Positions 1 through 64,000 of a DNA stretch of 64,000 bases are shown here, piece after piece. This DNA is from Nitrosopumilus sp. (GTDB lineage Archaea > Thermoproteota > Nitrososphaeria > Nitrososphaerales > Nitrosopumilaceae): positions 1,248,001 through 1,312,000 of the forward strand of contig OZ252243.1 in assembly GCA_965249555.1 (NCBI GenBank), written 5' to 3'. Every line of letters starts with the position of its first letter. Within the stretch, counting starts at the first letter, position 1. The notes below the pieces were generated by a model. The model worked only from the letters and a program-made list of their open reading frames with translations, was not told where the DNA came from and did no database searches. The position numbers and the translations under genes are program-made.

Positions 1-898
1 TGGGTTCCTTTTGGTAGCCAAATCAGTCTAACATCTGGATTATCTGTCAAAAAGTCCTTGACCTTCTTTGATTTGTGCACTGATGCCCTGTCAAGTATCA
101 ACGCAGTTTTACCATATTTGTAGTGCAACTCTTTTAGATATTCTACAAATGTTATGCCGTTGAATTTTTTATAAATTCTAAACAGTTGGTCTCCATTGAT
201 TGTAATTGTTCCATATACTGCCAAACTTTCATGGTCTCCCACATATGGGAGAAATATTCTTTTGGCAACTGGTGACCAATATTTTCGTCCTGCTTTTACA
301 TCCCTAACAAAGAATGCCTCATCAAGCATTGCAATGGTGAATCCACTCTTTTTTAGGTGTGGAATTCTCTTTTTCATGCGTTGCTGCCCAGCTGCGCACA
401 TCTGTTACACTTGCATGATTGATGTGATATTTTTGTGCAGTTTTAGCAGACATTCCATACATTCCATACTGGCGCATTATTTTTCTGACATGTGTTGTGT
501 GAAATTTTATTCCAGTAGAATCAAATATTGTCTGCTACAGCATTACAGGTGTAAATAGTGTCAACATAATTTTGAACATAATACAATTCATTTGCTTCTT
601 TGGGATTACACATGGTCTTTCACTCCTTGGGTGATCGTATAGGCCATCTACGTTAAAACGATCAACCCATTTGCGTACCCAGTTTGTACAGCGGTATAGT
701 GTTTGTGCGGTGTGCTCTAATTCCTTGCCATCTTTGAGAACCATTAGTACTGCAAGCATCCTGACTATATCTTTGGAGTTTTCCTTTTTGTATGCTGCTT
801 CAAGCTGTTCTAACTTGTTCATGTGTTTCATTGTGTGTGGTGATCAAAAAGTCTTTTGTTTTGATGATTTTTAGTTCACGAACTTTGACTCTTCGCTA
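1..898 (-). mobile_element. IS630-family insertion sequence (frameshifted; runs off the left edge of the window)
   Basis: ORF 535..831 encodes an HTH N-terminus (RMLAVLMV...WVRKWVDRFN..GL.D.PRS.RP). The minus-strand frame 377..1 reads ...AMLDEAFF...VYGTIT...LILDRASVHKS...LIWLPKGT, an IS630 DDE domain. The end reads TA|TAGCGAAGAGTCAAAG at about 898-900, consistent with a TA target. Confidence 0.8.
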
Positions 899-1881
899 TA
901 TGTTGGCATTGACTTGCACAAGAAATTTCTTCAAGTAGCAACAATGGATAATGACGGAAAAATATTACAAAACATAAAAGTTGAGAACACTCATGAATCA
1001 ATCAGGAAACATTTTACAGACATACCAATTCATGCCAATATTGTCATGGAATCATCATCAGTCTGGTATGGCACGTATAGGTTTCTTACAGATGAATTAG
1101 GATACAAAAACGTAACACTCTCAAACCCGTATCTTACAAAGGCAATAGCTGCATCAAAAAAAACAGACAAGATTGATGCCAGGATACTGGCAGATCTTTT
1201 GCGCGGGGGATACATTGCAACATGCCATATTCCAAACAAAAAGATAGTAAAACATCGCCAGCTGGTAAGATACAGAAAAAAACTCGTTCAGTGGAGAACA
1301 TCTCTCAAAAATTCTGTTCATGGAATTTTGTTACAGGAGGGAATCAAGATACCAGGAGTCACGTTCACTGTAACATACAACAAAAGACTTACCTCCCTGG
1401 GTGACTATCGCATAGATGGATTTGTACGACAGATAAGCCATCTTAATCTGCAAATTGAAGATATTAATTCAAGAGTGTATGCTGCCGTAAAGACCAGTCC
1501 TGATGCCATGATAATAAAATCAATACCAGGAATTGGTGACTAATCACTAGTTATTGCAGCAGAAATTGCAAATATTAGCAGATTCAACAACTCTCACAAG
1601 TTATGCGCATATGCAGGAGTCGTGCCATCAGTCAGAAATTCTGTAGATTACATCATGGCCGTATAACCAAAAGAGGAAGCATGACACTACGATGGGTTCT
1701 TGTCCAATGTGTCTATGTCCATACACTACATGCCAAGAACAGTGACATTACAAAATTTTACAATCGCATTAAGAAAAAGAGAGGCTCATCAAAAGATGTA
1801 GTTGCTGCATCATCCCAGATTCTGCGAGTGATTTACTGGATGCTAAAAGAGAGGAGAGAATTTGTACAGAATTACAGTTAG
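899..1881 (+). pseudogene. IS110-family recombinase/transposase pseudogene
   Basis: Reads YVGIDLHKK...VMES...KKTDKIDA..LA (DEDD RuvC domain), then SIPGIGD* with an in-frame TAA at 1541. It continues IAAEIANISRF...LCAYAGVVPSVRNS, frameshifts near 1650, and ends GRITKRGS..LRWVL. The start codon has been removed by the IS630. Confidence 0.9.
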
Positions 1882-2090
1882 GACTTCAAGTCGCGTTAAG
1901 CATGTTGAGGGACAAGCCTCGTCTGTTTAACTGCGAATAGTCCTAACGAAGGGATGAAGATAGCATTGAGGTTAAAGCCTCGTATGGATACATGTCCGTC
2001 ATCTTTTGATTGAAAGCATTCCCTAGCGAAGGCTATGCCTTGGGATGCAAAAAAGTGGGAAATGTATAAAAACAATTCACATGGATAATC
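1877..2090 (+). ncRNA. Structured non-coding right end of IS110; candidate bridge/seek RNA
   Basis: Three consecutive stem-loops (1877-1947, ~1949-2007, ~2016-2048). The first two share the motif AGCAT(GT)TGAGG-N3-AAG-CCTCGT. Confidence 0.6.
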
Positions 2091-2210
2091 ATATTAGATC
2101 TGTTTCAGCACCCGAAAGTAAACACGAAGAATTTTGTGATCTAACCCACGCAGATTACTCAGAACTAACATGGTTCATATTTATTAACCTTGTATAGGTC
2201 AATGTATGAT

Positions 2211-2351
2211 ATGAATCAAGATAGAATTAATTGGGATGAAAAGGCAGCTAAGGCTTTTGCCCGTCATGAATTGGATTTGGAACGAAAGTTTGAGAAAGAA
2301 GACACAAATGTAAATATATCCTCAATAGATGAGTTATTGAGTGACAATTGA
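2211..2351 (+). CDS. Small acidic protein (46 aa), antitoxin-like
   Basis: MNQDRINWDEKAAKAF...ISSIDELLSDN; overlaps the start of a downstream degenerate ORF. Confidence 0.4.
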   Translation: MNQDRINWDEKAAKAFARHELDLERKFEKEDTNVNISSIDELLSDN

Positions 2352-2658
2352 AACTATTTGGAAAAGGAACTTTGATAGAGAGTTCAAAGTAACATTTCAG
2401 TTTCTATTACGTACAGATCAAGAATTAATCTGGGATGCAACTACAAAAATTTCTAATGCTAAAAATCCAAGAACAGTTTATCCACATGCATAATGTACTG
2501 CAGTTAGAAATCATATAATATGCAAGATTGAAGAAGAATACATCCTAGCTTTTAAAATAAAATAACAAGACAAACAAATTCACTTTATAGAATTTTACAG
2601 TTCACTACCAAGTAACAAAATGAATGTTACAAAACTACATTCAACTTACCAACTTTAG
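2341..2658 (+). pseudogene. Degenerate ORF, possibly RelE/ParE-like toxin
   Basis: GTG start: TIETIWKRNFDREFK...NPR...ICKIEEEYILAFKIK, with in-frame stops at 2491 and 2563. Confidence 0.3.
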
Positions 2659-2739
2659 GAGGCTTCTTCTTCGGGAGTTATGTTTAGTTACACACTTTAT
2701 GTTTGCATCTTGGGACTCGATAAGTGTAGTAATACATAA

Positions 2740-2814
2740 CGGGCCCAAAGGGCTTCGATCCCTTGACTTTTGGATTAGAAGTCCAACACGCTATCCATGC
2801 TGCGTCATAGGCCC
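2740..2814 (-). tRNA. tRNA-Arg(TCT)
   Basis: Cloverleaf GGGCCTA...TTGGA-CTTCTAA-TCCAA...TGGGCCC. Confidence 0.95.
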
Positions 2815-2847
2815 AAAAACCTAGCAATTAATTACCATTTTAAGGGT

Positions 2848-3711
2848 TTACAGCCACTTTTTTTGGTAATTTTCTCTTTCCATTTTGAAGAGAAATTGTT
2901 GTGCATATCCTGCATATGGACCAAAATGATTTACAATTTTTTCATGAAGAATATCATATTGTTTTTTTGTAATTGTCTTTGTCTCAAGTTGAAATTCATT
3001 AAAAAAATATTTTTCTAAAATTCTAATCATCCATCTATCTAATGGAAATGCCTCCAATTTGTTTAACGAAAATAACATTACGCAATCTGCAACTTTATTC
3101 CCAACCCCTGGAATAGAACAAATACTCTCCCTAGTCTCAAAATAATCCGATTTTTTTAAACTCTCAAAATCTATTTTTTTTAAAAAAATTATATTTGCAG
3201 CTTCTTTGATAAATTTAGCTCTGTATCCTACACCGCAATCTTTAATTTCATTAATTGATGCTTTGGCAAGTTTCTTTGGTGTAGGAAATAAAAAAAATTC
3301 TTGATTTTCAAACTCGACCTCTGTCCCAAACTTTCTTGATATCTTTTCAAGACTAGTTTTTATTTTTTGAATATTAGAATTCGAAGATACAATAAATGAA
3401 ATCAAACATTGAAAAGGATCTTGTTTGAGAATTCTTAAACCAAGATATTTTTTTACAGCCTTTCTAGTTGTACTGTCTTTTGAAATTGACTTTATTATTT
3501 GCTCCATATTGTCTTTTTTTCTAAAAAAATCTGTTTTTGTATTCTGATATGATTTGATGCTTCCAGAACTGGCAACCCTTAGAATATCTTGGCCATTTAC
3601 CCCATACCAATAATCTCCATTTTTTCTCCAAAGAAATACCTGACCACTGTTTATTGAAATTTCTACATTTATTGCATTGTTGTTTTGCATTTTAGACAGT
3701 AATTGTATCAT
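2848..3711 (-). CDS. 8-oxoguanine DNA glycosylase/AP lyase (OGG1-like)
   Basis: SGQVFLW, QDPFQCLISFIVSSN and HhH-GPD motif IPGVGNKVADC...FPLD. Confidence 0.88.
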   Translation of the reverse strand: MIQLLSKMQNNNAINVEISINSGQVFLWRKNGDYWYGVNGQDILRVASSGSIKSYQNTKTDFFRKKDNMEQIIKSISKDSTTRKAVKKYLGLRILKQDPFQCLISFIVSSNSNIQKIKTSLEKISRKFGTEVEFENQEFFLFPTPKKLAKASINEIKDCGVGYRAKFIKEAANIIFLKKIDFESLKKSDYFETRESICSIPGVGNKVADCVMLFSLNKLEAFPLDRWMIRILEKYFFNEFQLETKTITKKQYDILHEKIVNHFGPYAGYAQQFLFKMERENYQKKWL

Positions 3712-4957
3712 TTACTGCAGGGGCATATGTTTCTAAACCAAATTTTTCATGAATTTCTTTAGCAAACATTTCACATGATTCAGAATCTCCATGAACTGTC
3801 CATACCTTTGGATTTCCTTTGATTTTTTTAATCATGCCAAACAATTCATTTCTATCTGCATGACCTGAAAACTCAAACTGTTTTACCTCTGCTGAAACAT
3901 TGACGTCTTTACCTCTTGTTGATACCTTTCCTGTTTCAAGTAATTTTTTACCTGGTGTGCCTTCACCTTGATACGATACTAGGGCAATTCCATTTTTATC
4001 ATTAAATGCCAAGTGCTGTAAATAAAATACAGCATTTCCTCCAACTAACATTCCCGCAGGTGAGATTACTACACAAGGCTCCCCCATTGCACGTTTTCTT
4101 TCAGCATGTTCCCTTATTGCAGTTGCACTGTTTATTGCCTCTGAAAAAATTTTAGGATCTCTTAGATAATCTGGATGTCTAAACATTATTTCATTTACTT
4201 TTAGTGCCATTCCATCCATGATAATTCTATGTTTGAAATTTACACTCTTTAAAATACATGCAATCTCTTGAGAGCGTTCAACTGAAAATGATGGAATAAA
4301 CAATATTCCTTTCCTATCCATCACTTCGTTTGCAAATTCAATTAACTCCTTTTCTGATTCTCTCCTAGGTTTTTGTTCTGTTTTGGCATATGTGCTTTCA
4401 GTAATCAGTAAATCAATTTCCCCAATGTCCAAATCCATCTCTCGAAGCATTCTTGAACCATTTGTTTTGATATCTCCTGTATAGAAGAGTCGTTTTTTCT
4501 CTGACTCTACCAAAACAGTACTACCTCCAATTACATGTCCTGATTCTCTTAATTCAAAAGTTGCATTTCCCTTGGTAACTTTTTGTTTAAATCCAGTTTC
4601 CTTAGCATTTTTCATCATATTGTTTAGTTCAGGCAGATCAAATGGATGTGAGTTCTTTTCGATTTTTAGCATATCTTCAATCAATAACTTTGACAGATCA
4701 AAAGTTGGAGGTGTGGCATAGACGTCAGTATTTCCACTTACAAAAAGGGATGGAACATTTCCTGAATGATCTAAATGAGCATGAGTAATTATGATTGCAT
4801 CAAGATCTTTTGGTTTTACATGAAGTGGATATCCTGGAGGTGTTCCCCTTCTACCAAATAATACCCCATAATCCAGCAAGAGATTTGTTCCATTACAATT
4901 AACTAAAAAACCCGATCTGCCAACTTCGTTTGCAGCTCCTAAAACTTTAACATCCAA
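3692..4957 (-). CDS. MBL-fold beta-CASP ribonuclease (aCPSF2-like)
   Basis: GAANEVGRS, THAHLDHSG, GHVIG, YTGD, ESTY and FSGHAD motifs. Confidence 0.9.
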   Translation of the reverse strand: MDVKVLGAANEVGRSGFLVNCNGTNLLLDYGVLFGRRGTPPGYPLHVKPKDLDAIIITHAHLDHSGNVPSLFVSGNTDVYATPPTFDLSKLLIEDMLKIEKNSHPFDLPELNNMMKNAKETGFKQKVTKGNATFELRESGHVIGGSTVLVESEKKRLFYTGDIKTNGSRMLREMDLDIGEIDLLITESTYAKTEQKPRRESEKELIEFANEVMDRKGILFIPSFSVERSQEIACILKSVNFKHRIIMDGMALKVNEIMFRHPDYLRDPKIFSEAINSATAIREHAERKRAMGEPCVVISPAGMLVGGNAVFYLQHLAFNDKNGIALVSYQGEGTPGKKLLETGKVSTRGKDVNVSAEVKQFEFSGHADRNELFGMIKKIKGNPKVWTVHGDSESCEMFAKEIHEKFGLETYAPAVNDTITV

Positions 4958-5069
4958 GAATTAAGATAAATTTTAATCAACGTTAAAACCTTGTTAGAGC
5001 AATCCGATCATTATACTTATTATAGAATCTACAAAAGCTTTAATTAGTGTAAGCTAAGATCCGATCCTC

Positions 5070-5282
5070 ATGGGAAGAAGTTATACAGAATGGTTAGCCT
5101 TGCAAGATCAAGCACTCGTTTCTAAGACACGTGCTGGTGACGAAGCAAACAAACCCCTCTTAAACCAACTCAATTGGATCTGGGTTAACAATCTTATGAA
5201 TAAGAAAGCAGACCTTAATCCATCTTCTGCAGAATTACTTGACTGGGTTACTTCTGGTCAAATAGACGCAATGAGAAAATAA
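5070..5282 (+). CDS. Hypothetical protein (70 aa)
   Basis: Clean ORF with TTTAATTA box at 5039 and a hairpin/T-tract terminator after it. Confidence 0.75.
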   Translation: MGRSYTEWLALQDQALVSKTRAGDEANKPLLNQLNWIWVNNLMNKKADLNPSSAELLDWVTSGQIDAMRK

Positions 5283-5422
5283 ACGTGCAAATCACGTTAT
5301 CTTTTTGTTTTTTAAATTTTCAAATCTGATTTTTGCGCATATTTTTTACTCGATCAATTTCATAACAGGGTTATGAATTTCAATCATGGTTTAAATAGTC
5401 ATCAAGCAATCTTAATTTTGTT

Positions 5423-5725
5423 ATGCCAATAGCAATACTTCCAGACATTGATGAACAAAGATGTATCGGATGTGCACTATGTGTAGAAATCTGTACAACT
5501 CTTGGTCCAGATGTCCTTAGAGTAAAACCAGTTGAAGGCTGGAAGAGAGGTAAAGCATTTGTATTTTATCCAGAAAGATGTATTTCTGATGGTGCATGCA
5601 TCGGTGTATGCCCAACAAAATCAATCTTTTGGATGAGACCAATGAATTATACTGCTGGACAACCAGTTCCTCTTCACAAAAACGGTGTCTTCATCAAAGG
5701 TTGGGCAGAAGACGCAGCACTATAA
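5423..5725 (+). CDS. 4Fe-4S dicluster ferredoxin
   Basis: CIGCALCVEIC and CISDGACIGVCP. Confidence 0.92.
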   Translation: MPIAILPDIDEQRCIGCALCVEICTTLGPDVLRVKPVEGWKRGKAFVFYPERCISDGACIGVCPTKSIFWMRPMNYTAGQPVPLHKNGVFIKGWAEDAAL

Positions 5726-5763
5726 GCTGAATCTTTTAGCACATTCTTTTTTCTTATTTTTAA

Positions 5764-7287
5764 TTAAACAAAAGATTTCTTCTTGATTTTTTTTGGTAGT
5801 GTTTTTACAAAATGTTTCAAGAATTTGTCATTTTTATCATAATGAATTTCTGAAAACTTGTTGTTACCAAAGAAATCTTTCCATGTCTTTTCAAATGTAG
5901 GGAATTCTTTTGGATCAAAATCTATCCTAGAAGTTTCATGGTGTGCTGCTGGAAAAATATCTGAAATCTCAATTGGAATTAATCCTAACTGTGGGTTATA
6001 TTGGCATACCTGTATTGAATCAAAATCCTTGAGTTTTCTTTCTAGTTCGATATATTGATGAGACAAATATCCTGGTTTTGAATTTGACTCTCTGGTGATG
6101 ACTAGTTTCTTTTTCTTTGATTTGAATTTTCTAACCATATTGTGATATGCTTGAACCTCTGGACGAAATTGATCTTCTTTATCGTATAGAAAAACAGCTT
6201 TTTCTTTGAACTTTGGTGTAGTCACACTAAAAAATTCATAATTATTTGTCATGACTTCAATCATTTCAAATAACTTGGGATGTGCCCTTGCCTTTTTCAT
6301 TACATATTCCCATAATCTTCCTTCATGGATTGCCTGCTTTACCTTGTCGACTTCAAGTTTTATTGCATGGAGATTATGAATTGCTAACTGATTGATTTTT
6401 TCAGTTACTTCAAGCTGGCGTAATTCATCAGGAGTATATTTTGAACATACTTCACAATTACATGGAAATACAACAATATCAGACAAATATCGTGTACCAT
6501 CATCTGTGATGTATCTCTGATGTTTGGCATAAAGCATGTAGGATGCTGAATCAAATGTATCGCATCCCAAAGCTACTGCAAATGGTATTGTTAGCGGGTG
6601 TCCTGCTCCAAAAAGATGTAAAGGAATAGAATGTGGCATTTGTTTTTTTGCAGCTACAATCATCTGTGCTAGTAATCTATACTCATATGACTCCATAAAT
6701 TCAACTGGACTTCCTAAAGCCAACATCTGAAAACCAATATCTACCAACTTTTTTGTTGACTTTGCAACAAGTTCAAAATGTTCCCCTCCTTGAATCGGAC
6801 CAATCCAAATTTGACCATTATCTTCACTGTCATCAAGTGTCTGCTTTGATACTTTGAGAGTATGCTTAACATATGCTTCTGCTTTTTTTAATGGTAGTCC
6901 AAATCCTGTTGGTTTATCAAGTGGAATCGCAAAATCAGTCAAGATTCCTTTTTCAAAATTTGCCATCTCTGGTGGTGAAACTTTTACATCGCCATATTCT
7001 AAAACTTGGTACCCACCAGAATCCGTCATGATTGCACCATCAAAATCTATAATTTTATGAATTCCTTTTTTTACAGCTTCATCACCATAATTATTTCTGG
7101 TAATGTATGCATTTGTAATTACTAAGTCAAAACCAATTGCTTGAATTTTTTTTGATGGTATTGTTTGCTTTACTGGATGAATAACGGGAATGTATGCTGG
7201 TGTCTCAATCTTTCCATGATTAGTATGTAGAGTACCTATTCTTCCTGCTAAATCAGTTTTAGAAATTTCAAACAAGTAATTACACAA
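5764..7287 (-). CDS. tgtA: tRNA-guanine(15) transglycosylase (archaeosine TGT)
   Basis: TDSGGYQ, PIQGG, HLFGAGHP, GCDTFDSASY, CNCEVC. Confidence 0.93.
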   Translation of the reverse strand: MCNYLFEISKTDLAGRIGTLHTNHGKIETPAYIPVIHPVKQTIPSKKIQAIGFDLVITNAYITRNNYGDEAVKKGIHKIIDFDGAIMTDSGGYQVLEYGDVKVSPPEMANFEKGILTDFAIPLDKPTGFGLPLKKAEAYVKHTLKVSKQTLDDSEDNGQIWIGPIQGGEHFELVAKSTKKLVDIGFQMLALGSPVEFMESYEYRLLAQMIVAAKKQMPHSIPLHLFGAGHPLTIPFAVALGCDTFDSASYMLYAKHQRYITDDGTRYLSDIVVFPCNCEVCSKYTPDELRQLEVTEKINQLAIHNLHAIKLEVDKVKQAIHEGRLWEYVMKKARAHPKLFEMIEVMTNNYEFFSVTTPKFKEKAVFLYDKEDQFRPEVQAYHNMVRKFKSKKKKLVITRESNSKPGYLSHQYIELERKLKDFDSIQVCQYNPQLGLIPIEISDIFPAAHHETSRIDFDPKEFPTFEKTWKDFFGNNKFSEIHYDKNDKFLKHFVKTLPKKIKKKSFV

Positions 7288-7306
7288 ACTTAAAGGCGTT
7301 ATTTAA

Positions 7307-7864
7307 TCAATCAGAAAAAAACTTTTTCAAATCATTATTTTTTGTAACCAAATCAAGCCAGTCTACTTCCTCATTACCTATGTTGCTGGAAATTAGGGTT
7401 GTCACTTTTTCTACTACTTCTTGAATGCTTTTGCCACTAGTGTTAATTTGGAATGCCTTTTCTTGGAATTTGCTCATTACATCATGTGCAATAATACCCA
7501 ATACTTCACTACCTAAATTTTCTCTACTTTTCTCATCTGTGTATTTCCTTTCTTTGTATACTGAGATCAAATCATAAGGGCTTTTTCTCAAAACAATCAT
7601 TATCTTTACCATAATTTTATCTAAAACATAAGGTGCTAAATGGCCTACAATCACATTTTTCTCTGAAATTTTTTGCTCAAGGATTTTTTCTAGTTTTACA
7701 GTATCTACATCGTTTGTATCCTTATTTTTTTCAAATAATCCTGCATCTCTTGCTATGTTATTAATATCAATTATGGATAGTTCGAGCTTTTCAGCAATTT
7801 TCTGCGTAATAGTGTGTTTTCCAACTCCTGGATTTCCAGTAATTACAATTGACATGTTATACAA
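7307..7864 (-). CDS. Adenylate kinase AK6/Fap7-like NTPase
   Basis: ITGNPGVGK P-loop; IVGHLA motif. Confidence 0.82.
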   Translation of the reverse strand: MYNMSIVITGNPGVGKHTITQKIAEKLELSIIDINNIARDAGLFEKNKDTNDVDTVKLEKILEQKISEKNVIVGHLAPYVLDKIMVKIMIVLRKSPYDLISVYKERKYTDEKSRENLGSEVLGIIAHDVMSKFQEKAFQINTSGKSIQEVVEKVTTLISSNIGNEEVDWLDLVTKNNDLKKFFSD

Positions 7865-7919
7865 TCACAATAAACTGCATTAAACGATTTCTGTAATACT
7901 AATAAGTAGAACTGAATTT

Positions 7920-9116
7920 TTGACTATATTGCAAATTGGTTTACTAGGTAAAGCAAATGTTGGAAAATCCACATTTTTTTCAGCTGCAACTGAAACTCCT
8001 GCCGCATCTGGTAATTTCCCTTTTACAACAATTGAACCAAATGTTGGTGTGGCTTATGTTAAAGCTGATTGTGCTTGCAAACATTTTGGTATACAACATG
8101 AAAATGAATTATGTGCTAATGGCATTCGTTTTATTCCAGTTAAACTCATTGACATTGCAGGATTGGTTCCAGGTGCACATGAAGGAAAGGGATTAGGAAA
8201 TCAATTTCTTGATGATGCACGACAAGCTGAAGTTTTGATTCATGTAGTTGACATTGCTGGTAGTACTGATATTCAAGGACAACCAGTTCCAGTTGGGACA
8301 CATGACCCTCTAGAAGATGTTGTATTTGTTCAAGATGAATTTGATCAATGGTTTGCAGATATTCTCAAAAGAGAATGGGATAGGATTACCCGTGAAATAG
8401 ATCAGAAAAGAGCCAAACTTACTGATGGCATTGCAAAACGATTTTCTGGATTAGGTATTAAAGACTATCAAGTACATGTAGTGTTACAAAAACTAGGTCT
8501 TATTTCTAGAAATCCTAAAGAGTGGGAAGATTCTGATATCCAAACTTTTGTTAAAGAATTAAGAAAAAATACAAAACCAATGATTATTGCTGCAAATAAA
8601 GCAGATCTATGTCACGATCTTGATATTCTTAAAAAAATTCCAGATCCTGTAATTCCTTGTAGTGCCGAAACTGAATTACTTTTACGAAAAGCATCAAAAG
8701 CAGGAATTGTAGATTATTCTTCAGGAGATGAAGGTTTTAAAATAATTGAAGGAAAAGAAATTCTACCTCCTCAACAAAAAGCACTAGATTTGGTAAAGTA
8801 TGTATTTTCTAAAATCCCATCTACTGGAATTCAGAAAATTCTAAACACTGCCGTTTTTGATTCTCTGAGCTTTATTGTTGTATACCCTGTAGAAGATGAA
8901 ACTAAACTAACCAATAAAGATGGCATCATTTTACCTGATACAAAATTACTTCCACAGGATTCTACTGCAAAAGATTTGGCAGTTTTAATTCATGCCGATA
9001 TTGCTAAGGGATTCTTACATGCAATTGATTGTAAAACTAAACAAAGAATCAGTGGTGATCAAAAACTCAAAAATGGCGATGTGATCAAAATTGTATCCAC
9101 GTTAAGTAGGGGCTAA
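7920..9116 (+). CDS. ychF: Obg-family YchF-like ATPase/GTPase with TGS domain
   Basis: GKANVGKST, FPFTTIEPN, DIAGLVPGAHEGKGLGNQFL, NKAD. Confidence 0.92.
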   Translation: MTILQIGLLGKANVGKSTFFSAATETPAASGNFPFTTIEPNVGVAYVKADCACKHFGIQHENELCANGIRFIPVKLIDIAGLVPGAHEGKGLGNQFLDDARQAEVLIHVVDIAGSTDIQGQPVPVGTHDPLEDVVFVQDEFDQWFADILKREWDRITREIDQKRAKLTDGIAKRFSGLGIKDYQVHVVLQKLGLISRNPKEWEDSDIQTFVKELRKNTKPMIIAANKADLCHDLDILKKIPDPVIPCSAETELLLRKASKAGIVDYSSGDEGFKIIEGKEILPPQQKALDLVKYVFSKIPSTGIQKILNTAVFDSLSFIVVYPVEDETKLTNKDGIILPDTKLLPQDSTAKDLAVLIHADIAKGFLHAIDCKTKQRISGDQKLKNGDVIKIVSTLSRG

Positions 9117-9117
9117 C

Positions 9118-10101
9118 ATGTTAGGCTTAGGAATTGAAAGTACAGCACATACATTTTCTTGCGCTATAATTGAAAAAAAAGGAAAGCAAGGAAGGATTCT
9201 TTCTGATGTCCGAAAAATTTATCGTCCTGCAAAAGGAGAGGGAATTCATCCAAGAGAAGCATCACGTCATCATATTGAGAATAGTTCTTCAGTATTGTTT
9301 GAATGTCTTAGGGAGGCAAATATTACAATCAAAGATCTAGATCTTATTTCTTATGCTGCAGGTCCAGGATTAGGTCCATGTTTGCGTGTTGGTGCAGTTG
9401 TTGCAAGGTCTTTAGCCTCTTTTTATAAAATTCCAATTTATCCTGTCAACCATGCAATTGGTCATATTGAATTAGGAAAGTTACTTACAGGTGCAACAAA
9501 TCCTTTGGTACTTTTAGTATCTGGAGGACATACTATGCTTTTGGCATTTCTTAACAAACAGTGGAGAGTTTTTGGTGAGACTTTAGATATTACATTGGGT
9601 CAATTACTTGACCAATTTGGAAGATCTATTGGATTTGCTTCTCCATGTGGAAAAAATATAGAAGAGTTAGCATCTGCATCTTCTAATTATGTTACATTGC
9701 CATATTCCGTAAAAGGAAATGATGTTTCTTTTTCAGGTTTATTGTCTGCTACAAAATCCGTTGCAAAGAAAAGTAAAGTAGATGCATGTTATTCACTTCA
9801 AGAAACTGCTTTTGCAATGATTAGCGAGGTAGTGGAGCGTGCCTTGTCATTTACTAGCAAAAAAGAATTATTGATAGTAGGTGGTGTTGCAGCTAACAAA
9901 AGATTATCTGAAATGCTTCATGATGTATGTAAACGACATGGATGTAAGTTCTTTGCAGTTCCATTGCAATATGCAGGAGACTGCGGAAGTCAAATATGTT
10001 GGACTGGGCTTTTAGAATCACAAGTCAAGCAAGGTGTTTTACTCAAAGATACTTTGGTTACACAGTCTTGGAGATTAGATTCAGTTAAAGTAGATTATTG
10101 A
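9118..10101 (+). CDS. kae1: KEOPS t6A synthase Kae1
   Basis: GIESTAHT, GIHPREA, NHAIGHIE, VSGGHT, GGVAAN. Confidence 0.95.
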   Translation: MLGLGIESTAHTFSCAIIEKKGKQGRILSDVRKIYRPAKGEGIHPREASRHHIENSSSVLFECLREANITIKDLDLISYAAGPGLGPCLRVGAVVARSLASFYKIPIYPVNHAIGHIELGKLLTGATNPLVLLVSGGHTMLLAFLNKQWRVFGETLDITLGQLLDQFGRSIGFASPCGKNIEELASASSNYVTLPYSVKGNDVSFSGLLSATKSVAKKSKVDACYSLQETAFAMISEVVERALSFTSKKELLIVGGVAANKRLSEMLHDVCKRHGCKFFAVPLQYAGDCGSQICWTGLLESQVKQGVLLKDTLVTQSWRLDSVKVDY

Positions 10102-10418
10102 TTTTTGTTATTAATTGCCTCATCGATACTTTTGAGCCAACTTTTTGTATTGAAAACTCCAAACTTGTAAGTTTGTTCATCTTTACCTGTCTTTACAGTA
10201 AAACATACTTTTTTTATTAACAATCCCTCTTTCCATGTTTTGGTTACATCCTCTAATGAAATATCCAGTATAGTATCACCCATATGTTTAGAAAAATCCA
10301 TCAATCGTGCCCTTGTTTTATCAAATGCTAATCTCTTGTTAGTTAATGTCAGAATTCCTGAACTTAAATTATCTTCACTACAATCTTCTTGTTTTATTTT
10401 TCTCTCTCCGTCTTCCAT
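10095..10418 (-). CDS. Hypothetical protein, PH/GRAM-like fold
   Basis: G.LTLTNKRLAF...ISLEDV pattern with a C-terminal W-containing helix. Confidence 0.55.
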   Translation of the reverse strand: MEDGERKIKQEDCSEDNLSSGILTLTNKRLAFDKTRARLMDFSKHMGDTILDISLEDVTKTWKEGLLIKKVCFTVKTGKDEQTYKFGVFNTKSWLKSIDEAINNKNQ

Positions 10419-10440
10419 GATTAATTTTTATTGAATCCCT

Positions 10441-11076
10441 TTGGATATAATGTTAATGAAATTAAGAAAAAAAGGAGCAGAAGCTGACATATATCAATCT
10501 AAATGGCAAAATTCTAAAGCAATTCTCAAAATTAGAAAAATAAAAAATTATCGTAATCCTTCTCTTGATTCAAAAATACGTAAACAAAGAACAATAAAAG
10601 AATCCCAAATCATATCTCTAGTAAAGTCGTTTGGAATTCCAACACCTCTTGTTTATTTTGTGAACTTGGAAAAAGCTATAATCGTAATGCAGGAAATTCC
10701 TGGAAAACCAGTTCATGATTTACCCGAATCAAAAATTATTGAATTATCCAAAGAAATTGGAAAATTAGTTGGAACATTGCACAAAAATGGAGTAATGCAC
10801 GGAGATTTGACAACATCAAACTTCATTTTGTTCCAAAACACTGTTTTTGTCATTGATTTTGGATTATCTCAAAATACAATAAAACCTGAAGATCATGCAG
10901 TTGATTTGAGATTAATCAAAGAAATTCTTAACAGTGCTCATGCAAAAATCATGGAACCTGCTTGGAAAAATTTCTTAATTGGTTACAAATCTATTGTTGG
11001 AAATGCAAATTACATTAAAATCACCAAACTAGTTTCAGATATTGAAAGTCGTGGTAGGTATGCAACAGTCATTTGA
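10441..11076 (+). CDS. bud32: KEOPS kinase Bud32 (start probably 10450-10456)
   Basis: KGAEA, HGDLTTSN, IDFGL, AVDL, RGRY. Confidence 0.93.
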   Translation: MDIMLMKLRKKGAEADIYQSKWQNSKAILKIRKIKNYRNPSLDSKIRKQRTIKESQIISLVKSFGIPTPLVYFVNLEKAIIVMQEIPGKPVHDLPESKIIELSKEIGKLVGTLHKNGVMHGDLTTSNFILFQNTVFVIDFGLSQNTIKPEDHAVDLRLIKEILNSAHAKIMEPAWKNFLIGYKSIVGNANYIKITKLVSDIESRGRYATVI

Positions 11077-11608
11077 TCTATTTTTTGTATCCTCAAATGG
11101 CCACAAATATCAAGAAGCAAAAAAAATTTTAGATTCTTTTGGAATAAAACTTGGTTTTTTCAAATTGGATTTAGAAGAGATTCAATCAAATTCACTTAAA
11201 GATATTGCATCAAAAAAAGCAAAAGATGCATTTTCAAAATGTAAAAAACCTATAATAATTGAAGATGACGGTTTGTTCATTGATTCCCTTGATGGATTTC
11301 CAGGTCCATATTCATCATATGTTTTAAAAACAATTGGAAACAAAGGAATTCTTAATCTTTTAAAAAATAACAGAAAGGCAAAGTTTGTCTCTATTATTAG
11401 CTATTGTGATAAAAAAACTCTACAATCTTTTGATGCAAAACTTGATGGTACTATATCGTATTCACAGAAAGGAAAAGGTTGGGGGTATGATCCAATTTTT
11501 ATACCAAAAAATACCCGGAAAACATTTGCTGAAATAAATAACAAAAATGAATTATCACATAGGTACAAAGCATTGAAAAAATTTTCTAATTGGTATTTGC
11601 ACAAGTAG
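11042..11608 (+). CDS. rdgB: RdgB/HAM1 non-canonical purine NTP pyrophosphatase (start probably 11060)
   Basis: EEIQ, EDDGL, GFPGPYS, GWGYDPIF, SHRYKA. Confidence 0.92.
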   Translation: MKVVVGMQQSFDLFFVSSNGHKYQEAKKILDSFGIKLGFFKLDLEEIQSNSLKDIASKKAKDAFSKCKKPIIIEDDGLFIDSLDGFPGPYSSYVLKTIGNKGILNLLKNNRKAKFVSIISYCDKKTLQSFDAKLDGTISYSQKGKGWGYDPIFIPKNTRKTFAEINNKNELSHRYKALKKFSNWYLHK

Positions 11609-12614
11609 GAATATAACGATCAATTAATCGTTCATTATTCTGTAAAATTGAAATTCTTGAAACAAAACTTTCATCCATTACTGAAAATATCTTACTTTGT
11701 TTTGCAACTTGTTCACTAAAATTTCTTATCTCTTCCATTTCTAACATATTAGAATGTTCTAATCTATTAGTTGACCGACCAATATGCATGTATGATTTTA
11801 TTTCAATAAAGTGTGGACTAGCTTTTCTAACCATTTCTGCAAATGCTGGAATCATTTCTTTTATGTCATTATAATCTCTAATCAAAGTAATTCTTAGAAC
11901 TGTTCTTGTTTTCAAATGTTTTAACATTGAAAGAGTTCTGTTCCATCTTTCCCATGAATCATCATATTTTGGTTGGTTTATTCTCTTAAATGATTCATAG
12001 TCTGCAGCGTTTGTTGATAAGTACAATTGTGTTGGTAATGCATCTTCATCTTGTAGTCTTTGTATCATATCTGGTTCTTGTCCATTAGTTACAAGAAAAG
12101 TTGATTTTGTTGCTTTAAGTGAGTGTAGATATTTGATTAGTTCTGGCAACTTTGGATACATTGTTGGTTCACCAGAAAGTGAAATTGCATAATGACTAGG
12201 TAATAATGATTCATCTAATCTTTGTTTATCGTTTCTTGAATCTCCATAATAGCCGTTGATCAGTTCTTTTCTCTCAATCATCAATTTTGTCAAGATCTCT
12301 TCAGGTTCTGCAACTTGTTTTGGATCCATTTTTAATGAATCATAAAATTCCATTGGTCTCCAACAATATACACAACGATTCTCACAATGCATTCCAGCTG
12401 GGGAAAACTCCATACATGCATGAGTTGAAATTCCGTAAAACTTGTGTTTGTAGCAATTTCCTTCATGTTTGAATGATTTTTTTGTCCAATGACATAATGC
12501 CACTGTAGCATGATCCGCAATTCCATACTTTGCTTTTTTTAATTGCTTGGCTATTGCAGGTTTTATCTGAATTAAACGATCATCTTCTTCAACTGTTTCT
12601 CCAGAGCAACTCAT
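11586..12614 (-). CDS. tyw1: Radical SAM 4-demethylwyosine synthase Tyw1/Taw1
   Basis: CHWTK, CYKHKFYGI, CENRCVYCWR, ISLSGEPT. Confidence 0.93.
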   Translation of the reverse strand: MSCSGETVEEDDRLIQIKPAIAKQLKKAKYGIADHATVALCHWTKKSFKHEGNCYKHKFYGISTHACMEFSPAGMHCENRCVYCWRPMEFYDSLKMDPKQVAEPEEILTKLMIERKELINGYYGDSRNDKQRLDESLLPSHYAISLSGEPTMYPKLPELIKYLHSLKATKSTFLVTNGQEPDMIQRLQDEDALPTQLYLSTNAADYESFKRINQPKYDDSWERWNRTLSMLKHLKTRTVLRITLIRDYNDIKEMIPAFAEMVRKASPHFIEIKSYMHIGRSTNRLEHSNMLEMEEIRNFSEQVAKQSKIFSVMDESFVSRISILQNNERLIDRYIPTCANTN

Positions 12615-12751
12615 GAATCCTATTCTAATTTCTGTTTACTTAAATTGATCGTGTTTTTTGTCCATCATGGAATTTTTCTTAAAACTTGTTACAATTTAGA
12701 GTCGATTCTAGAGTGAGGTTTAATAACTGGATCCCCAAGGTAATTTTAGCA

Positions 12752-15190
12752 TTGAAAAATATCCATACTTTATCATTCCTAGTTTTGCTTTTAGCTACAT
12801 TAACGAGTATGCCTATAAACTACACTTTTGCTGCTGAGGACTTGGATAATGATGGTATTGACGATTCAGTTGATGCATGTCCAAATTTGCAAGAAGATCA
12901 TGTTGGCCCTGCTGATGGCTGTCCATCAGACTTTGTTCCATGGTATGATGAAGACTATGATGGAATACAAGATCATCTTGATCAATGTCCAAATATCAGA
13001 GAAAATTACAACGGCTTCCAAGACGATGACGGTTGCCCTGACACAATTTCTGAAGGTGGAGCAGGTGGATTACCAGATTCTGATGGTGATGGTTTTGTTG
13101 ACACGAAAGATTCATGTCCAAATCAACCAGAGACATTCAATGGTGTTTTAGATAGAGATGGTTGTCCAGATGATTTTGGTGCAGGTGACCGAGATTTAGA
13201 TGGAGTTCCAGATCCTGTAGATGCATGTCCACTGAGTGCAGAAAATTACAATAGATTCCAAGACGATGATGGATGTCCAGATTCTGTTCCAGGTTATTCT
13301 TTTGCTGATACAGATAATGATAGTATTCCAGATAACATTGATTTATGCATAAACGATCCAGAAGTGTATAATGGTTATCTTGATACAGACGGTTGCCCTG
13401 ATGTTCAATTAAATTCTTCATTTGATGATAAAGATGGTGACGGAATAGCAGATCAATTCGATATCTGTCCTAATAATGCAGAAACTTACAATAGATTTTC
13501 TGATTATGATGGCTGTCCAGATTCACTTCCATCGTTTACTGGTACATTAAATGATATAGATGGTGATAGAGTTATGGATGCTGATGATGCATGTCCTTTA
13601 GATCCTGAAAGATACAACGGCTTCCAAGACGATGACGGTTGTCCAGACATTCCTCCTTATTCTAGTGATACTGATTCAGACCTTGATGGAATTCCAAATA
13701 GTATTGATCAATGTCCACATGTGAAAGAAACTTACAATCGATATCAAGACGATGACGGTTGTCCAGACTTTCTTAGTGATGCTAGTGGAGTTCCAGACAC
13801 TGATGGTGATGGAATTAATGATTATGTAGATTTATGTCCAAACGAACCAGAAACATTCAATGGTATTTTAGATAGGGATGGCTGTCCAGATGAGTATTTC
13901 TCAAAGAATGATCGTGACTTGGATGGAATTCCTGATAATCTAGATCAATGTCCAACTGCTAAAGAAACTTACAATAGATTCCAAGACGATGACGGCTGCC
14001 CTGATACTATTTCTGAATTTTCAGAATCAGATTTTGATGGCGATAGAATTTCTGATTTGAAAGATAAATGTCCTCTCGAACCAGAAGTGTATAATAACTA
14101 TCAGGATACAGACGGTTGTCCAGATGTTCTAGTTTCAGATTCTGATAATGATGGAATCAGAGATACATTAGATCAATGTCCTACAGCTGCAGAAACTTGG
14201 AATAGATATCAAGACGATGACGGCTGCCCTGATAACCCGTCAGAATCTGATTCAGACTTTGATGGTATCTTAGATTCAGTGGATCAATGCCCTCTTGACA
14301 GAGAACGTTACAATGGCTTCCAAGACGAAGACGGCTGCCCAGATTATCCTGATTTTGTTACTACCTTTGATTCAGACTTTGATGGAATTCCTGACGAGTC
14401 AGATCAATGTCCATTAGTTCCAGAAACTTACAATAAATTCCAAGACGAAGACGGCTGCCCAGACCTTGTAGCAGATAATAAAGAAACTCCAGATACCGAC
14501 AATGATGGAATTAATGATTACAGAGATCACTGTCCAAACCAACCAGAAACATATAATGGAATTCTTGATTTAGACGGTTGTCCAGATGAGTATTTCTCAA
14601 AGAGTGATCGTGACTTGGATGGATTACCAGATGCTATTGATGTATGTCCAACTGCTAAAGAAACTTACAATAGATATCAAGACGATGACGGCTGCCCAGA
14701 TTTCATATCAGAATCATTTGTAGTTGACTCTGATAATGATGGCATTAATGACGTATATGATGATTGCCCTCTAGTTGCTGAAAACTATAATGGATTCCAA
14801 GACGATGACGGTTGCCCAGATGTTGATGACATTCAACCTGATTCTGATGGTGATGGTGTTTCAGATGTGATGGATATGTGTCCAGAACAAAACGAAACTT
14901 GGAATAGATATGTTGATTATGACGGTTGCCCTGATGTCGTGCCAACTGGAAATATTACAATTGATAGTGATGATGATGGCATAAATGATGAGATTGATTT
15001 ATGTCCAAATGAAAAAGAATCTTGGAACAAGTACAATGATCATGACGGCTGTCCTGACATTGCTCCAGAACAATCAAGATACAAACATGATGCTGATTTA
15101 GACAATATTATCAATGACTATGACTTGTGTCCTTTAGAACCAGAGGATTATGATGGTGATAGAGATACCGACGGCTGTCCAGACCCTTAG
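12752..15190 (+). CDS. Secreted thrombospondin type-3 repeat (Ca-binding) protein 1
   Basis: Signal peptide from TTG 12752 (the ORF extends upstream to 12686). About 20 units of D.D.DGI.D..D.CP...E.YN..QD.DGCPD. Confidence 0.88.
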   Translation: MKNIHTLSFLVLLLATLTSMPINYTFAAEDLDNDGIDDSVDACPNLQEDHVGPADGCPSDFVPWYDEDYDGIQDHLDQCPNIRENYNGFQDDDGCPDTISEGGAGGLPDSDGDGFVDTKDSCPNQPETFNGVLDRDGCPDDFGAGDRDLDGVPDPVDACPLSAENYNRFQDDDGCPDSVPGYSFADTDNDSIPDNIDLCINDPEVYNGYLDTDGCPDVQLNSSFDDKDGDGIADQFDICPNNAETYNRFSDYDGCPDSLPSFTGTLNDIDGDRVMDADDACPLDPERYNGFQDDDGCPDIPPYSSDTDSDLDGIPNSIDQCPHVKETYNRYQDDDGCPDFLSDASGVPDTDGDGINDYVDLCPNEPETFNGILDRDGCPDEYFSKNDRDLDGIPDNLDQCPTAKETYNRFQDDDGCPDTISEFSESDFDGDRISDLKDKCPLEPEVYNNYQDTDGCPDVLVSDSDNDGIRDTLDQCPTAAETWNRYQDDDGCPDNPSESDSDFDGILDSVDQCPLDRERYNGFQDEDGCPDYPDFVTTFDSDFDGIPDESDQCPLVPETYNKFQDEDGCPDLVADNKETPDTDNDGINDYRDHCPNQPETYNGILDLDGCPDEYFSKSDRDLDGLPDAIDVCPTAKETYNRYQDDDGCPDFISESFVVDSDNDGINDVYDDCPLVAENYNGFQDDDGCPDVDDIQPDSDGDGVSDVMDMCPEQNETWNRYVDYDGCPDVVPTGNITIDSDDDGINDEIDLCPNEKESWNKYNDHDGCPDIAPEQSRYKHDADLDNIINDYDLCPLEPEDYDGDRDTDGCPDP

Positions 15191-15199
15191 TCTCGTAAA

Positions 15200-18100
15200 A
15201 TGAAAAAACAATATCTTTTAGGATTTTTGCTTTTACTTACTTCTACCATTGGTATGCTACCAGGTAGTGTTTATGCAACTGAAGTAATTGATTCTGATGG
15301 TGATGGAGTGCCAAATGATTTAGATCAATGTCCTAACCTTCTTGAAGATTATGACTCACAATATGGCACCAACATAGACGGCTGTCCTGCAGACTTTGTT
15401 CCATGGTATGATGCAGACTTTGATGGAATACAAGATCATCTAGATAACTGTCCAACTGTAAAGGAAACTTACAACAAATTCCAAGATGATGACGGCTGCC
15501 CTGATTTATCACCTGTTGATGGAAAAGGTATTGCTGATTCTGATGGTGATAATTATCCTGATTATCTGGATTTATGTCCAAATCAACCAGAGACATTCAA
15601 TGGCATTGATGACAAAGACGGTTGCCCTGATGATTTCGCTACTTTAACAGATAGTGATCAAGATGGCATTTCTGATACAATGGATGCATGTCCACTAGAA
15701 TCTGAAACTTACAATCTTTACTTAGATGAAGACGGCTGTCCAGATTCTGTTGATACAATAGATTCAACATACACTTTCCCAGATACTGATGGTGATGGAA
15801 TTGAAGATAGATGGGATGCATGTATTGATGAGCCTGAAAATTTCAATGGATTCCTAGACTCTGATGGTTGTCCAGATGTTGAGGGCACAACTGCAGATGC
15901 CATACTTGATGCTGATTATGACGGAATCCCAGATGATAGAGATGCTTGTCCCTTAGAGCGTGAGAATTACAATAAATTCCAAGACGAAGACGGTTGTCCT
16001 GATGAAATTGAATTTTCAACTATAGGTGATGCTGATGGTGATGGCATTGTAGATCCAAATGATTCTTGTCCTTTTAGTCCTGAAACTTATAATAAATTCC
16101 AAGACGATGACGGCTGCCCTGATTATGTAGCAGACAACAAACTTACTGCTGATACTGATGGTGATGGCATTGCAGATGTTTTAGACTTGTGTCCAAATCA
16201 ACCAGAAACATTCAATGGCATTGATGACAAAGATGGTTGTCCTGATAGCTTTGATTCTAAACTTGATTCTGATATGGATGGCATTATAGATACAATGGAT
16301 GCATGTCCACTAGAACCTGAAACTTACAATAGATTCCTAGATGACGATGGATGCCCTGACACTGCTGATTCCATTGTTTCATCTTACCTCTTCCCAGATA
16401 CTGATGGTGATGGAATTGAAGATAGATGGGATGCATGTATTGATGAGCCTGAAAATTTCAATGGATTCCTAGACTCTGATGGTTGTCCAGATGTTGAGGG
16501 CACAACTGCAGATGCCATACTTGATGCTGATTATGACGGAATCCAAGATCATTTAGATCAATGTCCAGCATTAGCTGAAAGATACAACGGATTCCAAGAT
16601 GAAGACGGATGTCCCGATGCTATTGATTATCAAACAGTCGGTGATACTGATGGTGATGGCATCTATGATGATGTAGATCAATGTCCAACTGCTAAAGAAA
16701 CTTACAATTTTTACTTGGATGGTGATGGCTGCCCTGATTATGTAGCAGACAACAAACTTTCTGCTGATACTGATGGTGATGGCATTGCAGATGTTTTAGA
16801 CTTGTGCCCAAATCAACCAGAAACATTCAATGGCATTGATGACAAAGATGGTTGTCCTGATAGCTTTGATTTTAAACTTGATTCTGATATGGATGGCATT
16901 ATAGATACAATGGATGCATGTCCACTAGAACCTGAAACTTACAATAGATTCCTAGATGACGATGGATGCCCTGACACTGCTGATTCCATTGTTTCATCTT
17001 ACCTCTTCCCAGATACTGATGGTGATGGAATTGAAGATAGATGGGATGCATGTATTGATGAGCCTGAAAATTTCAATGGATTCCTAGACTCTGATGGTTG
17101 TCCAGATGTTGAGGGCACAACTGCAGATGCTATACTTGATGCTGATTATGACGGAATCCCAGATGATAGAGATGCTTGTCCCTTAGAGCGTGAGAATTAT
17201 AATAGATATCTTGATGAAGACGGATGTCCCGATGCTATTGATTATCAAATAGTTGGTGATGCTGATGGTGATGGCATTGCAGATCCAAATGATTCTTGTC
17301 CTTTTAGTCCTGAAACTTATAATAAATTCCAAGACGATGACGGCTGCCCTGATTATGTAGCAGACAACAAACTTTCTGCTGATACTGATGGTGATGGCAT
17401 TGCAGATGTTTTAGACTTGTGTCCAAATCAACCAGAAACATTCAATGGCATTGATGACAAAGATGGTTGTCCTGATAGCTTTGATTCTAAACTTGATTCT
17501 GATATGGATGGCATTATAGATACAATGGATGCATGTCCACTAGAACCTGAAACTTACAATCTTTACTTAGATGAAGACGGCTGTCCAGATTCTGTTGATA
17601 CAATAGATTCAACATACACTTTCCCAGATACTGATGGTGATGGAATTGAAGATAGATGGGATGCATGTATTGATGAGCCTGAAAATTACAATGGATTCCT
17701 AGACTCTGATGGTTGTCCAGATGTTGAGGGCACAACTGCAGATGCTATACTTGATGCTGATTATGACGGAATCCAAGATCATTTAGATCAATGTCCAGCA
17801 TTAGCTGAAAGATACAACGGATTCCAAGATGAAGACGGATGTCCCGATGCTATTGATTATCAAACAGTCGGTGATACTGATGGTGATGGCATCTATGATG
17901 ATGTAGATGAATGTCCAACTGCTAAAGAAACTTACAATTTTTACTTGGATGGTGATGGCTGTCCTGATTATGTAGCAGACAACAAATTTACTGTTGATTC
18001 TGATGGCGACATGATTCCAGATGTTTTAGACTTGTGTCCAAATCAACCAGAGACATTCAATGGATTCCTAGATGGTGATGGTTGTCCTGATAGCTTTGAT

Positions 18101-18601
18101 TCTGTACTTGATTCTGATATGGATGGCATTATAGATACAATGGATGCATGTCCACTAGAACCTGAAACTTACAATCTTTACTTAGATGAAGACGGCTGTC
18201 CAGATTCTGTTGATACAATAGATTCAACATACACTTTCCCAGATACTGATGGTGATGGAATTGATGATAGATGGGATCAATGCTTAAACGAGCCTGAAAA
18301 TTATAATGGATTCCTAGACTCTGATGGCTGCCCAGATATCCTTGGTGCAGAATCAACCTCTCCTACATATGCTGATTCTGATGGTGATGGATATCCAGAT
18401 GTGACTGACTCTTGTCCAACAAGCCCAGAAACTTGGAATAAATATCTAGACTCTGATGGCTGCCCAGATACTGCTCCAGAACAAAAGAGATTTGCCCATG
18501 ATGATGATCTAGATGGCATCATTAATGATGAAGATTCATGTCCTCTTGATCCTGAAGATTATGATGGAGATAGAGACTCTGACGGCTGTCCAGATCCATA
18601 A
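15200..18601 (+). CDS. Secreted thrombospondin type-3 repeat protein 2
   Basis: Signal peptide MKKQYLLGFLLL...; about 27 repeat units with 615-nt periodicity. Confidence 0.9.
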   Translation: MKKQYLLGFLLLLTSTIGMLPGSVYATEVIDSDGDGVPNDLDQCPNLLEDYDSQYGTNIDGCPADFVPWYDADFDGIQDHLDNCPTVKETYNKFQDDDGCPDLSPVDGKGIADSDGDNYPDYLDLCPNQPETFNGIDDKDGCPDDFATLTDSDQDGISDTMDACPLESETYNLYLDEDGCPDSVDTIDSTYTFPDTDGDGIEDRWDACIDEPENFNGFLDSDGCPDVEGTTADAILDADYDGIPDDRDACPLERENYNKFQDEDGCPDEIEFSTIGDADGDGIVDPNDSCPFSPETYNKFQDDDGCPDYVADNKLTADTDGDGIADVLDLCPNQPETFNGIDDKDGCPDSFDSKLDSDMDGIIDTMDACPLEPETYNRFLDDDGCPDTADSIVSSYLFPDTDGDGIEDRWDACIDEPENFNGFLDSDGCPDVEGTTADAILDADYDGIQDHLDQCPALAERYNGFQDEDGCPDAIDYQTVGDTDGDGIYDDVDQCPTAKETYNFYLDGDGCPDYVADNKLSADTDGDGIADVLDLCPNQPETFNGIDDKDGCPDSFDFKLDSDMDGIIDTMDACPLEPETYNRFLDDDGCPDTADSIVSSYLFPDTDGDGIEDRWDACIDEPENFNGFLDSDGCPDVEGTTADAILDADYDGIPDDRDACPLERENYNRYLDEDGCPDAIDYQIVGDADGDGIADPNDSCPFSPETYNKFQDDDGCPDYVADNKLSADTDGDGIADVLDLCPNQPETFNGIDDKDGCPDSFDSKLDSDMDGIIDTMDACPLEPETYNLYLDEDGCPDSVDTIDSTYTFPDTDGDGIEDRWDACIDEPENYNGFLDSDGCPDVEGTTADAILDADYDGIQDHLDQCPALAERYNGFQDEDGCPDAIDYQTVGDTDGDGIYDDVDECPTAKETYNFYLDGDGCPDYVADNKFTVDSDGDMIPDVLDLCPNQPETFNGFLDGDGCPDSFDSVLDSDMDGIIDTMDACPLEPETYNLYLDEDGCPDSVDTIDSTYTFPDTDGDGIDDRWDQCLNEPENYNGFLDSDGCPDILGAESTSPTYADSDGDGYPDVTDSCPTSPETWNKYLDSDGCPDTAPEQKRFAHDDDLDGIINDEDSCPLDPEDYDGDRDSDGCPDP
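15640..18340 (+). repeat. 615-nt (5-unit, 205-aa) higher-order tandem repeat
   Basis: TTCCCAGATACTGATGGTGATGGAATTGA occurs at 15776, 16391, 17006, 17621 and 18236. Confidence 0.9.
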
Positions 18602-18688
18602 ACAATCTTTTTCTTGATTTTAAAATTATAGAAGAATCTATTTAACGTGAAACTTAATAAATACTTGATAATAGCGGAGTCAGAGAGA

Positions 18689-20932
18689 ATGAAAAAACAA
18701 TATCTTTTAGGATTTTTACTTTTACTTACCTCTACCGTTGGTATGTTACCAAGTAGCATATTTGCAACTGAAGGAATTGATTCTGATGGAGATGGAGTAC
18801 CAAACGCTCTTGATTTTTGCCCTAACCTTCTTGAAGATTATGACCCACAATATGGAAATGATATTGATGGCTGTCCTGCAGACTTTGTTCCATGGTATGA
18901 TGCAGACTTTGATGGAATACAAGATCATCTAGATAACTGTCCAACTGTAAAGGAAACTTACAATAGATTCCAAGATGAAGACGGCTGTCCTGATTTATCA
19001 CCTGTTGATGGAAAAGGTATTGCTGATTCTGATGGTGATAATTATCCTGATTATCTGGATTTATGTCCAAACCAACCAGAGACATTCAATGGCATTGATG
19101 ACAAAGACGGTTGCCCTGACGATGTCTTTATTTTAACAGATAGTGATCAAGATGGCATTTCTGATACAATGGATGCATGTCCACTAGAACCTGAAACTTA
19201 CAATCTTTACTTAGATGAAGACGGCTGTCCAGACTCTGTTGATACAATAGATTCAACATACACTTTCCCAGATACTGATGGTGATGGAATTGATGATAGA
19301 TGGGATCAATGCTTAAACGAGCCTGAAAATTACAATGGATTCCTAGATTGGGACGGATGTTTTGATGTATCTGGTGCAACATCTAATGCTTTGATTGATT
19401 CCGATTATGATAGCATTCCTGATTTTGTTGATGCTTGTCCATTAGACCGTGAAAATTACAATAAATTCCAAGATGAAGACGGTTGCCCTGATGAAATTGA
19501 ATTTTCAATTACAGGTGATTCTGATGGTGATGGTATTGCAGATATTTCTGATATGTGTCCTTATGCTAAAGAGACTTACAACAAATTCCAAGATGAAGAC
19601 GGTTGTCCTGATGCTATATACGACAATAAATTAACTGCTGATACTGATGGCGACCTAATTCCAGATGTTTTAGACTTGTGTCCAAACCAACCAGAGACAT
19701 TCAATGGATTCCTAGACTCTGATGGCTGTCCTGATAGCTTTGATTCTGTACTTGATTCTGATATAGATGGTATTGTAGATACAATGGATGCATGTCCACT
19801 AGAACCTGAAACTTACAACTTTTTCAAAGATGAAGACGGCTGTCCTGATGCCACTGGCTCTATCATTTTATCTCATCCCTTTGCAGATGTTGATGGTGAC
19901 GGTGTAGATGATAGATGGGATGCATGTCTTGATGAGCCAGAAAACTATAATGGTTATTTGGATTCTGATGGATGTCCTGATGTTCCAGGAATCTCAAAAT
20001 CTGCATTACCTGATTCTGATTATGATGAAATCCCAGATCATTTAGATCAATGTCCAACATTAGCTGAAAGATACAACGGATTCCAAGATGAAGATGGATG
20101 TCCTGATGCCTTAGCTTATGATTCCTTTGGAGATGCTGACTTTGATGGAGTTACTGATGATGTGGATGAATGTCCTTATGCCAGAGAAACTTACAACAAA
20201 TTCCAAGATGAAGACGGATGCCCTGATGCTATATACGACAATAAATTAACTGCTGATACTGATGGCGACCTAATTCCAGATGTTTTAGACTTGTGTCCAA
20301 ATCAACCAGAGACATTCAATGGCATTGATGACAAAGACGGTTGTCCTGATAAATTTGTATTTACACTTGATTCTGATGGTGATGGTATTGCAGATATTTC
20401 TGATGCATGTCCACTAGAACCTGAAACTTACAACTTTTATCAAGATGAAGACGGCTGTCCTGACTCAACTGATTCTATTACTCCATCTCACATCTGGGAT
20501 ACTGGATTCGGTATCGGCGCATGGACTGGTCCTGACTCAACTGATTCTATTACTCCATCTTACATCTTTGCAGATGTTGATACTGATGGTATAGATGATA
20601 GATGGGATGCATGTATTGGTGAGCAAGAGAACTTTAATGGATACTTGGATTGGGACGGTTGCCCAGATGTGTTAGCAGCAGAATCTACCATACCTACAAG
20701 TATTGACTCTGATGGTGATGGATATTATGATACCATTGATTCCTGTCCAACAAGCCCAGAAACATGGAACAAGTACAATGATCATGACGGCTGCCCAGAT
20801 ACTGCTCCAGAACAACAGAGATTTGCCCATGATGATGATCTAGATGGCATCATTAATGATGAAGATTCATGTCCTCTTGATCCTGAAGATTATGATGGAG
20901 ATAGAGACGATGACGGCTGTCCAGATAACTAA
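18689..20932 (+). CDS. Secreted thrombospondin type-3 repeat protein 3
   Basis: ATG at 18689 gives a signal peptide nearly identical to protein 2; about 18 units. Confidence 0.9.
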   Translation: MKKQYLLGFLLLLTSTVGMLPSSIFATEGIDSDGDGVPNALDFCPNLLEDYDPQYGNDIDGCPADFVPWYDADFDGIQDHLDNCPTVKETYNRFQDEDGCPDLSPVDGKGIADSDGDNYPDYLDLCPNQPETFNGIDDKDGCPDDVFILTDSDQDGISDTMDACPLEPETYNLYLDEDGCPDSVDTIDSTYTFPDTDGDGIDDRWDQCLNEPENYNGFLDWDGCFDVSGATSNALIDSDYDSIPDFVDACPLDRENYNKFQDEDGCPDEIEFSITGDSDGDGIADISDMCPYAKETYNKFQDEDGCPDAIYDNKLTADTDGDLIPDVLDLCPNQPETFNGFLDSDGCPDSFDSVLDSDIDGIVDTMDACPLEPETYNFFKDEDGCPDATGSIILSHPFADVDGDGVDDRWDACLDEPENYNGYLDSDGCPDVPGISKSALPDSDYDEIPDHLDQCPTLAERYNGFQDEDGCPDALAYDSFGDADFDGVTDDVDECPYARETYNKFQDEDGCPDAIYDNKLTADTDGDLIPDVLDLCPNQPETFNGIDDKDGCPDKFVFTLDSDGDGIADISDACPLEPETYNFYQDEDGCPDSTDSITPSHIWDTGFGIGAWTGPDSTDSITPSYIFADVDTDGIDDRWDACIGEQENFNGYLDWDGCPDVLAAESTIPTSIDSDGDGYYDTIDSCPTSPETWNKYNDHDGCPDTAPEQQRFAHDDDLDGIINDEDSCPLDPEDYDGDRDDDGCPDN

Positions 20933-20993
20933 TACGACATTTTTTGCATAAATTTTTGATATAGTAAATATATTCGGATTGTAGAATTATCTC

Positions 20994-21956
20994 ATGCTTC
21001 CAAAATTTTCTAGTAGGGCATTTTTGGCTCCAATGGCAGGAGTAAGTGATCCTGCACTTCGTTTACAATGTAAACAAAAGGGTGCTGGTCTAGTTGTTAC
21101 TGAATTTACTAACATTCATAAAATTATTGCAAAAGAAAAGCAACTCAAAGGAGATACTAAAACAATCCAAGAATTTATTGAATATTCCGAGCAAGAGCGT
21201 CCTCTTTCAGTTCAGTTATTTGGCTCTGATCTTTTTGCATTAGAGAAAGCTGCAAAAATTGTGGAACCTTATTTTGATATTATTGACTATAACATGGGAT
21301 GTCCTGCACCACATATTACTCAACAAATGGCAGGCGGTGCTCTTTTACAAGAAGTTAATCTAACTCAACAAATATTCAGTACTCTTGTTAATGCTGTGAA
21401 AAAACCTGTAACACTGAAAATTCGTTCTGGGGTAACAGATGCTAGTAAATTTCTCTTTAGGGAAATTGCTGAAATTGCAGAAGATGAAGGAATTCAGATG
21501 ATCACTTTTCATCCCAGAACTGTTAATCAAGGTTATTCTGGAACTGCAGATTGGAAAATGATTAAGGAACTTAAGGAAATATCCAGCATTCCAATTGTTG
21601 GAAATGGTGATATTACAACTCCTGAAGATGCTAAAACTATGATTGATGAGACTGGATGTGATTATGTGATGATTGGCCGTGGTGCAATGGGGAACCCATT
21701 CTTGTTTGAGCAAATAAATGATTATCTCAAAACTAACACTTACAATGAATACTCTTTCAAAGATCGTCTGGACTCATTTTTTGATTATTTGCATCTTACA
21801 AATCACTACAAAATCAAATTTGCAAATATTAAGAGTCAAGCAATCAGATTTACAAAAGGTATGCAAGGTGGCTCTAAATTACGTTCAAAAATTACTTTTT
21901 CAAAAAATATTGAAGAACTTGAGAAAATTATGAACAATGCATATACACCATCTTAA
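20994..21956 (+). CDS. dus: tRNA-dihydrouridine synthase (DusB-like)
   Basis: LAPMAGVSD, VQLFGSD, NMGCP, VGNGDI, MIGRGAMGNPFLF. Confidence 0.92.
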   Translation: MLPKFSSRAFLAPMAGVSDPALRLQCKQKGAGLVVTEFTNIHKIIAKEKQLKGDTKTIQEFIEYSEQERPLSVQLFGSDLFALEKAAKIVEPYFDIIDYNMGCPAPHITQQMAGGALLQEVNLTQQIFSTLVNAVKKPVTLKIRSGVTDASKFLFREIAEIAEDEGIQMITFHPRTVNQGYSGTADWKMIKELKEISSIPIVGNGDITTPEDAKTMIDETGCDYVMIGRGAMGNPFLFEQINDYLKTNTYNEYSFKDRLDSFFDYLHLTNHYKIKFANIKSQAIRFTKGMQGGSKLRSKITFSKNIEELEKIMNNAYTPS

Positions 21957-22097
21957 AAAATTTATCAAATTGTTGCATATTACTTTACATTTGTTTATAA
22001 TTTAACCAAAATTGTTATTGGATTTTAAAGTAAATTAAATTATTCTTATATATTTCAAGATGACATTTTCTATATGAAAATAGGAGTTGAATCATAA

Positions 22098-22337
22098 TTG
22101 GCAACAGCTTATGTTCTCATAAACTGTGAGCTGGGTTCTGAAGATGCAGTAATATCAGAACTAAAATCGATTGAAGGAGTTGTTGAAGTACATGGTACAT
22201 TTGGTGCATATGATATCTTGGCTAAAGTAGAATCTGGTCAAGTAGAAGCACTACGCGAGACTATTACCTGGAAGATTAGGAAAATTCCAAAAATTAGATC
22301 AACTCTGACATTAATGGGAATTGAAGGACAACAATAA
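22098..22337 (+). CDS. Stand-alone Lrp/AsnC ligand-binding (RAM) domain protein
   Basis: AYVLINCE...VHGTFGAYDILAKV...IRSTLTL; no HTH. Confidence 0.88.
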   Translation: MATAYVLINCELGSEDAVISELKSIEGVVEVHGTFGAYDILAKVESGQVEALRETITWKIRKIPKIRSTLTLMGIEGQQ

Positions 22338-22382
22338 TTCTTCAAAATCCTTTGCTTTTATACTCAGATTGTAATATAATAC

Positions 22383-22446
22383 ATCCCTTCAAAAAACATG
22401 TCTCCCAAAGGGATACCGCACTGAGAGGAGTAGTTAGCCTCTCAGT
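22383..22446. ncRNA. Two-hairpin intergenic element, candidate sRNA or terminator
   Basis: ATCCCTT/AAGGGAT and ACTGAGAGG/CCTCTCAGT stems; TTTTATA at 22356. Confidence 0.4.
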
Positions 22447-22501
22447 AGAATTATTATAAATTAAATGATACTGTGTTCTTTAATTTGATACAAGAAAATG
22501 A

Positions 22502-22843
22502 TTAGAGAGCTTTAGAACCACTCTTTTTTGATGCAATATTCAGAACACTTTCTACATTGGTTACGACTATAATTCCATCCCCACTATTTCCAGTGCCAGC
22601 AGCATCTACAATGATAGAGATTATTGATTCTACTTTATCGTCATCAACTATTGTAGATATTGTTGATACCTTGTTGTATTCAGCTTCAATAGTTTCTGTA
22701 CCTCTTCCTGATCTAATAGTATGTCTTTTCCCAGAACCACGTCCATCACCATCCATTCTTGTGAAACCTCCTACTTTGTCTTTAATTGCATCCGAAACAA
22801 TAGACACCTTATCTGTTTGTATAGTTGCCTCAATTCGTTTCAT
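22502..22843 (-). CDS. P-II family nitrogen regulator
   Basis: MKRIEATI...GRG...AAGTGNSGDGII. Confidence 0.9.
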   Translation of the reverse strand: MKRIEATIQTDKVSIVSDAIKDKVGGFTRMDGDGRGSGKRHTIRSGRGTETIEAEYNKVSTISTIVDDDKVESIISIIVDAAGTGNSGDGIIVVTNVESVLNIASKKSGSKAL

Positions 22844-22970
22844 TTTTCTTTCTTTCTTACTATCGTTTAAAAAAGATCATATGTTCTTATTCGGATTTGA
22901 TGATACACTTTTGAGTAATTGGTTATTTCATAATCCTCTGACCTTTTTAGTGTTAAAAAAAAGGAAATTT

Positions 22971-23147
22971 ATGAAAAGTGATGAAAAAAGATCTCATAGA
23001 CTAAACTATCTTTTGAAGTATTATTTGATAAATCCTCAAGAAAATGATCTCTATACAAGAGCCAAACAAATGGGGGTCTCTGATTCTACTGCGAAGGATT
23101 ACATCAGAACAGTCATTATACAAGCCCAAAAAATCTGTTCAAAATAG
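22971..23147 (+). CDS. Small hypothetical protein (58 aa), HTH-like
   Basis: ATG at 22971; RAKQMGVSDSTAKDYI helix-turn-helix pattern. Confidence 0.55.
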   Translation: MKSDEKRSHRLNYLLKYYLINPQENDLYTRAKQMGVSDSTAKDYIRTVIIQAQKICSK

Positions 23148-23259
23148 ATTTTGGTGATTTATTTAAAAAATTGAATTAAATCAGTTTTTTTTCAAAAAGC
23201 AATCATTAGTAATCTTAAACAAGGAATTCATAAATAATCAACAAGGAGAGAAAACACAC

Positions 23260-23955
23260 ATGACTGATTCATTGCTTGATGATGCAAAGGCTCTTTTAGA
23301 CAAAGACTTTGGAGATGACAGAATTTTAAAGCAAATTTGTAGGGCATGTGAAAACGATGAACTCATTAGTAATTATGAAAGAAATTATGTCAAAAAATTA
23401 GCAGAAAAACACCTAGGAAGAAGGCCAGAAGTAGTTCAAACTCAAACATCTGTTGAAGACAAACCAATAATTCCAGATGTTGTCATCCCAGAACCCTCAC
23501 CAATTCAACAAATTCAAACATTTCAATCTACTCCGCTTCCACCTCAACGGATTTTATCTTCTAATTCAAAAAATTCAAAATTGATGCTGGGTATTGGTGG
23601 TGTCGCTTTAGTAATAATTATTGTAGTAGCTGCTTCATTTAGTGGCGTTTCTGATGTAACATCACCTAATCCAATTTCAGATACATTGTCAATTCAAACT
23701 GATTTATCATCCTATGACACAAAAGATATAATTTCAATTAGTGGCGTTTCTGATACTTTTGGAACTGTAAATCTCTCAATTGAAAATAAAAACAATGAAC
23801 TTGTATGGACAGAACAAGTTTCTATAAAAAGTGATGGACAATATTCAACATTAGCTATTGCTGGAGGTCCAGGATGGGAGAGTTCTGGTACTTATACAAT
23901 TAACATAGATAATGGTGTAGAAACAAAATCAAATACATTTTCATTTACTGCATAA
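23260..23955 (+). CDS. Hypothetical membrane-anchored protein with Ig-like C-terminal domain
   Basis: Central hydrophobic helix followed by TDLSSY...ISISG...GTYTI beta domain. Confidence 0.7.
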   Translation: MTDSLLDDAKALLDKDFGDDRILKQICRACENDELISNYERNYVKKLAEKHLGRRPEVVQTQTSVEDKPIIPDVVIPEPSPIQQIQTFQSTPLPPQRILSSNSKNSKLMLGIGGVALVIIIVVAASFSGVSDVTSPNPISDTLSIQTDLSSYDTKDIISISGVSDTFGTVNLSIENKNNELVWTEQVSIKSDGQYSTLAIAGGPGWESSGTYTINIDNGVETKSNTFSFTA

Positions 23956-24532
23956 TTTTTTCAAATTCTTTCCAATGTAAATCAACTATATCTCTAAGCT
24001 TCTCTACACTAATCTCTTCCATATGTTCACGATAAACTATGAATTTGTTTTGTTTACCTGAACTTTCATCATAAATATCCCTAGTATTTTTTGGAATTGC
24101 TCCTGTTTTCCATTGAGTCATCTCAAAAATCCATATTGTTGAATCTGGATTTGAAAAATCAATGTCATCACATCCTACAACGTAAAGAAAACATTTTGTT
24201 GATTGATTTAACTTTTCATGTAATTTTTCATATGCTATCATTTGGCCTTTTGGAATATTGATCTTATCATTATGAAATCCCTTGAATTCTAAGATGATAA
24301 AACCTCCTCTGTGTTCGATAAGCCAATCAATGTCGGTTCCACCCGAAGCTATCATTCCATGTACAATTAGGTTACCTAAGACCTCCCTTCCACGAGTAAA
24401 TTCTGACTCGTCAAAAATCTGATATTTTGCCTTTGGGCTTTTACGGATAATTTGTTTAGTATTATGATCAGAATGAATCGAGTTCTCTTTTTCGTATAGG
24501 GTATCAATTAATTCATTTGTTTCATTTACCAT
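23945..24532 (-). CDS. Hypothetical protein with PD-(D/E)XK-like motif
   Basis: TDIDWLIE...IILEFK...GQMIAYE. Confidence 0.6.
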   Translation of the reverse strand: MVNETNELIDTLYEKENSIHSDHNTKQIIRKSPKAKYQIFDESEFTRGREVLGNLIVHGMIASGGTDIDWLIEHRGGFIILEFKGFHNDKINIPKGQMIAYEKLHEKLNQSTKCFLYVVGCDDIDFSNPDSTIWIFEMTQWKTGAIPKNTRDIYDESSGKQNKFIVYREHMEEISVEKLRDIVDLHWKEFEKIMQ

Positions 24533-24602
24533 AATTTTGGAATTTTTAACTTGATGATAAGAGAGTTTGTGAAATTTAGTAAAGTTAAACTATTTTTCTG
24601 AT

Positions 24603-24824
24603 TTATCTGCAGAAAAACTCTCCCCCTGCATCTTTATATAAAATGAAATATTCATCTTGATTTTTTCGCTCTTTTTTAGCATTCAAAGCATCTTGATACA
24701 TTTCAAAATGTTCAACTAGATACAATTGGTTTCCAGAGTCTGCAAAATAATCTAATCCAACTAAATCAAATCCTGTTTCAGGAGTTAATTTGATCTTTTC
24801 CTTTTCAAAAATGTCTTCAGTCAA
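24603..24824 (-). CDS. Hypothetical protein (73 aa)
   Basis: ORF follows tbp on the same strand. Confidence 0.65.
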   Translation of the reverse strand: MTEDIFEKEKIKLTPETGFDLVGLDYFADSGNQLYLVEHFEMYQDALNAKKERKNQDEYFILYKDAGGEFFCR

Positions 24825-24861
24825 TTTCTAATTTTTTAAAATATTAAAATTTGTAAAATTA

Positions 24862-25422
24862 TTATTCATAAATCATTAGATCTTTTTCTTCTAATAGTGA
24901 ATGCAAGTTGTGAACAGAACGATAAACATCTGCTTCTTTTTTAGCTCCTGTACATACTAATTTTCCTGATGCAAATAACAATATCACAGTTTTTGGGTCG
25001 AGCATTCTATGAATAAGTCCGGGAAATTGTTCTGGTTCATACATACTTCTTGGTAATGTTCTTGCTGCTTTTTCTAAGTGAATTTTTCCACCAAGATTAA
25101 TTGCAGCTACTATATTTTGAACTGTAATTACTGCATCTTTTTTTACTTTGACTTTTCCCTTTCTTAGTTTTTGAACCACTGTGTTTACAGCTTTAATTGC
25201 CATATCTTCAGATTTAGCTCCTGTACATACCATCTTTCCTGTTCTAAAAATTAAAGTTGCAGTTCTAGGTGTCTTTAATCTAAAAACAAGTCCGGGAAAT
25301 TGTTCTGGGTGATATTCAGTATCTGGAAATTTTTTTGTAATTTCAATTAGATCAAGTTTTTGGTCAACGGATGCAGATGCAACTACGTTCTCAACACTAA
25401 CAATTGGTTTTGTTTGAGGCAT
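24862..25422 (-). CDS. tbp: TATA-box binding protein
   Basis: Two repeats of NVVAS/NIVAA...Y.PEQFPGL...F..GK.VCTGAK. Confidence 0.97.
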   Translation of the reverse strand: MPQTKPIVSVENVVASASVDQKLDLIEITKKFPDTEYHPEQFPGLVFRLKTPRTATLIFRTGKMVCTGAKSEDMAIKAVNTVVQKLRKGKVKVKKDAVITVQNIVAAINLGGKIHLEKAARTLPRSMYEPEQFPGLIHRMLDPKTVILLFASGKLVCTGAKKEADVYRSVHNLHSLLEEKDLMIYE

Positions 25423-25487
25423 AATATGGGTCTTTAAATAGCCCTGTATATATACTAGTCAAGTATTTTCCGGAAATTCAGGTTTTT

Positions 25488-25991
25488 CTAATGATGTCCA
25501 ATCCATTGGTAACGATATTCTTCATCAATGATATCTGTCACTATCTCCTTGTTTTTGATTTTTGTTTTAGGTAAATTTACCTCAAAGAATCCTAACTGAC
25601 CCTTCCATGGAATTGGGATTCTAAATGATTTTACATTTTTTAACATAAATCCAAACGTTTTATCATGAAAATTTTTTGAAGCTAAATGAAATTTTTGATC
25701 TGTTTTTATTTCCTTTACTGAATTATATTTTTTCACTTCATAAAGTTCTGCTTTGCCAATGATTGCACCTGTAACTAATTTTTTATTTATTTTTAATCTC
25801 TTACAATCTTCGGTTCTAATTTTAATTGGAGCATGAATCAAAAATTCTCCTCGAAAATTTGTATTCCAATTTCTTAACTCAATAATTTTTTTACCTGATA
25901 TTATTAAATCTGCAAATGGTTGTGATACTGATAGACATTTCAAAATATCATTCAGTAGCTGCTTTAATAAATTCCCCGGGATTTTTGCCAA
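25488..25991 (-). CDS. ASCH domain protein (start probably ~25943)
   Basis: CLSVSQPFADLIISGKKIIELRNW...IHA...GAIIG...KGQLGFF. Confidence 0.88.
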   Translation of the reverse strand: MAKIPGNLLKQLLNDILKCLSVSQPFADLIISGKKIIELRNWNTNFRGEFLIHAPIKIRTEDCKRLKINKKLVTGAIIGKAELYEVKKYNSVKEIKTDQKFHLASKNFHDKTFGFMLKNVKSFRIPIPWKGQLGFFEVNLPKTKIKNKEIVTDIIDEEYRYQWIGHH

Positions 25992-27489
25992 TTCCTTCAG
26001 GCAAATTTGTTATTCCACCATTCAAGCTTTCAGTTACTATGCCTTTGCTTGCAAGAACTTGAGCAGTCATTAATGATGTATTTCCAGCCATGCAAATTAG
26101 CAATGATTTACCTTTAGAACCATCTAGTTCTTTGCTAAGCTCTTCTGGAATTTGCTGTGTTGATAACAATTCATTTATAGTGCTTGCTTTTGGAATTGCA
26201 ATTTTTTCCTTATCTACTCCTAAAGATTTAGCAATCATTTCAATTCCTGCTTCTTTTGGAGTATATTGAGGATGGACCCATATTATTTTATCATAATCTT
26301 GAACACTAGATGCTGCTTCATCCAATGAAACTTGAATGCGCTGATTCTTGAACATTGCCTCTAGATTTTTTCTATACTTTTCTATACCATCAGCAACTAC
26401 AACTATGAATTTTCCTTTATCACCGTCACTTACCATTTCCAATACTGTGTATAGTGCAAGTGCAGTGCTTTCACCAATATTGTGACCCTTATCTACAAAA
26501 AATTTTAGCAAATGTTTTGCCTGCCCAAAATCCATCTCGTGTTCAGCAGCATATGCATCTGGATTGTACAACTTTAATCCATCTGCTTTAGCCTTTGTTC
26601 TGATTCCTGCAACATCTTGACCTGCTGATGGAAACACTACATGTATTGCCTTTTTCCCATATTTTTCATTCATGTATTCACTTAATCCACCAGATGTGCC
26701 TCCAGTTCCAAAGGAACAAACTAATCTGTAGTCTTCTAACGAATCTTCATTTTCATGTAATTGCTGATCAATTTCTACAGCTGTAATTGTTCTATGAGCA
26801 TCAATGTTTAATTCATTATCGTACTGTTCTGGACAAAAACAACCATAAATTTTTGAAATTAGTTTTGCTAGATTAATAATGTCTTCTGCAGCCAATAGTT
26901 TTTCAATTTCCTCAATAGACTCATCAAATTTTGTAGGATCAAAACCCAATTCAGCTAATTGAGAGCGTACGTTTCCCGCAGTTGCTTTTGCTTTTAACAT
27001 ATCAGCATCACTATCTTTCATTCCGGGAGCAGGACAAATATCCATGTCTAGATCTATTGTGCGAATATTTTCATTTCTTAATTCCTTAAAGACTCCTTCT
27101 TGTAATTTTCTTGAAACAAGAGAAACAACAGTCAATCCTAGTTTTGACATTTGACCAAGAGCAATTCCAAAATTTCCTGACGTTGCTTCAATTATTGTTT
27201 GATCACTCTTCAGCTTTCCTGTTTTAATTGCATCATGCATAATGTAGATGGCAGGTCTGATTTTGATTGAACCCGATACCAAGTTTGCATCAAATTTTCC
27301 ATATACTTTCAAATCCAAATCTGAAATATCTAATTTGTAAAGATTTTTTGCACATTCCTTAAAATCACTAGTAAGATCAATTAGCGGTGTTGCATTGATT
27401 ACTTTACCTTCTTCTAAATGTGGAATTTTCTTCCAAATTTCTTGTTCAAAGCGTTCAAGAAGTACGTTATCAATACTGGTTTCTTCCAA
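25948..27489 (-). CDS. PLP-dependent cysteine synthase-like protein fused to a rhodanese-like domain
   Basis: SGSIKIRPA, EATSGNFG, GTGGTSGG; C-terminal LICMAGNTS...SLNGG. Confidence 0.82.
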   Translation of the reverse strand: MEETSIDNVLLERFEQEIWKKIPHLEEGKVINATPLIDLTSDFKECAKNLYKLDISDLDLKVYGKFDANLVSGSIKIRPAIYIMHDAIKTGKLKSDQTIIEATSGNFGIALGQMSKLGLTVVSLVSRKLQEGVFKELRNENIRTIDLDMDICPAPGMKDSDADMLKAKATAGNVRSQLAELGFDPTKFDESIEEIEKLLAAEDIINLAKLISKIYGCFCPEQYDNELNIDAHRTITAVEIDQQLHENEDSLEDYRLVCSFGTGGTSGGLSEYMNEKYGKKAIHVVFPSAGQDVAGIRTKAKADGLKLYNPDAYAAEHEMDFGQAKHLLKFFVDKGHNIGESTALALYTVLEMVSDGDKGKFIVVVADGIEKYRKNLEAMFKNQRIQVSLDEAASSVQDYDKIIWVHPQYTPKEAGIEMIAKSLGVDKEKIAIPKASTINELLSTQQIPEELSKELDGSKGKSLLICMAGNTSLMTAQVLASKGIVTESLNGGITNLPEGIGKNPGEFIKAATE

Positions 27490-27517
27490 AAGTCTTTCTC
27501 CTCAAAATTCTAATAAA

Positions 27518-29080
27518 TTATCCTTCTAAAATACTAATCACTTTACTTGGAATATCATTTAATCTACTAACTGCCATAGTTTTTTCATATCCTAAATGTT
27601 TGAGATTATTTGCTATGGTAGTGGCCCTTATCGTATTTGGACCCAAGCCTAAAGCTACCATATTGATGCCTAACCCCTTGAGTGATTTTGTCATATTTCT
27701 TACTGCATTAGGATCTGATGGTTCACCATCTGTTAATGTCAAAAAAATATCTGGTCTTTTTGATTGCAACATTGGAAACATTTTATCATATACTTCTGCT
27801 AGTGGGGTTGATCCATTGGCAACGATCTGTGCTAATCGTTTTGCAGTGATATTGTTCCATTTTACATTGTCTTTTTTTATAGACCAGCAAACTACTGATC
27901 TGTTTTGAGTACTAAATGCATATACTGCAAATTTTACCTTAAGAAAAGCTAAAACTTCACAAAGTGCTAGCGTTGCTTTTTTGTATTCTAGAGCATCTGA
28001 TGCAATACTTGATGAATGATCCAACAAAATTACAATTTTAGTTTTAATGGATTTTTTAACATCTATAAAAAATGGTTCATGACCTTCAATGTAATTTTCT
28101 TCATCAAACTCATCTCCAGATCTTTGATGTTGTTCTTTCCATCCGTATTTCCATTCCTTAAATTTAATTTTTAATCTATTGATCAAACTCATATCATAGA
28201 TTGTGGTTTCATTTACGTTCCTTGTAGATGGAATTTGAATTCCTATTGCTTCTGGACTTAATCCCTTATTTTCCATTTTTTTGTTTTCATCAAGTAATAC
28301 CTGATATTCATCATAAACATTATCCCCTCTTAATACAGATGCAGAATTAGCTGAACCAAAATCACCTTCTTTGTTTTTAGAAATTATTTTAAGAATCTTT
28401 AATAATTCTTCTTCATTTAATGCCATTCCAGATTTCATAAAAGGTAAAGATATTGGTATTGTAAGTAATGAATCAATATCCAAAATCTTTACTATCTCGC
28501 TTACATTTTTTTCAAGCCAATCAGTATCATAATTTTCCTCAATTGCTTTGTTGACATTTTTTTTTGCAAATACAGTTGCTTTTTTAATTTTCTCAAAATG
28601 ACTGGATTGAATTTCTCCTTTAATTGCACCAAACATGAAATATTGATAAAATGCCTCTACAATTCGTGCATTTCCATAAACTGTGTTCAGTTGTGGTCTT
28701 GCTACAAGCATATAGGCATAATTGAAGATAATTTCATCATCCATTCCTTTCCAAATTTTCCTGCCTAATTGTTCAACTCTTTGTGTTTCCATTGTATTGA
28801 GAATGAATCCAAATGCATGATCATTGCTGAGAATCTTTTTACAAAATTTCATTCTCATTGCTTCATACCACAATGATGTTCTAAATTGTCGATATTTTTG
28901 AAAATCATTACCAATTCTTTTTTCAAGCGGTGTCATGATTACTTTTTTTTCATTGAGTCTTGTTCTGGTTTCCATCTTATCTGAGATTTCGATAATCATT
29001 TTATCTTCTTCAGACCATCTTCTTACAAGAAAGGTGCCAATCTCTACTATTGATTCATTTTGAAGTTGAATTGTTTGCAT
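27518..29080 (-). CDS. VWA-domain protein (CbbO/NorD-like)
   Basis: MIDAS motif LLDHSSSI, GSTPL, LTDGEP. Confidence 0.88.
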   Translation of the reverse strand: MQTIQLQNESIVEIGTFLVRRWSEEDKMIIEISDKMETRTRLNEKKVIMTPLEKRIGNDFQKYRQFRTSLWYEAMRMKFCKKILSNDHAFGFILNTMETQRVEQLGRKIWKGMDDEIIFNYAYMLVARPQLNTVYGNARIVEAFYQYFMFGAIKGEIQSSHFEKIKKATVFAKKNVNKAIEENYDTDWLEKNVSEIVKILDIDSLLTIPISLPFMKSGMALNEEELLKILKIISKNKEGDFGSANSASVLRGDNVYDEYQVLLDENKKMENKGLSPEAIGIQIPSTRNVNETTIYDMSLINRLKIKFKEWKYGWKEQHQRSGDEFDEENYIEGHEPFFIDVKKSIKTKIVILLDHSSSIASDALEYKKATLALCEVLAFLKVKFAVYAFSTQNRSVVCWSIKKDNVKWNNITAKRLAQIVANGSTPLAEVYDKMFPMLQSKRPDIFLTLTDGEPSDPNAVRNMTKSLKGLGINMVALGLGPNTIRATTIANNLKHLGYEKTMAVSRLNDIPSKVISILEG

Positions 29081-29872
29081 TTAATTACCAAACATTGACG
29101 TAATGATGTCGCTTACTTTTTGATATTCTATGTTTCCCCATTGTGTGTAAACATTTCCAAAAACAAAATATGCTGTCTCTTTTGGAGACATTCCTTTGTC
29201 CAACAATTTTCCAAATGCAATAGTTTCTCTCAAGCTAGGAGAATAAAATAATTCTTCAACAGCAGCAGCTTGTCTTAGTATGTTTGCCAGTTTAATTGCT
29301 TGAATTATCTCTGATTCGTGTTCTCCAGTAACATGTTTTTTTATAATTTCTAATTCTATATTTTCTGGTGGATATTCCAATCTAATTCGTACTGGAAATC
29401 TACTTAGTATTTGTGGTGGGAGTTCCTTTGTTCCACTATGTGTTAATGGATTTATAGTTGCAATTACAAACCAATTTTCTTTTGCTTTGATTACTTCCCC
29501 TGTTGATTCCTTTAACACAATCTGTCTTCTATCATCTAACGCTTCATCAAGCCTAAGTAAAACATCAGCTTCGGCTGAATTAATTTCATCCAAGTAAAGC
29601 ATGTTTCCTTCCTTCATTGATTTAATCAAAATTCCTTCATCAAAACTCACAGTTCCATCTGTCAGTGTTTTTGTGCCAATAAGATGGCTCTCTCTAGTTC
29701 TTAGACTAAAATTAATGGATTCTAGATTGATACTCTTATTTTTTGCAAAATCTCTCACCAAAGATGTCTTTCCAGTTCCTTTTGGCCCTATAATGAGCAC
29801 AAAAAGACCAGCTTCTTGTGCCTTATTCAGAATTTGAATTGAATTATTCCAATCTAGATATTGTATTTCCAA
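29081..29872 (-). CDS. MoxR-type AAA+ ATPase (CbbQ/NirQ/NorQ)
   Basis: GPKGTGKT, YLDEIN, ATINP, LSRF, SPSLRE. Confidence 0.9.
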   Translation of the reverse strand: MEIQYLDWNNSIQILNKAQEAGLFVLIIGPKGTGKTSLVRDFAKNKSINLESINFSLRTRESHLIGTKTLTDGTVSFDEGILIKSMKEGNMLYLDEINSAEADVLLRLDEALDDRRQIVLKESTGEVIKAKENWFVIATINPLTHSGTKELPPQILSRFPVRIRLEYPPENIELEIIKKHVTGEHESEIIQAIKLANILRQAAAVEELFYSPSLRETIAFGKLLDKGMSPKETAYFVFGNVYTQWGNIEYQKVSDIITSMFGN

Positions 29873-29912
29873 AGTACGTTTTCATTGATTTAAACAATAT
29901 TTAATATTAGAT

Positions 29913-31370
29913 CTAATTTCCAAATGTGCAAACTTTTGTAACTGCCTCACCAAATCTCTGATGAAATGTTTTGTTCCATTCATCAAAACCTGATGGATCT
30001 TTTGGATAATTATTATAATGTTCAACTAACCATTGGTTTTGTTCTGATGTGTATTTCAGCGCTTTTGCAACTGTCTGATTCATTGCACCTCTAATTATCA
30101 TGCCAATCTTTCCTAATCCTGAAAAGTCTGGATGCTCACCTTTGCTGATTGATTCAACATCAAGATTTCCCAAAAAGTGCTTCATTCCATAACTGATTTG
30201 CTCATTAGTCATTTGCTGTACTAATCCTCTGAAAAGTTCAAGACCTGCAGTTTTGTATCCATACTCTTTGATAAAGTCAAGATTGTACTGCCAAAGATTT
30301 GCTTCTGAAGTGTCATTTGCTTCTATTGCTTGAGATACGTTATTTCCAATAATTGTTCCCGCAATTAACGCTGGTCCTATTCCACCTGCATCGATTGCTT
30401 TTGGCATCCATGCAGAATCTCCAACTAACATGTATCCTCCTGATACCATACAATCATTTTGTCTTCTAACTGAAACTTGGAACACTCCAGAATTATTGTT
30501 AATGTCTTCGGGATCTTCTGATAATCTTGAATTTTTAATTGCTCTGTTTCTTTCAAGATATTCTTTCATTAATGATGCTACATTGTCTTTCTTACCCAAT
30601 CTCTTGTTTCTTTTATCCAAAAATGATTTCTCAACTCCTAAACCAATGTTGACTTTGTTGTCTCCTTTTGGAAATACCCATCCATATCCGCCTGGTGCAA
30701 TATCTTGATCTAAATGAATTATACAATAATCCGGATCAAATTCTGTAAGATCTTTTTGTCCTTGATCAAAGTACATAATGTATCTGCCTGTAGATTCCAA
30801 ATCTTTTCTGTCGATTCTTTTTTCCACTTTAGTTGAGTTTTGAAGTCCATTTCTAAGCGTAGATGTAACTCCTGTTGCATCAACTACAATTTTTGATGTT
30901 TTCTTAAATGGCTGTTTTGTTTTGTTATCAACTCCTTGAATTCCAACTACTTGCTGACCATCATAAATTAGACCAGTAAGATTAATCTCATATTCAAACT
31001 CAATTCCAATTTTTTTACATCTTTCATTTTGAATTTCAGGTAATTTTTGACGATTTAACATGTACCCGGCCCCATCAAATGGAATTGCGGTTTCTCTGTC
31101 TGGTGAAAATGCCATTACACCTTTTACATCATGTTCGATTTCTGGTTTGGTCCATTCAACCTTAATTCTGTTTGACATGAAATCCACTGCCTCTTTGGAA
31201 CATGCATCTCCACACACCCATCCTGCCAATGATTTTCTACCTGGTAAAAATTCTGTATTTCTATCAACAACCAAAATCTTTAGGTTTTGATTTGAATAGT
31301 GAGAGATGGATTGAGCTGTAATTGTACCTGCAAGACCTCCACCTGCAACTATAACATCATAATCTGCCAC
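29913..31370 (-). CDS. Geranylgeranyl reductase family flavoprotein
   Basis: GGGLAG, VCGDA, APGGYGWVFPKG, VGDSA...GGIG. Confidence 0.88.
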   Translation of the reverse strand: MADYDVIVAGGGLAGTITAQSISHYSNQNLKILVVDRNTEFLPGRKSLAGWVCGDACSKEAVDFMSNRIKVEWTKPEIEHDVKGVMAFSPDRETAIPFDGAGYMLNRQKLPEIQNERCKKIGIEFEYEINLTGLIYDGQQVVGIQGVDNKTKQPFKKTSKIVVDATGVTSTLRNGLQNSTKVEKRIDRKDLESTGRYIMYFDQGQKDLTEFDPDYCIIHLDQDIAPGGYGWVFPKGDNKVNIGLGVEKSFLDKRNKRLGKKDNVASLMKEYLERNRAIKNSRLSEDPEDINNNSGVFQVSVRRQNDCMVSGGYMLVGDSAWMPKAIDAGGIGPALIAGTIIGNNVSQAIEANDTSEANLWQYNLDFIKEYGYKTAGLELFRGLVQQMTNEQISYGMKHFLGNLDVESISKGEHPDFSGLGKIGMIIRGAMNQTVAKALKYTSEQNQWLVEHYNNYPKDPSGFDEWNKTFHQRFGEAVTKVCTFGN

Positions 31371-31460
31371 GATAATGAGGTTTGTCTATCCGTATTTAAA
31401 ATAATACGCTGATAAAATGCATAGAATTCTTTAAACAAAATTCCATGATCGATTCAAAAA

Positions 31461-31531
31461 TGGGGTCGGTTCGTCGCGGCGTCTTCAAGGCTTTCGCTCA
31501 GACTGGAGCGGCTGTTATTTCCTCATTCCCA
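31461..31531 (-). ncRNA. Box C/D sRNA, probable 23S rRNA methylation guide
   Basis: Minus strand: TGGG-A-[C ATGAGGA]-guide-[D' CTGA]-GCGAAAGC-[C' TTGAAGA]-guide-[D CCGA]-CCCCA with a terminal stem. GC-rich island in an AT-rich spacer. Confidence 0.72.
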
Positions 31532-31561
31532 AATTGAATAATTCTATTATTCCTATTTAAT

Positions 31562-31990
31562 CTAGTTGGCAATTTGAAAAATTTCTGTAAATGTTTTAAC
31601 AGTATTTTTTTTGTTGTAAATTGGTGTGTGAATTTTTATTTTTATTGATTCTTTTTCTCCAAATGCAAGATTTCCTTTCATTAGTTCTTGCTTGTCTAAT
31701 CTCATATGAAATCTGGAATCTACTGTCCTTTCTTCAATTTCTTCAATTAATTCATTGATTTGCTCAATTGATAAAAATCCTAAAAATTTCTTCATAAAAT
31801 TTTGAGCCTCTTTTTTTACAATTTCTGCATTTAACATGATTATTGGATTATCAAAATGCCCTAAGGTCTCGTGAATTGTGAAATCATCTTCTTTTAGATC
31901 CAATAATTCTTCAAAAGACTGGAATATTCTTGAAATATCTTCAGTTGCATGAATAATTACATCAATTGTTACTTCAATCTTATCAATCAT
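31562..31990 (-). CDS. RNA-binding protein (COG1325/DUF54-like)
   Basis: IIHATED...GHFDNPI...MRLDKQ. Confidence 0.8.
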   Translation of the reverse strand: MIDKIEVTIDVIIHATEDISRIFQSFEELLDLKEDDFTIHETLGHFDNPIIMLNAEIVKKEAQNFMKKFLGFLSIEQINELIEEIEERTVDSRFHMRLDKQELMKGNLAFGEKESIKIKIHTPIYNKKNTVKTFTEIFQIAN

Positions 31991-32016
31991 GATTGTAAAA
32001 GAATAATCTTAGTTGT

Positions 32017-32628
32017 TTATGCTTCAAGTAATATTGTTTCTTTGTCTGCAGTTCTAATGAGTTTTACTTTCTCAAGACCTACATGTCTTACTCTGATAAC
32101 TTTCTTGAATGCTGCCATGATGTCTGAATTTATTTTACTGTAACAAGTTGCTTGGACAAACTGATCTACTGTCATTTCTGGAACTGTCTTGTTAATTACG
32201 TCTCTTGTAATTAATCTGAGAGCATGTTGTCTAGATGTGTTTAACTGTTTATGGGTTAGAGCAATTACTTTTACTCTAAAGATGTATCCATCTTTTGTTT
32301 TGATATCCATAATAAAATTAATTTTTGATGAACCACGTCTAACTAAACTACGCAAAAATTCTTTTGAATACTCAAATCTCTTGAAAATCGTTGATGCTTT
32401 ATCGCCATCAACCTTGTCAATCTGGAAATACATTTTATATTGGTGCTGTGAAGGATCCCCTTTTAGAATATCATAAAGTGTTACTTCTAAAACTCTGCCT
32501 ACTGCATTTTCATCATCTGTAATTGGAACATAAGCAATTGGGACGACATTAAATGATTCTGGTGCAGTTACTGTAACCCAGCGTTTTTCTCTCCACTTGT
32601 CTTTAGTACGACCTTTTCTACGTGCCAA
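32017..32628 (-). CDS. rps3ae: 30S ribosomal protein S3Ae (eS1)
   Basis: KDKWREKRW, GRVLEVTLYD, LRSLVRRGSSKI. Confidence 0.95.
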   Translation of the reverse strand: MARRKGRTKDKWREKRWVTVTAPESFNVVPIAYVPITDDENAVGRVLEVTLYDILKGDPSQHQYKMYFQIDKVDGDKASTIFKRFEYSKEFLRSLVRRGSSKINFIMDIKTKDGYIFRVKVIALTHKQLNTSRQHALRLITRDVINKTVPEMTVDQFVQATCYSKINSDIMAAFKKVIRVRHVGLEKVKLIRTADKETILLEA

Positions 32629-32668
32629 TTATTATCGACCTTTAAATCCAAAATATAAGGGTATGTTA

Positions 32669-33934
32669 CTAGATCTCTTTCTGATTTCCCATGTAACTCT
32701 GTAAAACTTGAGGAATTCTAATGTGTCCATCCTTTGTTTGAAAGTTCTCCATTATGGATACTAGAACTCTAGTTGTAGCAACAAGAGTGCTGTTAAGTGT
32801 GTGTACGTATTGTGTATCTTCATTTGTTTTATCCCTAAATCTGGTCTTCAATCTCCTTGCTTGATAGTCTAAACAGTTTGAGCAAGAAACAATTTCTCTA
32901 TAGGCATTTTGTCCTGCCATCCATGCTTCAATATCATAAGTCTTTGCTGAAACTTTTCCCATATCTCCAGTTGATAGCAGCATTACTTTGTGTGGAATCT
33001 CTAATTTCTGATAAAATTCTTCAACAAGTGTTAGCATTTTTTCATGCTCATTCCAAGAATCTTCTGGTCTAGAAAATACAAATTGTTCAATTTTGTCAAA
33101 TTGATGTACTCTGAAAATTCCTTTCTGATCTCTTCCATGTGCCCCTGCTTCTTTTCTAAAACATGGACTGACACCTGCGTATCTTATGGGCAGATCTTTT
33201 CCCTCAATGATTTCTTTTGAGTGCATTGCTGCCATAGCATGCTCGGATGTTCCAATCATGTATAGATCCTCTTCTTCAACCTTGTAGATTACATCTTCAA
33301 AATCCTTAGCAATCACTGCACCCTCCATTGATTCTCGATTAATCATGTATGGTGGTTGAATCAGAGAATATTCTTTTTTTGCAAGAAAATCTAATGCATA
33401 GTGAATTAGTGATTGGTTTAATCTTACTAGATCATTTTTTAGATAATAGAATCTGGCTCCTGCAACTTTTGCTGCTCTTTCCAAGTCTACCAAATCTAAA
33501 TTCTCAGAAATATCAATATGGTCACTTATTTTAAAATCAAAATTTGGGATACTTCCCCATTTTCTTATCTCTTTGTTAGCACTCTCATCTACCCCAATTG
33601 GAACTGATTTATCAACGAGATTTGGAATTGTCAATGCCAATTTTGAATATGTGTTTTCGATACTTTCCTGCTCTGATTCTAATTTTGCAAGTTCAACTGA
33701 GACGTTTTTCATCTCAACTAGAATTGATGATGCATCTTTACCCTCCTTCTTTTTTTGTGAAATCTCTAAAGCTACTTGATTTTTCTTTTTTCTTAATTCA
33801 TCAGTTTTAATTATAAAATCACGCCTTTTTTGATCAAATTCTATTAGTGCATCTAAATCAAAATCCACATTCCTTACTTTGAGCATGTCTCGAATAATCT
33901 GTGATTTTTCTTTGATTAATTTAGGATCTAACAT
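32669..33934 (-). CDS. serS: Serine--tRNA ligase
   Basis: GTSEH, FRKEAG, RVHQFDKIE, EIVSCSNC, HTLNST. Confidence 0.97.
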   Translation of the reverse strand: MLDPKLIKEKSQIIRDMLKVRNVDFDLDALIEFDQKRRDFIIKTDELRKKKNQVALEISQKKKEGKDASSILVEMKNVSVELAKLESEQESIENTYSKLALTIPNLVDKSVPIGVDESANKEIRKWGSIPNFDFKISDHIDISENLDLVDLERAAKVAGARFYYLKNDLVRLNQSLIHYALDFLAKKEYSLIQPPYMINRESMEGAVIAKDFEDVIYKVEEEDLYMIGTSEHAMAAMHSKEIIEGKDLPIRYAGVSPCFRKEAGAHGRDQKGIFRVHQFDKIEQFVFSRPEDSWNEHEKMLTLVEEFYQKLEIPHKVMLLSTGDMGKVSAKTYDIEAWMAGQNAYREIVSCSNCLDYQARRLKTRFRDKTNEDTQYVHTLNSTLVATTRVLVSIMENFQTKDGHIRIPQVLQSYMGNQKEI

Positions 33935-34176
33935 TATTCAATCACCTTTAGTGCAACCTGGACATGCTCTAATACTTCATCAATCGTTCCAATAAGCTGC
34001 TTCATGCTATCCTTACTTTCAAAATTAAAAACTAGTTTGTTATCAATATTTTCAACATAAAGACTCAATCCTTCTGGAAAATTTACATTATCAGGTTCTA
34101 ATGCTTTTTTGACAGTTTCTGCCTTTTCTTTTGATATGTTATTGAGAACTACCTGAACTTGACACGTTAATGACAT
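33934..34176 (-). CDS. pcc1: KEOPS subunit Pcc1
   Basis: ALEPDN motif, size, and position in the rps15-DHH-serS-rps3ae operon. Confidence 0.7.
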   Translation of the reverse strand: MSLTCQVQVVLNNISKEKAETVKKALEPDNVNFPEGLSLYVENIDNKLVFNFESKDSMKQLIGTIDEVLEHVQVALKVIE

Positions 34177-35560
34177 TTACTTCCAAATACTTTAGAAATT
34201 CATCCAATTTGTCTTTAGTTATTTTTGCTCCTGCGGCTGCATTGTGACCTCCTCCAATACCATCAAATTTCTCAGCACCTGTTCTCATTAATTCACTAAG
34301 ATTTATGTCAGATTTGCAACTATAGGACTTTCTTGATGAAAACTTTATAGTATTTTCTTCAGCCTTGGTTCTCAAAATTACAATTTTCCCAGCATTTTTT
34401 GGAGATCCTGCAATTAATGATGAGATGGTTCCAGTCATTGTTTCTGGTACTATACCTTCACCATTCACCATAACACAAGTTTCACTTTCTGAAATTCTCC
34501 ATCTTTCATTTGATAAAATATTCATGTATTCTCTAATTTTCTTTCTATATTCTGTCAGAATGGTTTCCCCTTCTCTTAGAATCTTATTTCTATCTCCCAT
34601 GCATATTGCCATTCCAACACCTGAATGATTAATTCTTCCACATGAGTTTAGCATAGTTGAAAATTCCCTCCCATCTCGCAAGAAGCTTCGCTTGTCCTCT
34701 CTTGGAAATGTATAGGTATAACCAATTAATTCTGACATGATTTCAGTAGCATTTTTTCCAGAAGTAAATTTAGTAATTGATTCAATTACTAGTCTTTTTT
34801 CTTCTTCATTTAGTTCTGCTGGAACTCTCCATCTTCCTTCGTCCTTTAACTGAATTCCTGATGAATTTAGAAGAGAAAGACATGCATCTCTATTCCATGT
34901 TAAACCTTCGATAAATGGTTGTGAAGTAAATGCCAAAGCATCAGGAAGTGGCCTTGTTTCTCTTCCTACTAGTAATAAATCCAAATCAATATCTACCAAA
35001 CCCTGTTCTTTGGCAGTATTAGCAATCTCAAAATTCTTACCTGTAAATGACTTTCTCTCTCCTTGGTCTTGTCTGTCCCCTAGTGCAGAAACAACTGCAA
35101 TGGCAGACAAATCTGAATTTTTCTCATCAAGTGCCATTGATGCAAGATATGCCATGCCACCTGCACAAATCTCAACTCCTCCATCAATTCCATATTTCCA
35201 AGCATTGATGACGTTTTGATCATCCAACTCTTCTTCTGGAATCTGGTGATGATCTAAAACCATCCAATTATCTCCTAGGGATTCATTTAGATCCTTTGCA
35301 AAACCTCCTCCCAAATCTGTCACTATGTGAAAATCTCGAGAATCTGTTTTGAAAGACTCTGCTACTTTTTTATTAAATTCTTTTGATGTTCTAACCGTAC
35401 ATTTGGCACCTGCTCTGATTAGAGCTTTGGTAATAATACTTCCAGATGTAAGTCCATCACAATCAATATGGGTTGTGACAAAAATTGACTTTTTAGACTT
35501 TATACAATCTGTAACTTTATCTTTGAAAAATGAAAGTGACTCATCAAGTGATTTTGTCAT
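34139..35560 (-). CDS. DHH/DHHA1 phosphoesterase (RecJ/GAN-like)
   Basis: HIDCDG, TDLG, DHH, GGGHNAAAGA. Confidence 0.9.
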   Translation of the reverse strand: MTKSLDESLSFFKDKVTDCIKSKKSIFVTTHIDCDGLTSGSIITKALIRAGAKCTVRTSKEFNKKVAESFKTDSRDFHIVTDLGGGFAKDLNESLGDNWMVLDHHQIPEEELDDQNVINAWKYGIDGGVEICAGGMAYLASMALDEKNSDLSAIAVVSALGDRQDQGERKSFTGKNFEIANTAKEQGLVDIDLDLLLVGRETRPLPDALAFTSQPFIEGLTWNRDACLSLLNSSGIQLKDEGRWRVPAELNEEEKRLVIESITKFTSGKNATEIMSELIGYTYTFPREDKRSFLRDGREFSTMLNSCGRINHSGVGMAICMGDRNKILREGETILTEYRKKIREYMNILSNERWRISESETCVMVNGEGIVPETMTGTISSLIAGSPKNAGKIVILRTKAEENTIKFSSRKSYSCKSDINLSELMRTGAEKFDGIGGGHNAAAGAKITKDKLDEFLKYLEVNVINVSSSGSSQ

Positions 35561-36009
35561 TACTCTAGTTGAGCAACCACGGATTTATACTTCCAGATTT
35601 TAGGAATTCTTTCTATTCTTTTGTAGTAAACAGATAATCTGTGAACTTTGGCTTCAATTAATTCCAAAGATCTAACATTTCTATTATCTCCCTTGTTTAC
35701 TTTGAGGTGCTTTTGAAGACCTACTGCTTTTTTGACAATATTTTCAAGATCTTCTGGCATCTCTGCTTTCAAATCATTTTCTTCTAGAATCTCACCAATG
35801 CTTTTTTTGGTAATTGGTTTGATTAGAGGAATTGAGTGCTGATCTCTTAATTTAATTCCAATTTGACTAGGAGTTAATCCCTCTTTTGTGTATTTTATAA
35901 CTAATTCTTCAATTTCTTTGGAACTAAGTGTTATCCAAGAAGGTACACGTAATGTTGTTGGTCTAATAGAATGTGATTTTCCATGTCTATGTGTGTGCAT
36001 TCGTCCCAT
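35560..36009 (-). CDS. rps15: 30S ribosomal protein S15 (uS15)
   Basis: MGRMHTHRHGKSHS...PSQIG..LRD...PEDL...WKY. Confidence 0.96.
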   Translation of the reverse strand: MGRMHTHRHGKSHSIRPTTLRVPSWITLSSKEIEELVIKYTKEGLTPSQIGIKLRDQHSIPLIKPITKKSIGEILEENDLKAEMPEDLENIVKKAVGLQKHLKVNKGDNRNVRSLELIEAKVHRLSVYYKRIERIPKIWKYKSVVAQLE

Positions 36010-36134
36010 GATTCGGCTCATTTAAGAACAAAATTAAACGTTACTTATACTGATCTCGTACATTATATCAAAAATTGGAGTTCAGAATAAAAGTTAAATA
36101 TGTACTTGACTTCAAAACGAACAGGTAAATCGAT

Positions 36135-36467
36135 ATGAATACAAAAGTACTTTTCGCAGCAATGTTAGTTGCTGTATTCACCATGGGTTATTATGCAGAT
36201 AACACAGTAGCATTTGCACAATACATGGGTAACGTTGGTTCAGGTGGCGAAACTGGAACATACACACTAGAAGAAGCACTCGAACTACAACGTCGAAGAA
36301 TTGAATCTGCCGAAGCAAATCCAGGATCTGGTTCAGGAACTCCAGTTCTTAGCGCAGATGGTGTATTTGGAGCAGCAGCTATTTCAGCAGCAATCTTTGG
36401 TGGTATGGCAGGAGCCTTATTCCTTAGAGGAAGATCTGGCAAATACGCAGCAATGGGTAGAGGATAA
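36135..36467 (+). CDS. Signal-peptide plus C-terminal TM protein; probable accessory AMO subunit (AmoZ-like)
   Basis: Topology and position between rps15 and amoB. The assignment is recalled from AOA synteny and not verified. Confidence 0.5.
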   Translation: MNTKVLFAAMLVAVFTMGYYADNTVAFAQYMGNVGSGGETGTYTLEEALELQRRRIESAEANPGSGSGTPVLSADGVFGAAAISAAIFGGMAGALFLRGRSGKYAAMGRG

Positions 36468-36573
36468 TCTCTCACTTTTCTCTTATTTTATTAGTCATCT
36501 TTAGTGAATACTGATCTCACACTTTGTGATTGTAAAAGAAATGTATATATCGCACAAATAGAGCCAAAATATT

Positions 36574-36843
36574 ATGATTCCTATCGTAGGTACTTTCCTA
36601 AGCATCCTGTCATCAATAACAGGACAACTAGGACCAAACTATGATCCATTATTCTATGATGTAATGATTTACATCTTCGGAACCATTATGTTCACAGTAT
36701 TCCTTCTTGGAGTTATCTCATTCTGGTTACGTGTACACGGCTGGGCTTACAAAGACAATCGTGAGAGATGGGTCGACGAGTTGGACAGACACTTTGAAAG
36801 AGAAGGTATTGGTCTGATTCCAGACAACGGCAAATACTGGTAA
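36574..36843 (+). CDS. Single-TM protein; probable accessory AMO subunit (AmoY-like)
   Basis: One hydrophobic helix, own TATA box and T-tract, amo-cluster position. Unverified. Confidence 0.5.
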   Translation: MIPIVGTFLSILSSITGQLGPNYDPLFYDVMIYIFGTIMFTVFLLGVISFWLRVHGWAYKDNRERWVDELDRHFEREGIGLIPDNGKYW

Positions 36844-36923
36844 AATCTCTTTTCTTCTTTTCATTATTTTTAAAATCCTTTAGTTGAATATTTTCTACTT
36901 TAATTTTTTGCAAAGTCTAAAAC

Positions 36924-37448
36924 TTAATTTTCTGGTGGAAGGAAATCACTGTCTTTGGATTCATCATATGCCTTTGATGTAAACACTCCTTTGTAGTGAT
37001 ATCCATCTTGTAATGGATGGTTGATGAAATGAGGTGATTCTTTATCATTAACATACATAGTTGACTTACTCTGATCCATATCTCTCAGTGGAAAATCCCA
37101 CATCCACAAAAAGTGACCTATCTGAAATGGATATTCTTCTTCCCATTCTGCATAAATCGTTCCATCATCAGATAACGTATACATGGTTCTATGACATTCT
37201 CCATCAGTTAATCCAATGTTAGCTGGAATGTCTGCTTTCTTACCATCAACTATCAGTTCTAGTGTTGCCGTGATTTTGTATGGAGTTTCCTTATCATTAA
37301 TGCAGACTTTGAGAGGATCATTTTGGCTAAATTGACCTTGAAGCAGACTGCTTCCTGCACCTACTGACATTGCAATAATCGCAGTTATTGCTAAAAACTT
37401 GAGTGTCTTCTTACGTTTTGCAGGATCACCCATTCCAGGCCAAATCAT
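36924..37448 (-). CDS. Hypothetical membrane-anchored exported protein
   Basis: N-terminal TM; IPANIGL...C.RTMYT...F..W motif. Confidence 0.7.
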   Translation of the reverse strand: MIWPGMGDPAKRKKTLKFLAITAIIAMSVGAGSSLLQGQFSQNDPLKVCINDKETPYKITATLELIVDGKKADIPANIGLTDGECHRTMYTLSDDGTIYAEWEEEYPFQIGHFLWMWDFPLRDMDQSKSTMYVNDKESPHFINHPLQDGYHYKGVFTSKAYDESKDSDFLPPEN

Positions 37449-37603
37449 AGTGATGACTTTAGATGGATTCCTTAAAGTCCTTTCTTTTGTTCATATCTGA
37501 TATTGATTATGACTAATTGGTATTGATTTTCTTCAACAAAACATGATTTGATAAATTATGATAATCATAATGATTACTTAAATGAAAAGAAAAGGTTGGT
37601 TGG

Positions 37604-38173
37604 TTAAATTACTTGCCAGGGTCGTGTTGCAAACGTGATTACATATCCAACACCAATGATAATTGATTGGTATGCGATATTGGTATATGGAATTGGTTTG
37701 ATTATTGGATCTCCTTCAACGACAACTGTTTGACCTGGACCAAGTCCTGGACCTACTTGTGCTACATTGAGTTGGGTGTGTACGTGGTAAACACCTGCTT
37801 CAAGTGCTTTTGCAGATAGTGAATATTCAAGAACCGCGTTTCCTGAAATATCAAAGACATTTCCTGGTGGGTCTCTTGCCAACATCTCCCATCTGTTTCC
37901 AGCATTAGTAGATTCTGAGAAAATGGATAACCATCCTCTAAGGTCTCTTTCTACAAGACTGACTAGAGTTCCTTGAAGTGTCAAGGTTTCGCCAGTTTGG
38001 AGTGATTGTCTGTTAAAGGTTTCATCTTCAATTCTAATGAAACGACTCTGGAGTTGTGCTTGGACACCGTGTGCATCTGCAGTTGGAAGAATGGATTCAA
38101 CCCAGTTGAAACCTAATGTTCCTAGGGCAAGTACAACAGCTAGTCCAAATACGAGAATCTTTTTTTCGACCAT
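37604..38173 (-). CDS. amoB: Ammonia monooxygenase subunit B
   Basis: Signal peptide then HGVQAQLQSRF; YHVHTQLN; TRPWQVI. Confidence 0.97.
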   Translation of the reverse strand: MVEKKILVFGLAVVLALGTLGFNWVESILPTADAHGVQAQLQSRFIRIEDETFNRQSLQTGETLTLQGTLVSLVERDLRGWLSIFSESTNAGNRWEMLARDPPGNVFDISGNAVLEYSLSAKALEAGVYHVHTQLNVAQVGPGLGPGQTVVVEGDPIIKPIPYTNIAYQSIIIGVGYVITFATRPWQVI

Positions 38174-38429
38174 ATTTATCCCTAATATTCAGAAAGATAG
38201 TGCACGTCGTTATATGTTTTACCTTCATAACGAGGATCGATATCTAACAGTATGTTAATCATTGATGATTAACAACGAAAGTGGTAAAAAAATAGTAAAA
38301 TTATTTCTATTTTAAATTATTTAAAATTAAGTATTTTCAAAATTTTCCAAAGATTTTATAAATAATTTCACAAAAATACACTGCTTCCAAAACTCTTACT
38401 TTATATTCCGAATTTACATGATTAATACC

Positions 38430-38993
38430 ATGGCACAGATGCCCGCATTAATCCCAAAAGAAGTTGAGATCCAGAGACTAAAGAAAGTCTGGCTCATCGT
38501 TATTGCTATGGGATCTACTGCAGCATCAGTCGAAGTAGATAACTTCGTTGATGGTTCTCTACATCAGACTTCTATCAGAGATAGTGCATTTACTCCAGCA
38601 CACTGGTGGTTGTATTCCCACTTCATTACATTACCACTTGGATGGGGAGCAGCAGCAATCTATGATAGAAAAATACCAATTCTCAGAGGTCCAAATAATT
38701 CAATGAACACAGGTTTGAAGATGACCATCCTTGGTTACCTTGCAACTATGTTTACAATTGGAGTCAATGAGATGTGGCATTTCTGGTTTGTAGAAGAAAT
38801 ATTTTCGGTTCCAAATCACTGGATGTTTAACATGGGTGTAGTAGTTGCATTCATGGGTGCACTTGCATACGTAGTCAGAGTATATGCTCGACTCGTAGAA
38901 CTAGGTGCAGAGACTCCAGGTGAGAATCCGTATATTGCAGAGATGTACAAGATGGCCTTAGAAGGCAAATTGTACAGCAGATCAATTCCATAG
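38430..38993 (+). CDS. amoC: Ammonia monooxygenase subunit C
   Basis: MAQMPALIPKEVEIQRLKK; DGSLHQTSIRDSAFTPAH; NEMWHFWFVEE. Confidence 0.97.
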   Translation: MAQMPALIPKEVEIQRLKKVWLIVIAMGSTAASVEVDNFVDGSLHQTSIRDSAFTPAHWWLYSHFITLPLGWGAAAIYDRKIPILRGPNNSMNTGLKMTILGYLATMFTIGVNEMWHFWFVEEIFSVPNHWMFNMGVVVAFMGALAYVVRVYARLVELGAETPGENPYIAEMYKMALEGKLYSRSIP

Positions 38994-38995
38994 AC

Positions 38996-39030
38996 AAAAA
39001 GTGCAATAGCACACTTTTTTCTCTTTTATT
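38996..39030 (+). terminator. Hairpin plus T-tract terminator of amoC
   Basis: AAAAAGTGCAATAGCACACTTTTTTCTCTTTT. Confidence 0.55.
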
Positions 39031-39111
39031 ATTTTGAATCTAATTTGGATCGTTTTAGAACCTGCAGCCTAAGAAAGATTTAAAAGGATTCTGCATTAGA
39101 ATAAATCCATA

Positions 39112-39474
39112 ATGACTCTTCCTAAAGGATTCGGTTCTGGCGGCGCTGGTGGAGCATCAAGTGCTGATGTAGAACAAATGATTGGACGACGTGTCGAAAA
39201 CATGACCGGTATGATTACTATTTCATTCTGGGCAGCAATATTGGCAACAGCAGCTGGAACAGCAGCAGGATATTTCTATTATCCATGGGCATATCCAACA
39301 GCAAGTGGTCACTTTGCATTTATCGTACTCGCAATCATTGAGGCAATAGGTTACATCTTCTGTGTTAAAGTCATGGAAGAAGGTTCCAACAAGAAAAGTA
39401 ATGGTATAGTTACTGCTAGTATAGGCGGTGCCGTTGTATTCGTACTCTTCGTATCACTATTCGTTGGTTGGTAA
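39112..39474 (+). CDS. amoX: Ammonia monooxygenase subunit X
   Basis: Membrane protein between amoC and amoA, the canonical AOA position. Confidence 0.88.
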   Translation: MTLPKGFGSGGAGGASSADVEQMIGRRVENMTGMITISFWAAILATAAGTAAGYFYYPWAYPTASGHFAFIVLAIIEAIGYIFCVKVMEEGSNKKSNGIVTASIGGAVVFVLFVSLFVGW

Positions 39475-39585
39475 CTAGAAGGAAACCCCTTCAGTCACAT
39501 TTCTTTTTAATTTTCAATTAAAATAGATATATCGATCTGAATTATACTCAATAATTTTATATACTGACCCCTTATTCTACAGGAT

Positions 39586-40236
39586 ATGGTCTGGTTAAGA
39601 CGATGTACACACTACTTATTCATAGTAGTAGTTGCAGTTAACTCTACACTGTTAACAATTAATGCAGGAGACTACATTTTCTATACCGATTGGGCTTGGA
39701 CTTCATTTACGGTATTTTCAATATCGCAAACGTTGATGCTTGTAGTAGGTGCATGTTATTACCTAACGTTTACAGGTGTTCCAGGTACAGCGACGTACTA
39801 CGCTCTAATTATGACAGTATACACATGGATAGCAAAAGGTGCATGGTTTTCCCTTGGATATCCATATGACTTCATTGTAACTCCAGTTTGGCTACCATCA
39901 GCAATGCTGTTGGACTTGGTTTACTGGGCAACAAAGAAGAACAAGCACTCCTTGATACTGTTTGGCGGCGTACTGGTAGGAATGTCATTACCGTTGTTTA
40001 ACATGGTAAACCTGATAACAGTAGCAGACCCGCTTGAAACGGCGTTCAAATATCCGAGACCAACATTACCACCATACATGACACCGATAGAACCGCAGGT
40101 AGGAAAGTTCTATAACAGTCCAGTAGCGCTGGGTGCCGGTGCCGGTGCAGTATTGTCAGTCACGATGGCTGCGTTGGGTGTTAAACTTAACACTTGGACG
40201 TACCGATGGATGGCCGCTTGGTCAAAGTGGGACTAA
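39586..40236 (+). CDS. amoA: Ammonia monooxygenase subunit A
   Basis: MVWLRRCTHYLFIVVVAVNSTLLTINAGDYIFYTDWAW...WSKWD. Confidence 0.99.
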   Translation: MVWLRRCTHYLFIVVVAVNSTLLTINAGDYIFYTDWAWTSFTVFSISQTLMLVVGACYYLTFTGVPGTATYYALIMTVYTWIAKGAWFSLGYPYDFIVTPVWLPSAMLLDLVYWATKKNKHSLILFGGVLVGMSLPLFNMVNLITVADPLETAFKYPRPTLPPYMTPIEPQVGKFYNSPVALGAGAGAVLSVTMAALGVKLNTWTYRWMAAWSKWD

Positions 40237-40424
40237 AAATCCAACCTTTTCATTTTATTATTTTCCCTTAGAGTATTCTAAGCTAAAATTATGATCTCAA
40301 TTTTTCCTAAATTTTAGAAATTTACAAAATTTGTATTTAAGCTATTGTGTGACTAGGAAAAAGTTAGTTCGGGATCAAATTATTTTATGTCTTTCAGTGA
40401 TAATGAATTTTGCAATAGTCATTA

Positions 40425-41285
40425 TTGAAACAGACCTATCGCCAAATTCTTGGAACTCCAAAACCATTTGTAAAATGGGCTGGAGGAAAACGTCAACTAA
40501 TTCCAATTCTTAATGAAAATTTACCTAATACATTTGGAACCTATTATGAGCCATTTCTGGGTGGTGGTGCATTACTGTTTCATATCCTAACTGAGCGAAA
40601 TGGGCAAAAATGTAACATCTCTGATCTAAACTCTGACTTGGTATTGGCCTATACTACTATTCGAGACAGAATTGATGAACTAATCAGTTCTCTAAAGAAT
40701 CATGAAAGAAACTATCAAAAAGATTCAAAGTCTTACTATTACTCTGTTCGAGATACTAACCCTAGAAGCGAAATTGAAAAGACATCGAGATTACTCTTTT
40801 TGAATAGGACTTGTTTTAATGGATTGTATCGCGTTAATAGCAAAGGAAGATTCAACGTACCTCTAGGAAAGTACACAAATCCCAATATTGTAAATGAGGA
40901 GAATCTTCGTTCTGTTAGTGATATTTTCCAATCAAGTAGAGTTTCAATAAAATGCCGTGATTTTGAGGCAGTTCTAAGAGATGCCAAAAAAGGAGATCTT
41001 GTATACTTTGATCCTCCATATCAGCCAGTTAGCCAAACTGCCAACTTTACTAGCTATACAAACAAGAATTTTACATTGGATGATCTGAGTAGACTATCAG
41101 AACTTTGTATGAAATTAGATTCAAAGGGATGTAATGTTCTTTTGTCAAATTCTGATTCTAAGCAAGTCGCAGATATGTTTGCAAAGAAACCCTGGAAAGT
41201 AAGAAAGATTCAGGCTAATCGATCAATTAACTCCAACTCTAAAAAGAGAACTGGGCACTTTGAGTTATTGATTAAAAATTATTAA
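40425..41285 (+). CDS. dam: Dam-family DNA adenine methyltransferase (orphan)
   Basis: KWAGGKRQL, EPFLGGGA, LNRTCFNGLYRVN, DPPY, SNS; no adjacent endonuclease. Confidence 0.9.
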   Translation: MKQTYRQILGTPKPFVKWAGGKRQLIPILNENLPNTFGTYYEPFLGGGALLFHILTERNGQKCNISDLNSDLVLAYTTIRDRIDELISSLKNHERNYQKDSKSYYYSVRDTNPRSEIEKTSRLLFLNRTCFNGLYRVNSKGRFNVPLGKYTNPNIVNEENLRSVSDIFQSSRVSIKCRDFEAVLRDAKKGDLVYFDPPYQPVSQTANFTSYTNKNFTLDDLSRLSELCMKLDSKGCNVLLSNSDSKQVADMFAKKPWKVRKIQANRSINSNSKKRTGHFELLIKNY

Positions 41286-41286
41286 A

Positions 41287-41360
41287 AGCTTCGAACGGGA
41301 TCTGAACCCGTGACCTTTACATTACCAATGTAACGCTCTACCAGACTGAGCTACCGAAGC
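41287..41360 (-). tRNA. tRNA-Thr(GGT)
   Basis: GCTTCGG...TTACA-TTGGTAA-TGTAA...TCGAAGC. Confidence 0.95.
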
Positions 41361-41414
41361 ATGAATTTACCCTGTAGAAAATCCTTATAATTCTTCAGCC
41401 TTGTCTCAAACTCT

Positions 41415-42254
41415 CTAAACTGTTAAATTTGACCTTAGGCCCAGATCAAGAAACAAACTCCCATTCTCATTATAGTGTCTTTCAATCTTCCATGTCCCAT
41501 TCTTATCATACTGATTTGAAGATTTCTTTTTCCCATTCTCATGATATTGATCTTCTCTAGATAATTGTCCATTATCATGATATTCTTTATACAATTCCCT
41601 TTTTCCATTCTCTTGCCATTGTGATTCAAATCTTAATTTCCCATTTTCATAATATTCTTTTTTCCATTCCACGTTCTTATTTTCATTGTATTTTATTTCA
41701 ACTTTCAATTTTCCATTCTCATGATAGACTTTTTCCCATTTCAATTTCCCATTTTCATAGAATTCAGTTTCATCTTTTAATTCCTCATTTTCATGATATC
41801 GTTTACGCCATTTAGCATTCCCATTCTTATGGAATTCTGCTTCATCTCTCATTTTCCCATTCTCATGATAGATTTTTTCCAATTTCTTATTCTCATTTTC
41901 ATAGAATTCTATTACACATTTCAATTTCCCATTCTCATCATAACTATTACTATATTTTATATTTCCATTATCTTGGTATGTTTTTTCACCTTGTAATTTT
42001 CCATTTTTATAATACATTATTATAAATTCTATATTTCCATTCTCATGGTATTTCTTTTCATAACATAATTGTCCATTGTCATAAATCTGTTTTCTCCATG
42101 TCTTTTTTCCATTCTCACTATATCGTAATTCATAATTTAATAGTCCATTGTCATAATACTGTTTTTCCCATTCTCTACTTCCATTCCTACGAAAATGTAT
42201 TTCAGCTTTCAATTCCCCATTTTCATGATATTCTTTGTAAGGTTGTTTTCCCAT
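41415..42254 (-). CDS. MORN-variant repeat protein (YwqK antitoxin-like)
   Basis: About 11 copies of a 24-aa unit Y(H/Y)ENGKLK.E..Y.ENG...W.K. Confidence 0.85.
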   Translation of the reverse strand: MGKQPYKEYHENGELKAEIHFRRNGSREWEKQYYDNGLLNYELRYSENGKKTWRKQIYDNGQLCYEKKYHENGNIEFIIMYYKNGKLQGEKTYQDNGNIKYSNSYDENGKLKCVIEFYENENKKLEKIYHENGKMRDEAEFHKNGNAKWRKRYHENEELKDETEFYENGKLKWEKVYHENGKLKVEIKYNENKNVEWKKEYYENGKLRFESQWQENGKRELYKEYHDNGQLSREDQYHENGKKKSSNQYDKNGTWKIERHYNENGSLFLDLGLRSNLTV

Positions 42255-42747
42255 GATTGATCCTATTAGTTTGATAATCTAGTAATATTAGACTATTGTT
42301 AATATTTTGATTAGATGTTGATGGATTCAGTAATTTAGGCTCAAAATTAACAGTAATACTAACTCTAGTTTTAACTCTAAAATTCTAATTCCAGTTTGTT
42401 AAAGTGCTGCACATTTTAGATTTAGATTTTTGTTTGGATTTTTTCTTTGATTCAATCTCATCTAATCTTTGTTTTTTGGCTTGTTTTTCTAATCTCAATT
42501 TCTTAGTACTAATGACATTCCAAGAATTATCATAATAATGATAGTCATAATCGATGATATACTCCAACCAAAAAGTCCACTAGTCCTGTAAAATCTGGAT
42601 TGAATGGAGAGGGGGTTTATCCATACATTGAGCATTGATCCTCAATAGACCAGTTCCAAAAAACTGTTAATTTTGAATTTTCATGCCCAATTTAGATACA
42701 AAACATATTGGAAAACTGTTAAATTTCACACAGATTTTTACTCCTTT

Positions 42748-42869
42748 GGAGGAGTAATCAAGCCTGGCCAAAGTAAGCACTTTGTGCTTTTGGACATGCA
42801 GGACTTAAGATCAAATAATGGGTGATCCTGTCTTTCAGGAGTTCGCGGGTTCAAATCCCGCCTCCTCCA
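42748..42869 (+). tRNA. tRNA-Leu(TAA) with two introns (D-arm ~42774-42795; 37/38 at 42810-42824)
   Basis: Removing both inserts gives an 85-nt type II cloverleaf GGAGGAG...CAGGA-CTTAAGA-TCCTG...CTCCTCCA. The D-arm intron boundaries are approximate. Confidence 0.85.
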
Positions 42870-42874
42870 TTATT

Positions 42875-43261
42875 CTATTTTGGATGTTTGATTCCTCTAG
42901 CGTTTAGAACTTCGTAAACATCTGGCAGTGAAAACACAAAACCAACATGTACACAATCTTTTTCTTCACAAAGCTGGCAGAACAGTTCTCCTTTCTGAAC
43001 TGCAACTTCTGCGATTCTATCTTTGATATTATCTTTTAGTATTACACGATCATCATCTACAGAAATTTTTTCAATCTTTGGAGCATATCTTGCAAAGGTC
43101 TTGTCCTTCTGCATCATCCCCTCTAACATGTAAGTTACATAACCTGAAAAGCTGTTGACACCTTTCATTGCAAGGTTGTCTTTACTCTTTAGAAAAACAT
43201 CATGGAATTTATCATAAACAGTCTCTGAAACGGTAATTGATTTGAATCCGGCTTTTGGCAA
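42875..43261 (-). CDS. Hypothetical protein (RHH-like N-terminus, C-terminal CxxC...CxH)
   Basis: FKSITVSETVY; LFCQLCEEKDCVH. Confidence 0.75.
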   Translation of the reverse strand: MPKAGFKSITVSETVYDKFHDVFLKSKDNLAMKGVNSFSGYVTYMLEGMMQKDKTFARYAPKIEKISVDDDRVILKDNIKDRIAEVAVQKGELFCQLCEEKDCVHVGFVFSLPDVYEVLNARGIKHPK

Positions 43262-43400
43262 TTTACTTTTCCTTACCGTACAATAAGGTACTCAAGTATA
43301 TAATGTTTTATTTTGAAGGTGCTGTGGAAGTTGACTGTTGATAATATGCCTGTCACCCTTCTGTGTATTGGGTTACTCTTACATGGTACCATAAACTAGT

Positions 43401-44521
43401 ATGAAAGAATACATCTCAAGAGAAGAAAGAGCACAAAAACTCCTAGAGAATACAAATACCCATATCCTTAGAATTAATGACAGACACTTTCAACTCAAAT
43501 CACTTGCAACTAATCGAATCTATGATATAATGACAAAACTGCACAAGTGGTCTTGCACCTGTGCTGATCACAAGTATAGATTTGTAGAGTGTAAACACAT
43601 CAAAGCAATCAGAATTAGTATAGAATTAAAACAAGAAGCAAGAAAGAGAAACAAGGTTACAATCAGTCCACCATCAACTAATGAGTGCAGATACTGTTAT
43701 TCTGCTAATATCAAAAAATATGGAATCCTCAAAAACAAGTATGGAAATGTTCAGAGATACATCTGTAGAGGTTGTTCTAAGACATTCACATTTAATGCAG
43801 GATTTGAAGGGATGTGTTCTAGTCCTCAAACAATAACATCTGCATTACAGCTATATTTCACAGGCGAATCTCTTAGAAGCATACAGAAATTCTTGAAAAT
43901 AATACATGGAAGGAAGTATCACACAAGACAATCCACGTTTGGGTCAAAAAATACACAAAACTCATGGAAGATTATCTTGAAAATATCATTCCTTAAGTTG
44001 GTGACACATGGCGAGCTGACGAGGTTTACGTCAAGGTCAAGGGCGATAAAAAATACCTCTTTGCCCTAATGGATGATGAGACTAGATTTTGGTTTGCTCA
44101 AGAAGTAGCAGATTCCAAGTTCAAGCATGATGCAAGAAATCTCCTCAGAAAAGGAAAAGAAGCTATGCAGACAAAACCTAGAGTCTTTGTTACAGATGGG
44201 TTGCCAGCATATCATGATGCTTTCAAAAAGGAATATGGTGCAGTAAAAAAAGGCTCACCAATTCACATCAGACACATCTCTTTGAAAGGTGACAAAAATA
44301 ATAACAAAATGGAGAGGTTAAACGGAGAGTTGCGAGACAGGGAAAAGGTGATGAGGGGAATCAAAAAGAAAAACTGTAATCTTTGATGGCTGTCAGCTTT
44401 ATCACAATTATTTCAGACCTCATATGACCCTAAAGGGAAAGACTCCTGCCGAAGCCTGTGGGATTGAGATCAAGGGAACAATAAATGGATAACAGTAATT
44501 CAGAATGCTTGTAAAAAGTGA
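43401..44521 (+). pseudogene. IS6-family DDE transposase with N-terminal SWIM and Zn-ribbon, frameshifted
   Basis: CTCAD...CKHI; CRYC...CRGC; after a frameshift near 43910, WRADEVY...MDDETRF...VTDGLPAY...NNKMER. Further frameshifts near 44370 and 44478. Confidence 0.88.
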
Positions 44522-44566
44522 ATAAACACCCATTAATGAATACCTTATATCCGTAAGTGAGATATA

Positions 44567-45037
44567 ATGGAATTACGTATGAATAATGTGGATGAATTAG
44601 ACCGTGTTGTTGTCCTCATAAATGAAATGACCATTAAGGGAAATACACGTATACAAAAATATGGATTTTTGATGCATAAACTTTATTCTAAAGAATTACA
44701 TGGATTAAATTTCTACACCTATTGGAAACCTTATCTTTATGGACCATACAGTGAAGAATTAAGAAATGATTTAGAAACTTGTATAGACCAAAATTTAGTT
44801 ACAAAATTTATGAGTCCTACAACTACAGGACGTCAATTTTCAAATTATACTTTAACTACGAAAGGCAGAATGGCATTACGAAGAATTGCTGGCGATTATA
44901 ACATAATTAAAGAACTATATGAAAAGTTTACACAACTAAATAAAAAACCAATTACATCTGTTTTGAAAGAGATCTATCTTGCATATCCAGAATATACTGT
45001 GAAAAGTGAGATTAAAGAAACTATTGTGAATGATTAA
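44567..45037 (+). CDS. SocA/DUF4065(Panacea)-like winged-helix antitoxin-domain protein (IS passenger)
   Basis: GNTRIQKYGFL...WKPYLYGPYSEEL...Y.LT..G...IY..YPEY. Confidence 0.65.
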   Translation: MELRMNNVDELDRVVVLINEMTIKGNTRIQKYGFLMHKLYSKELHGLNFYTYWKPYLYGPYSEELRNDLETCIDQNLVTKFMSPTTTGRQFSNYTLTTKGRMALRRIAGDYNIIKELYEKFTQLNKKPITSVLKEIYLAYPEYTVKSEIKETIVND

Positions 45038-45614
45038 ACTTGAATTTGTATTTTATTCTGGTTAATTGAATTACAAAATGTGTTACAGGAGAAAATGCGA
45101 CAATTCCGATAATTATAAGTAAAATAGGAAAATTATCTGCAAAAAATCCAGTTGTTGCAAATGCTCCTGTTATGAACAAAGAACCCATGCAGAATATGTC
45201 TATGAGTATTCCATTTTGATTATTACCTTTTCTACGTCTTTTTACATCCGCTAATGCAATATGAAGTGACGAAATATAATCTGCAATCCATCGCACATTA
45301 TCTTTAAGGAATAGATTTTTATCTACTAGTTTTTCTTGATTTTCTAATTCACTTTCTATATCATCTCGTATGCTTTCAATTCTTTCTTCATGTCTTTTGT
45401 CGATGTAGACAAATCGTATTGTTAGTAAAATTCCTATAAATGTGATAGCACTACCAATTATGGCAAAAATTCCTACATTCCATGATATATTTTCAGATCC
45501 ATTTTGAGTGGAATCTGTCATATTTGTCGAAATAGTAGAATCTGTAACATCTTGTGCAAAAACAGGAAAAATCAAAGAGAACCCAATTAGAAAAAACAAG
45601 GATAGTTTAAGCAA
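45021..45614 (-). CDS. Membrane protein (signal peptide plus 3 TM; IS passenger)
   Basis: Hydrophobic segments flanking a charged coiled region; lies inside the TIRs. Confidence 0.7.
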   Translation of the reverse strand: MLKLSLFFLIGFSLIFPVFAQDVTDSTISTNMTDSTQNGSENISWNVGIFAIIGSAITFIGILLTIRFVYIDKRHEERIESIRDDIESELENQEKLVDKNLFLKDNVRWIADYISSLHIALADVKRRRKGNNQNGILIDIFCMGSLFITGAFATTGFFADNFPILLIIIGIVAFSPVTHFVIQLTRIKYKFKFNHSQ

Positions 45615-45805
45615 AGTATGATTAAATCAGAATATCTTTCAGTTAAACCTTATGTGTAATCACGCCAAATGTATTTGCATTTTCTCAACAACAGAAATGT
45701 AACAAGAAATCATTCTAAATCATATCAACAGCCAAGGTGACAGCACCATTTTGAAGGCGTTAGATGAAAATTAGTCTTTATACAATACCTTAATCAAAAA
45801 GCACT

Positions 45806-46699
45806 ATGGGTCGAGGCTATTCAACTGAAGAAATTAGAAAAAAACTGATTTTGACTTTGGCTGATTCTAAGACTGGAATGTCTGGAGTTGAGATTTCTGA
45901 AAAAATGAATGTCAATCGAATTACTATGGGAAAGTATCTCAAGGTTTTTGCAGTTGAAGGATTACTCCGACAAAAAAATATTGGAAACATTACATTATGG
46001 TTTTTAGAACCAGGACAAGAATCTTACAACTTTCCTGATGATTATTTCAAAATAACTCCCAAGTATCTTAATTATTTAATCAAAGGTTCTGAAGACCAAG
46101 TTTACTCTCTAATTCGTAACTGTCTGCATTCTGGAGCAACAGTAAATCGTTTGATACTTGAAGCAATTTTACCTGCCATTAATTCTGTCAAGAATTTGTA
46201 TGATGATGGTAAGATTGGGACATCTGAGCAAAATCTTCTCAGAACCACCATTTCAAAATCTCTTCAAATCTTTAATCAACTTCAAGTTGACTTGGATCCA
46301 AAAAAGAACGTAGTTGTAATATCCTCTGATACCCAAAGCCTCTTGTTTTCTGAAGCAGCATCATCTGCATATCATTCTGATGGCTGGAATGTTTCTCACT
46401 TGGGTGACATGTCTTCTGTAATCAATGTCTTGTTTGATCTTGATTTTCAAAAATTGATTGGAAAAGTTTGGAAACAAAAACCAGGAATTTTGATAGTAGT
46501 TGTATTCTCACAAACTGATGAAGGTCTGAACTTTTTTGCAGACGCTATAAATCCAATTAAAGAAAAATATGGAAAACATATGAAATTGGTACTTTGTGGA
46601 AGTACGTCCAAAAAGACTAAAATTGATTCTGATCTATTTTCTGAAAAATTTGAGGATATTCTGCAATGGTCTCAAACAGTATCTGAAAATATGAAATAA
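45806..46699 (+). CDS. HTH transcriptional regulator with B12-binding-like domain
   Basis: N-terminal wHTH GMSGVEISEKMNVNRITMGKYL; ILPAINSV..LYDDGKI cap; GWNVSHLG. Confidence 0.75.
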   Translation: MGRGYSTEEIRKKLILTLADSKTGMSGVEISEKMNVNRITMGKYLKVFAVEGLLRQKNIGNITLWFLEPGQESYNFPDDYFKITPKYLNYLIKGSEDQVYSLIRNCLHSGATVNRLILEAILPAINSVKNLYDDGKIGTSEQNLLRTTISKSLQIFNQLQVDLDPKKNVVVISSDTQSLLFSEAASSAYHSDGWNVSHLGDMSSVINVLFDLDFQKLIGKVWKQKPGILIVVVFSQTDEGLNFFADAINPIKEKYGKHMKLVLCGSTSKKTKIDSDLFSEKFEDILQWSQTVSENMK

Positions 46700-46708
46700 A
46701 TGACAAAA

Positions 46709-46783
46709 TGGGCCCGATGTGATTCGAACACATGACCTTTCGATTATCAGTCGAACGCTCCAGCCAAGCTGAGCTACGAGCCC
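46709..46783 (-). tRNA. tRNA-Ile(GAT)
   Basis: GGGCTCG...TTCGA-CTGATAA-TCGAA...CGGGCCCA. Confidence 0.96.
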
Positions 46784-47283
46784 ACGAACAATTCTCTAGG
46801 CAAGAGTCATTTAAATTTAATTTTCTTTCCACTTGATTGAACAGCCAATTGACGGATCAAAATCCTTTTCAATTTTTTCACCTGACAATAATTTTTGCAT
46901 ATTGTTAATCATTGTTTTTTCTGTAACTGCATCATCAGGCTTCATGGCATTATCAATTCTTCCATGAAAAACTAACTGTTTTTGGCTATTAAACAAGAAT
47001 GGGTCTGGAGTACACATTGCACCATATCTCTTGGCAATCTCTTGTGTTTCATCTACCAAATAATCAAATCCAAATCCTTTCTCTTCTGCTGTTTGTTTCA
47101 TAGCATCAAAACTATCCTCAGGATAATCAGTAGAATCATTACTGTTAATTCCTATAATGGCAATCTCTTTTCCAAATTTTTCATAGAGCTCATTTAATGC
47201 ATCAACTTTTGCTTTAACATATGGACAATGATTACACATGAAAATTACTAGAATTCCTTTGAAATTACCATAATCATTTAGAG

Positions 47284-48725
47284 GTATGAATCAAGCACTT
47301 AGATGTATTTTGCCATCTCAGAAAACATGTTCAATTCCCTTATTCTCCATGTCTCAAAGCATGTGAGAAAGACTGAGATCATCCTCATGCCCTGATCACT
47401 CTTCATCTGCCCGCGAACATTCCTCTGCATCACGCACTTTCGAATGGAATTCTCTGCATCATTGTTAGTTGACGGGACATCGCCATCCATGACAAACGTA
47501 AACATGCTGTTCCTTGCAGTCTTTAGCTTCTTGCCAAACTGAACCATCTCCATATCACCTTTCAAATATCGTGCAATGATACGGTCTAGCTGTTTTAGTA
47601 AATCATCCCTGTACGTTTCCCGCCGTTTTGTATGACGATTACCTACACTCCAAACCCTGGCATGACCTAGCATATCTGAGAGTTTCTCGTATAGAATCCT
47701 TGCCTTTTTGTCCTGTGATTTTATTGCCAGATATTTGGCATCGCGCTGCAGGTGTGCAGTGCATCTCTGCTTTGTGTTATCACAAAATACTGTCCTGTAC
47801 GGAGCATATCCGTCAGACACTAGGGTTCCTTTGAATTTCTTCCAGTACTTTTTTAGAACATTGGCACCTCTGCTGTACTCCAAGGCATACTGTGCACTAG
47901 TCTTGCTTCTTGCAACCCACATCCATCCAGTATTTCCATCAATTGAAAATCCTGTCTCATCGATTCCGAGAATATTTTCAGTCACGATTTCGCTGTGGAT
48001 TGTATTGTAAAATGACTCTAACATCACACTACCGTTGCGAAGAATGGATTGTACGGTTGTATTGCTGATTTCTAATCCATATCTTTCATAGAGTGTGGTT
48101 CTGATAGCATCGTATGTCAATCTCTTTGAGAACAGTGAGACGACCTCACGTATCACTGAACCATCAAAACATCCATGTAGTGGAAGGTTTCCCGTGGTTT
48201 GAAAATTATCAGAACAGTCCATGCAGATGTATTGATTCAAAACATGCTCAGTTATACCGTAGGGTGTTGGTGGAGGAATCTCAACCATTATCCTTTTGCA
48301 GGTTTTGGTTTGATGAATATTTTCACTACCGCATTTGGGACATGCATCTGATCTGTGGTGTTTGGTGCTAGTTGGTCTGAATTTCTGTGTCTTGCCAACG
48401 TGTCCTGCTATTCCACCACGTCTTGATTTGCCTGGCTGTCTGTGTTGTCTTTTTTGCTTTCTCCATTCAAGGGAATTCTTTGATGGCGGAGAGTGTGCAT
48501 TCTCATAATATGACAGCTTTTTTTGCAGTTCCTTGTTTGATTCTATGAGATTTTCTATGATTAGCGGTAGTTGTTTTAACTTTTCTTGCAGTTGTTTTAT
48601 CTCTGCTTGTAGCTGTATGATGATTTTCTCATGACCACAACCTGACATGTTTTGTATGATGATTTAGTTGATCTTAGATCTTTTTGTGTAATGATATTGA
48701 TTTGTGCGTGAAGGTTGATACATAC
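47284..48725 (-). mobile_element. IS66-family element (single-ORF, ISBst12-like), 1442 bp
   Basis: TIRs GTATGAATCAAGC / GTATGTATCAACC. 8-bp TSD ATTTAGAG at 47276-47283 and 48726-48733. Confidence 0.93.
47299..48648 (-). CDS. tnpC: IS66 transposase TnpC (intact)
   Basis: Coiled coil, HSPPS, CPKCG, IDETG, SDGYAPY, QRCTAHLQR, TNNDAENSIR. Confidence 0.93.
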   Translation of the reverse strand: MSGCGHEKIIIQLQAEIKQLQEKLKQLPLIIENLIESNKELQKKLSYYENAHSPPSKNSLEWRKQKRQHRQPGKSRRGGIAGHVGKTQKFRPTSTKHHRSDACPKCGSENIHQTKTCKRIMVEIPPPTPYGITEHVLNQYICMDCSDNFQTTGNLPLHGCFDGSVIREVVSLFSKRLTYDAIRTTLYERYGLEISNTTVQSILRNGSVMLESFYNTIHSEIVTENILGIDETGFSIDGNTGWMWVARSKTSAQYALEYSRGANVLKKYWKKFKGTLVSDGYAPYRTVFCDNTKQRCTAHLQRDAKYLAIKSQDKKARILYEKLSDMLGHARVWSVGNRHTKRRETYRDDLLKQLDRIIARYLKGDMEMVQFGKKLKTARNSMFTFVMDGDVPSTNNDAENSIRKCVMQRNVRGQMKSDQGMRMISVFLTCFETWRIRELNMFSEMAKYI

Positions 48726-48901
48726 ATTTAGAGAGTGTTTTTTGTCATCAATTCCTAATAATTCAAAATCAGGTGCAATATCCCCTGCTTTTAGCTTGAC
48801 TTGTGATTCTAAAAGTACCATGTAGAAACTATCTTGTTTTCAAATAAAATTCTTGTCAAGAAGACAACAATTAAAATCCACAGATTAACCATTCTTCGTA
48901 T

Positions 48902-48975
48902 GGGCCGGTAGTATAGCCTGGTAGTATACCCGCCTTGCACGCGGGGGGTCACGGATTCGAATTCCGTCCGGTCCA
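48902..48975 (+). tRNA. tRNA-Ala(TGC)
   Basis: GGGCCGG...CCCGC-CTTGCAC-GCGGG...CCGGTCCA. Confidence 0.96.
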
Positions 48976-49052
48976 CTTTTTATCATCTCCGATCTATGCT
49001 GAATTTCAGACTGCCGGATGGATTTAAATAGGATAAGTTCCGGTTTTACTCT

Positions 49053-49154
49053 ATGACAAGCGCAGCAGATGGATGGCCAGTATTTATTCCGCTCATTGTT
49101 GGTTTAGCACCAGGTTTGATTTACTGGATAGCAATTACCGCAAAGAGAAAATAA
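49053..49154 (+). CDS. Small membrane protein (33 aa)
   Basis: MTSAADGWPVFIPLIVGLAPGLIYWIAITAKRK; TTTAAATA at 49023 (leaderless spacing) and a T-tract after the stop. Confidence 0.65.
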   Translation: MTSAADGWPVFIPLIVGLAPGLIYWIAITAKRK

Positions 49155-49283
49155 AACTTACATCTTTTTAATCTCTTTTTATTATTTCATATGATAGTGT
49201 AGACTAGGTTAAACGTAGTTACCTTTCTTGTCCACTATATGATATGTTACACAAAATTAAACTACTATCTCAAAGAAATCTGT

Positions 49284-50351
49284 ATGCAGAAACTTGTTCC
49301 AAGTGTCTTTCTGATTTTACTCCTAGTTCCATTCTCACAAGCATTCTCTCAAGAATATTCAGACAATGCTCCCACACTCTCTGTATCCCTACAAAATGAA
49401 AGTCCTTTTGTATATCAGGACTCTGAGGGATATACCGTTGTAGTTGGGGTAGTTGAAAACACCAATTCACTGACTCCTGTAACTAATGTTAGAATTCAAG
49501 TGAACTTTTTTGATGATTTTGATTCTACTCCATTAGAAGCCCTAGTTGGCTATACCACACTCCAAGTGATTCCTCCTAATGGGCAATCTCCATTTGCTAT
49601 ACGTTCTGATACCCCAAATCCTAACATCACTCAGGCATCCATATCCCTTTTGGGATTTGATTCTTCAACATCAAAGTCAAAGGAACTTACAGTATTTTCT
49701 ACTGAGGTCTTTTTAGGTTCCACATTACAATTTTCTGGAGTTTTACGAAATGGAGGAGCTCCAAGTGCTGATACTAAAGTTCACCTTGCTTTCTATGATG
49801 GTTTTGAGCCACCACGAATACTTGGCGTCTCTACTATAGAACTTGGTAATATGGAACTAAACACTGAAGTTACTTTTGATCTTGATGAGAAAATTGATTC
49901 AAGAGCTGTAGGTGTTTTGTTATTTGCAGAATCTAGTGTTTTTTATTCTGATTTTGTTGATATAGCAATTTCTCCTTCTCAAGCCCATACAAAATTAGTA
50001 ATAATTTCTGATGTTAGTGTAGAAGATACAATGGGAAACAAACTATCTGAAATTCCAGTAGATTCAATTGTTAACATAAAAAGTAAAACTTTGATACAGT
50101 TTGCAGCAGATCAAGAATCTGACGAAACTGCATATACCTATTATGTACAAATCAAAGAATCTGGAGAAATGCCTTATGTTGAGTATATTGGAGAATTTGA
50201 TGGACGATTCATTGGAACAGGATTAGAAACTCAAAGCATAGACTGGATTCCAGAAAAAAAGGGATTATTTTTCATTGAGACATTTGTTTGGGATAAAAAC
50301 AACGTTCCAATAGCAGAACGTGGTCCTTTTGTTCTAATTATTGTAACCTAG
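49284..50351 (+). CDS. Exported hypothetical protein (Ig-like domains)
   Basis: Signal peptide from ATG 49284; VVGVVEN...V.F.D pattern; C-terminal WIPEKKG.F.IE.FVW. Confidence 0.75.
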   Translation: MQKLVPSVFLILLLVPFSQAFSQEYSDNAPTLSVSLQNESPFVYQDSEGYTVVVGVVENTNSLTPVTNVRIQVNFFDDFDSTPLEALVGYTTLQVIPPNGQSPFAIRSDTPNPNITQASISLLGFDSSTSKSKELTVFSTEVFLGSTLQFSGVLRNGGAPSADTKVHLAFYDGFEPPRILGVSTIELGNMELNTEVTFDLDEKIDSRAVGVLLFAESSVFYSDFVDIAISPSQAHTKLVIISDVSVEDTMGNKLSEIPVDSIVNIKSKTLIQFAADQESDETAYTYYVQIKESGEMPYVEYIGEFDGRFIGTGLETQSIDWIPEKKGLFFIETFVWDKNNVPIAERGPFVLIIVT

Positions 50352-50417
50352 ATTTAAAATCAAAACATATCTCAAAATCACACACCATTTAAATTCAAAA
50401 AGAATCTGCTGTAATGA

Positions 50418-51140
50418 GTGCTGATTAAGAGGTTTAACAAAATTTTCATTATTACTGTGATGTCATTATTTGTTGTATCTTTATCAAGTTCGCAGGCATT
50501 AGGTTACGGTGGTCCTCCTGAACAGAGCAGTGCTAACAATTACACTGTAGAGATATACTCTGAAAATGAATCATATAATCTTGGAGACACAATAACATTT
50601 TCTGGTAGTGTCAACAAATATGATGAAGATAGAAATTTACGAATTTCGATTTTTGATTCTAGTAATAACTTTATTGTAACTCAAAAAACTTCAGTCAATA
50701 CTGATGGTACATTCTTACATAGCGTAATACTAAATGAGAAATTCTCTGATGGGAAATTTATAGTCAAAGCTCAATATGGAAGTTCAAAAGCAACAGTAGA
50801 AAAAATGTCATTTGTAATAAATCCTAATGGTGCTGCATCTATGGAACAAAAATTATCTACCGATGCAGAAATCCCTGATTGGATTAAGAGTAATGCTGGA
50901 TGGTGGGCAGATGGTAAGATTGATGACAATTCATTTGTACAAGGAATTCAGTTCTTGATAAAAGAAGGATTGATGAAAATACCTGCTACTGAACAAGGTT
51001 CAGTTTCACAAGATAACCAAATCCCTGATTGGATTAAGAGTAATGCTGGATGGTGGGCAGATGGTAAGATTGATGACAATTCATTTGTACAAGGAATTCA
51101 GTTCTTGATAAAAGAAGGATTGATGAAAATATCAAATTAA
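50418..51140 (+). CDS. Exported protein with two thaumarchaeal IPDWIKSNAGWW C-terminal repeats
   Basis: Signal peptide, Ig-like domain and a duplicated C-terminal motif. Confidence 0.8.
   Translation: MLIKRFNKIFIITVMSLFVVSLSSSQALGYGGPPEQSSANNYTVEIYSENESYNLGDTITFSGSVNKYDEDRNLRISIFDSSNNFIVTQKTSVNTDGTFLHSVILNEKFSDGKFIVKAQYGSSKATVEKMSFVINPNGAASMEQKLSTDAEIPDWIKSNAGWWADGKIDDNSFVQGIQFLIKEGLMKIPATEQGSVSQDNQIPDWIKSNAGWWADGKIDDNSFVQGIQFLIKEGLMKISN
50869..51131 (+). repeat. Exact 113-bp direct repeat (period 150)
   Basis: 50869-50981 is identical to 51019-51131. Confidence 0.9.
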
Positions 51141-51217
51141 CATAAAATAATTTTAATTTAGTTACAAACCTATCTCAAAACTAGAACTTTTATTTTCAAA
51201 GAAATCTATACATTTGC

Positions 51218-51691
51218 ATGTCTGAATTTTCTCTTATTGCCACTGGTGGCACATTTGACATAATTCATAGGGGTCATCTAATTTTACTTTCAAATGCATT
51301 TACTATTTCTGATAAAGTAATCATTGGATTGACTAGTGATGAACTTGCTGAAAAAAAAGGAAAACTACCAATTAACAAATATGAAAAGCGACTCGAAAAT
51401 TTAACACAAGTTATTTCCAAAGAATTTCCAAACTCTTCATTTCAAATTAGTAAACTTGACAATGATTTTGGACCTGCCGTTTTAGAGAAAAAAGTGGAAG
51501 CATTGGTAGTTAGCGATGAAAAAAGTAATCAAGGTACAGTTCTAAACCAACTTCGAGCAGAAAAGAAATTATCTCCTGTGAAAATTATAACGGTTCCAAT
51601 GTCTCTGGCAAAAGACGGTAAAAGAATATCTACCACTCGAATCAAAAATTCTGAAATTGACGCAGAGGGAAACTTGTTATCAATTGACTAA
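51218..51691 (+). CDS. coaD: Phosphopantetheine adenylyltransferase
   Basis: GGTFDIIHRGH, GLTSD, FGPA, LVVS, ISTTRI. Confidence 0.9.
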   Translation: MSEFSLIATGGTFDIIHRGHLILLSNAFTISDKVIIGLTSDELAEKKGKLPINKYEKRLENLTQVISKEFPNSSFQISKLDNDFGPAVLEKKVEALVVSDEKSNQGTVLNQLRAEKKLSPVKIITVPMSLAKDGKRISTTRIKNSEIDAEGNLLSID

Positions 51692-51746
51692 TAGCTTGTC
51701 TAACTTTGAGTAATTGGAATAAAACAAAATTCTAGAATCAAGCCTC

Positions 51747-52076
51747 ATGGGAATCATCAATCACATGATGAAAGTAATTGATACTGATGTCTCAAATCTG
51801 AAGCAGGGATTGCAACCTCAAAATCTCTCATTTTGGTATGAGAAAATTATCAAAGAAACAATTGAAATGGCACCTCCTTGGCTTCAAGATAAAATCAAAG
51901 TTCATCAAGATCCTGTACTTACAATGAAATTTAATTTGGATATTTCAAAACGTGCAGTCAGATACTTTATGATTGCAGTTGACAATAACTTGGATGCAAT
52001 GCCATACTCTACAAAGCTCTATTTTCTCAAAGTTCAAGAGATACTGTCAGTTGAAATGGATAAATCTCTAGTTTGA
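51747..52076 (+). CDS. Hypothetical protein
   Basis: Clean ORF in the gene run. Confidence 0.7.
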   Translation: MGIINHMMKVIDTDVSNLKQGLQPQNLSFWYEKIIKETIEMAPPWLQDKIKVHQDPVLTMKFNLDISKRAVRYFMIAVDNNLDAMPYSTKLYFLKVQEILSVEMDKSLV

Positions 52077-52147
52077 TGAGATTTTTTATTCTAGGCACAA
52101 AACAAAGTCAAGGTATCTATAACCAGTAAGTTTGAAATTCTCCAGAT

Positions 52148-53131
52148 ATGGAACTTTACAAAAGGTATTCTGATAGGCAAAAGTCTGGAAGAAATCCTAG
52201 ACAAGATAATGAACCATCTCGATCTTTTAGAAATTCCAGAGATGATAGAGGTTCAAGATATTCCAGAGATGATAGGAGAGAATCTACAACTGTAACTTGT
52301 GCTGATTGCGGCACTGAATGTCAAGTTCCATTTGTTCCAAGAACTGACAAACCAGTATACTGTAGTGATTGTTTCAGACAAAACAAACCACAAGATTCTG
52401 GAAATGACAGATATTCCAGGGATGATAGAGGTTCAAGATATTCCAGAGATGATAGAGGTTCAAGATATTCCAGGGATGATAGAGGTTCAAGATATTCCAG
52501 AGATGATAGGAGAGAATCTACAACTGTAACTTGTGCTGATTGCGGCACTGAATGTCAAGTTCCATTTGTTCCAAGAACTGACAAACCAGTATACTGTAGT
52601 GATTGTTTCAGACAAAACAAACCACAAGATTCTGGAAATGACAGATATTCCAGGGATGATAGAGGTTCAAGATATTCCAGGGATGATAGAGGTTCAAGAT
52701 ATTCCAGGGATGATAGAGGTTCAAGATCTTCATCTAGACGAGAATCTCGTAGAGACAATTCTAGATCTAGCAAGCCGCGAAGTGATAAATTTTTGAGAAA
52801 ACAAGAGAGTTTCTTTGCAAATGGTTCAGACAAATTTTATGAAACTATCAAAGAAAAATTATATGAAATTTTAGGTGGAAAAATCTGTTCTAATTGTGGT
52901 TTCAAGGATGAAAGAGCATTAGGAATAAGTCCAATTTCTGGAAATGTCACTTCTGATAATTCTGGCCGTGGTGGCGATTCTGCCTCATGGGGAAAATATA
53001 TTTCAGCACCAGATCTTGCTAGAGAAGAATTAAAGGTATTTTGCTTAAATTGTAATCAAATTAGAGAACCTATTTCAAAACGAACAGAAGACAGATCAAA
53101 GTCAAAAAAGAGTAAATATTTTCCTAGATAA
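52148..53131 (+). CDS. CxxC-x17-CxxC Zn-finger protein with RDDRGSRYS low-complexity repeats
   Basis: Two identical CADCG..CQVPFVP..KPVYCSDCF modules (234-nt duplication) and 27-nt tandem repeats. Confidence 0.88.
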   Translation: MELYKRYSDRQKSGRNPRQDNEPSRSFRNSRDDRGSRYSRDDRRESTTVTCADCGTECQVPFVPRTDKPVYCSDCFRQNKPQDSGNDRYSRDDRGSRYSRDDRGSRYSRDDRGSRYSRDDRRESTTVTCADCGTECQVPFVPRTDKPVYCSDCFRQNKPQDSGNDRYSRDDRGSRYSRDDRGSRYSRDDRGSRSSSRRESRRDNSRSSKPRSDKFLRKQESFFANGSDKFYETIKEKLYEILGGKICSNCGFKDERALGISPISGNVTSDNSGRGGDSASWGKYISAPDLAREELKVFCLNCNQIREPISKRTEDRSKSKKSKYFPR

Positions 53132-53193
53132 TCTTTAAAATCATCTTTGAGAATTCATTAACACTTTAATAATAATAATTTTGAAATCGAATC

Positions 53194-53277
53194 ATGGATG
53201 GCGACTCTAAAGCAATGGGCATTTCTCTAGTTGCTATGGTTGTAATAGTAGCAGTATATGCTGTGTTTACTCTATAA
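53194..53277 (+). CDS. Small membrane peptide (27 aa)
   Basis: MDGDSKAMGISLVAMVVIVAVYAVFTL; TTTAATAA box at 53165. Confidence 0.5.
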   Translation: MDGDSKAMGISLVAMVVIVAVYAVFTL

Positions 53278-53279
53278 AT

Positions 53280-53561
53280 TCACTCTTTCACAATTTCTAT
53301 GCTGTGTTCTAAAATTTTAGTGGAAACTAACTTGTGTTCTTTATCAATTACTGATTGAATAAAATCCGCAAATTTCTCAACATTTGCTTTGTCTTTTAGT
53401 ACAATACTGTGAGCAGATTTATCCTTCAATGAAATCACCAATTCATTTTCAATCACATTAAGAATTGCTGTGATGTAGGTTTCTTTACCATCCTTTATGA
53501 AAATTAAACTGGCAAGTTTCTTAGCCTCATATTCGTCATCACATACGATACTAATTTTCAT
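53280..53561 (-). CDS. Hypothetical protein
   Basis: ORF overlaps the trpS stop codon. Confidence 0.7.
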   Translation of the reverse strand: MKISIVCDDEYEAKKLASLIFIKDGKETYITAILNVIENELVISLKDKSAHSIVLKDKANVEKFADFIQSVIDKEHKLVSTKILEHSIEIVKE

Positions 53562-54670
53562 TTATTCTCAAAAAGAAATTGCTCTATCTTGTCTTTTGCC
53601 TTTTCTCTTTTTTCTTGATGAATTGCAAGAAAATCGTTAATTTTTTCAATTAAAATTGCTTTTAGTTCTCCTGTAAGTAATTTTCCAGATTTGTAATCTT
53701 CATAGATTGTCTTTAACTTGTTGTCATCTGGTTCAAAAAATATTCTGAGATATTGATATGATACATCGATATCTGGATTTCCTCCAAGCTTTCTATGTTG
53801 TTCAATATCTGGTTGTCCTCCTGAAAATGCATATTTGTTAATTTTCTTTTTTACTATATTTGGTGCATCAGTTGTGTATATTGTTCCATTCTCATCAGAT
53901 GCTGACATTTTTCCGCCAGGTCCTTCCAATCCTGGAATCATTATGTTGTGAATTAATGCAGGTTTTGGTTTTCCAATCTTTGGTGCAATGTCTCTTGTTA
54001 ATCTAAAGTGAGGATCTTGGTCTACTCCTAACGGAATTAAAACTGGTTTGTCTTCAATAAAACATGGTGCAGATTGTAATGATGTATAAAAAATCATACC
54101 AATATTCGTTTCATTTGTAAATCCAAATATTGCTTTTGTATTTGAAAAGTTAATTTTCTTTGCTACTTGGGCTGCAATTGGATAAAGCGTTTGAATATTT
54201 CTTGTGTTGATAATAATTTTTGTTTTTTCTGGTTTGAAACCTAATGCAATAAAGTCTAATGCATTCTCATATGCAAATTTTCCAGTTTCTTCTAATGTTA
54301 GATTTGGTTTTGAATAAAACTTTTCATCATCTGTTAATTGAAAATACATGTTAACATCAAACTTTTCTTGTAACCATTTTGCAAAAACCCAGGGCACTAG
54401 ATGTCCAATATGAGTATGACTAGAAGGACCTCTCCCAGTATATAGAAAGAATTTGTTACCTTTTTTATAATCATCAAGAATTCGGTTCATTTCCCTATGA
54501 GAGAAGAAAATACCCCTTCTAAGCATGAAATGGTCTTCACCAGTAATTTTCTTGATTCTATCTTGTAGTTCTGAAGAAATCTTCTCAGTACCAAATCGTT
54601 TGATCAATTTATCATAATCAATATCCCCTTCAACATGCCAAGGAGTTACAATAAAGTCATCAGCTGACAT
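53558..54670 (-). CDS. trpS: Tryptophan--tRNA ligase
   Basis: YTGRGPS, HIGH, DQDPHFR, KMSAS. Confidence 0.97.
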   Translation of the reverse strand: MSADDFIVTPWHVEGDIDYDKLIKRFGTEKISSELQDRIKKITGEDHFMLRRGIFFSHREMNRILDDYKKGNKFFLYTGRGPSSHTHIGHLVPWVFAKWLQEKFDVNMYFQLTDDEKFYSKPNLTLEETGKFAYENALDFIALGFKPEKTKIIINTRNIQTLYPIAAQVAKKINFSNTKAIFGFTNETNIGMIFYTSLQSAPCFIEDKPVLIPLGVDQDPHFRLTRDIAPKIGKPKPALIHNIMIPGLEGPGGKMSASDENGTIYTTDAPNIVKKKINKYAFSGGQPDIEQHRKLGGNPDIDVSYQYLRIFFEPDDNKLKTIYEDYKSGKLLTGELKAILIEKINDFLAIHQEKREKAKDKIEQFLFENK

Positions 54671-54720
54671 TCAATCTGACTTAGGTTAAGGTTTAAAAAG
54701 TCTTTTTCGAACTTTTACTG

Positions 54721-56109
54721 TTGTCACAAGTTTTTCATGAAATTGAAAAAAAAATTATCATCTCTCTAAAAGATAATCCAAGACAAACTCCTGAGACCCT
54801 TGAAAAATATACAAAACTTTCACCAGATCAGATCAGACGAGGAATTGAGTGGCTTAAACTAAAAGATCTGGCAATTGTCAATGAATCTAAAACAAGCATC
54901 ATTAGTTTAGGTAAGAATGGCATTGAATCTTTTCAAAAAGGACTCCCTGAGAGACGATTACTGGATTTGCTAAAGAGTGGTCCTAAAAAATTATCTGATC
55001 TACAAAAAGAACTTGGACCTATTTTTGGACCCGCAATAGGATTGTCTAGAAAAAATAATTGGGTCGAGGCATCCTCTGATCAAATTTTGCTTAAAAATTC
55101 TCCTTCAGAACTTCCTGGTGAAAAAACTCTCAAACAAATTGGAAACAACAAATTATCTAAAGATAAAACTGATAAAAATGATTTATCAGAACTTTTGAAA
55201 AGACCTGATTTTATAATTGAAGATGTAGTTAAGACCAAAGAAATTTCTTTAACTGATTCTGCAAAATCAATAAAACTTTCAGAGTCTTCTGGGGAAATAG
55301 ATGTAGAAGCAAAAGTACCTGAAGTTTTTGCTGCAAGAACTCATCCATTAAAAGACACTATTGATGAAATTCGTGAAATATTCGTTACATTGGGTTTCTC
55401 AGAAATCAATGGAACCATGTCTCAGTCAAGCTTTTGGAATTTTGATGCTCTATTTACTCCACAAGATCATCCTGCAAGAGAATTACAGGATACCTTTTAT
55501 CTAGATGGAATTTCTGCTAAAAAAATTGCAACACCAGAACAAATTAGAAAAGTTTCTGAATCCCACAAAAAGAATTGGAGATATCATTGGGATATCAATG
55601 AAGCAAGAAAAATGGTTCTAAGAACTCATACTACTTGTGTTACAATTAAACATCTAGCTGAAACCAAGCCTGATGAAGCAAGAGTTTTTTCATTAGGACG
55701 TGTATTTAGAAATGAAAAGGTTAGCTACAAACATCTTGTAGAATTTAATCAAATTGAAGGAGTTGTTGTAGGAAAAGATGCTAATCTGAGAAATTTAATG
55801 GGAATTCAAAGAGAATTCTACAAACGAATTGGAATTACAAAAATAAAATTCTGGCCAACATTTTTCCCATATACAGAACCATCACTACAAACTATGGTGT
55901 ATAATGAAAGATTAGGAAAATGGGTTGAACTATTTGGAATGGGAATTTTCAGACCAGAAGTAACTAAACCTCTTGGAATCACTAAACCTGTTTTGGCATG
56001 GGGAGGCGGTATTGAACGAATTGCAATGCTAAAGTATGGTCTTGATGATGTGAGAGAATTTTACAATAACAACTTGAGTTGGTTAAGGAGTGCTAGAAAA
56101 TGCCAGTAG
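54721..56109 (+). CDS. pheS: Phenylalanine--tRNA ligase alpha subunit
   Basis: WNFDALFTPQDHPARELQDTF, LRTHTT, FFPYTEPS. Confidence 0.97.
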   Translation: MSQVFHEIEKKIIISLKDNPRQTPETLEKYTKLSPDQIRRGIEWLKLKDLAIVNESKTSIISLGKNGIESFQKGLPERRLLDLLKSGPKKLSDLQKELGPIFGPAIGLSRKNNWVEASSDQILLKNSPSELPGEKTLKQIGNNKLSKDKTDKNDLSELLKRPDFIIEDVVKTKEISLTDSAKSIKLSESSGEIDVEAKVPEVFAARTHPLKDTIDEIREIFVTLGFSEINGTMSQSSFWNFDALFTPQDHPARELQDTFYLDGISAKKIATPEQIRKVSESHKKNWRYHWDINEARKMVLRTHTTCVTIKHLAETKPDEARVFSLGRVFRNEKVSYKHLVEFNQIEGVVVGKDANLRNLMGIQREFYKRIGITKIKFWPTFFPYTEPSLQTMVYNERLGKWVELFGMGIFRPEVTKPLGITKPVLAWGGGIERIAMLKYGLDDVREFYNNNLSWLRSARKCQ

Positions 56110-57725
56110 TTGAATTATCATATACGCGCCTTCAAAAATTAGTTGGCAAAGTTACAAAAAAGCAAATTTCTGATTCATTACCATTTCTTGGATTAGATAT
56201 TGAATCAGAAAACAAAGACCTAATCCGAATTGAATACAGCCCAAACAGACCTGATTATTCAACTGATTTTGGAATTGCACTAGGATTGCAAGGATTACTT
56301 GGAATCAAAACTGGAGCAATTAAACTGAATGTCAAAAAATCAAACAAGTATAAAATTTCTGTAAAATCTAAAGTATCAAAAATTCGTCCTTTTGTAACTG
56401 GAATTGTTGCAACAAATGGAAAAATTGATGATAGAACAATTAAACAATTTATGACAATGCAAGAAGATCTTCATTTTGGAATAGGAAGAAAGAGAAAAAA
56501 ATCATCAATAGGTATCCATGACTTGGACACAATTTCATTTCCTTTAGTTTACACAACCACAAATAGAAGTCACAAATTCATTCCATTAACCTCTAAAAAA
56601 GAACTTTTAATTTCTGAGATTCTTAAAGATACTGATGTGGGAAAAGATTATGGTTCTATACTAGGGAATTCACCCAAAGTACCTCTAATTTTAGATGCAA
56701 ATCAAAAAACAGTTTCTTTTCCTCCAATAATTAACGCAGCAATAACTACTATTACAACTAAAACAAAAAATCTCTTTGTTGAGGTAACTGGAATCAATAA
56801 AGAAGATGCTGAAGATATGCTTTCAGTTGTCGCAACTATTTTACAAAGCGCAGGTTTTACTTTAGAATCAGTTCAAATATCTGGTGCAAAAAACTCTTCA
56901 CCAAAACTTGCACAAAAGAAAATATCTGTTAACGCTTCTTTGATCAATCAAACCCTTGGTTTGAATCTTAATGCTTCAAAGATTATTTCATCATTGAAAA
57001 AATCTAGACTAGATGCATCAACTAAAGGTAAAAATATCATTTGTATAATTCCTGCATATAGATTTGATATTTTCGGATCAATGGATTTGGTAGAAGAAGT
57101 TGCTTTAGGATATGGAATCCAAAATCTTGAACCTACCTTATCCCCTTCTCAAACACTTGGCCAAAAGCACCCCATCTCAATTAGTTTGCAATCAATTTCT
57201 TCTATGATGACTGGATTGGGCTATATGGAAGCTCTAAATTCCAGCTTAACTAGCAAACGAATTCTTTATGATAATACAAAAAGAGATTCATCAAAAATTG
57301 TCTCAGTTTTAGATTCCAAAAGTCTCGAACATACTATTCTTAGAGATTCGCTATTTCCTGGATTAATTGATAGTTTGGCAAAAAATATTCATGAATCGTA
57401 TCCTCAAAAATTATTTGAGATAGGAACTATTTTTAATAAAACAAGTTCTGTAACTGAAGAAACTCATCTTTGTGCAGCAAGCTCTCATAAAGATGCAAAC
57501 TTTAGCGAAATGAAATCTGTTTTACAATCTATTATTCAATCCATATTTGGAAAAACTTGCCAAACTAAAACTACCACTCATCCAACTTTTGAAAATGGGC
57601 ATGTTGCAAACATTACTGTTGACGGAAAAGTTATCGGAATTATTGGTGAAATTGGTAAATCTACTAAAGACAACTTTAAGCTTAGAGAACCGATAGTTTC
57701 CTTTGAAATAAAACTACCTGGTTAA
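56100..57725 (+). CDS. pheT: Phenylalanine--tRNA ligase beta subunit
   Basis: PNRPD, QEDLH, YRFDI...DLVEEVA, LFEIG. Confidence 0.96.
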   Translation: MPVVELSYTRLQKLVGKVTKKQISDSLPFLGLDIESENKDLIRIEYSPNRPDYSTDFGIALGLQGLLGIKTGAIKLNVKKSNKYKISVKSKVSKIRPFVTGIVATNGKIDDRTIKQFMTMQEDLHFGIGRKRKKSSIGIHDLDTISFPLVYTTTNRSHKFIPLTSKKELLISEILKDTDVGKDYGSILGNSPKVPLILDANQKTVSFPPIINAAITTITTKTKNLFVEVTGINKEDAEDMLSVVATILQSAGFTLESVQISGAKNSSPKLAQKKISVNASLINQTLGLNLNASKIISSLKKSRLDASTKGKNIICIIPAYRFDIFGSMDLVEEVALGYGIQNLEPTLSPSQTLGQKHPISISLQSISSMMTGLGYMEALNSSLTSKRILYDNTKRDSSKIVSVLDSKSLEHTILRDSLFPGLIDSLAKNIHESYPQKLFEIGTIFNKTSSVTEETHLCAASSHKDANFSEMKSVLQSIIQSIFGKTCQTKTTTHPTFENGHVANITVDGKVIGIIGEIGKSTKDNFKLREPIVSFEIKLPG

Positions 57726-57744
57726 TATTTGACCAAGTAGACCA

Positions 57745-57915
57745 TTGTATGCCCTAAGAGCAACCATGCAGACGGATTGGGATGATGTCGATCGTAATGA
57801 TACCAATGATTTCTAATTCACCCAGGCATGGCACATTAAGGGCGCCCCGGTTTCAGAACCCAAGGAGGTTTTGGCTAAAATACCAATGATCTTGTGCGAG
57901 TCAGAACCGGGGAAC
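57745..57915. ncRNA. Two-domain structured ncRNA candidate
   Basis: GC-rich spacer with stems GCCCTAA/TTAAGGGC, CCATGC/GCATGG and CCCCGGTT/AACCGGGG; each domain contains ATACCAATGAT. Confidence 0.55.
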
Positions 57916-57975
57916 AATCTCATTTTCAAGAATTAAAAAACAATAAAACATCTATCTGTAATACAAAAAATTGAA

Positions 57976-58395
57976 ATGGTGAATTATTGGTTAGCAAAAC
58001 AAGAACCTAGTGGACCACGAGGATATAATTTTGAACAACTAAAAAAAGAAAAAACAACTGTCTGGGATGGAATTCATAATAATCTTGCATTAAAGCACAT
58101 GAGAGAGATGAAACCTAGTGATCTTGTTTTGTTTTATCATACAGGTGATGAACGACAAGCTATGGGGATAATGCAAGTAACTTCAAAACCATATCCTAAT
58201 CCAAAAGAAGACAATGAACGTTTTATTGTTGTAGATGTCAAGTACAAAAAAACATTGAAACGTCCAGTAACACTTGATGAAATGAAAAAAGAAAAAAAAT
58301 TCAAAGATTGGGAACTTATCCGAATTTCAAGATTGTCTTTAATGCCTGTCCCAAAGCAAATTTGGGATGTAATTTTAAAGATTTCTCAAAACTGA
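57976..58395 (+). CDS. EVE domain protein
   Basis: YWLAKQEP, WDGIHN, LFYHT, ISRLS. Confidence 0.92.
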   Translation: MVNYWLAKQEPSGPRGYNFEQLKKEKTTVWDGIHNNLALKHMREMKPSDLVLFYHTGDERQAMGIMQVTSKPYPNPKEDNERFIVVDVKYKKTLKRPVTLDEMKKEKKFKDWELIRISRLSLMPVPKQIWDVILKISQN

Positions 58396-58513
58396 ATATA
58401 ATTGGTTTATTGAAGTCATTAGTCAATTTAGAGAAGATCCATATCTAGCACACGACAACTTCACATAATCAGTAATATAAAATAAATAAATTATAGTATT
58501 TTCATGTTAATAC

Positions 58514-58732
58514 ATGGGATCAGATCATAATAGAAAATTTACTATTCTAATCCAAAATGAAGATGAAGGTGGATATAGTGGTCAATGCTTGGAAATACCT
58601 GGAGCGATAAGTCAGGGTGAATCATTAGATGAATTAAAGAAAAATATGAAAGAAGCAATCCAGTTATCTTTAGAATATTTAGAAAATAAAGCCAAAAAAG
58701 AGAATAAACAATTAATTGAGATTTTTACATAA
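58514..58732 (+). CDS. hicB: HicB-family antitoxin
   Basis: EDEGGYSGQCLEIPGAISQGESLDELKKNMKEAIQL. Confidence 0.9.
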   Translation: MGSDHNRKFTILIQNEDEGGYSGQCLEIPGAISQGESLDELKKNMKEAIQLSLEYLENKAKKENKQLIEIFT

Positions 58733-58734
58733 TT

Positions 58735-58878
58735 TTGAGTCTTAGAAATCATAATTGGCGTGATGTTTACAAGATTCTAGTAAAAAGAGGATTTTATGTA
58801 GATAGACAACGTGGTGATCACATACAAATGGTTGATCTTGATGGTAGATTTGTTACGTTGGTAACCTTTACTGTGTAA
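58735..58878 (+). pseudogene. hicA: HicA-family toxin, C-terminally truncated
   Basis: TTG start: ...KILVKRGFYVDRQRGDHIQM...FVT, then a stop after 47 aa. Confidence 0.75.
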
Positions 58879-58972
58879 ATCTAATTATGATTATTTTCAA
58901 ATTAGCATATTTACCCATAAACCGATTAATTAAATTCGGTTTATTGATATAGTCGACTTATTTAATTAATCC

Positions 58973-59212
58973 ATGGCAACAGCTTATGTTTTAATAAACT
59001 GTGAACTAGGTTCAGAAGAAGCTATTATTCAGCAACTAAAGGGCTTAGAAGGTGTTAAGGAAGTTCATGGAACTTTTGGTGCATACGATATTTTGGCCAA
59101 GATTGAATCTGATACTGTGGAAAAACTTAGAGAAACCATTACTTGGAAGATCAGAAAAATTGAGAAGATTCGCTCAACTCTTACCCTAATGGGTATTGAA
59201 GGTCAAACATAA
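58973..59212 (+). CDS. Stand-alone Lrp/AsnC ligand-binding domain protein (paralogue of 22098..22337)
   Basis: Same length and motifs as the first copy. Confidence 0.88.
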   Translation: MATAYVLINCELGSEEAIIQQLKGLEGVKEVHGTFGAYDILAKIESDTVEKLRETITWKIRKIEKIRSTLTLMGIEGQT

Positions 59213-59230
59213 ACACCCTTTTTTCTTATT

Positions 59231-59797
59231 ATGATTTTACATTTTATTTTCGTTATAAAAAAAGAAGATCGTGAAAAACGACAATTTGAATTTGAATATA
59301 TTAAAAAAATGAGCCAGTTTTACAAGGTATGGATTAAAGAGAAATTTGGAAAAGATTATGAAATTCAATGCGATGAATTGATTACACAACCTAGAAGTAT
59401 TTTTCAGAGACTTGATACACACACTCTTCTACGTGATCATGAACAAAGAGGAAACGACATTTACCATTTCTATCTGACTCATTTTAGACCATTCTGGACT
59501 GATTGTACATGTGAAGGATATCATGCTGAAAATTTTGGGATGGTGTTGTGGCAACCACTTAAAGAATCAAATGATACTTTATTTCTTGCAGAAAAAAATT
59601 GTACTACTGTATCTCATGAATTACTTCATGAGTTATTGCGAATTTCTAAACACAAAAAATTCATTGAAGAGGTTCATGATATTTGGACAAAGCATTTGTT
59701 TGAACAATTAGAATTTGAACAATACGGTGAAGATTTTCAAAAAACTGACGGTAAACCTATGTTTCTAACAATGGATACTTCACAACTGAATCTGTAA
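59231..59797 (+). CDS. Hypothetical protein with zincin-like HExxH
   Basis: TVSHELLHELL. Confidence 0.65.
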   Translation: MILHFIFVIKKEDREKRQFEFEYIKKMSQFYKVWIKEKFGKDYEIQCDELITQPRSIFQRLDTHTLLRDHEQRGNDIYHFYLTHFRPFWTDCTCEGYHAENFGMVLWQPLKESNDTLFLAEKNCTTVSHELLHELLRISKHKKFIEEVHDIWTKHLFEQLEFEQYGEDFQKTDGKPMFLTMDTSQLNL

Positions 59798-59811
59798 AAT
59801 AATCTTTCAAG

Positions 59812-60450
59812 TTAACACTTTGTAACAGAATAAATGTTATTTTCAAAGTTTGCTGTTTTGAAATCCAACTTATTTTCCGGATCATTAGTTCTTGCTTTAC
59901 TCAAGTTTTCAAGTTCCACTAATGCATCACCTCTAAAACCTACTGAAGAACCATAGATTGCATCTGTTAGCATTGTTCCATGCTCCCCTTTCTTAATGTC
60001 ATCTACCATTTCATAAAATCTTGCAGTCTCTTTTTTGTTAACAGGATTACCGGTTGCTTTGTTGTATGCAACTGCAATATACATCCCATTATTTTTTACT
60101 GCAACAAGAATTTTATGATTTTTACCTGTTGCACCTGGAATTGATTCGTTAACTATAACTTCACATTTATGATACATACTTGAAACATATGCAAAGAATC
60201 TATATTGTGCGTATTTTCCTGCGTCATCTTCTGCACAACCAACAAAAACTCTGTGTAGTAATTCCAAAGCCTCATCATTCATACTTTGTAATCTGTCATC
60301 AATTCTACCCCTTTCTAGAAGTTCTGATTTACATTCTTTTGCAACCATTACTAAAATGAAATCAGGTAAATTGTAATTTTTGAGAGCGGCAACAAATGCA
60401 CCTGCTTGTGACATACCAAACTTTGGAAAACCCTTATTGACCATATTCAC
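59812..60450 (-). CDS. Hypothetical protein
   Basis: ORF; IPGATGKNHKI.V resembles an Mrr-like fold, but catalytic residues are not evident. Confidence 0.65.
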   Translation of the reverse strand: MNMVNKGFPKFGMSQAGAFVAALKNYNLPDFILVMVAKECKSELLERGRIDDRLQSMNDEALELLHRVFVGCAEDDAGKYAQYRFFAYVSSMYHKCEVIVNESIPGATGKNHKILVAVKNNGMYIAVAYNKATGNPVNKKETARFYEMVDDIKKGEHGTMLTDAIYGSSVGFRGDALVELENLSKARTNDPENKLDFKTANFENNIYSVTKC

Positions 60451-60597
60451 ACCTCAATTTAGAAAATTTGCAACTCCCCAATACTCAATTAGAAAGCTAC
60501 ATTTCGCTTATAATTGTTAAGAATTTACATGTCTATTTGAATGATTTTTTAAGTTTAAATTGTAAATATTAAATTTGGGACACATTCATACTATCAT

Positions 60598-62865
60598 GTG
60601 GAAATCAATACTACTCCAGAACTTGTTTCACGTGTTTATCAGAAATCAAAAGAAAATATTGAAAAATATAAAAATATAGTTGGAAAGCCACTTACACTTA
60701 CTGAGAAAATTTTATCTGGTCATCTTCATGAAATTAATAACAAAAATTTTGTTGGTGGAAAAGATTATGTTTTTCTAAATCCTGATAGAGTCGCATTACA
60801 GGATGTTACAGGACAAATGGTAATGCTTCAGTTTATGCAAGCTGGACTTAAACAAACATCTTTACCAACAACTGTGCATTGTGATCATCTCATTAGAGCT
60901 GAAGTTCAAGGTGATGTTGACATGAAAGTTTCTCTTGATGAGAATAGTGAAGTTTTCAAATTTTTACAATCTGCTTGTGCAAAATTTGGATGTGGTTTCT
61001 GGAAACCTGGTGCTGGAATTATTCACCAAGTGGTTTTTGAAAATTATGCATTTCCTGGTGGTTTGATGATTGGTACAGATTCTCATACTCCAAACGCTGG
61101 TGGTCTCGGAATGATTGCTATTGGAGTTGGTGGATTGGATGCAGCTGAAACCATGGCAGATATGCCTTGGGAATTACTCTACCCTAAACGAATTGGTGTT
61201 AAACTAACTGGGGAATTAAATGGATGGACAGCCCCTAAAGATATCATACTCAAAGTTGCTAAGGAATTAACAGTTTCCGGAGGCACTAATTCAATAATTG
61301 AATACTTTGGACCTGGAACAAAATCTATCAGTTCAACTGGTAAAGCTACAATTACTAATATGGGGGCTGAAATTGGTGCAACCTGTTCAATTTTTCCATA
61401 TGACGAAAGAATGGAAACTTATCTGAAATATACAAACAGAGGGGATATAGCTGAATTAGCAAATCAACATAAAGAATTACTTGTTGCAGATCCTGAAGTT
61501 GAAGCAAATCCAGAAAACTTTTTTGATAAAATAATTGAAATTAATCTTTCAACATTGGAACCTCATATTGTTGGGCCTCATACTCCTGATTTAGCAAGAA
61601 CAATTTCTAATCTGGCTGATGATGTAAAATCAAATGATTATGTTGATCAAATTTCTGTTGCATTAGTTGGTAGCTGTACTAATTCATCTTATGAGGATAT
61701 GTCACGAGCAGCAAGCTTAGCTGAACAGGCAAAAGCAAAAGGAATCAAAGCTAAAATCCCATTGCTAGTCACTCCTGGCTCTGAACAGATTCGAGGAACC
61801 ATAGAAAGAGATGGACAAATGAATTCACTTAAAGAAATTGGAGCAACTGTTTTAGCAAATGCTTGTGGTCCTTGCATTGGACAATGGAATAGACCTGAAT
61901 TAGAAAAAGATCAAAAAAATACTATTGTTACAACATATAACAGAAATTTTCCTGGTAGAAATGATGGTCGTAGAAGTACTTTAAACTTCATTGGCAGTCC
62001 TGAAATGATTATTGCCTTATCTTTAGGAGGAAAACTTTCTTTTAATCCACTAAAAGATGAATTAACTGCAGCTGATGGAACAAAATTCAAACTTGAACCA
62101 CCAAAACTAGCACCTGAAGTTCCTGAAGAAGGTTTTATGATACCTGAGGGAATTTTTGTTGCACCTCCTGAAACTGCTGACGATGTTGAAGTCATAATTG
62201 ATCCTAATAGTAAAAGACTACAACGCTTAGAACCTTTTCTAAAATGGAATGGAAAAGATTTTGAAGAACTCCCAATAATGGTAAAAGCCAAGGGCAAATG
62301 TACTACAGACCATATCTCACCTGCTGGTGCATGGTTGTCACTTCGAGGACATTTGGATAACCTAAGCGATAATATGCTCATGGGTGCAGTTAATGCATTT
62401 AATGATAAAGTAGGTCAAGGCAAGAATATTCTAAACAATCAACTTGAATCATTCTCAAAAATTGCAAGACAGTATAAAGAAAAACAAATGAGCTGGGTGA
62501 TTATTGGTGATAATAATTATGGCGAAGGTAGCAGTAGAGAACATGCTGCAATGTCTCCACGATATTTGGGATGTGTTGCAGTAATCACAAAAAGTTTAGC
62601 TCGAATACATGAAACAAATTTGAAAAAACAAGGAATTTTGGCACTGACATTTAACAATCTAGATGATTATGAAAAAATTCTTGAAGATGATAAAATTAGT
62701 TTAGTTGATTTGAATGATTTAGAACCCGGCAAACAAGTCAAATGTATTATTTCACATAATAATGGAAGTAAAGAAGAAATTTTGTTAAACCATTCATACA
62801 ACAAATCTCAAATTGAATGGTTCAAAGCTGGTTCTGCACTAAATGTTTTGAAAAATAATCGATAG
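60598..62865 (+). CDS. acn: Aconitate hydratase
   Basis: HCDH, GTDSHT, GSCTNSS, ACGPCIG, NRNF, TTDHISPAG, YGEGSSREHA. Confidence 0.96.
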   Translation: MEINTTPELVSRVYQKSKENIEKYKNIVGKPLTLTEKILSGHLHEINNKNFVGGKDYVFLNPDRVALQDVTGQMVMLQFMQAGLKQTSLPTTVHCDHLIRAEVQGDVDMKVSLDENSEVFKFLQSACAKFGCGFWKPGAGIIHQVVFENYAFPGGLMIGTDSHTPNAGGLGMIAIGVGGLDAAETMADMPWELLYPKRIGVKLTGELNGWTAPKDIILKVAKELTVSGGTNSIIEYFGPGTKSISSTGKATITNMGAEIGATCSIFPYDERMETYLKYTNRGDIAELANQHKELLVADPEVEANPENFFDKIIEINLSTLEPHIVGPHTPDLARTISNLADDVKSNDYVDQISVALVGSCTNSSYEDMSRAASLAEQAKAKGIKAKIPLLVTPGSEQIRGTIERDGQMNSLKEIGATVLANACGPCIGQWNRPELEKDQKNTIVTTYNRNFPGRNDGRRSTLNFIGSPEMIIALSLGGKLSFNPLKDELTAADGTKFKLEPPKLAPEVPEEGFMIPEGIFVAPPETADDVEVIIDPNSKRLQRLEPFLKWNGKDFEELPIMVKAKGKCTTDHISPAGAWLSLRGHLDNLSDNMLMGAVNAFNDKVGQGKNILNNQLESFSKIARQYKEKQMSWVIIGDNNYGEGSSREHAAMSPRYLGCVAVITKSLARIHETNLKKQGILALTFNNLDDYEKILEDDKISLVDLNDLEPGKQVKCIISHNNGSKEEILLNHSYNKSQIEWFKAGSALNVLKNNR

Positions 62866-62876
62866 AATTTTTAACG

Positions 62877-63029
62877 TGGGGCCGACCGGAATTGAACCGG
62901 CGACCTACGGGTCACTACAGCTCCAAACTTACATCATCCGTGAGTCAGTTTAGCTTAGTTTACCTCTGGAGCCCTTAGCGGTGATCTATTCGTAGACACT
63001 GTCGCCCTACCAGGCTAGGCTACGACCCC
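62877..63029 (-). tRNA. tRNA-Trp(CCA) with two introns (62975-63000 in the anticodon stem; 62913-62965 at 37/38)
   Basis: Removing the 26-nt and 53-nt inserts yields a 74-nt cloverleaf with ACGGG-CTCCAGA-CCCGT. Confidence 0.9.
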
Positions 63030-63119
63030 ACGAACAAGAATGAAATAGACTTGAATTTTAAGTTATTTTTAACCAAGATTTATTTGTAATTAACATGAAT
63101 TTGTAACTGTTCATCAATC

Positions 63120-63653
63120 ATGGTAAAACCAATTCATTATGCATTAGGTGCTATTCCAATAATTGTAGCACTCTTAATTTCAGTTCCATTACTTACAAAA
63201 AATGAGATTCCAACTTCTGCAGCCAATTCTTTTGATTTCATTGAAATTGAATATACAAAACATCAACTAAGGAAAATTTCGTATGGTGTTACAGAAAGAG
63301 TCGGTGCTCAAAAAACTGAAATTCTGTATATTAAAAACGATGGTACGATCAAATACTCTGTAACTGAACAAGGATATCTACAACCTGATATTCGGTCAAA
63401 ATTAGATGAAAAAAAACTTGGTAAAATTAAAGCATTGATAAAAGAAACTGGTTTCATAGCAATTCCATCAGAATCATTCTCAATTCTAGAAAACATAACT
63501 GACTATCAGAAATCAAATGTTAAAGTGACTCTTAATGGTAGAGTCAATCAAATTTATTGGCCTGAACAAAACGCCACGTCACAATTCATTCCTCCAATAA
63601 TTACTATGGTTGAATATGAATTAGATCAGATTATATCTAAAATTATTGAATAG
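63120..63653 (+). CDS. Hypothetical membrane-anchored protein
   Basis: N-terminal TM helix. Confidence 0.7.
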   Translation: MVKPIHYALGAIPIIVALLISVPLLTKNEIPTSAANSFDFIEIEYTKHQLRKISYGVTERVGAQKTEILYIKNDGTIKYSVTEQGYLQPDIRSKLDEKKLGKIKALIKETGFIAIPSESFSILENITDYQKSNVKVTLNGRVNQIYWPEQNATSQFIPPIITMVEYELDQIISKIIE

Positions 63654-63683
63654 ATACAAATAACCTCTAGTAAAAATTAGAAC

Positions 63684-64000
63684 ATGCTCCCATTATCTGG
63701 TGACCGACATGATGCTAAAGGTATAGTTTCAGAAAAAATAAATTCTATTGATATTTTACGCGGCTCATCTACTCTTAAACGAGGTTTTGCTCATATGTTA
63801 AAGAATGGTGTTGTAATGGATGTTACAACAGTGGAGCAAGCTCAAATTGCTGAAGAAGCTGGAGCAGTTTCTGTAATGGTTTTAGATAAACTCCCATCTG
63901 ATGTTAGAAAAGCAGGAGGAGTTGCACGAACTGCAAGCATTAGAATTATTGAAGACATTATGGACTCGGTAACAATTCCAGTAATGGCAAAATGCAGAAT
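63684..64000 (+). CDS. pdxS: Pyridoxal 5'-phosphate synthase lyase subunit (partial)
   Basis: [28 protein letters not shown]...[10 protein letters not shown]. Confidence 0.95.

Follow-up and report, generated by a model that had tools for sequence, protein, structure and literature searches.

We find that positions 1877-2012 of the window (the whole stretch of 64,000 nucleotides from a Nitrosopumilus sp. genome that was analysed) very probably encode the bridge (seek) RNA of an IS1111-type element of the IS110 family in an ammonia-oxidising archaeon. A first-pass annotation had proposed an RNA of this kind after the recombinase stop codon. Going beyond it, our sequence comparisons identify the first hairpin of the putative RNA as its target loop and the second as its donor loop. 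The label "thaumarchaeal" that the annotation used is a fair one, because an archaeal AmoA gene lies inside the window (~39631-40179, + strand; PF12942, 390 bits; matched in 0 of 14 control genomes); the host genome also has an archaeal-type SSU rRNA.

A conserved two-module structure downstream of the recombinase gene

On the + strand, window 1870-2100 folds into the three hairpins that had been proposed, with a free energy of -67.9 kcal/mol against -51.0 +/- 4.3 for shuffled sequences (z -3.93, matched by 0 of 200 shuffles); the - strand reaches -55.2 kcal/mol (z -3.01), and 2 of 200 shuffles do as well. All of the sequence strings named in the first-pass annotation lie where it placed them, among them the stem GTTAGGACT (1877-1885) / AGTCCTAAC (1939-1947), the pair TCGC/GCGA (1891-1894/1933-1936), GAGG/CCTC in both hairpins, and ATGGATA at both 1984-1990 and 2081-2087. 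The hairpins are as follows.

1877..1947, + strand: hairpin 1, the putative target-binding module, from fold and covariance model
1952..1997, + strand: hairpin 2, the putative donor-binding module, from fold and covariance model
2016..2048, + strand: hairpin 3, with a lineage-specific outer stem and an inner stem TAGC 2024-2027 / GCTA 2032-2035 around a 4-nt loop

Hairpin 1 consists of a basal stem (1877-1884/1940-1947), a closing stem (TCGCG 1891-1895 / TGCGA 1932-1936) and an apical stem (TGAGG 1906-1910 / CCTCG 1917-1921), and hairpin 2 of a closing stem (GGATG 1952-1956 / TGTCC 1993-1997) and an apical stem (TGAGG 1967-1971 / CCTCG 1978-1982). The two modules thus share one plan, in which a closing stem that ends in a G.U pair encloses two strands of 9-10 nt, one on either side of an apical TGRGG/CCYCG hairpin. 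We conclude that the two loops are homologous, as had been suggested, because the apical modules within one element are somewhat closer to each other than to those of other elements (normalised edit distance 0.29 vs 0.40); in two lineages they are identical.

The same RNA is kept 3' of the gene in relatives down to 41% protein identity. For its comparison we used a covariance model, R1, with a hand-written structure of 28 pairs in five helices, which replaced RNAalifold on a plain MAFFT alignment, a procedure that had yielded 20 pairs with register errors. R1 recovers 27 full-length RNAs among 40 sources, and matches the window at 1867-2012 with 135 bits. Homologous ends show both structural conservation and covariation: in the R1 alignment of 28 sequences, which leans towards the structure because it was fitted to the model, 87.1% of cells are paired, as opposed to 36-46% when the partners are slid, and 21 of the 28 pairs contain compensatory double changes. 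The observed pairing and covariation values were reached by 0 of 500 shuffles, and the number of further pair types by 1 of 500; in the earlier, unfitted alignment, double changes were already present in 12 of 20 pairs. The closing pairs of the two modules are nearly always G.U (27 of 27 and 26 of 28), and therefore only the + strand fits. At the apical stem of module 1 the R1 alignment is poor, with 61% paired.

Two of the proposed stems need revision. The hairpin 2 described earlier is real, and its conserved closing stem is GGATG/TGTCC (98.5% of cells paired), with which the outer pairing AAGGGATGA/TCATCTTTT that had been proposed as its closure competes. Hairpin 3 folds as described, and its GCATTCC/GGGATGC outer stem is not conserved in relatives; the inner TAGC-GNRA-GCTA hairpin is weakly conserved, with 81.7% of cells paired and two pairs with double changes, a level of pairing reached by 28 of 500 shuffles. 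We considered hairpin 3 as a third element of a conserved three-way feature and rejected it, relatives retaining just the 4-bp hairpin. A scan of window 1-4000 with Rfam at E values up to 10 returned only a tRNA and a chance match, and nothing within 1877-2090.

The recombinase and its distribution

Fragments of the gene in the window match PF01548 (DEDD_Tnp_IS110, E 2.2e-20) and PF02371 (Transposase_20, E 8.8e-07), and an intact 331-aa copy from the same genome matches NCBIfam NF033542, "IS110 family RNA-guided transposase", with 225.6 bits (cut-off 140). The intact protein aligns to the recombinases of IS621 (E 1.5e-13) and ISCro4 (E 2.7e-13) in the PDB; in the alignment to IS621, YVGID / VMES / KTDKIDA / RNSA stand opposite YIGID / CIEA / KTDTVDA / YESG, in columns that we take to hold the catalytic D-E-D-D and serine residues. 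The serine motif reads GVVPSVRNSA, in which the serine is retained and the next residue is A (the IS1111 motif is GL-P----S(t)G).

We found relatives of the recombinase in 33 of 201 sampled genomes of the family, distributed over 10 of 27 genera. Searching 151 genomes of the phylum with R1 gave matches in four, all of the window's own family (three of 19 genomes besides that of the window), and none in 131 genomes from 33 other families, which is no evidence that other archaea are without such RNAs because R1 is sequence-specific.

The element and its copies in the genome

With window 840-2200 as query, we found 44 matches elsewhere in the genome (2.23 Mb, one contig), the majority of which span query positions 60-1248, that is, window 899-2087. 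The element end that had been placed at the second ATGGATA is thus at 2087, where most of the matches stop, and not before ~1950. In the window, the element has the following parts.

899..2087, + strand: body of the IS1111-type (IS110 family) element, left end absent
899..1881, + strand: broken recombinase gene, with Pfam DEDD_Tnp_IS110 and Transposase_20 on fragments
2065..2072, + strand: TATA-box-like motif TATAAAAA, facing outward over the element end
2075..2087, + strand: right subterminal inverted repeat ATTCACAT (2075-2082), terminus GGA, core TA (2086-2087)

By BLAST the genome holds 40 pieces of the element, 10 of them full length; the copies are 90-94% identical to that of the window, and most of the pieces are truncated or broken. 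Extension of an intact copy established that the complete element measures 1337 bp and comprises a left end of 133 nt, a gene of 331 codons and a right end of ~210 nt, which is non-coding and corresponds to window 1877-2090. The gene is uninterrupted in three of the 10 full-length copies and has a broken frame in the other seven. Left ends (20 boundaries) start with (A/T)TA-ACTATATGTGAATA, right ends (28 boundaries) close with AATTCACATGGA-TA, and each junction between element and flank has one TA. An 8-bp subterminal inverted repeat is present as ATGTGAAT 5 nt inside the left end, and its partner ATTCACAT sits 3 nt (GGA) ahead of the core TA of the right end; relatives retain these repeats as CATATGTG / CACAT(G/A)G. 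The TATA-box-like motif (TTTAWAAA / TTATAAA) stands at a constant distance from the right terminus in 15 of 15 aligned relatives.

One subfamily has a left end that begins ATAGC instead of ATAAC. In these copies, at genome 94803, 1239984, 1247674, 1854327, 2071119, 2194383 and 2210591, the last 28 nt of the right repeat of an IS66-like element (see below) are fused to the left end, with unique DNA beyond; the left end at 1247674 is that of the window copy. The motif CAAACAAACAGATTA is kept in the 5' leader of the recombinase gene, ~20-50 nt ahead of the start codon, in left ends of relatives at 52% to 100% identity. Among relatives, an identical 29 bp flanks the element on both sides at L031 (G039), and the terminal 15-50 nt of the right end are tandemly duplicated at L033 (G014) and L034 (G089). 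In one genome, G125:C2 186960-189030 and two similar sites each carry two distinct IS110-family genes, 45% and 44% identical to the query, arranged head to tail with under 100 nt between them.

Donor-loop and target-loop strands

Each module carries two unpaired strands, which in the window copy are assigned as follows.

1957..1966, + strand: donor loop, 5' strand, AAGATAGCAT; when reverse-complemented, it matches the start of the left end, (TA)GCTAT
1983..1992, + strand: donor loop, 3' strand, T-ATGGA-TA-CA; right-end terminus and core TA, followed by 2 nt that equal the commonest right flank
1896..1905, + strand: target loop, 5' strand (right-target guide), TTAAGCATGT; the target half predicted from its reverse complement is core A followed by CATGCTTAA
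1922..1931, + strand: target loop, 3' strand (left-target guide), TCTGTT-TA-AC; core TA at 1928-1929, followed by 2 nt that equal the left-end start

Our parse of the loop strands covers 31 loci and 16 genome copies and leaves 5 loci and 4 copies outside the counts; four of the loci so excluded show the same code by eye. The parser demanded TA, TG and CG anchors, and the TA is invariant in an unconstrained MAFFT alignment too.

The donor guide that had been recognised in hairpin 2 is indeed visible, matching both the right-end terminus and the left-end start. Module 2 carries ATGGATA or ATAGATA, identical to the element's own right end over 7 nt, in 13 of the 17 parsed lineages, the remaining four differing by parse length offsets or one mismatch; in G084, ATGGGTA likewise matches the right end by eye. 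In 14 of 14 cases the donor 5' strand, reverse-complemented, agrees with TA and the start of the left end over 3-6 nt, and it tracks the left-end changes ACCAT, ATCAT and GCTAT. The two nucleotides after the donor-loop core match the partner DNA in nine of 27 cases. In intact copies a same-sense copy of the donor 5' strand, CAGATAGCAT, also occurs ~35 nt inward of the left terminus (for example at about 1400-1420 in L021), and relatives L023-L033 have CAGATGGTTG or the like there; it forms an inverted repeat of the left-end start, and the two change together.

The strands of module 1 follow the DNA on either side of the insertion. The reverse complement of the 5' strand equals the core A or TA plus the right flank, and the 3' strand equals the left flank, TA and the first two nucleotides of the element. 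With offsets of -1 to +2 allowed (among lineages the right guide drifts in register by up to 3 nt against TA), the 5' strand matches TA plus right flank with a median run of 7, reaching at least 6 nt in 24 of 38 distinct cognate pairs, as opposed to a mean run of 2.7 and 4 of 1222 among non-cognate pairs. The 3' strand matches at least 4 nt directly left of TA in 9 of 25 pairs and in 0 of 568 non-cognate ones. These counts, in which 14 of the 38 right-side pairs fall below 6 nt and 16 of the 25 left-side pairs below 4 nt, are not of independent events because copies and relatives are kin. In 16 of 20 distinct cases, the target-loop 3' strand ends in the same two nucleotides with which the element begins. 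The loop strands agree with the target flanks and the donor ends and change with them, as the first-pass annotation required of homologous copies.

Aligning the 20 right ends of the window's genome, we observed that the stems are constant and that hairpin 1 has two short strands of very high variability. The target strands vary at 0.334 and 0.347 per column, about five times as much as the remaining right end (0.063); the donor strands vary at 0-0.009, and the TA with its following two nucleotides at 0. These 20 copies contain 10 distinct right guides and 8 left guides. The three intact copies each have a different target guide, matching their own right flank over 7-9 nt:

intact copy with guides TTTGGTATGT / GTTGATAAC: target GGTTGA-TA-CATACC
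intact copy with guides TTATGATTGT / TTTTTTAAC: flanks ...GATTTT-TA and TA-CAATCATAA
intact copy with guide TTTTATATGT: flank TA-CATATAA

Insertion sites

The main target lies at the outer end of the terminal repeat that bounds an IS66-like element (GTTGA-TA-CATAC). This element, of 1442 bp, has a 454-aa frame, 8-bp target duplications and a terminal repeat GTATG(A/T)ATCAA..., and is present in ~30 copies, one of which lies in the window.

47284-48725: one IS66-like copy

The right flank is CATAC, the outermost 5 nt of this terminal repeat, at 15 of the 28 right boundaries, as against only four left flanks that are IS66-like ends. One of these belongs to the intact copy at genome 709346-710682, where an IS66-like end, ...GAAGGTTGA-TA, is followed by the element, then by TA-CATAC, and beyond that by unique DNA; IS66-like ends that run uninterrupted, ...GAAGGTTGATACATAC, number about 25 elsewhere. 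This copy is a clean filled site beside empty ones, with TA as the shared core. The three further left flanks are the opposite terminal repeat of the IS66-like element. From the commonest guide a 12-nt target is predicted, and of its 49 occurrences in the genome 39 are at IS66-like right ends.

We also considered whether CATAC could belong to the element itself, which is ruled out: 13 of the 28 right ends differ immediately after ATGGA-TA (ATGGAT in two), and in the filled site removal at TA restores the IS66-like end exactly. Three IS66-like copies stand in tandem at genome 2202955-2207296, with the same 8 nt between them.

The window copy

The copy in the window is a dead, non-autonomous relic, because its gene is broken, its left end is split off and its guides are non-cognate to its flanks. 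That this recombinase is dead had been noted before. It has a premature TAA at 1541-1543 and a 4-nt deletion that shifts the frame, and its start codon is split off. Its left end and start codon lie outside the window because another element has inserted at the TA of codon 2, duplicating that TA:

window 1..900 (genome 1247805-1248900), - strand: IS630-like element of ~1094 bp (DDE_3 and HTH remnants), continuing left of the window

The frame of the IS630-like element is itself broken, and its terminal 60 nt are found 100% identical at several other sites in the genome. To the right, a tRNA-Arg gene (anticodon TCT) lies at window 2739-2815 (- strand), ~650 nt from the right end of the element.

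The donor loop of the window copy is intact. Its target strands, TTAAGCATGT / TCTGTTTAAC, do not fit its own flanks (score 2), and their full predicted target has zero occurrences in the genome. They resemble the flanks of other fragments, on the right side CATGC (genome 491965) and on the left side ...CTG-T-TA (genome 1194763 and 1493946). According to the account of IS1111 elements in PMC11187229, a donor must occupy its correct target to move. The two strands are also complementary to each other, which bears on the inner stem GTTAAGCA/TGTTTAAC that had been assigned to hairpin 1. This stem did not hold up as a general feature: its strands are the two guides, paired at 8 of 10 and 9 of 10 nt in the window copy, compared with a mean of 0.47 in 29 guide variants, and the pairing is peculiar to this copy.

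Alternative explanations and proposed mechanism

The structure adjoins and overlaps the stop codon of the recombinase gene, as might be expected of a 3' UTR, terminator or mRNA-stabilising structure without a guiding role, beside which the repeated ATGGATA would be a coincidence; a 7-mer repeated within 100 nt is weak evidence taken alone. However, a terminator cannot account for loop strands that track the flanks (24/38 vs 4/1222), for the G to A changes that the donor strand makes together with the element end in relatives, or for a five-fold excess of variation limited to two strands of 5-10 nt, and we regard this explanation as highly improbable. We hold it to be just as improbable that the structure acts as single-stranded DNA, its subterminal hairpins supplying guide bases as in IS200/IS605. 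Covariation alone cannot separate an RNA from single-stranded DNA of the same strand, but the protein is a DEDD/Tnp recombinase of the IS110 family, for which RNA guides have been shown experimentally in the systems described in PMC11187229 and PMC11208160; the conserved G.U closing pairs and the sense orientation 3' of the gene suit a transcript, and the + strand folds better than the - strand.

A further alternative accepts that the family once used a guide RNA and holds that all copies in this genome are now fossils, whose guide-flank matches record history; we think this possible, if on the doubtful side. The copies are not near-identical to the window copy, most of the 40 pieces have decayed and seven of the ten full-length frames are broken, and neither an RE-LE circle junction nor an empty-site joint is found among the matches listed in the assembled contigs of four DNA runs, where contigs break in the repeat, a result that is uninformative for rare forms. 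Against this stand the three copies with an uninterrupted 331-codon gene, the distinct guides by which these copies fit their own right flanks, and the 39 apparently empty targets of the main guide at IS66-like right ends. We can propose only tentatively that the system is alive and has reprogrammed itself, with three intact elements bearing three site-fitting guides and a complete archaeal TATA-type promoter that fires across the circle junction. In the same four DNA runs, one contig has an odd internal joint on an intact copy.

For the bridge RNA reading, which we prefer, transcription and processing of the RNA, its binding by the recombinase and the recombination itself are inferred from the family as described in PMC11187229, PMC11208160 and PMC13626964. 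Recombinase gene and RNA probably share one transcript, because the basal stem of the RNA overlaps the gene's stop codon. In module 1, the 5' strand would pair with the top strand of the target, over the core A and 5-9 nt of right flank, and the 3' strand (5-6 nt of left flank, TA and the first two nucleotides of the element) would pair with the bottom strand because it has top-strand sense. In module 2, the 3' strand copies the right-end terminus ATGGA plus TA, and the 5' strand would pair with the left-end start. One loop would be placed on the circular RE-LE junction and the other on the target, and the RNA-loaded DEDD/serine recombinase would unite the junction (...CACATGGA-TA-ACTATATG...) with the target LT-TA-RT, the strands being exchanged at the TA core; the two nucleotides after the core would behave like the reported handshake guides. 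The TATA-box-like motif of the right end, a possible promoter across the circle junction, could drive transcription over it.

Comparison with known systems

The IS1111 seekRNA systems studied by Siddiquee et al. 2024 (PMC11187229) are those of ISEc11, ISPa11 and ISKpn4, and the element fits this type, judged by its predicted downstream RNA, subterminal repeats, recombinase length and order of strand matches, its serine motif SA deviating. The IS1111 group has its longer non-coding region downstream of the gene (here ~210 nt on the right vs 133 nt on the left) and subterminal inverted repeats of 7-17 bp (here 8 bp). As far as the description in PMC11187229 goes, the RNA is likewise encoded 3' of the recombinase gene, and the same source gives a recombinase of 330-350 aa (here 331 aa) and the same strand order, with the complement of the top strand 5' of that of the bottom strand. 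The conserved two-module RNA, at ~145 nt, compares with the "long" seekRNA of 145-170 nt in PMC11187229, and module 1 alone, at ~70 nt, with the shorter size of 70-100 nt. Unlike the systems of PMC11187229, the element described here has an archaeal host, a TA core, the motif SA (SG/TG/TA in those systems) and no matching Rfam family, and is known from sequence alone. We infer a further difference in that those systems have a split bacterial junction promoter and this element a TATA-box-like motif in its right end.

The bridge RNAs of IS621 (Durrant et al. 2024, PMC11208160) and ISCro4 (Hiraizumi et al. 2026, PMC13626964), as described there, likewise have a target loop and a donor loop, both internal and programmable, each of which reads the two DNA strands around a core dinucleotide common to both; the two nucleotides after the core that match the partner DNA resemble the reported handshake guides. 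In the description of IS621 (PMC11208160), however, the RNA is in the left end, in contrast to the right end here, and the order of guides within a loop is the reverse of that found here. The cores differ as well (TA here, CT in IS621 as described), and the proteins are remotely similar (54 bits).

The nearest named relative that we found, in a plasmid collection, is ISHvo9 of haloarchaea, whose IS110-family recombinase is of similar length (32% identity over 97% of the query). R1 gave no significant match on the ISHvo9 locus (best E 0.21, upstream of the gene), which suggests that its RNA, if any, belongs to another sequence family. On both sides of the ISHvo9 gene lies the sequence CATAGGTGAAT (L079, Haloferax volcanii pHV4, 548-560 and 1817-1830).

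IS4321 and IS5075 belong to the IS1111 group and use the terminal repeats of Tn21-family transposons as insertion sites. As here, the preferred site is the terminal inverted repeat of another mobile element, entered in one orientation; in contrast to IS4321 and IS5075, the target here is an archaeal IS66-like element, and other guide variants in the genome aim elsewhere.

Significance

Bridge and seek RNAs, described in bacterial IS110/IS1111 elements, are already known as a kind, because archaeal IS110-family recombinases have been surveyed (662 in the survey of 10.1101/2024.06.21.599552, as reported there) and bridge RNAs predicted for most IS1111 elements (93% of those catalogued, as stated in PMC11208160). 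Our search found no literature that ties a bridge RNA to Nitroso* or to ammonia-oxidising archaea, and supplementary tables may list archaeal elements. We know of no genetic system for ammonia-oxidising archaea. If the system is alive, it would be a native, compact (331 aa and ~145 nt), mesophilic programmable recombinase in these organisms, with a ready landing pad in the IS66-like element, and could thus provide a native tool for archaea in which manipulation is difficult. The element is also an example of one archaeal insertion sequence landing in the terminal repeat of another. The locus family, in which guide strands change together with flanks across many diverged copies, is a purely genomic natural experiment, and the pairing code, the TA core and the 2-nt "handshake" positions can thus be read from genomes without experiment; it offers an unusually clear natural record of guide reprogramming.
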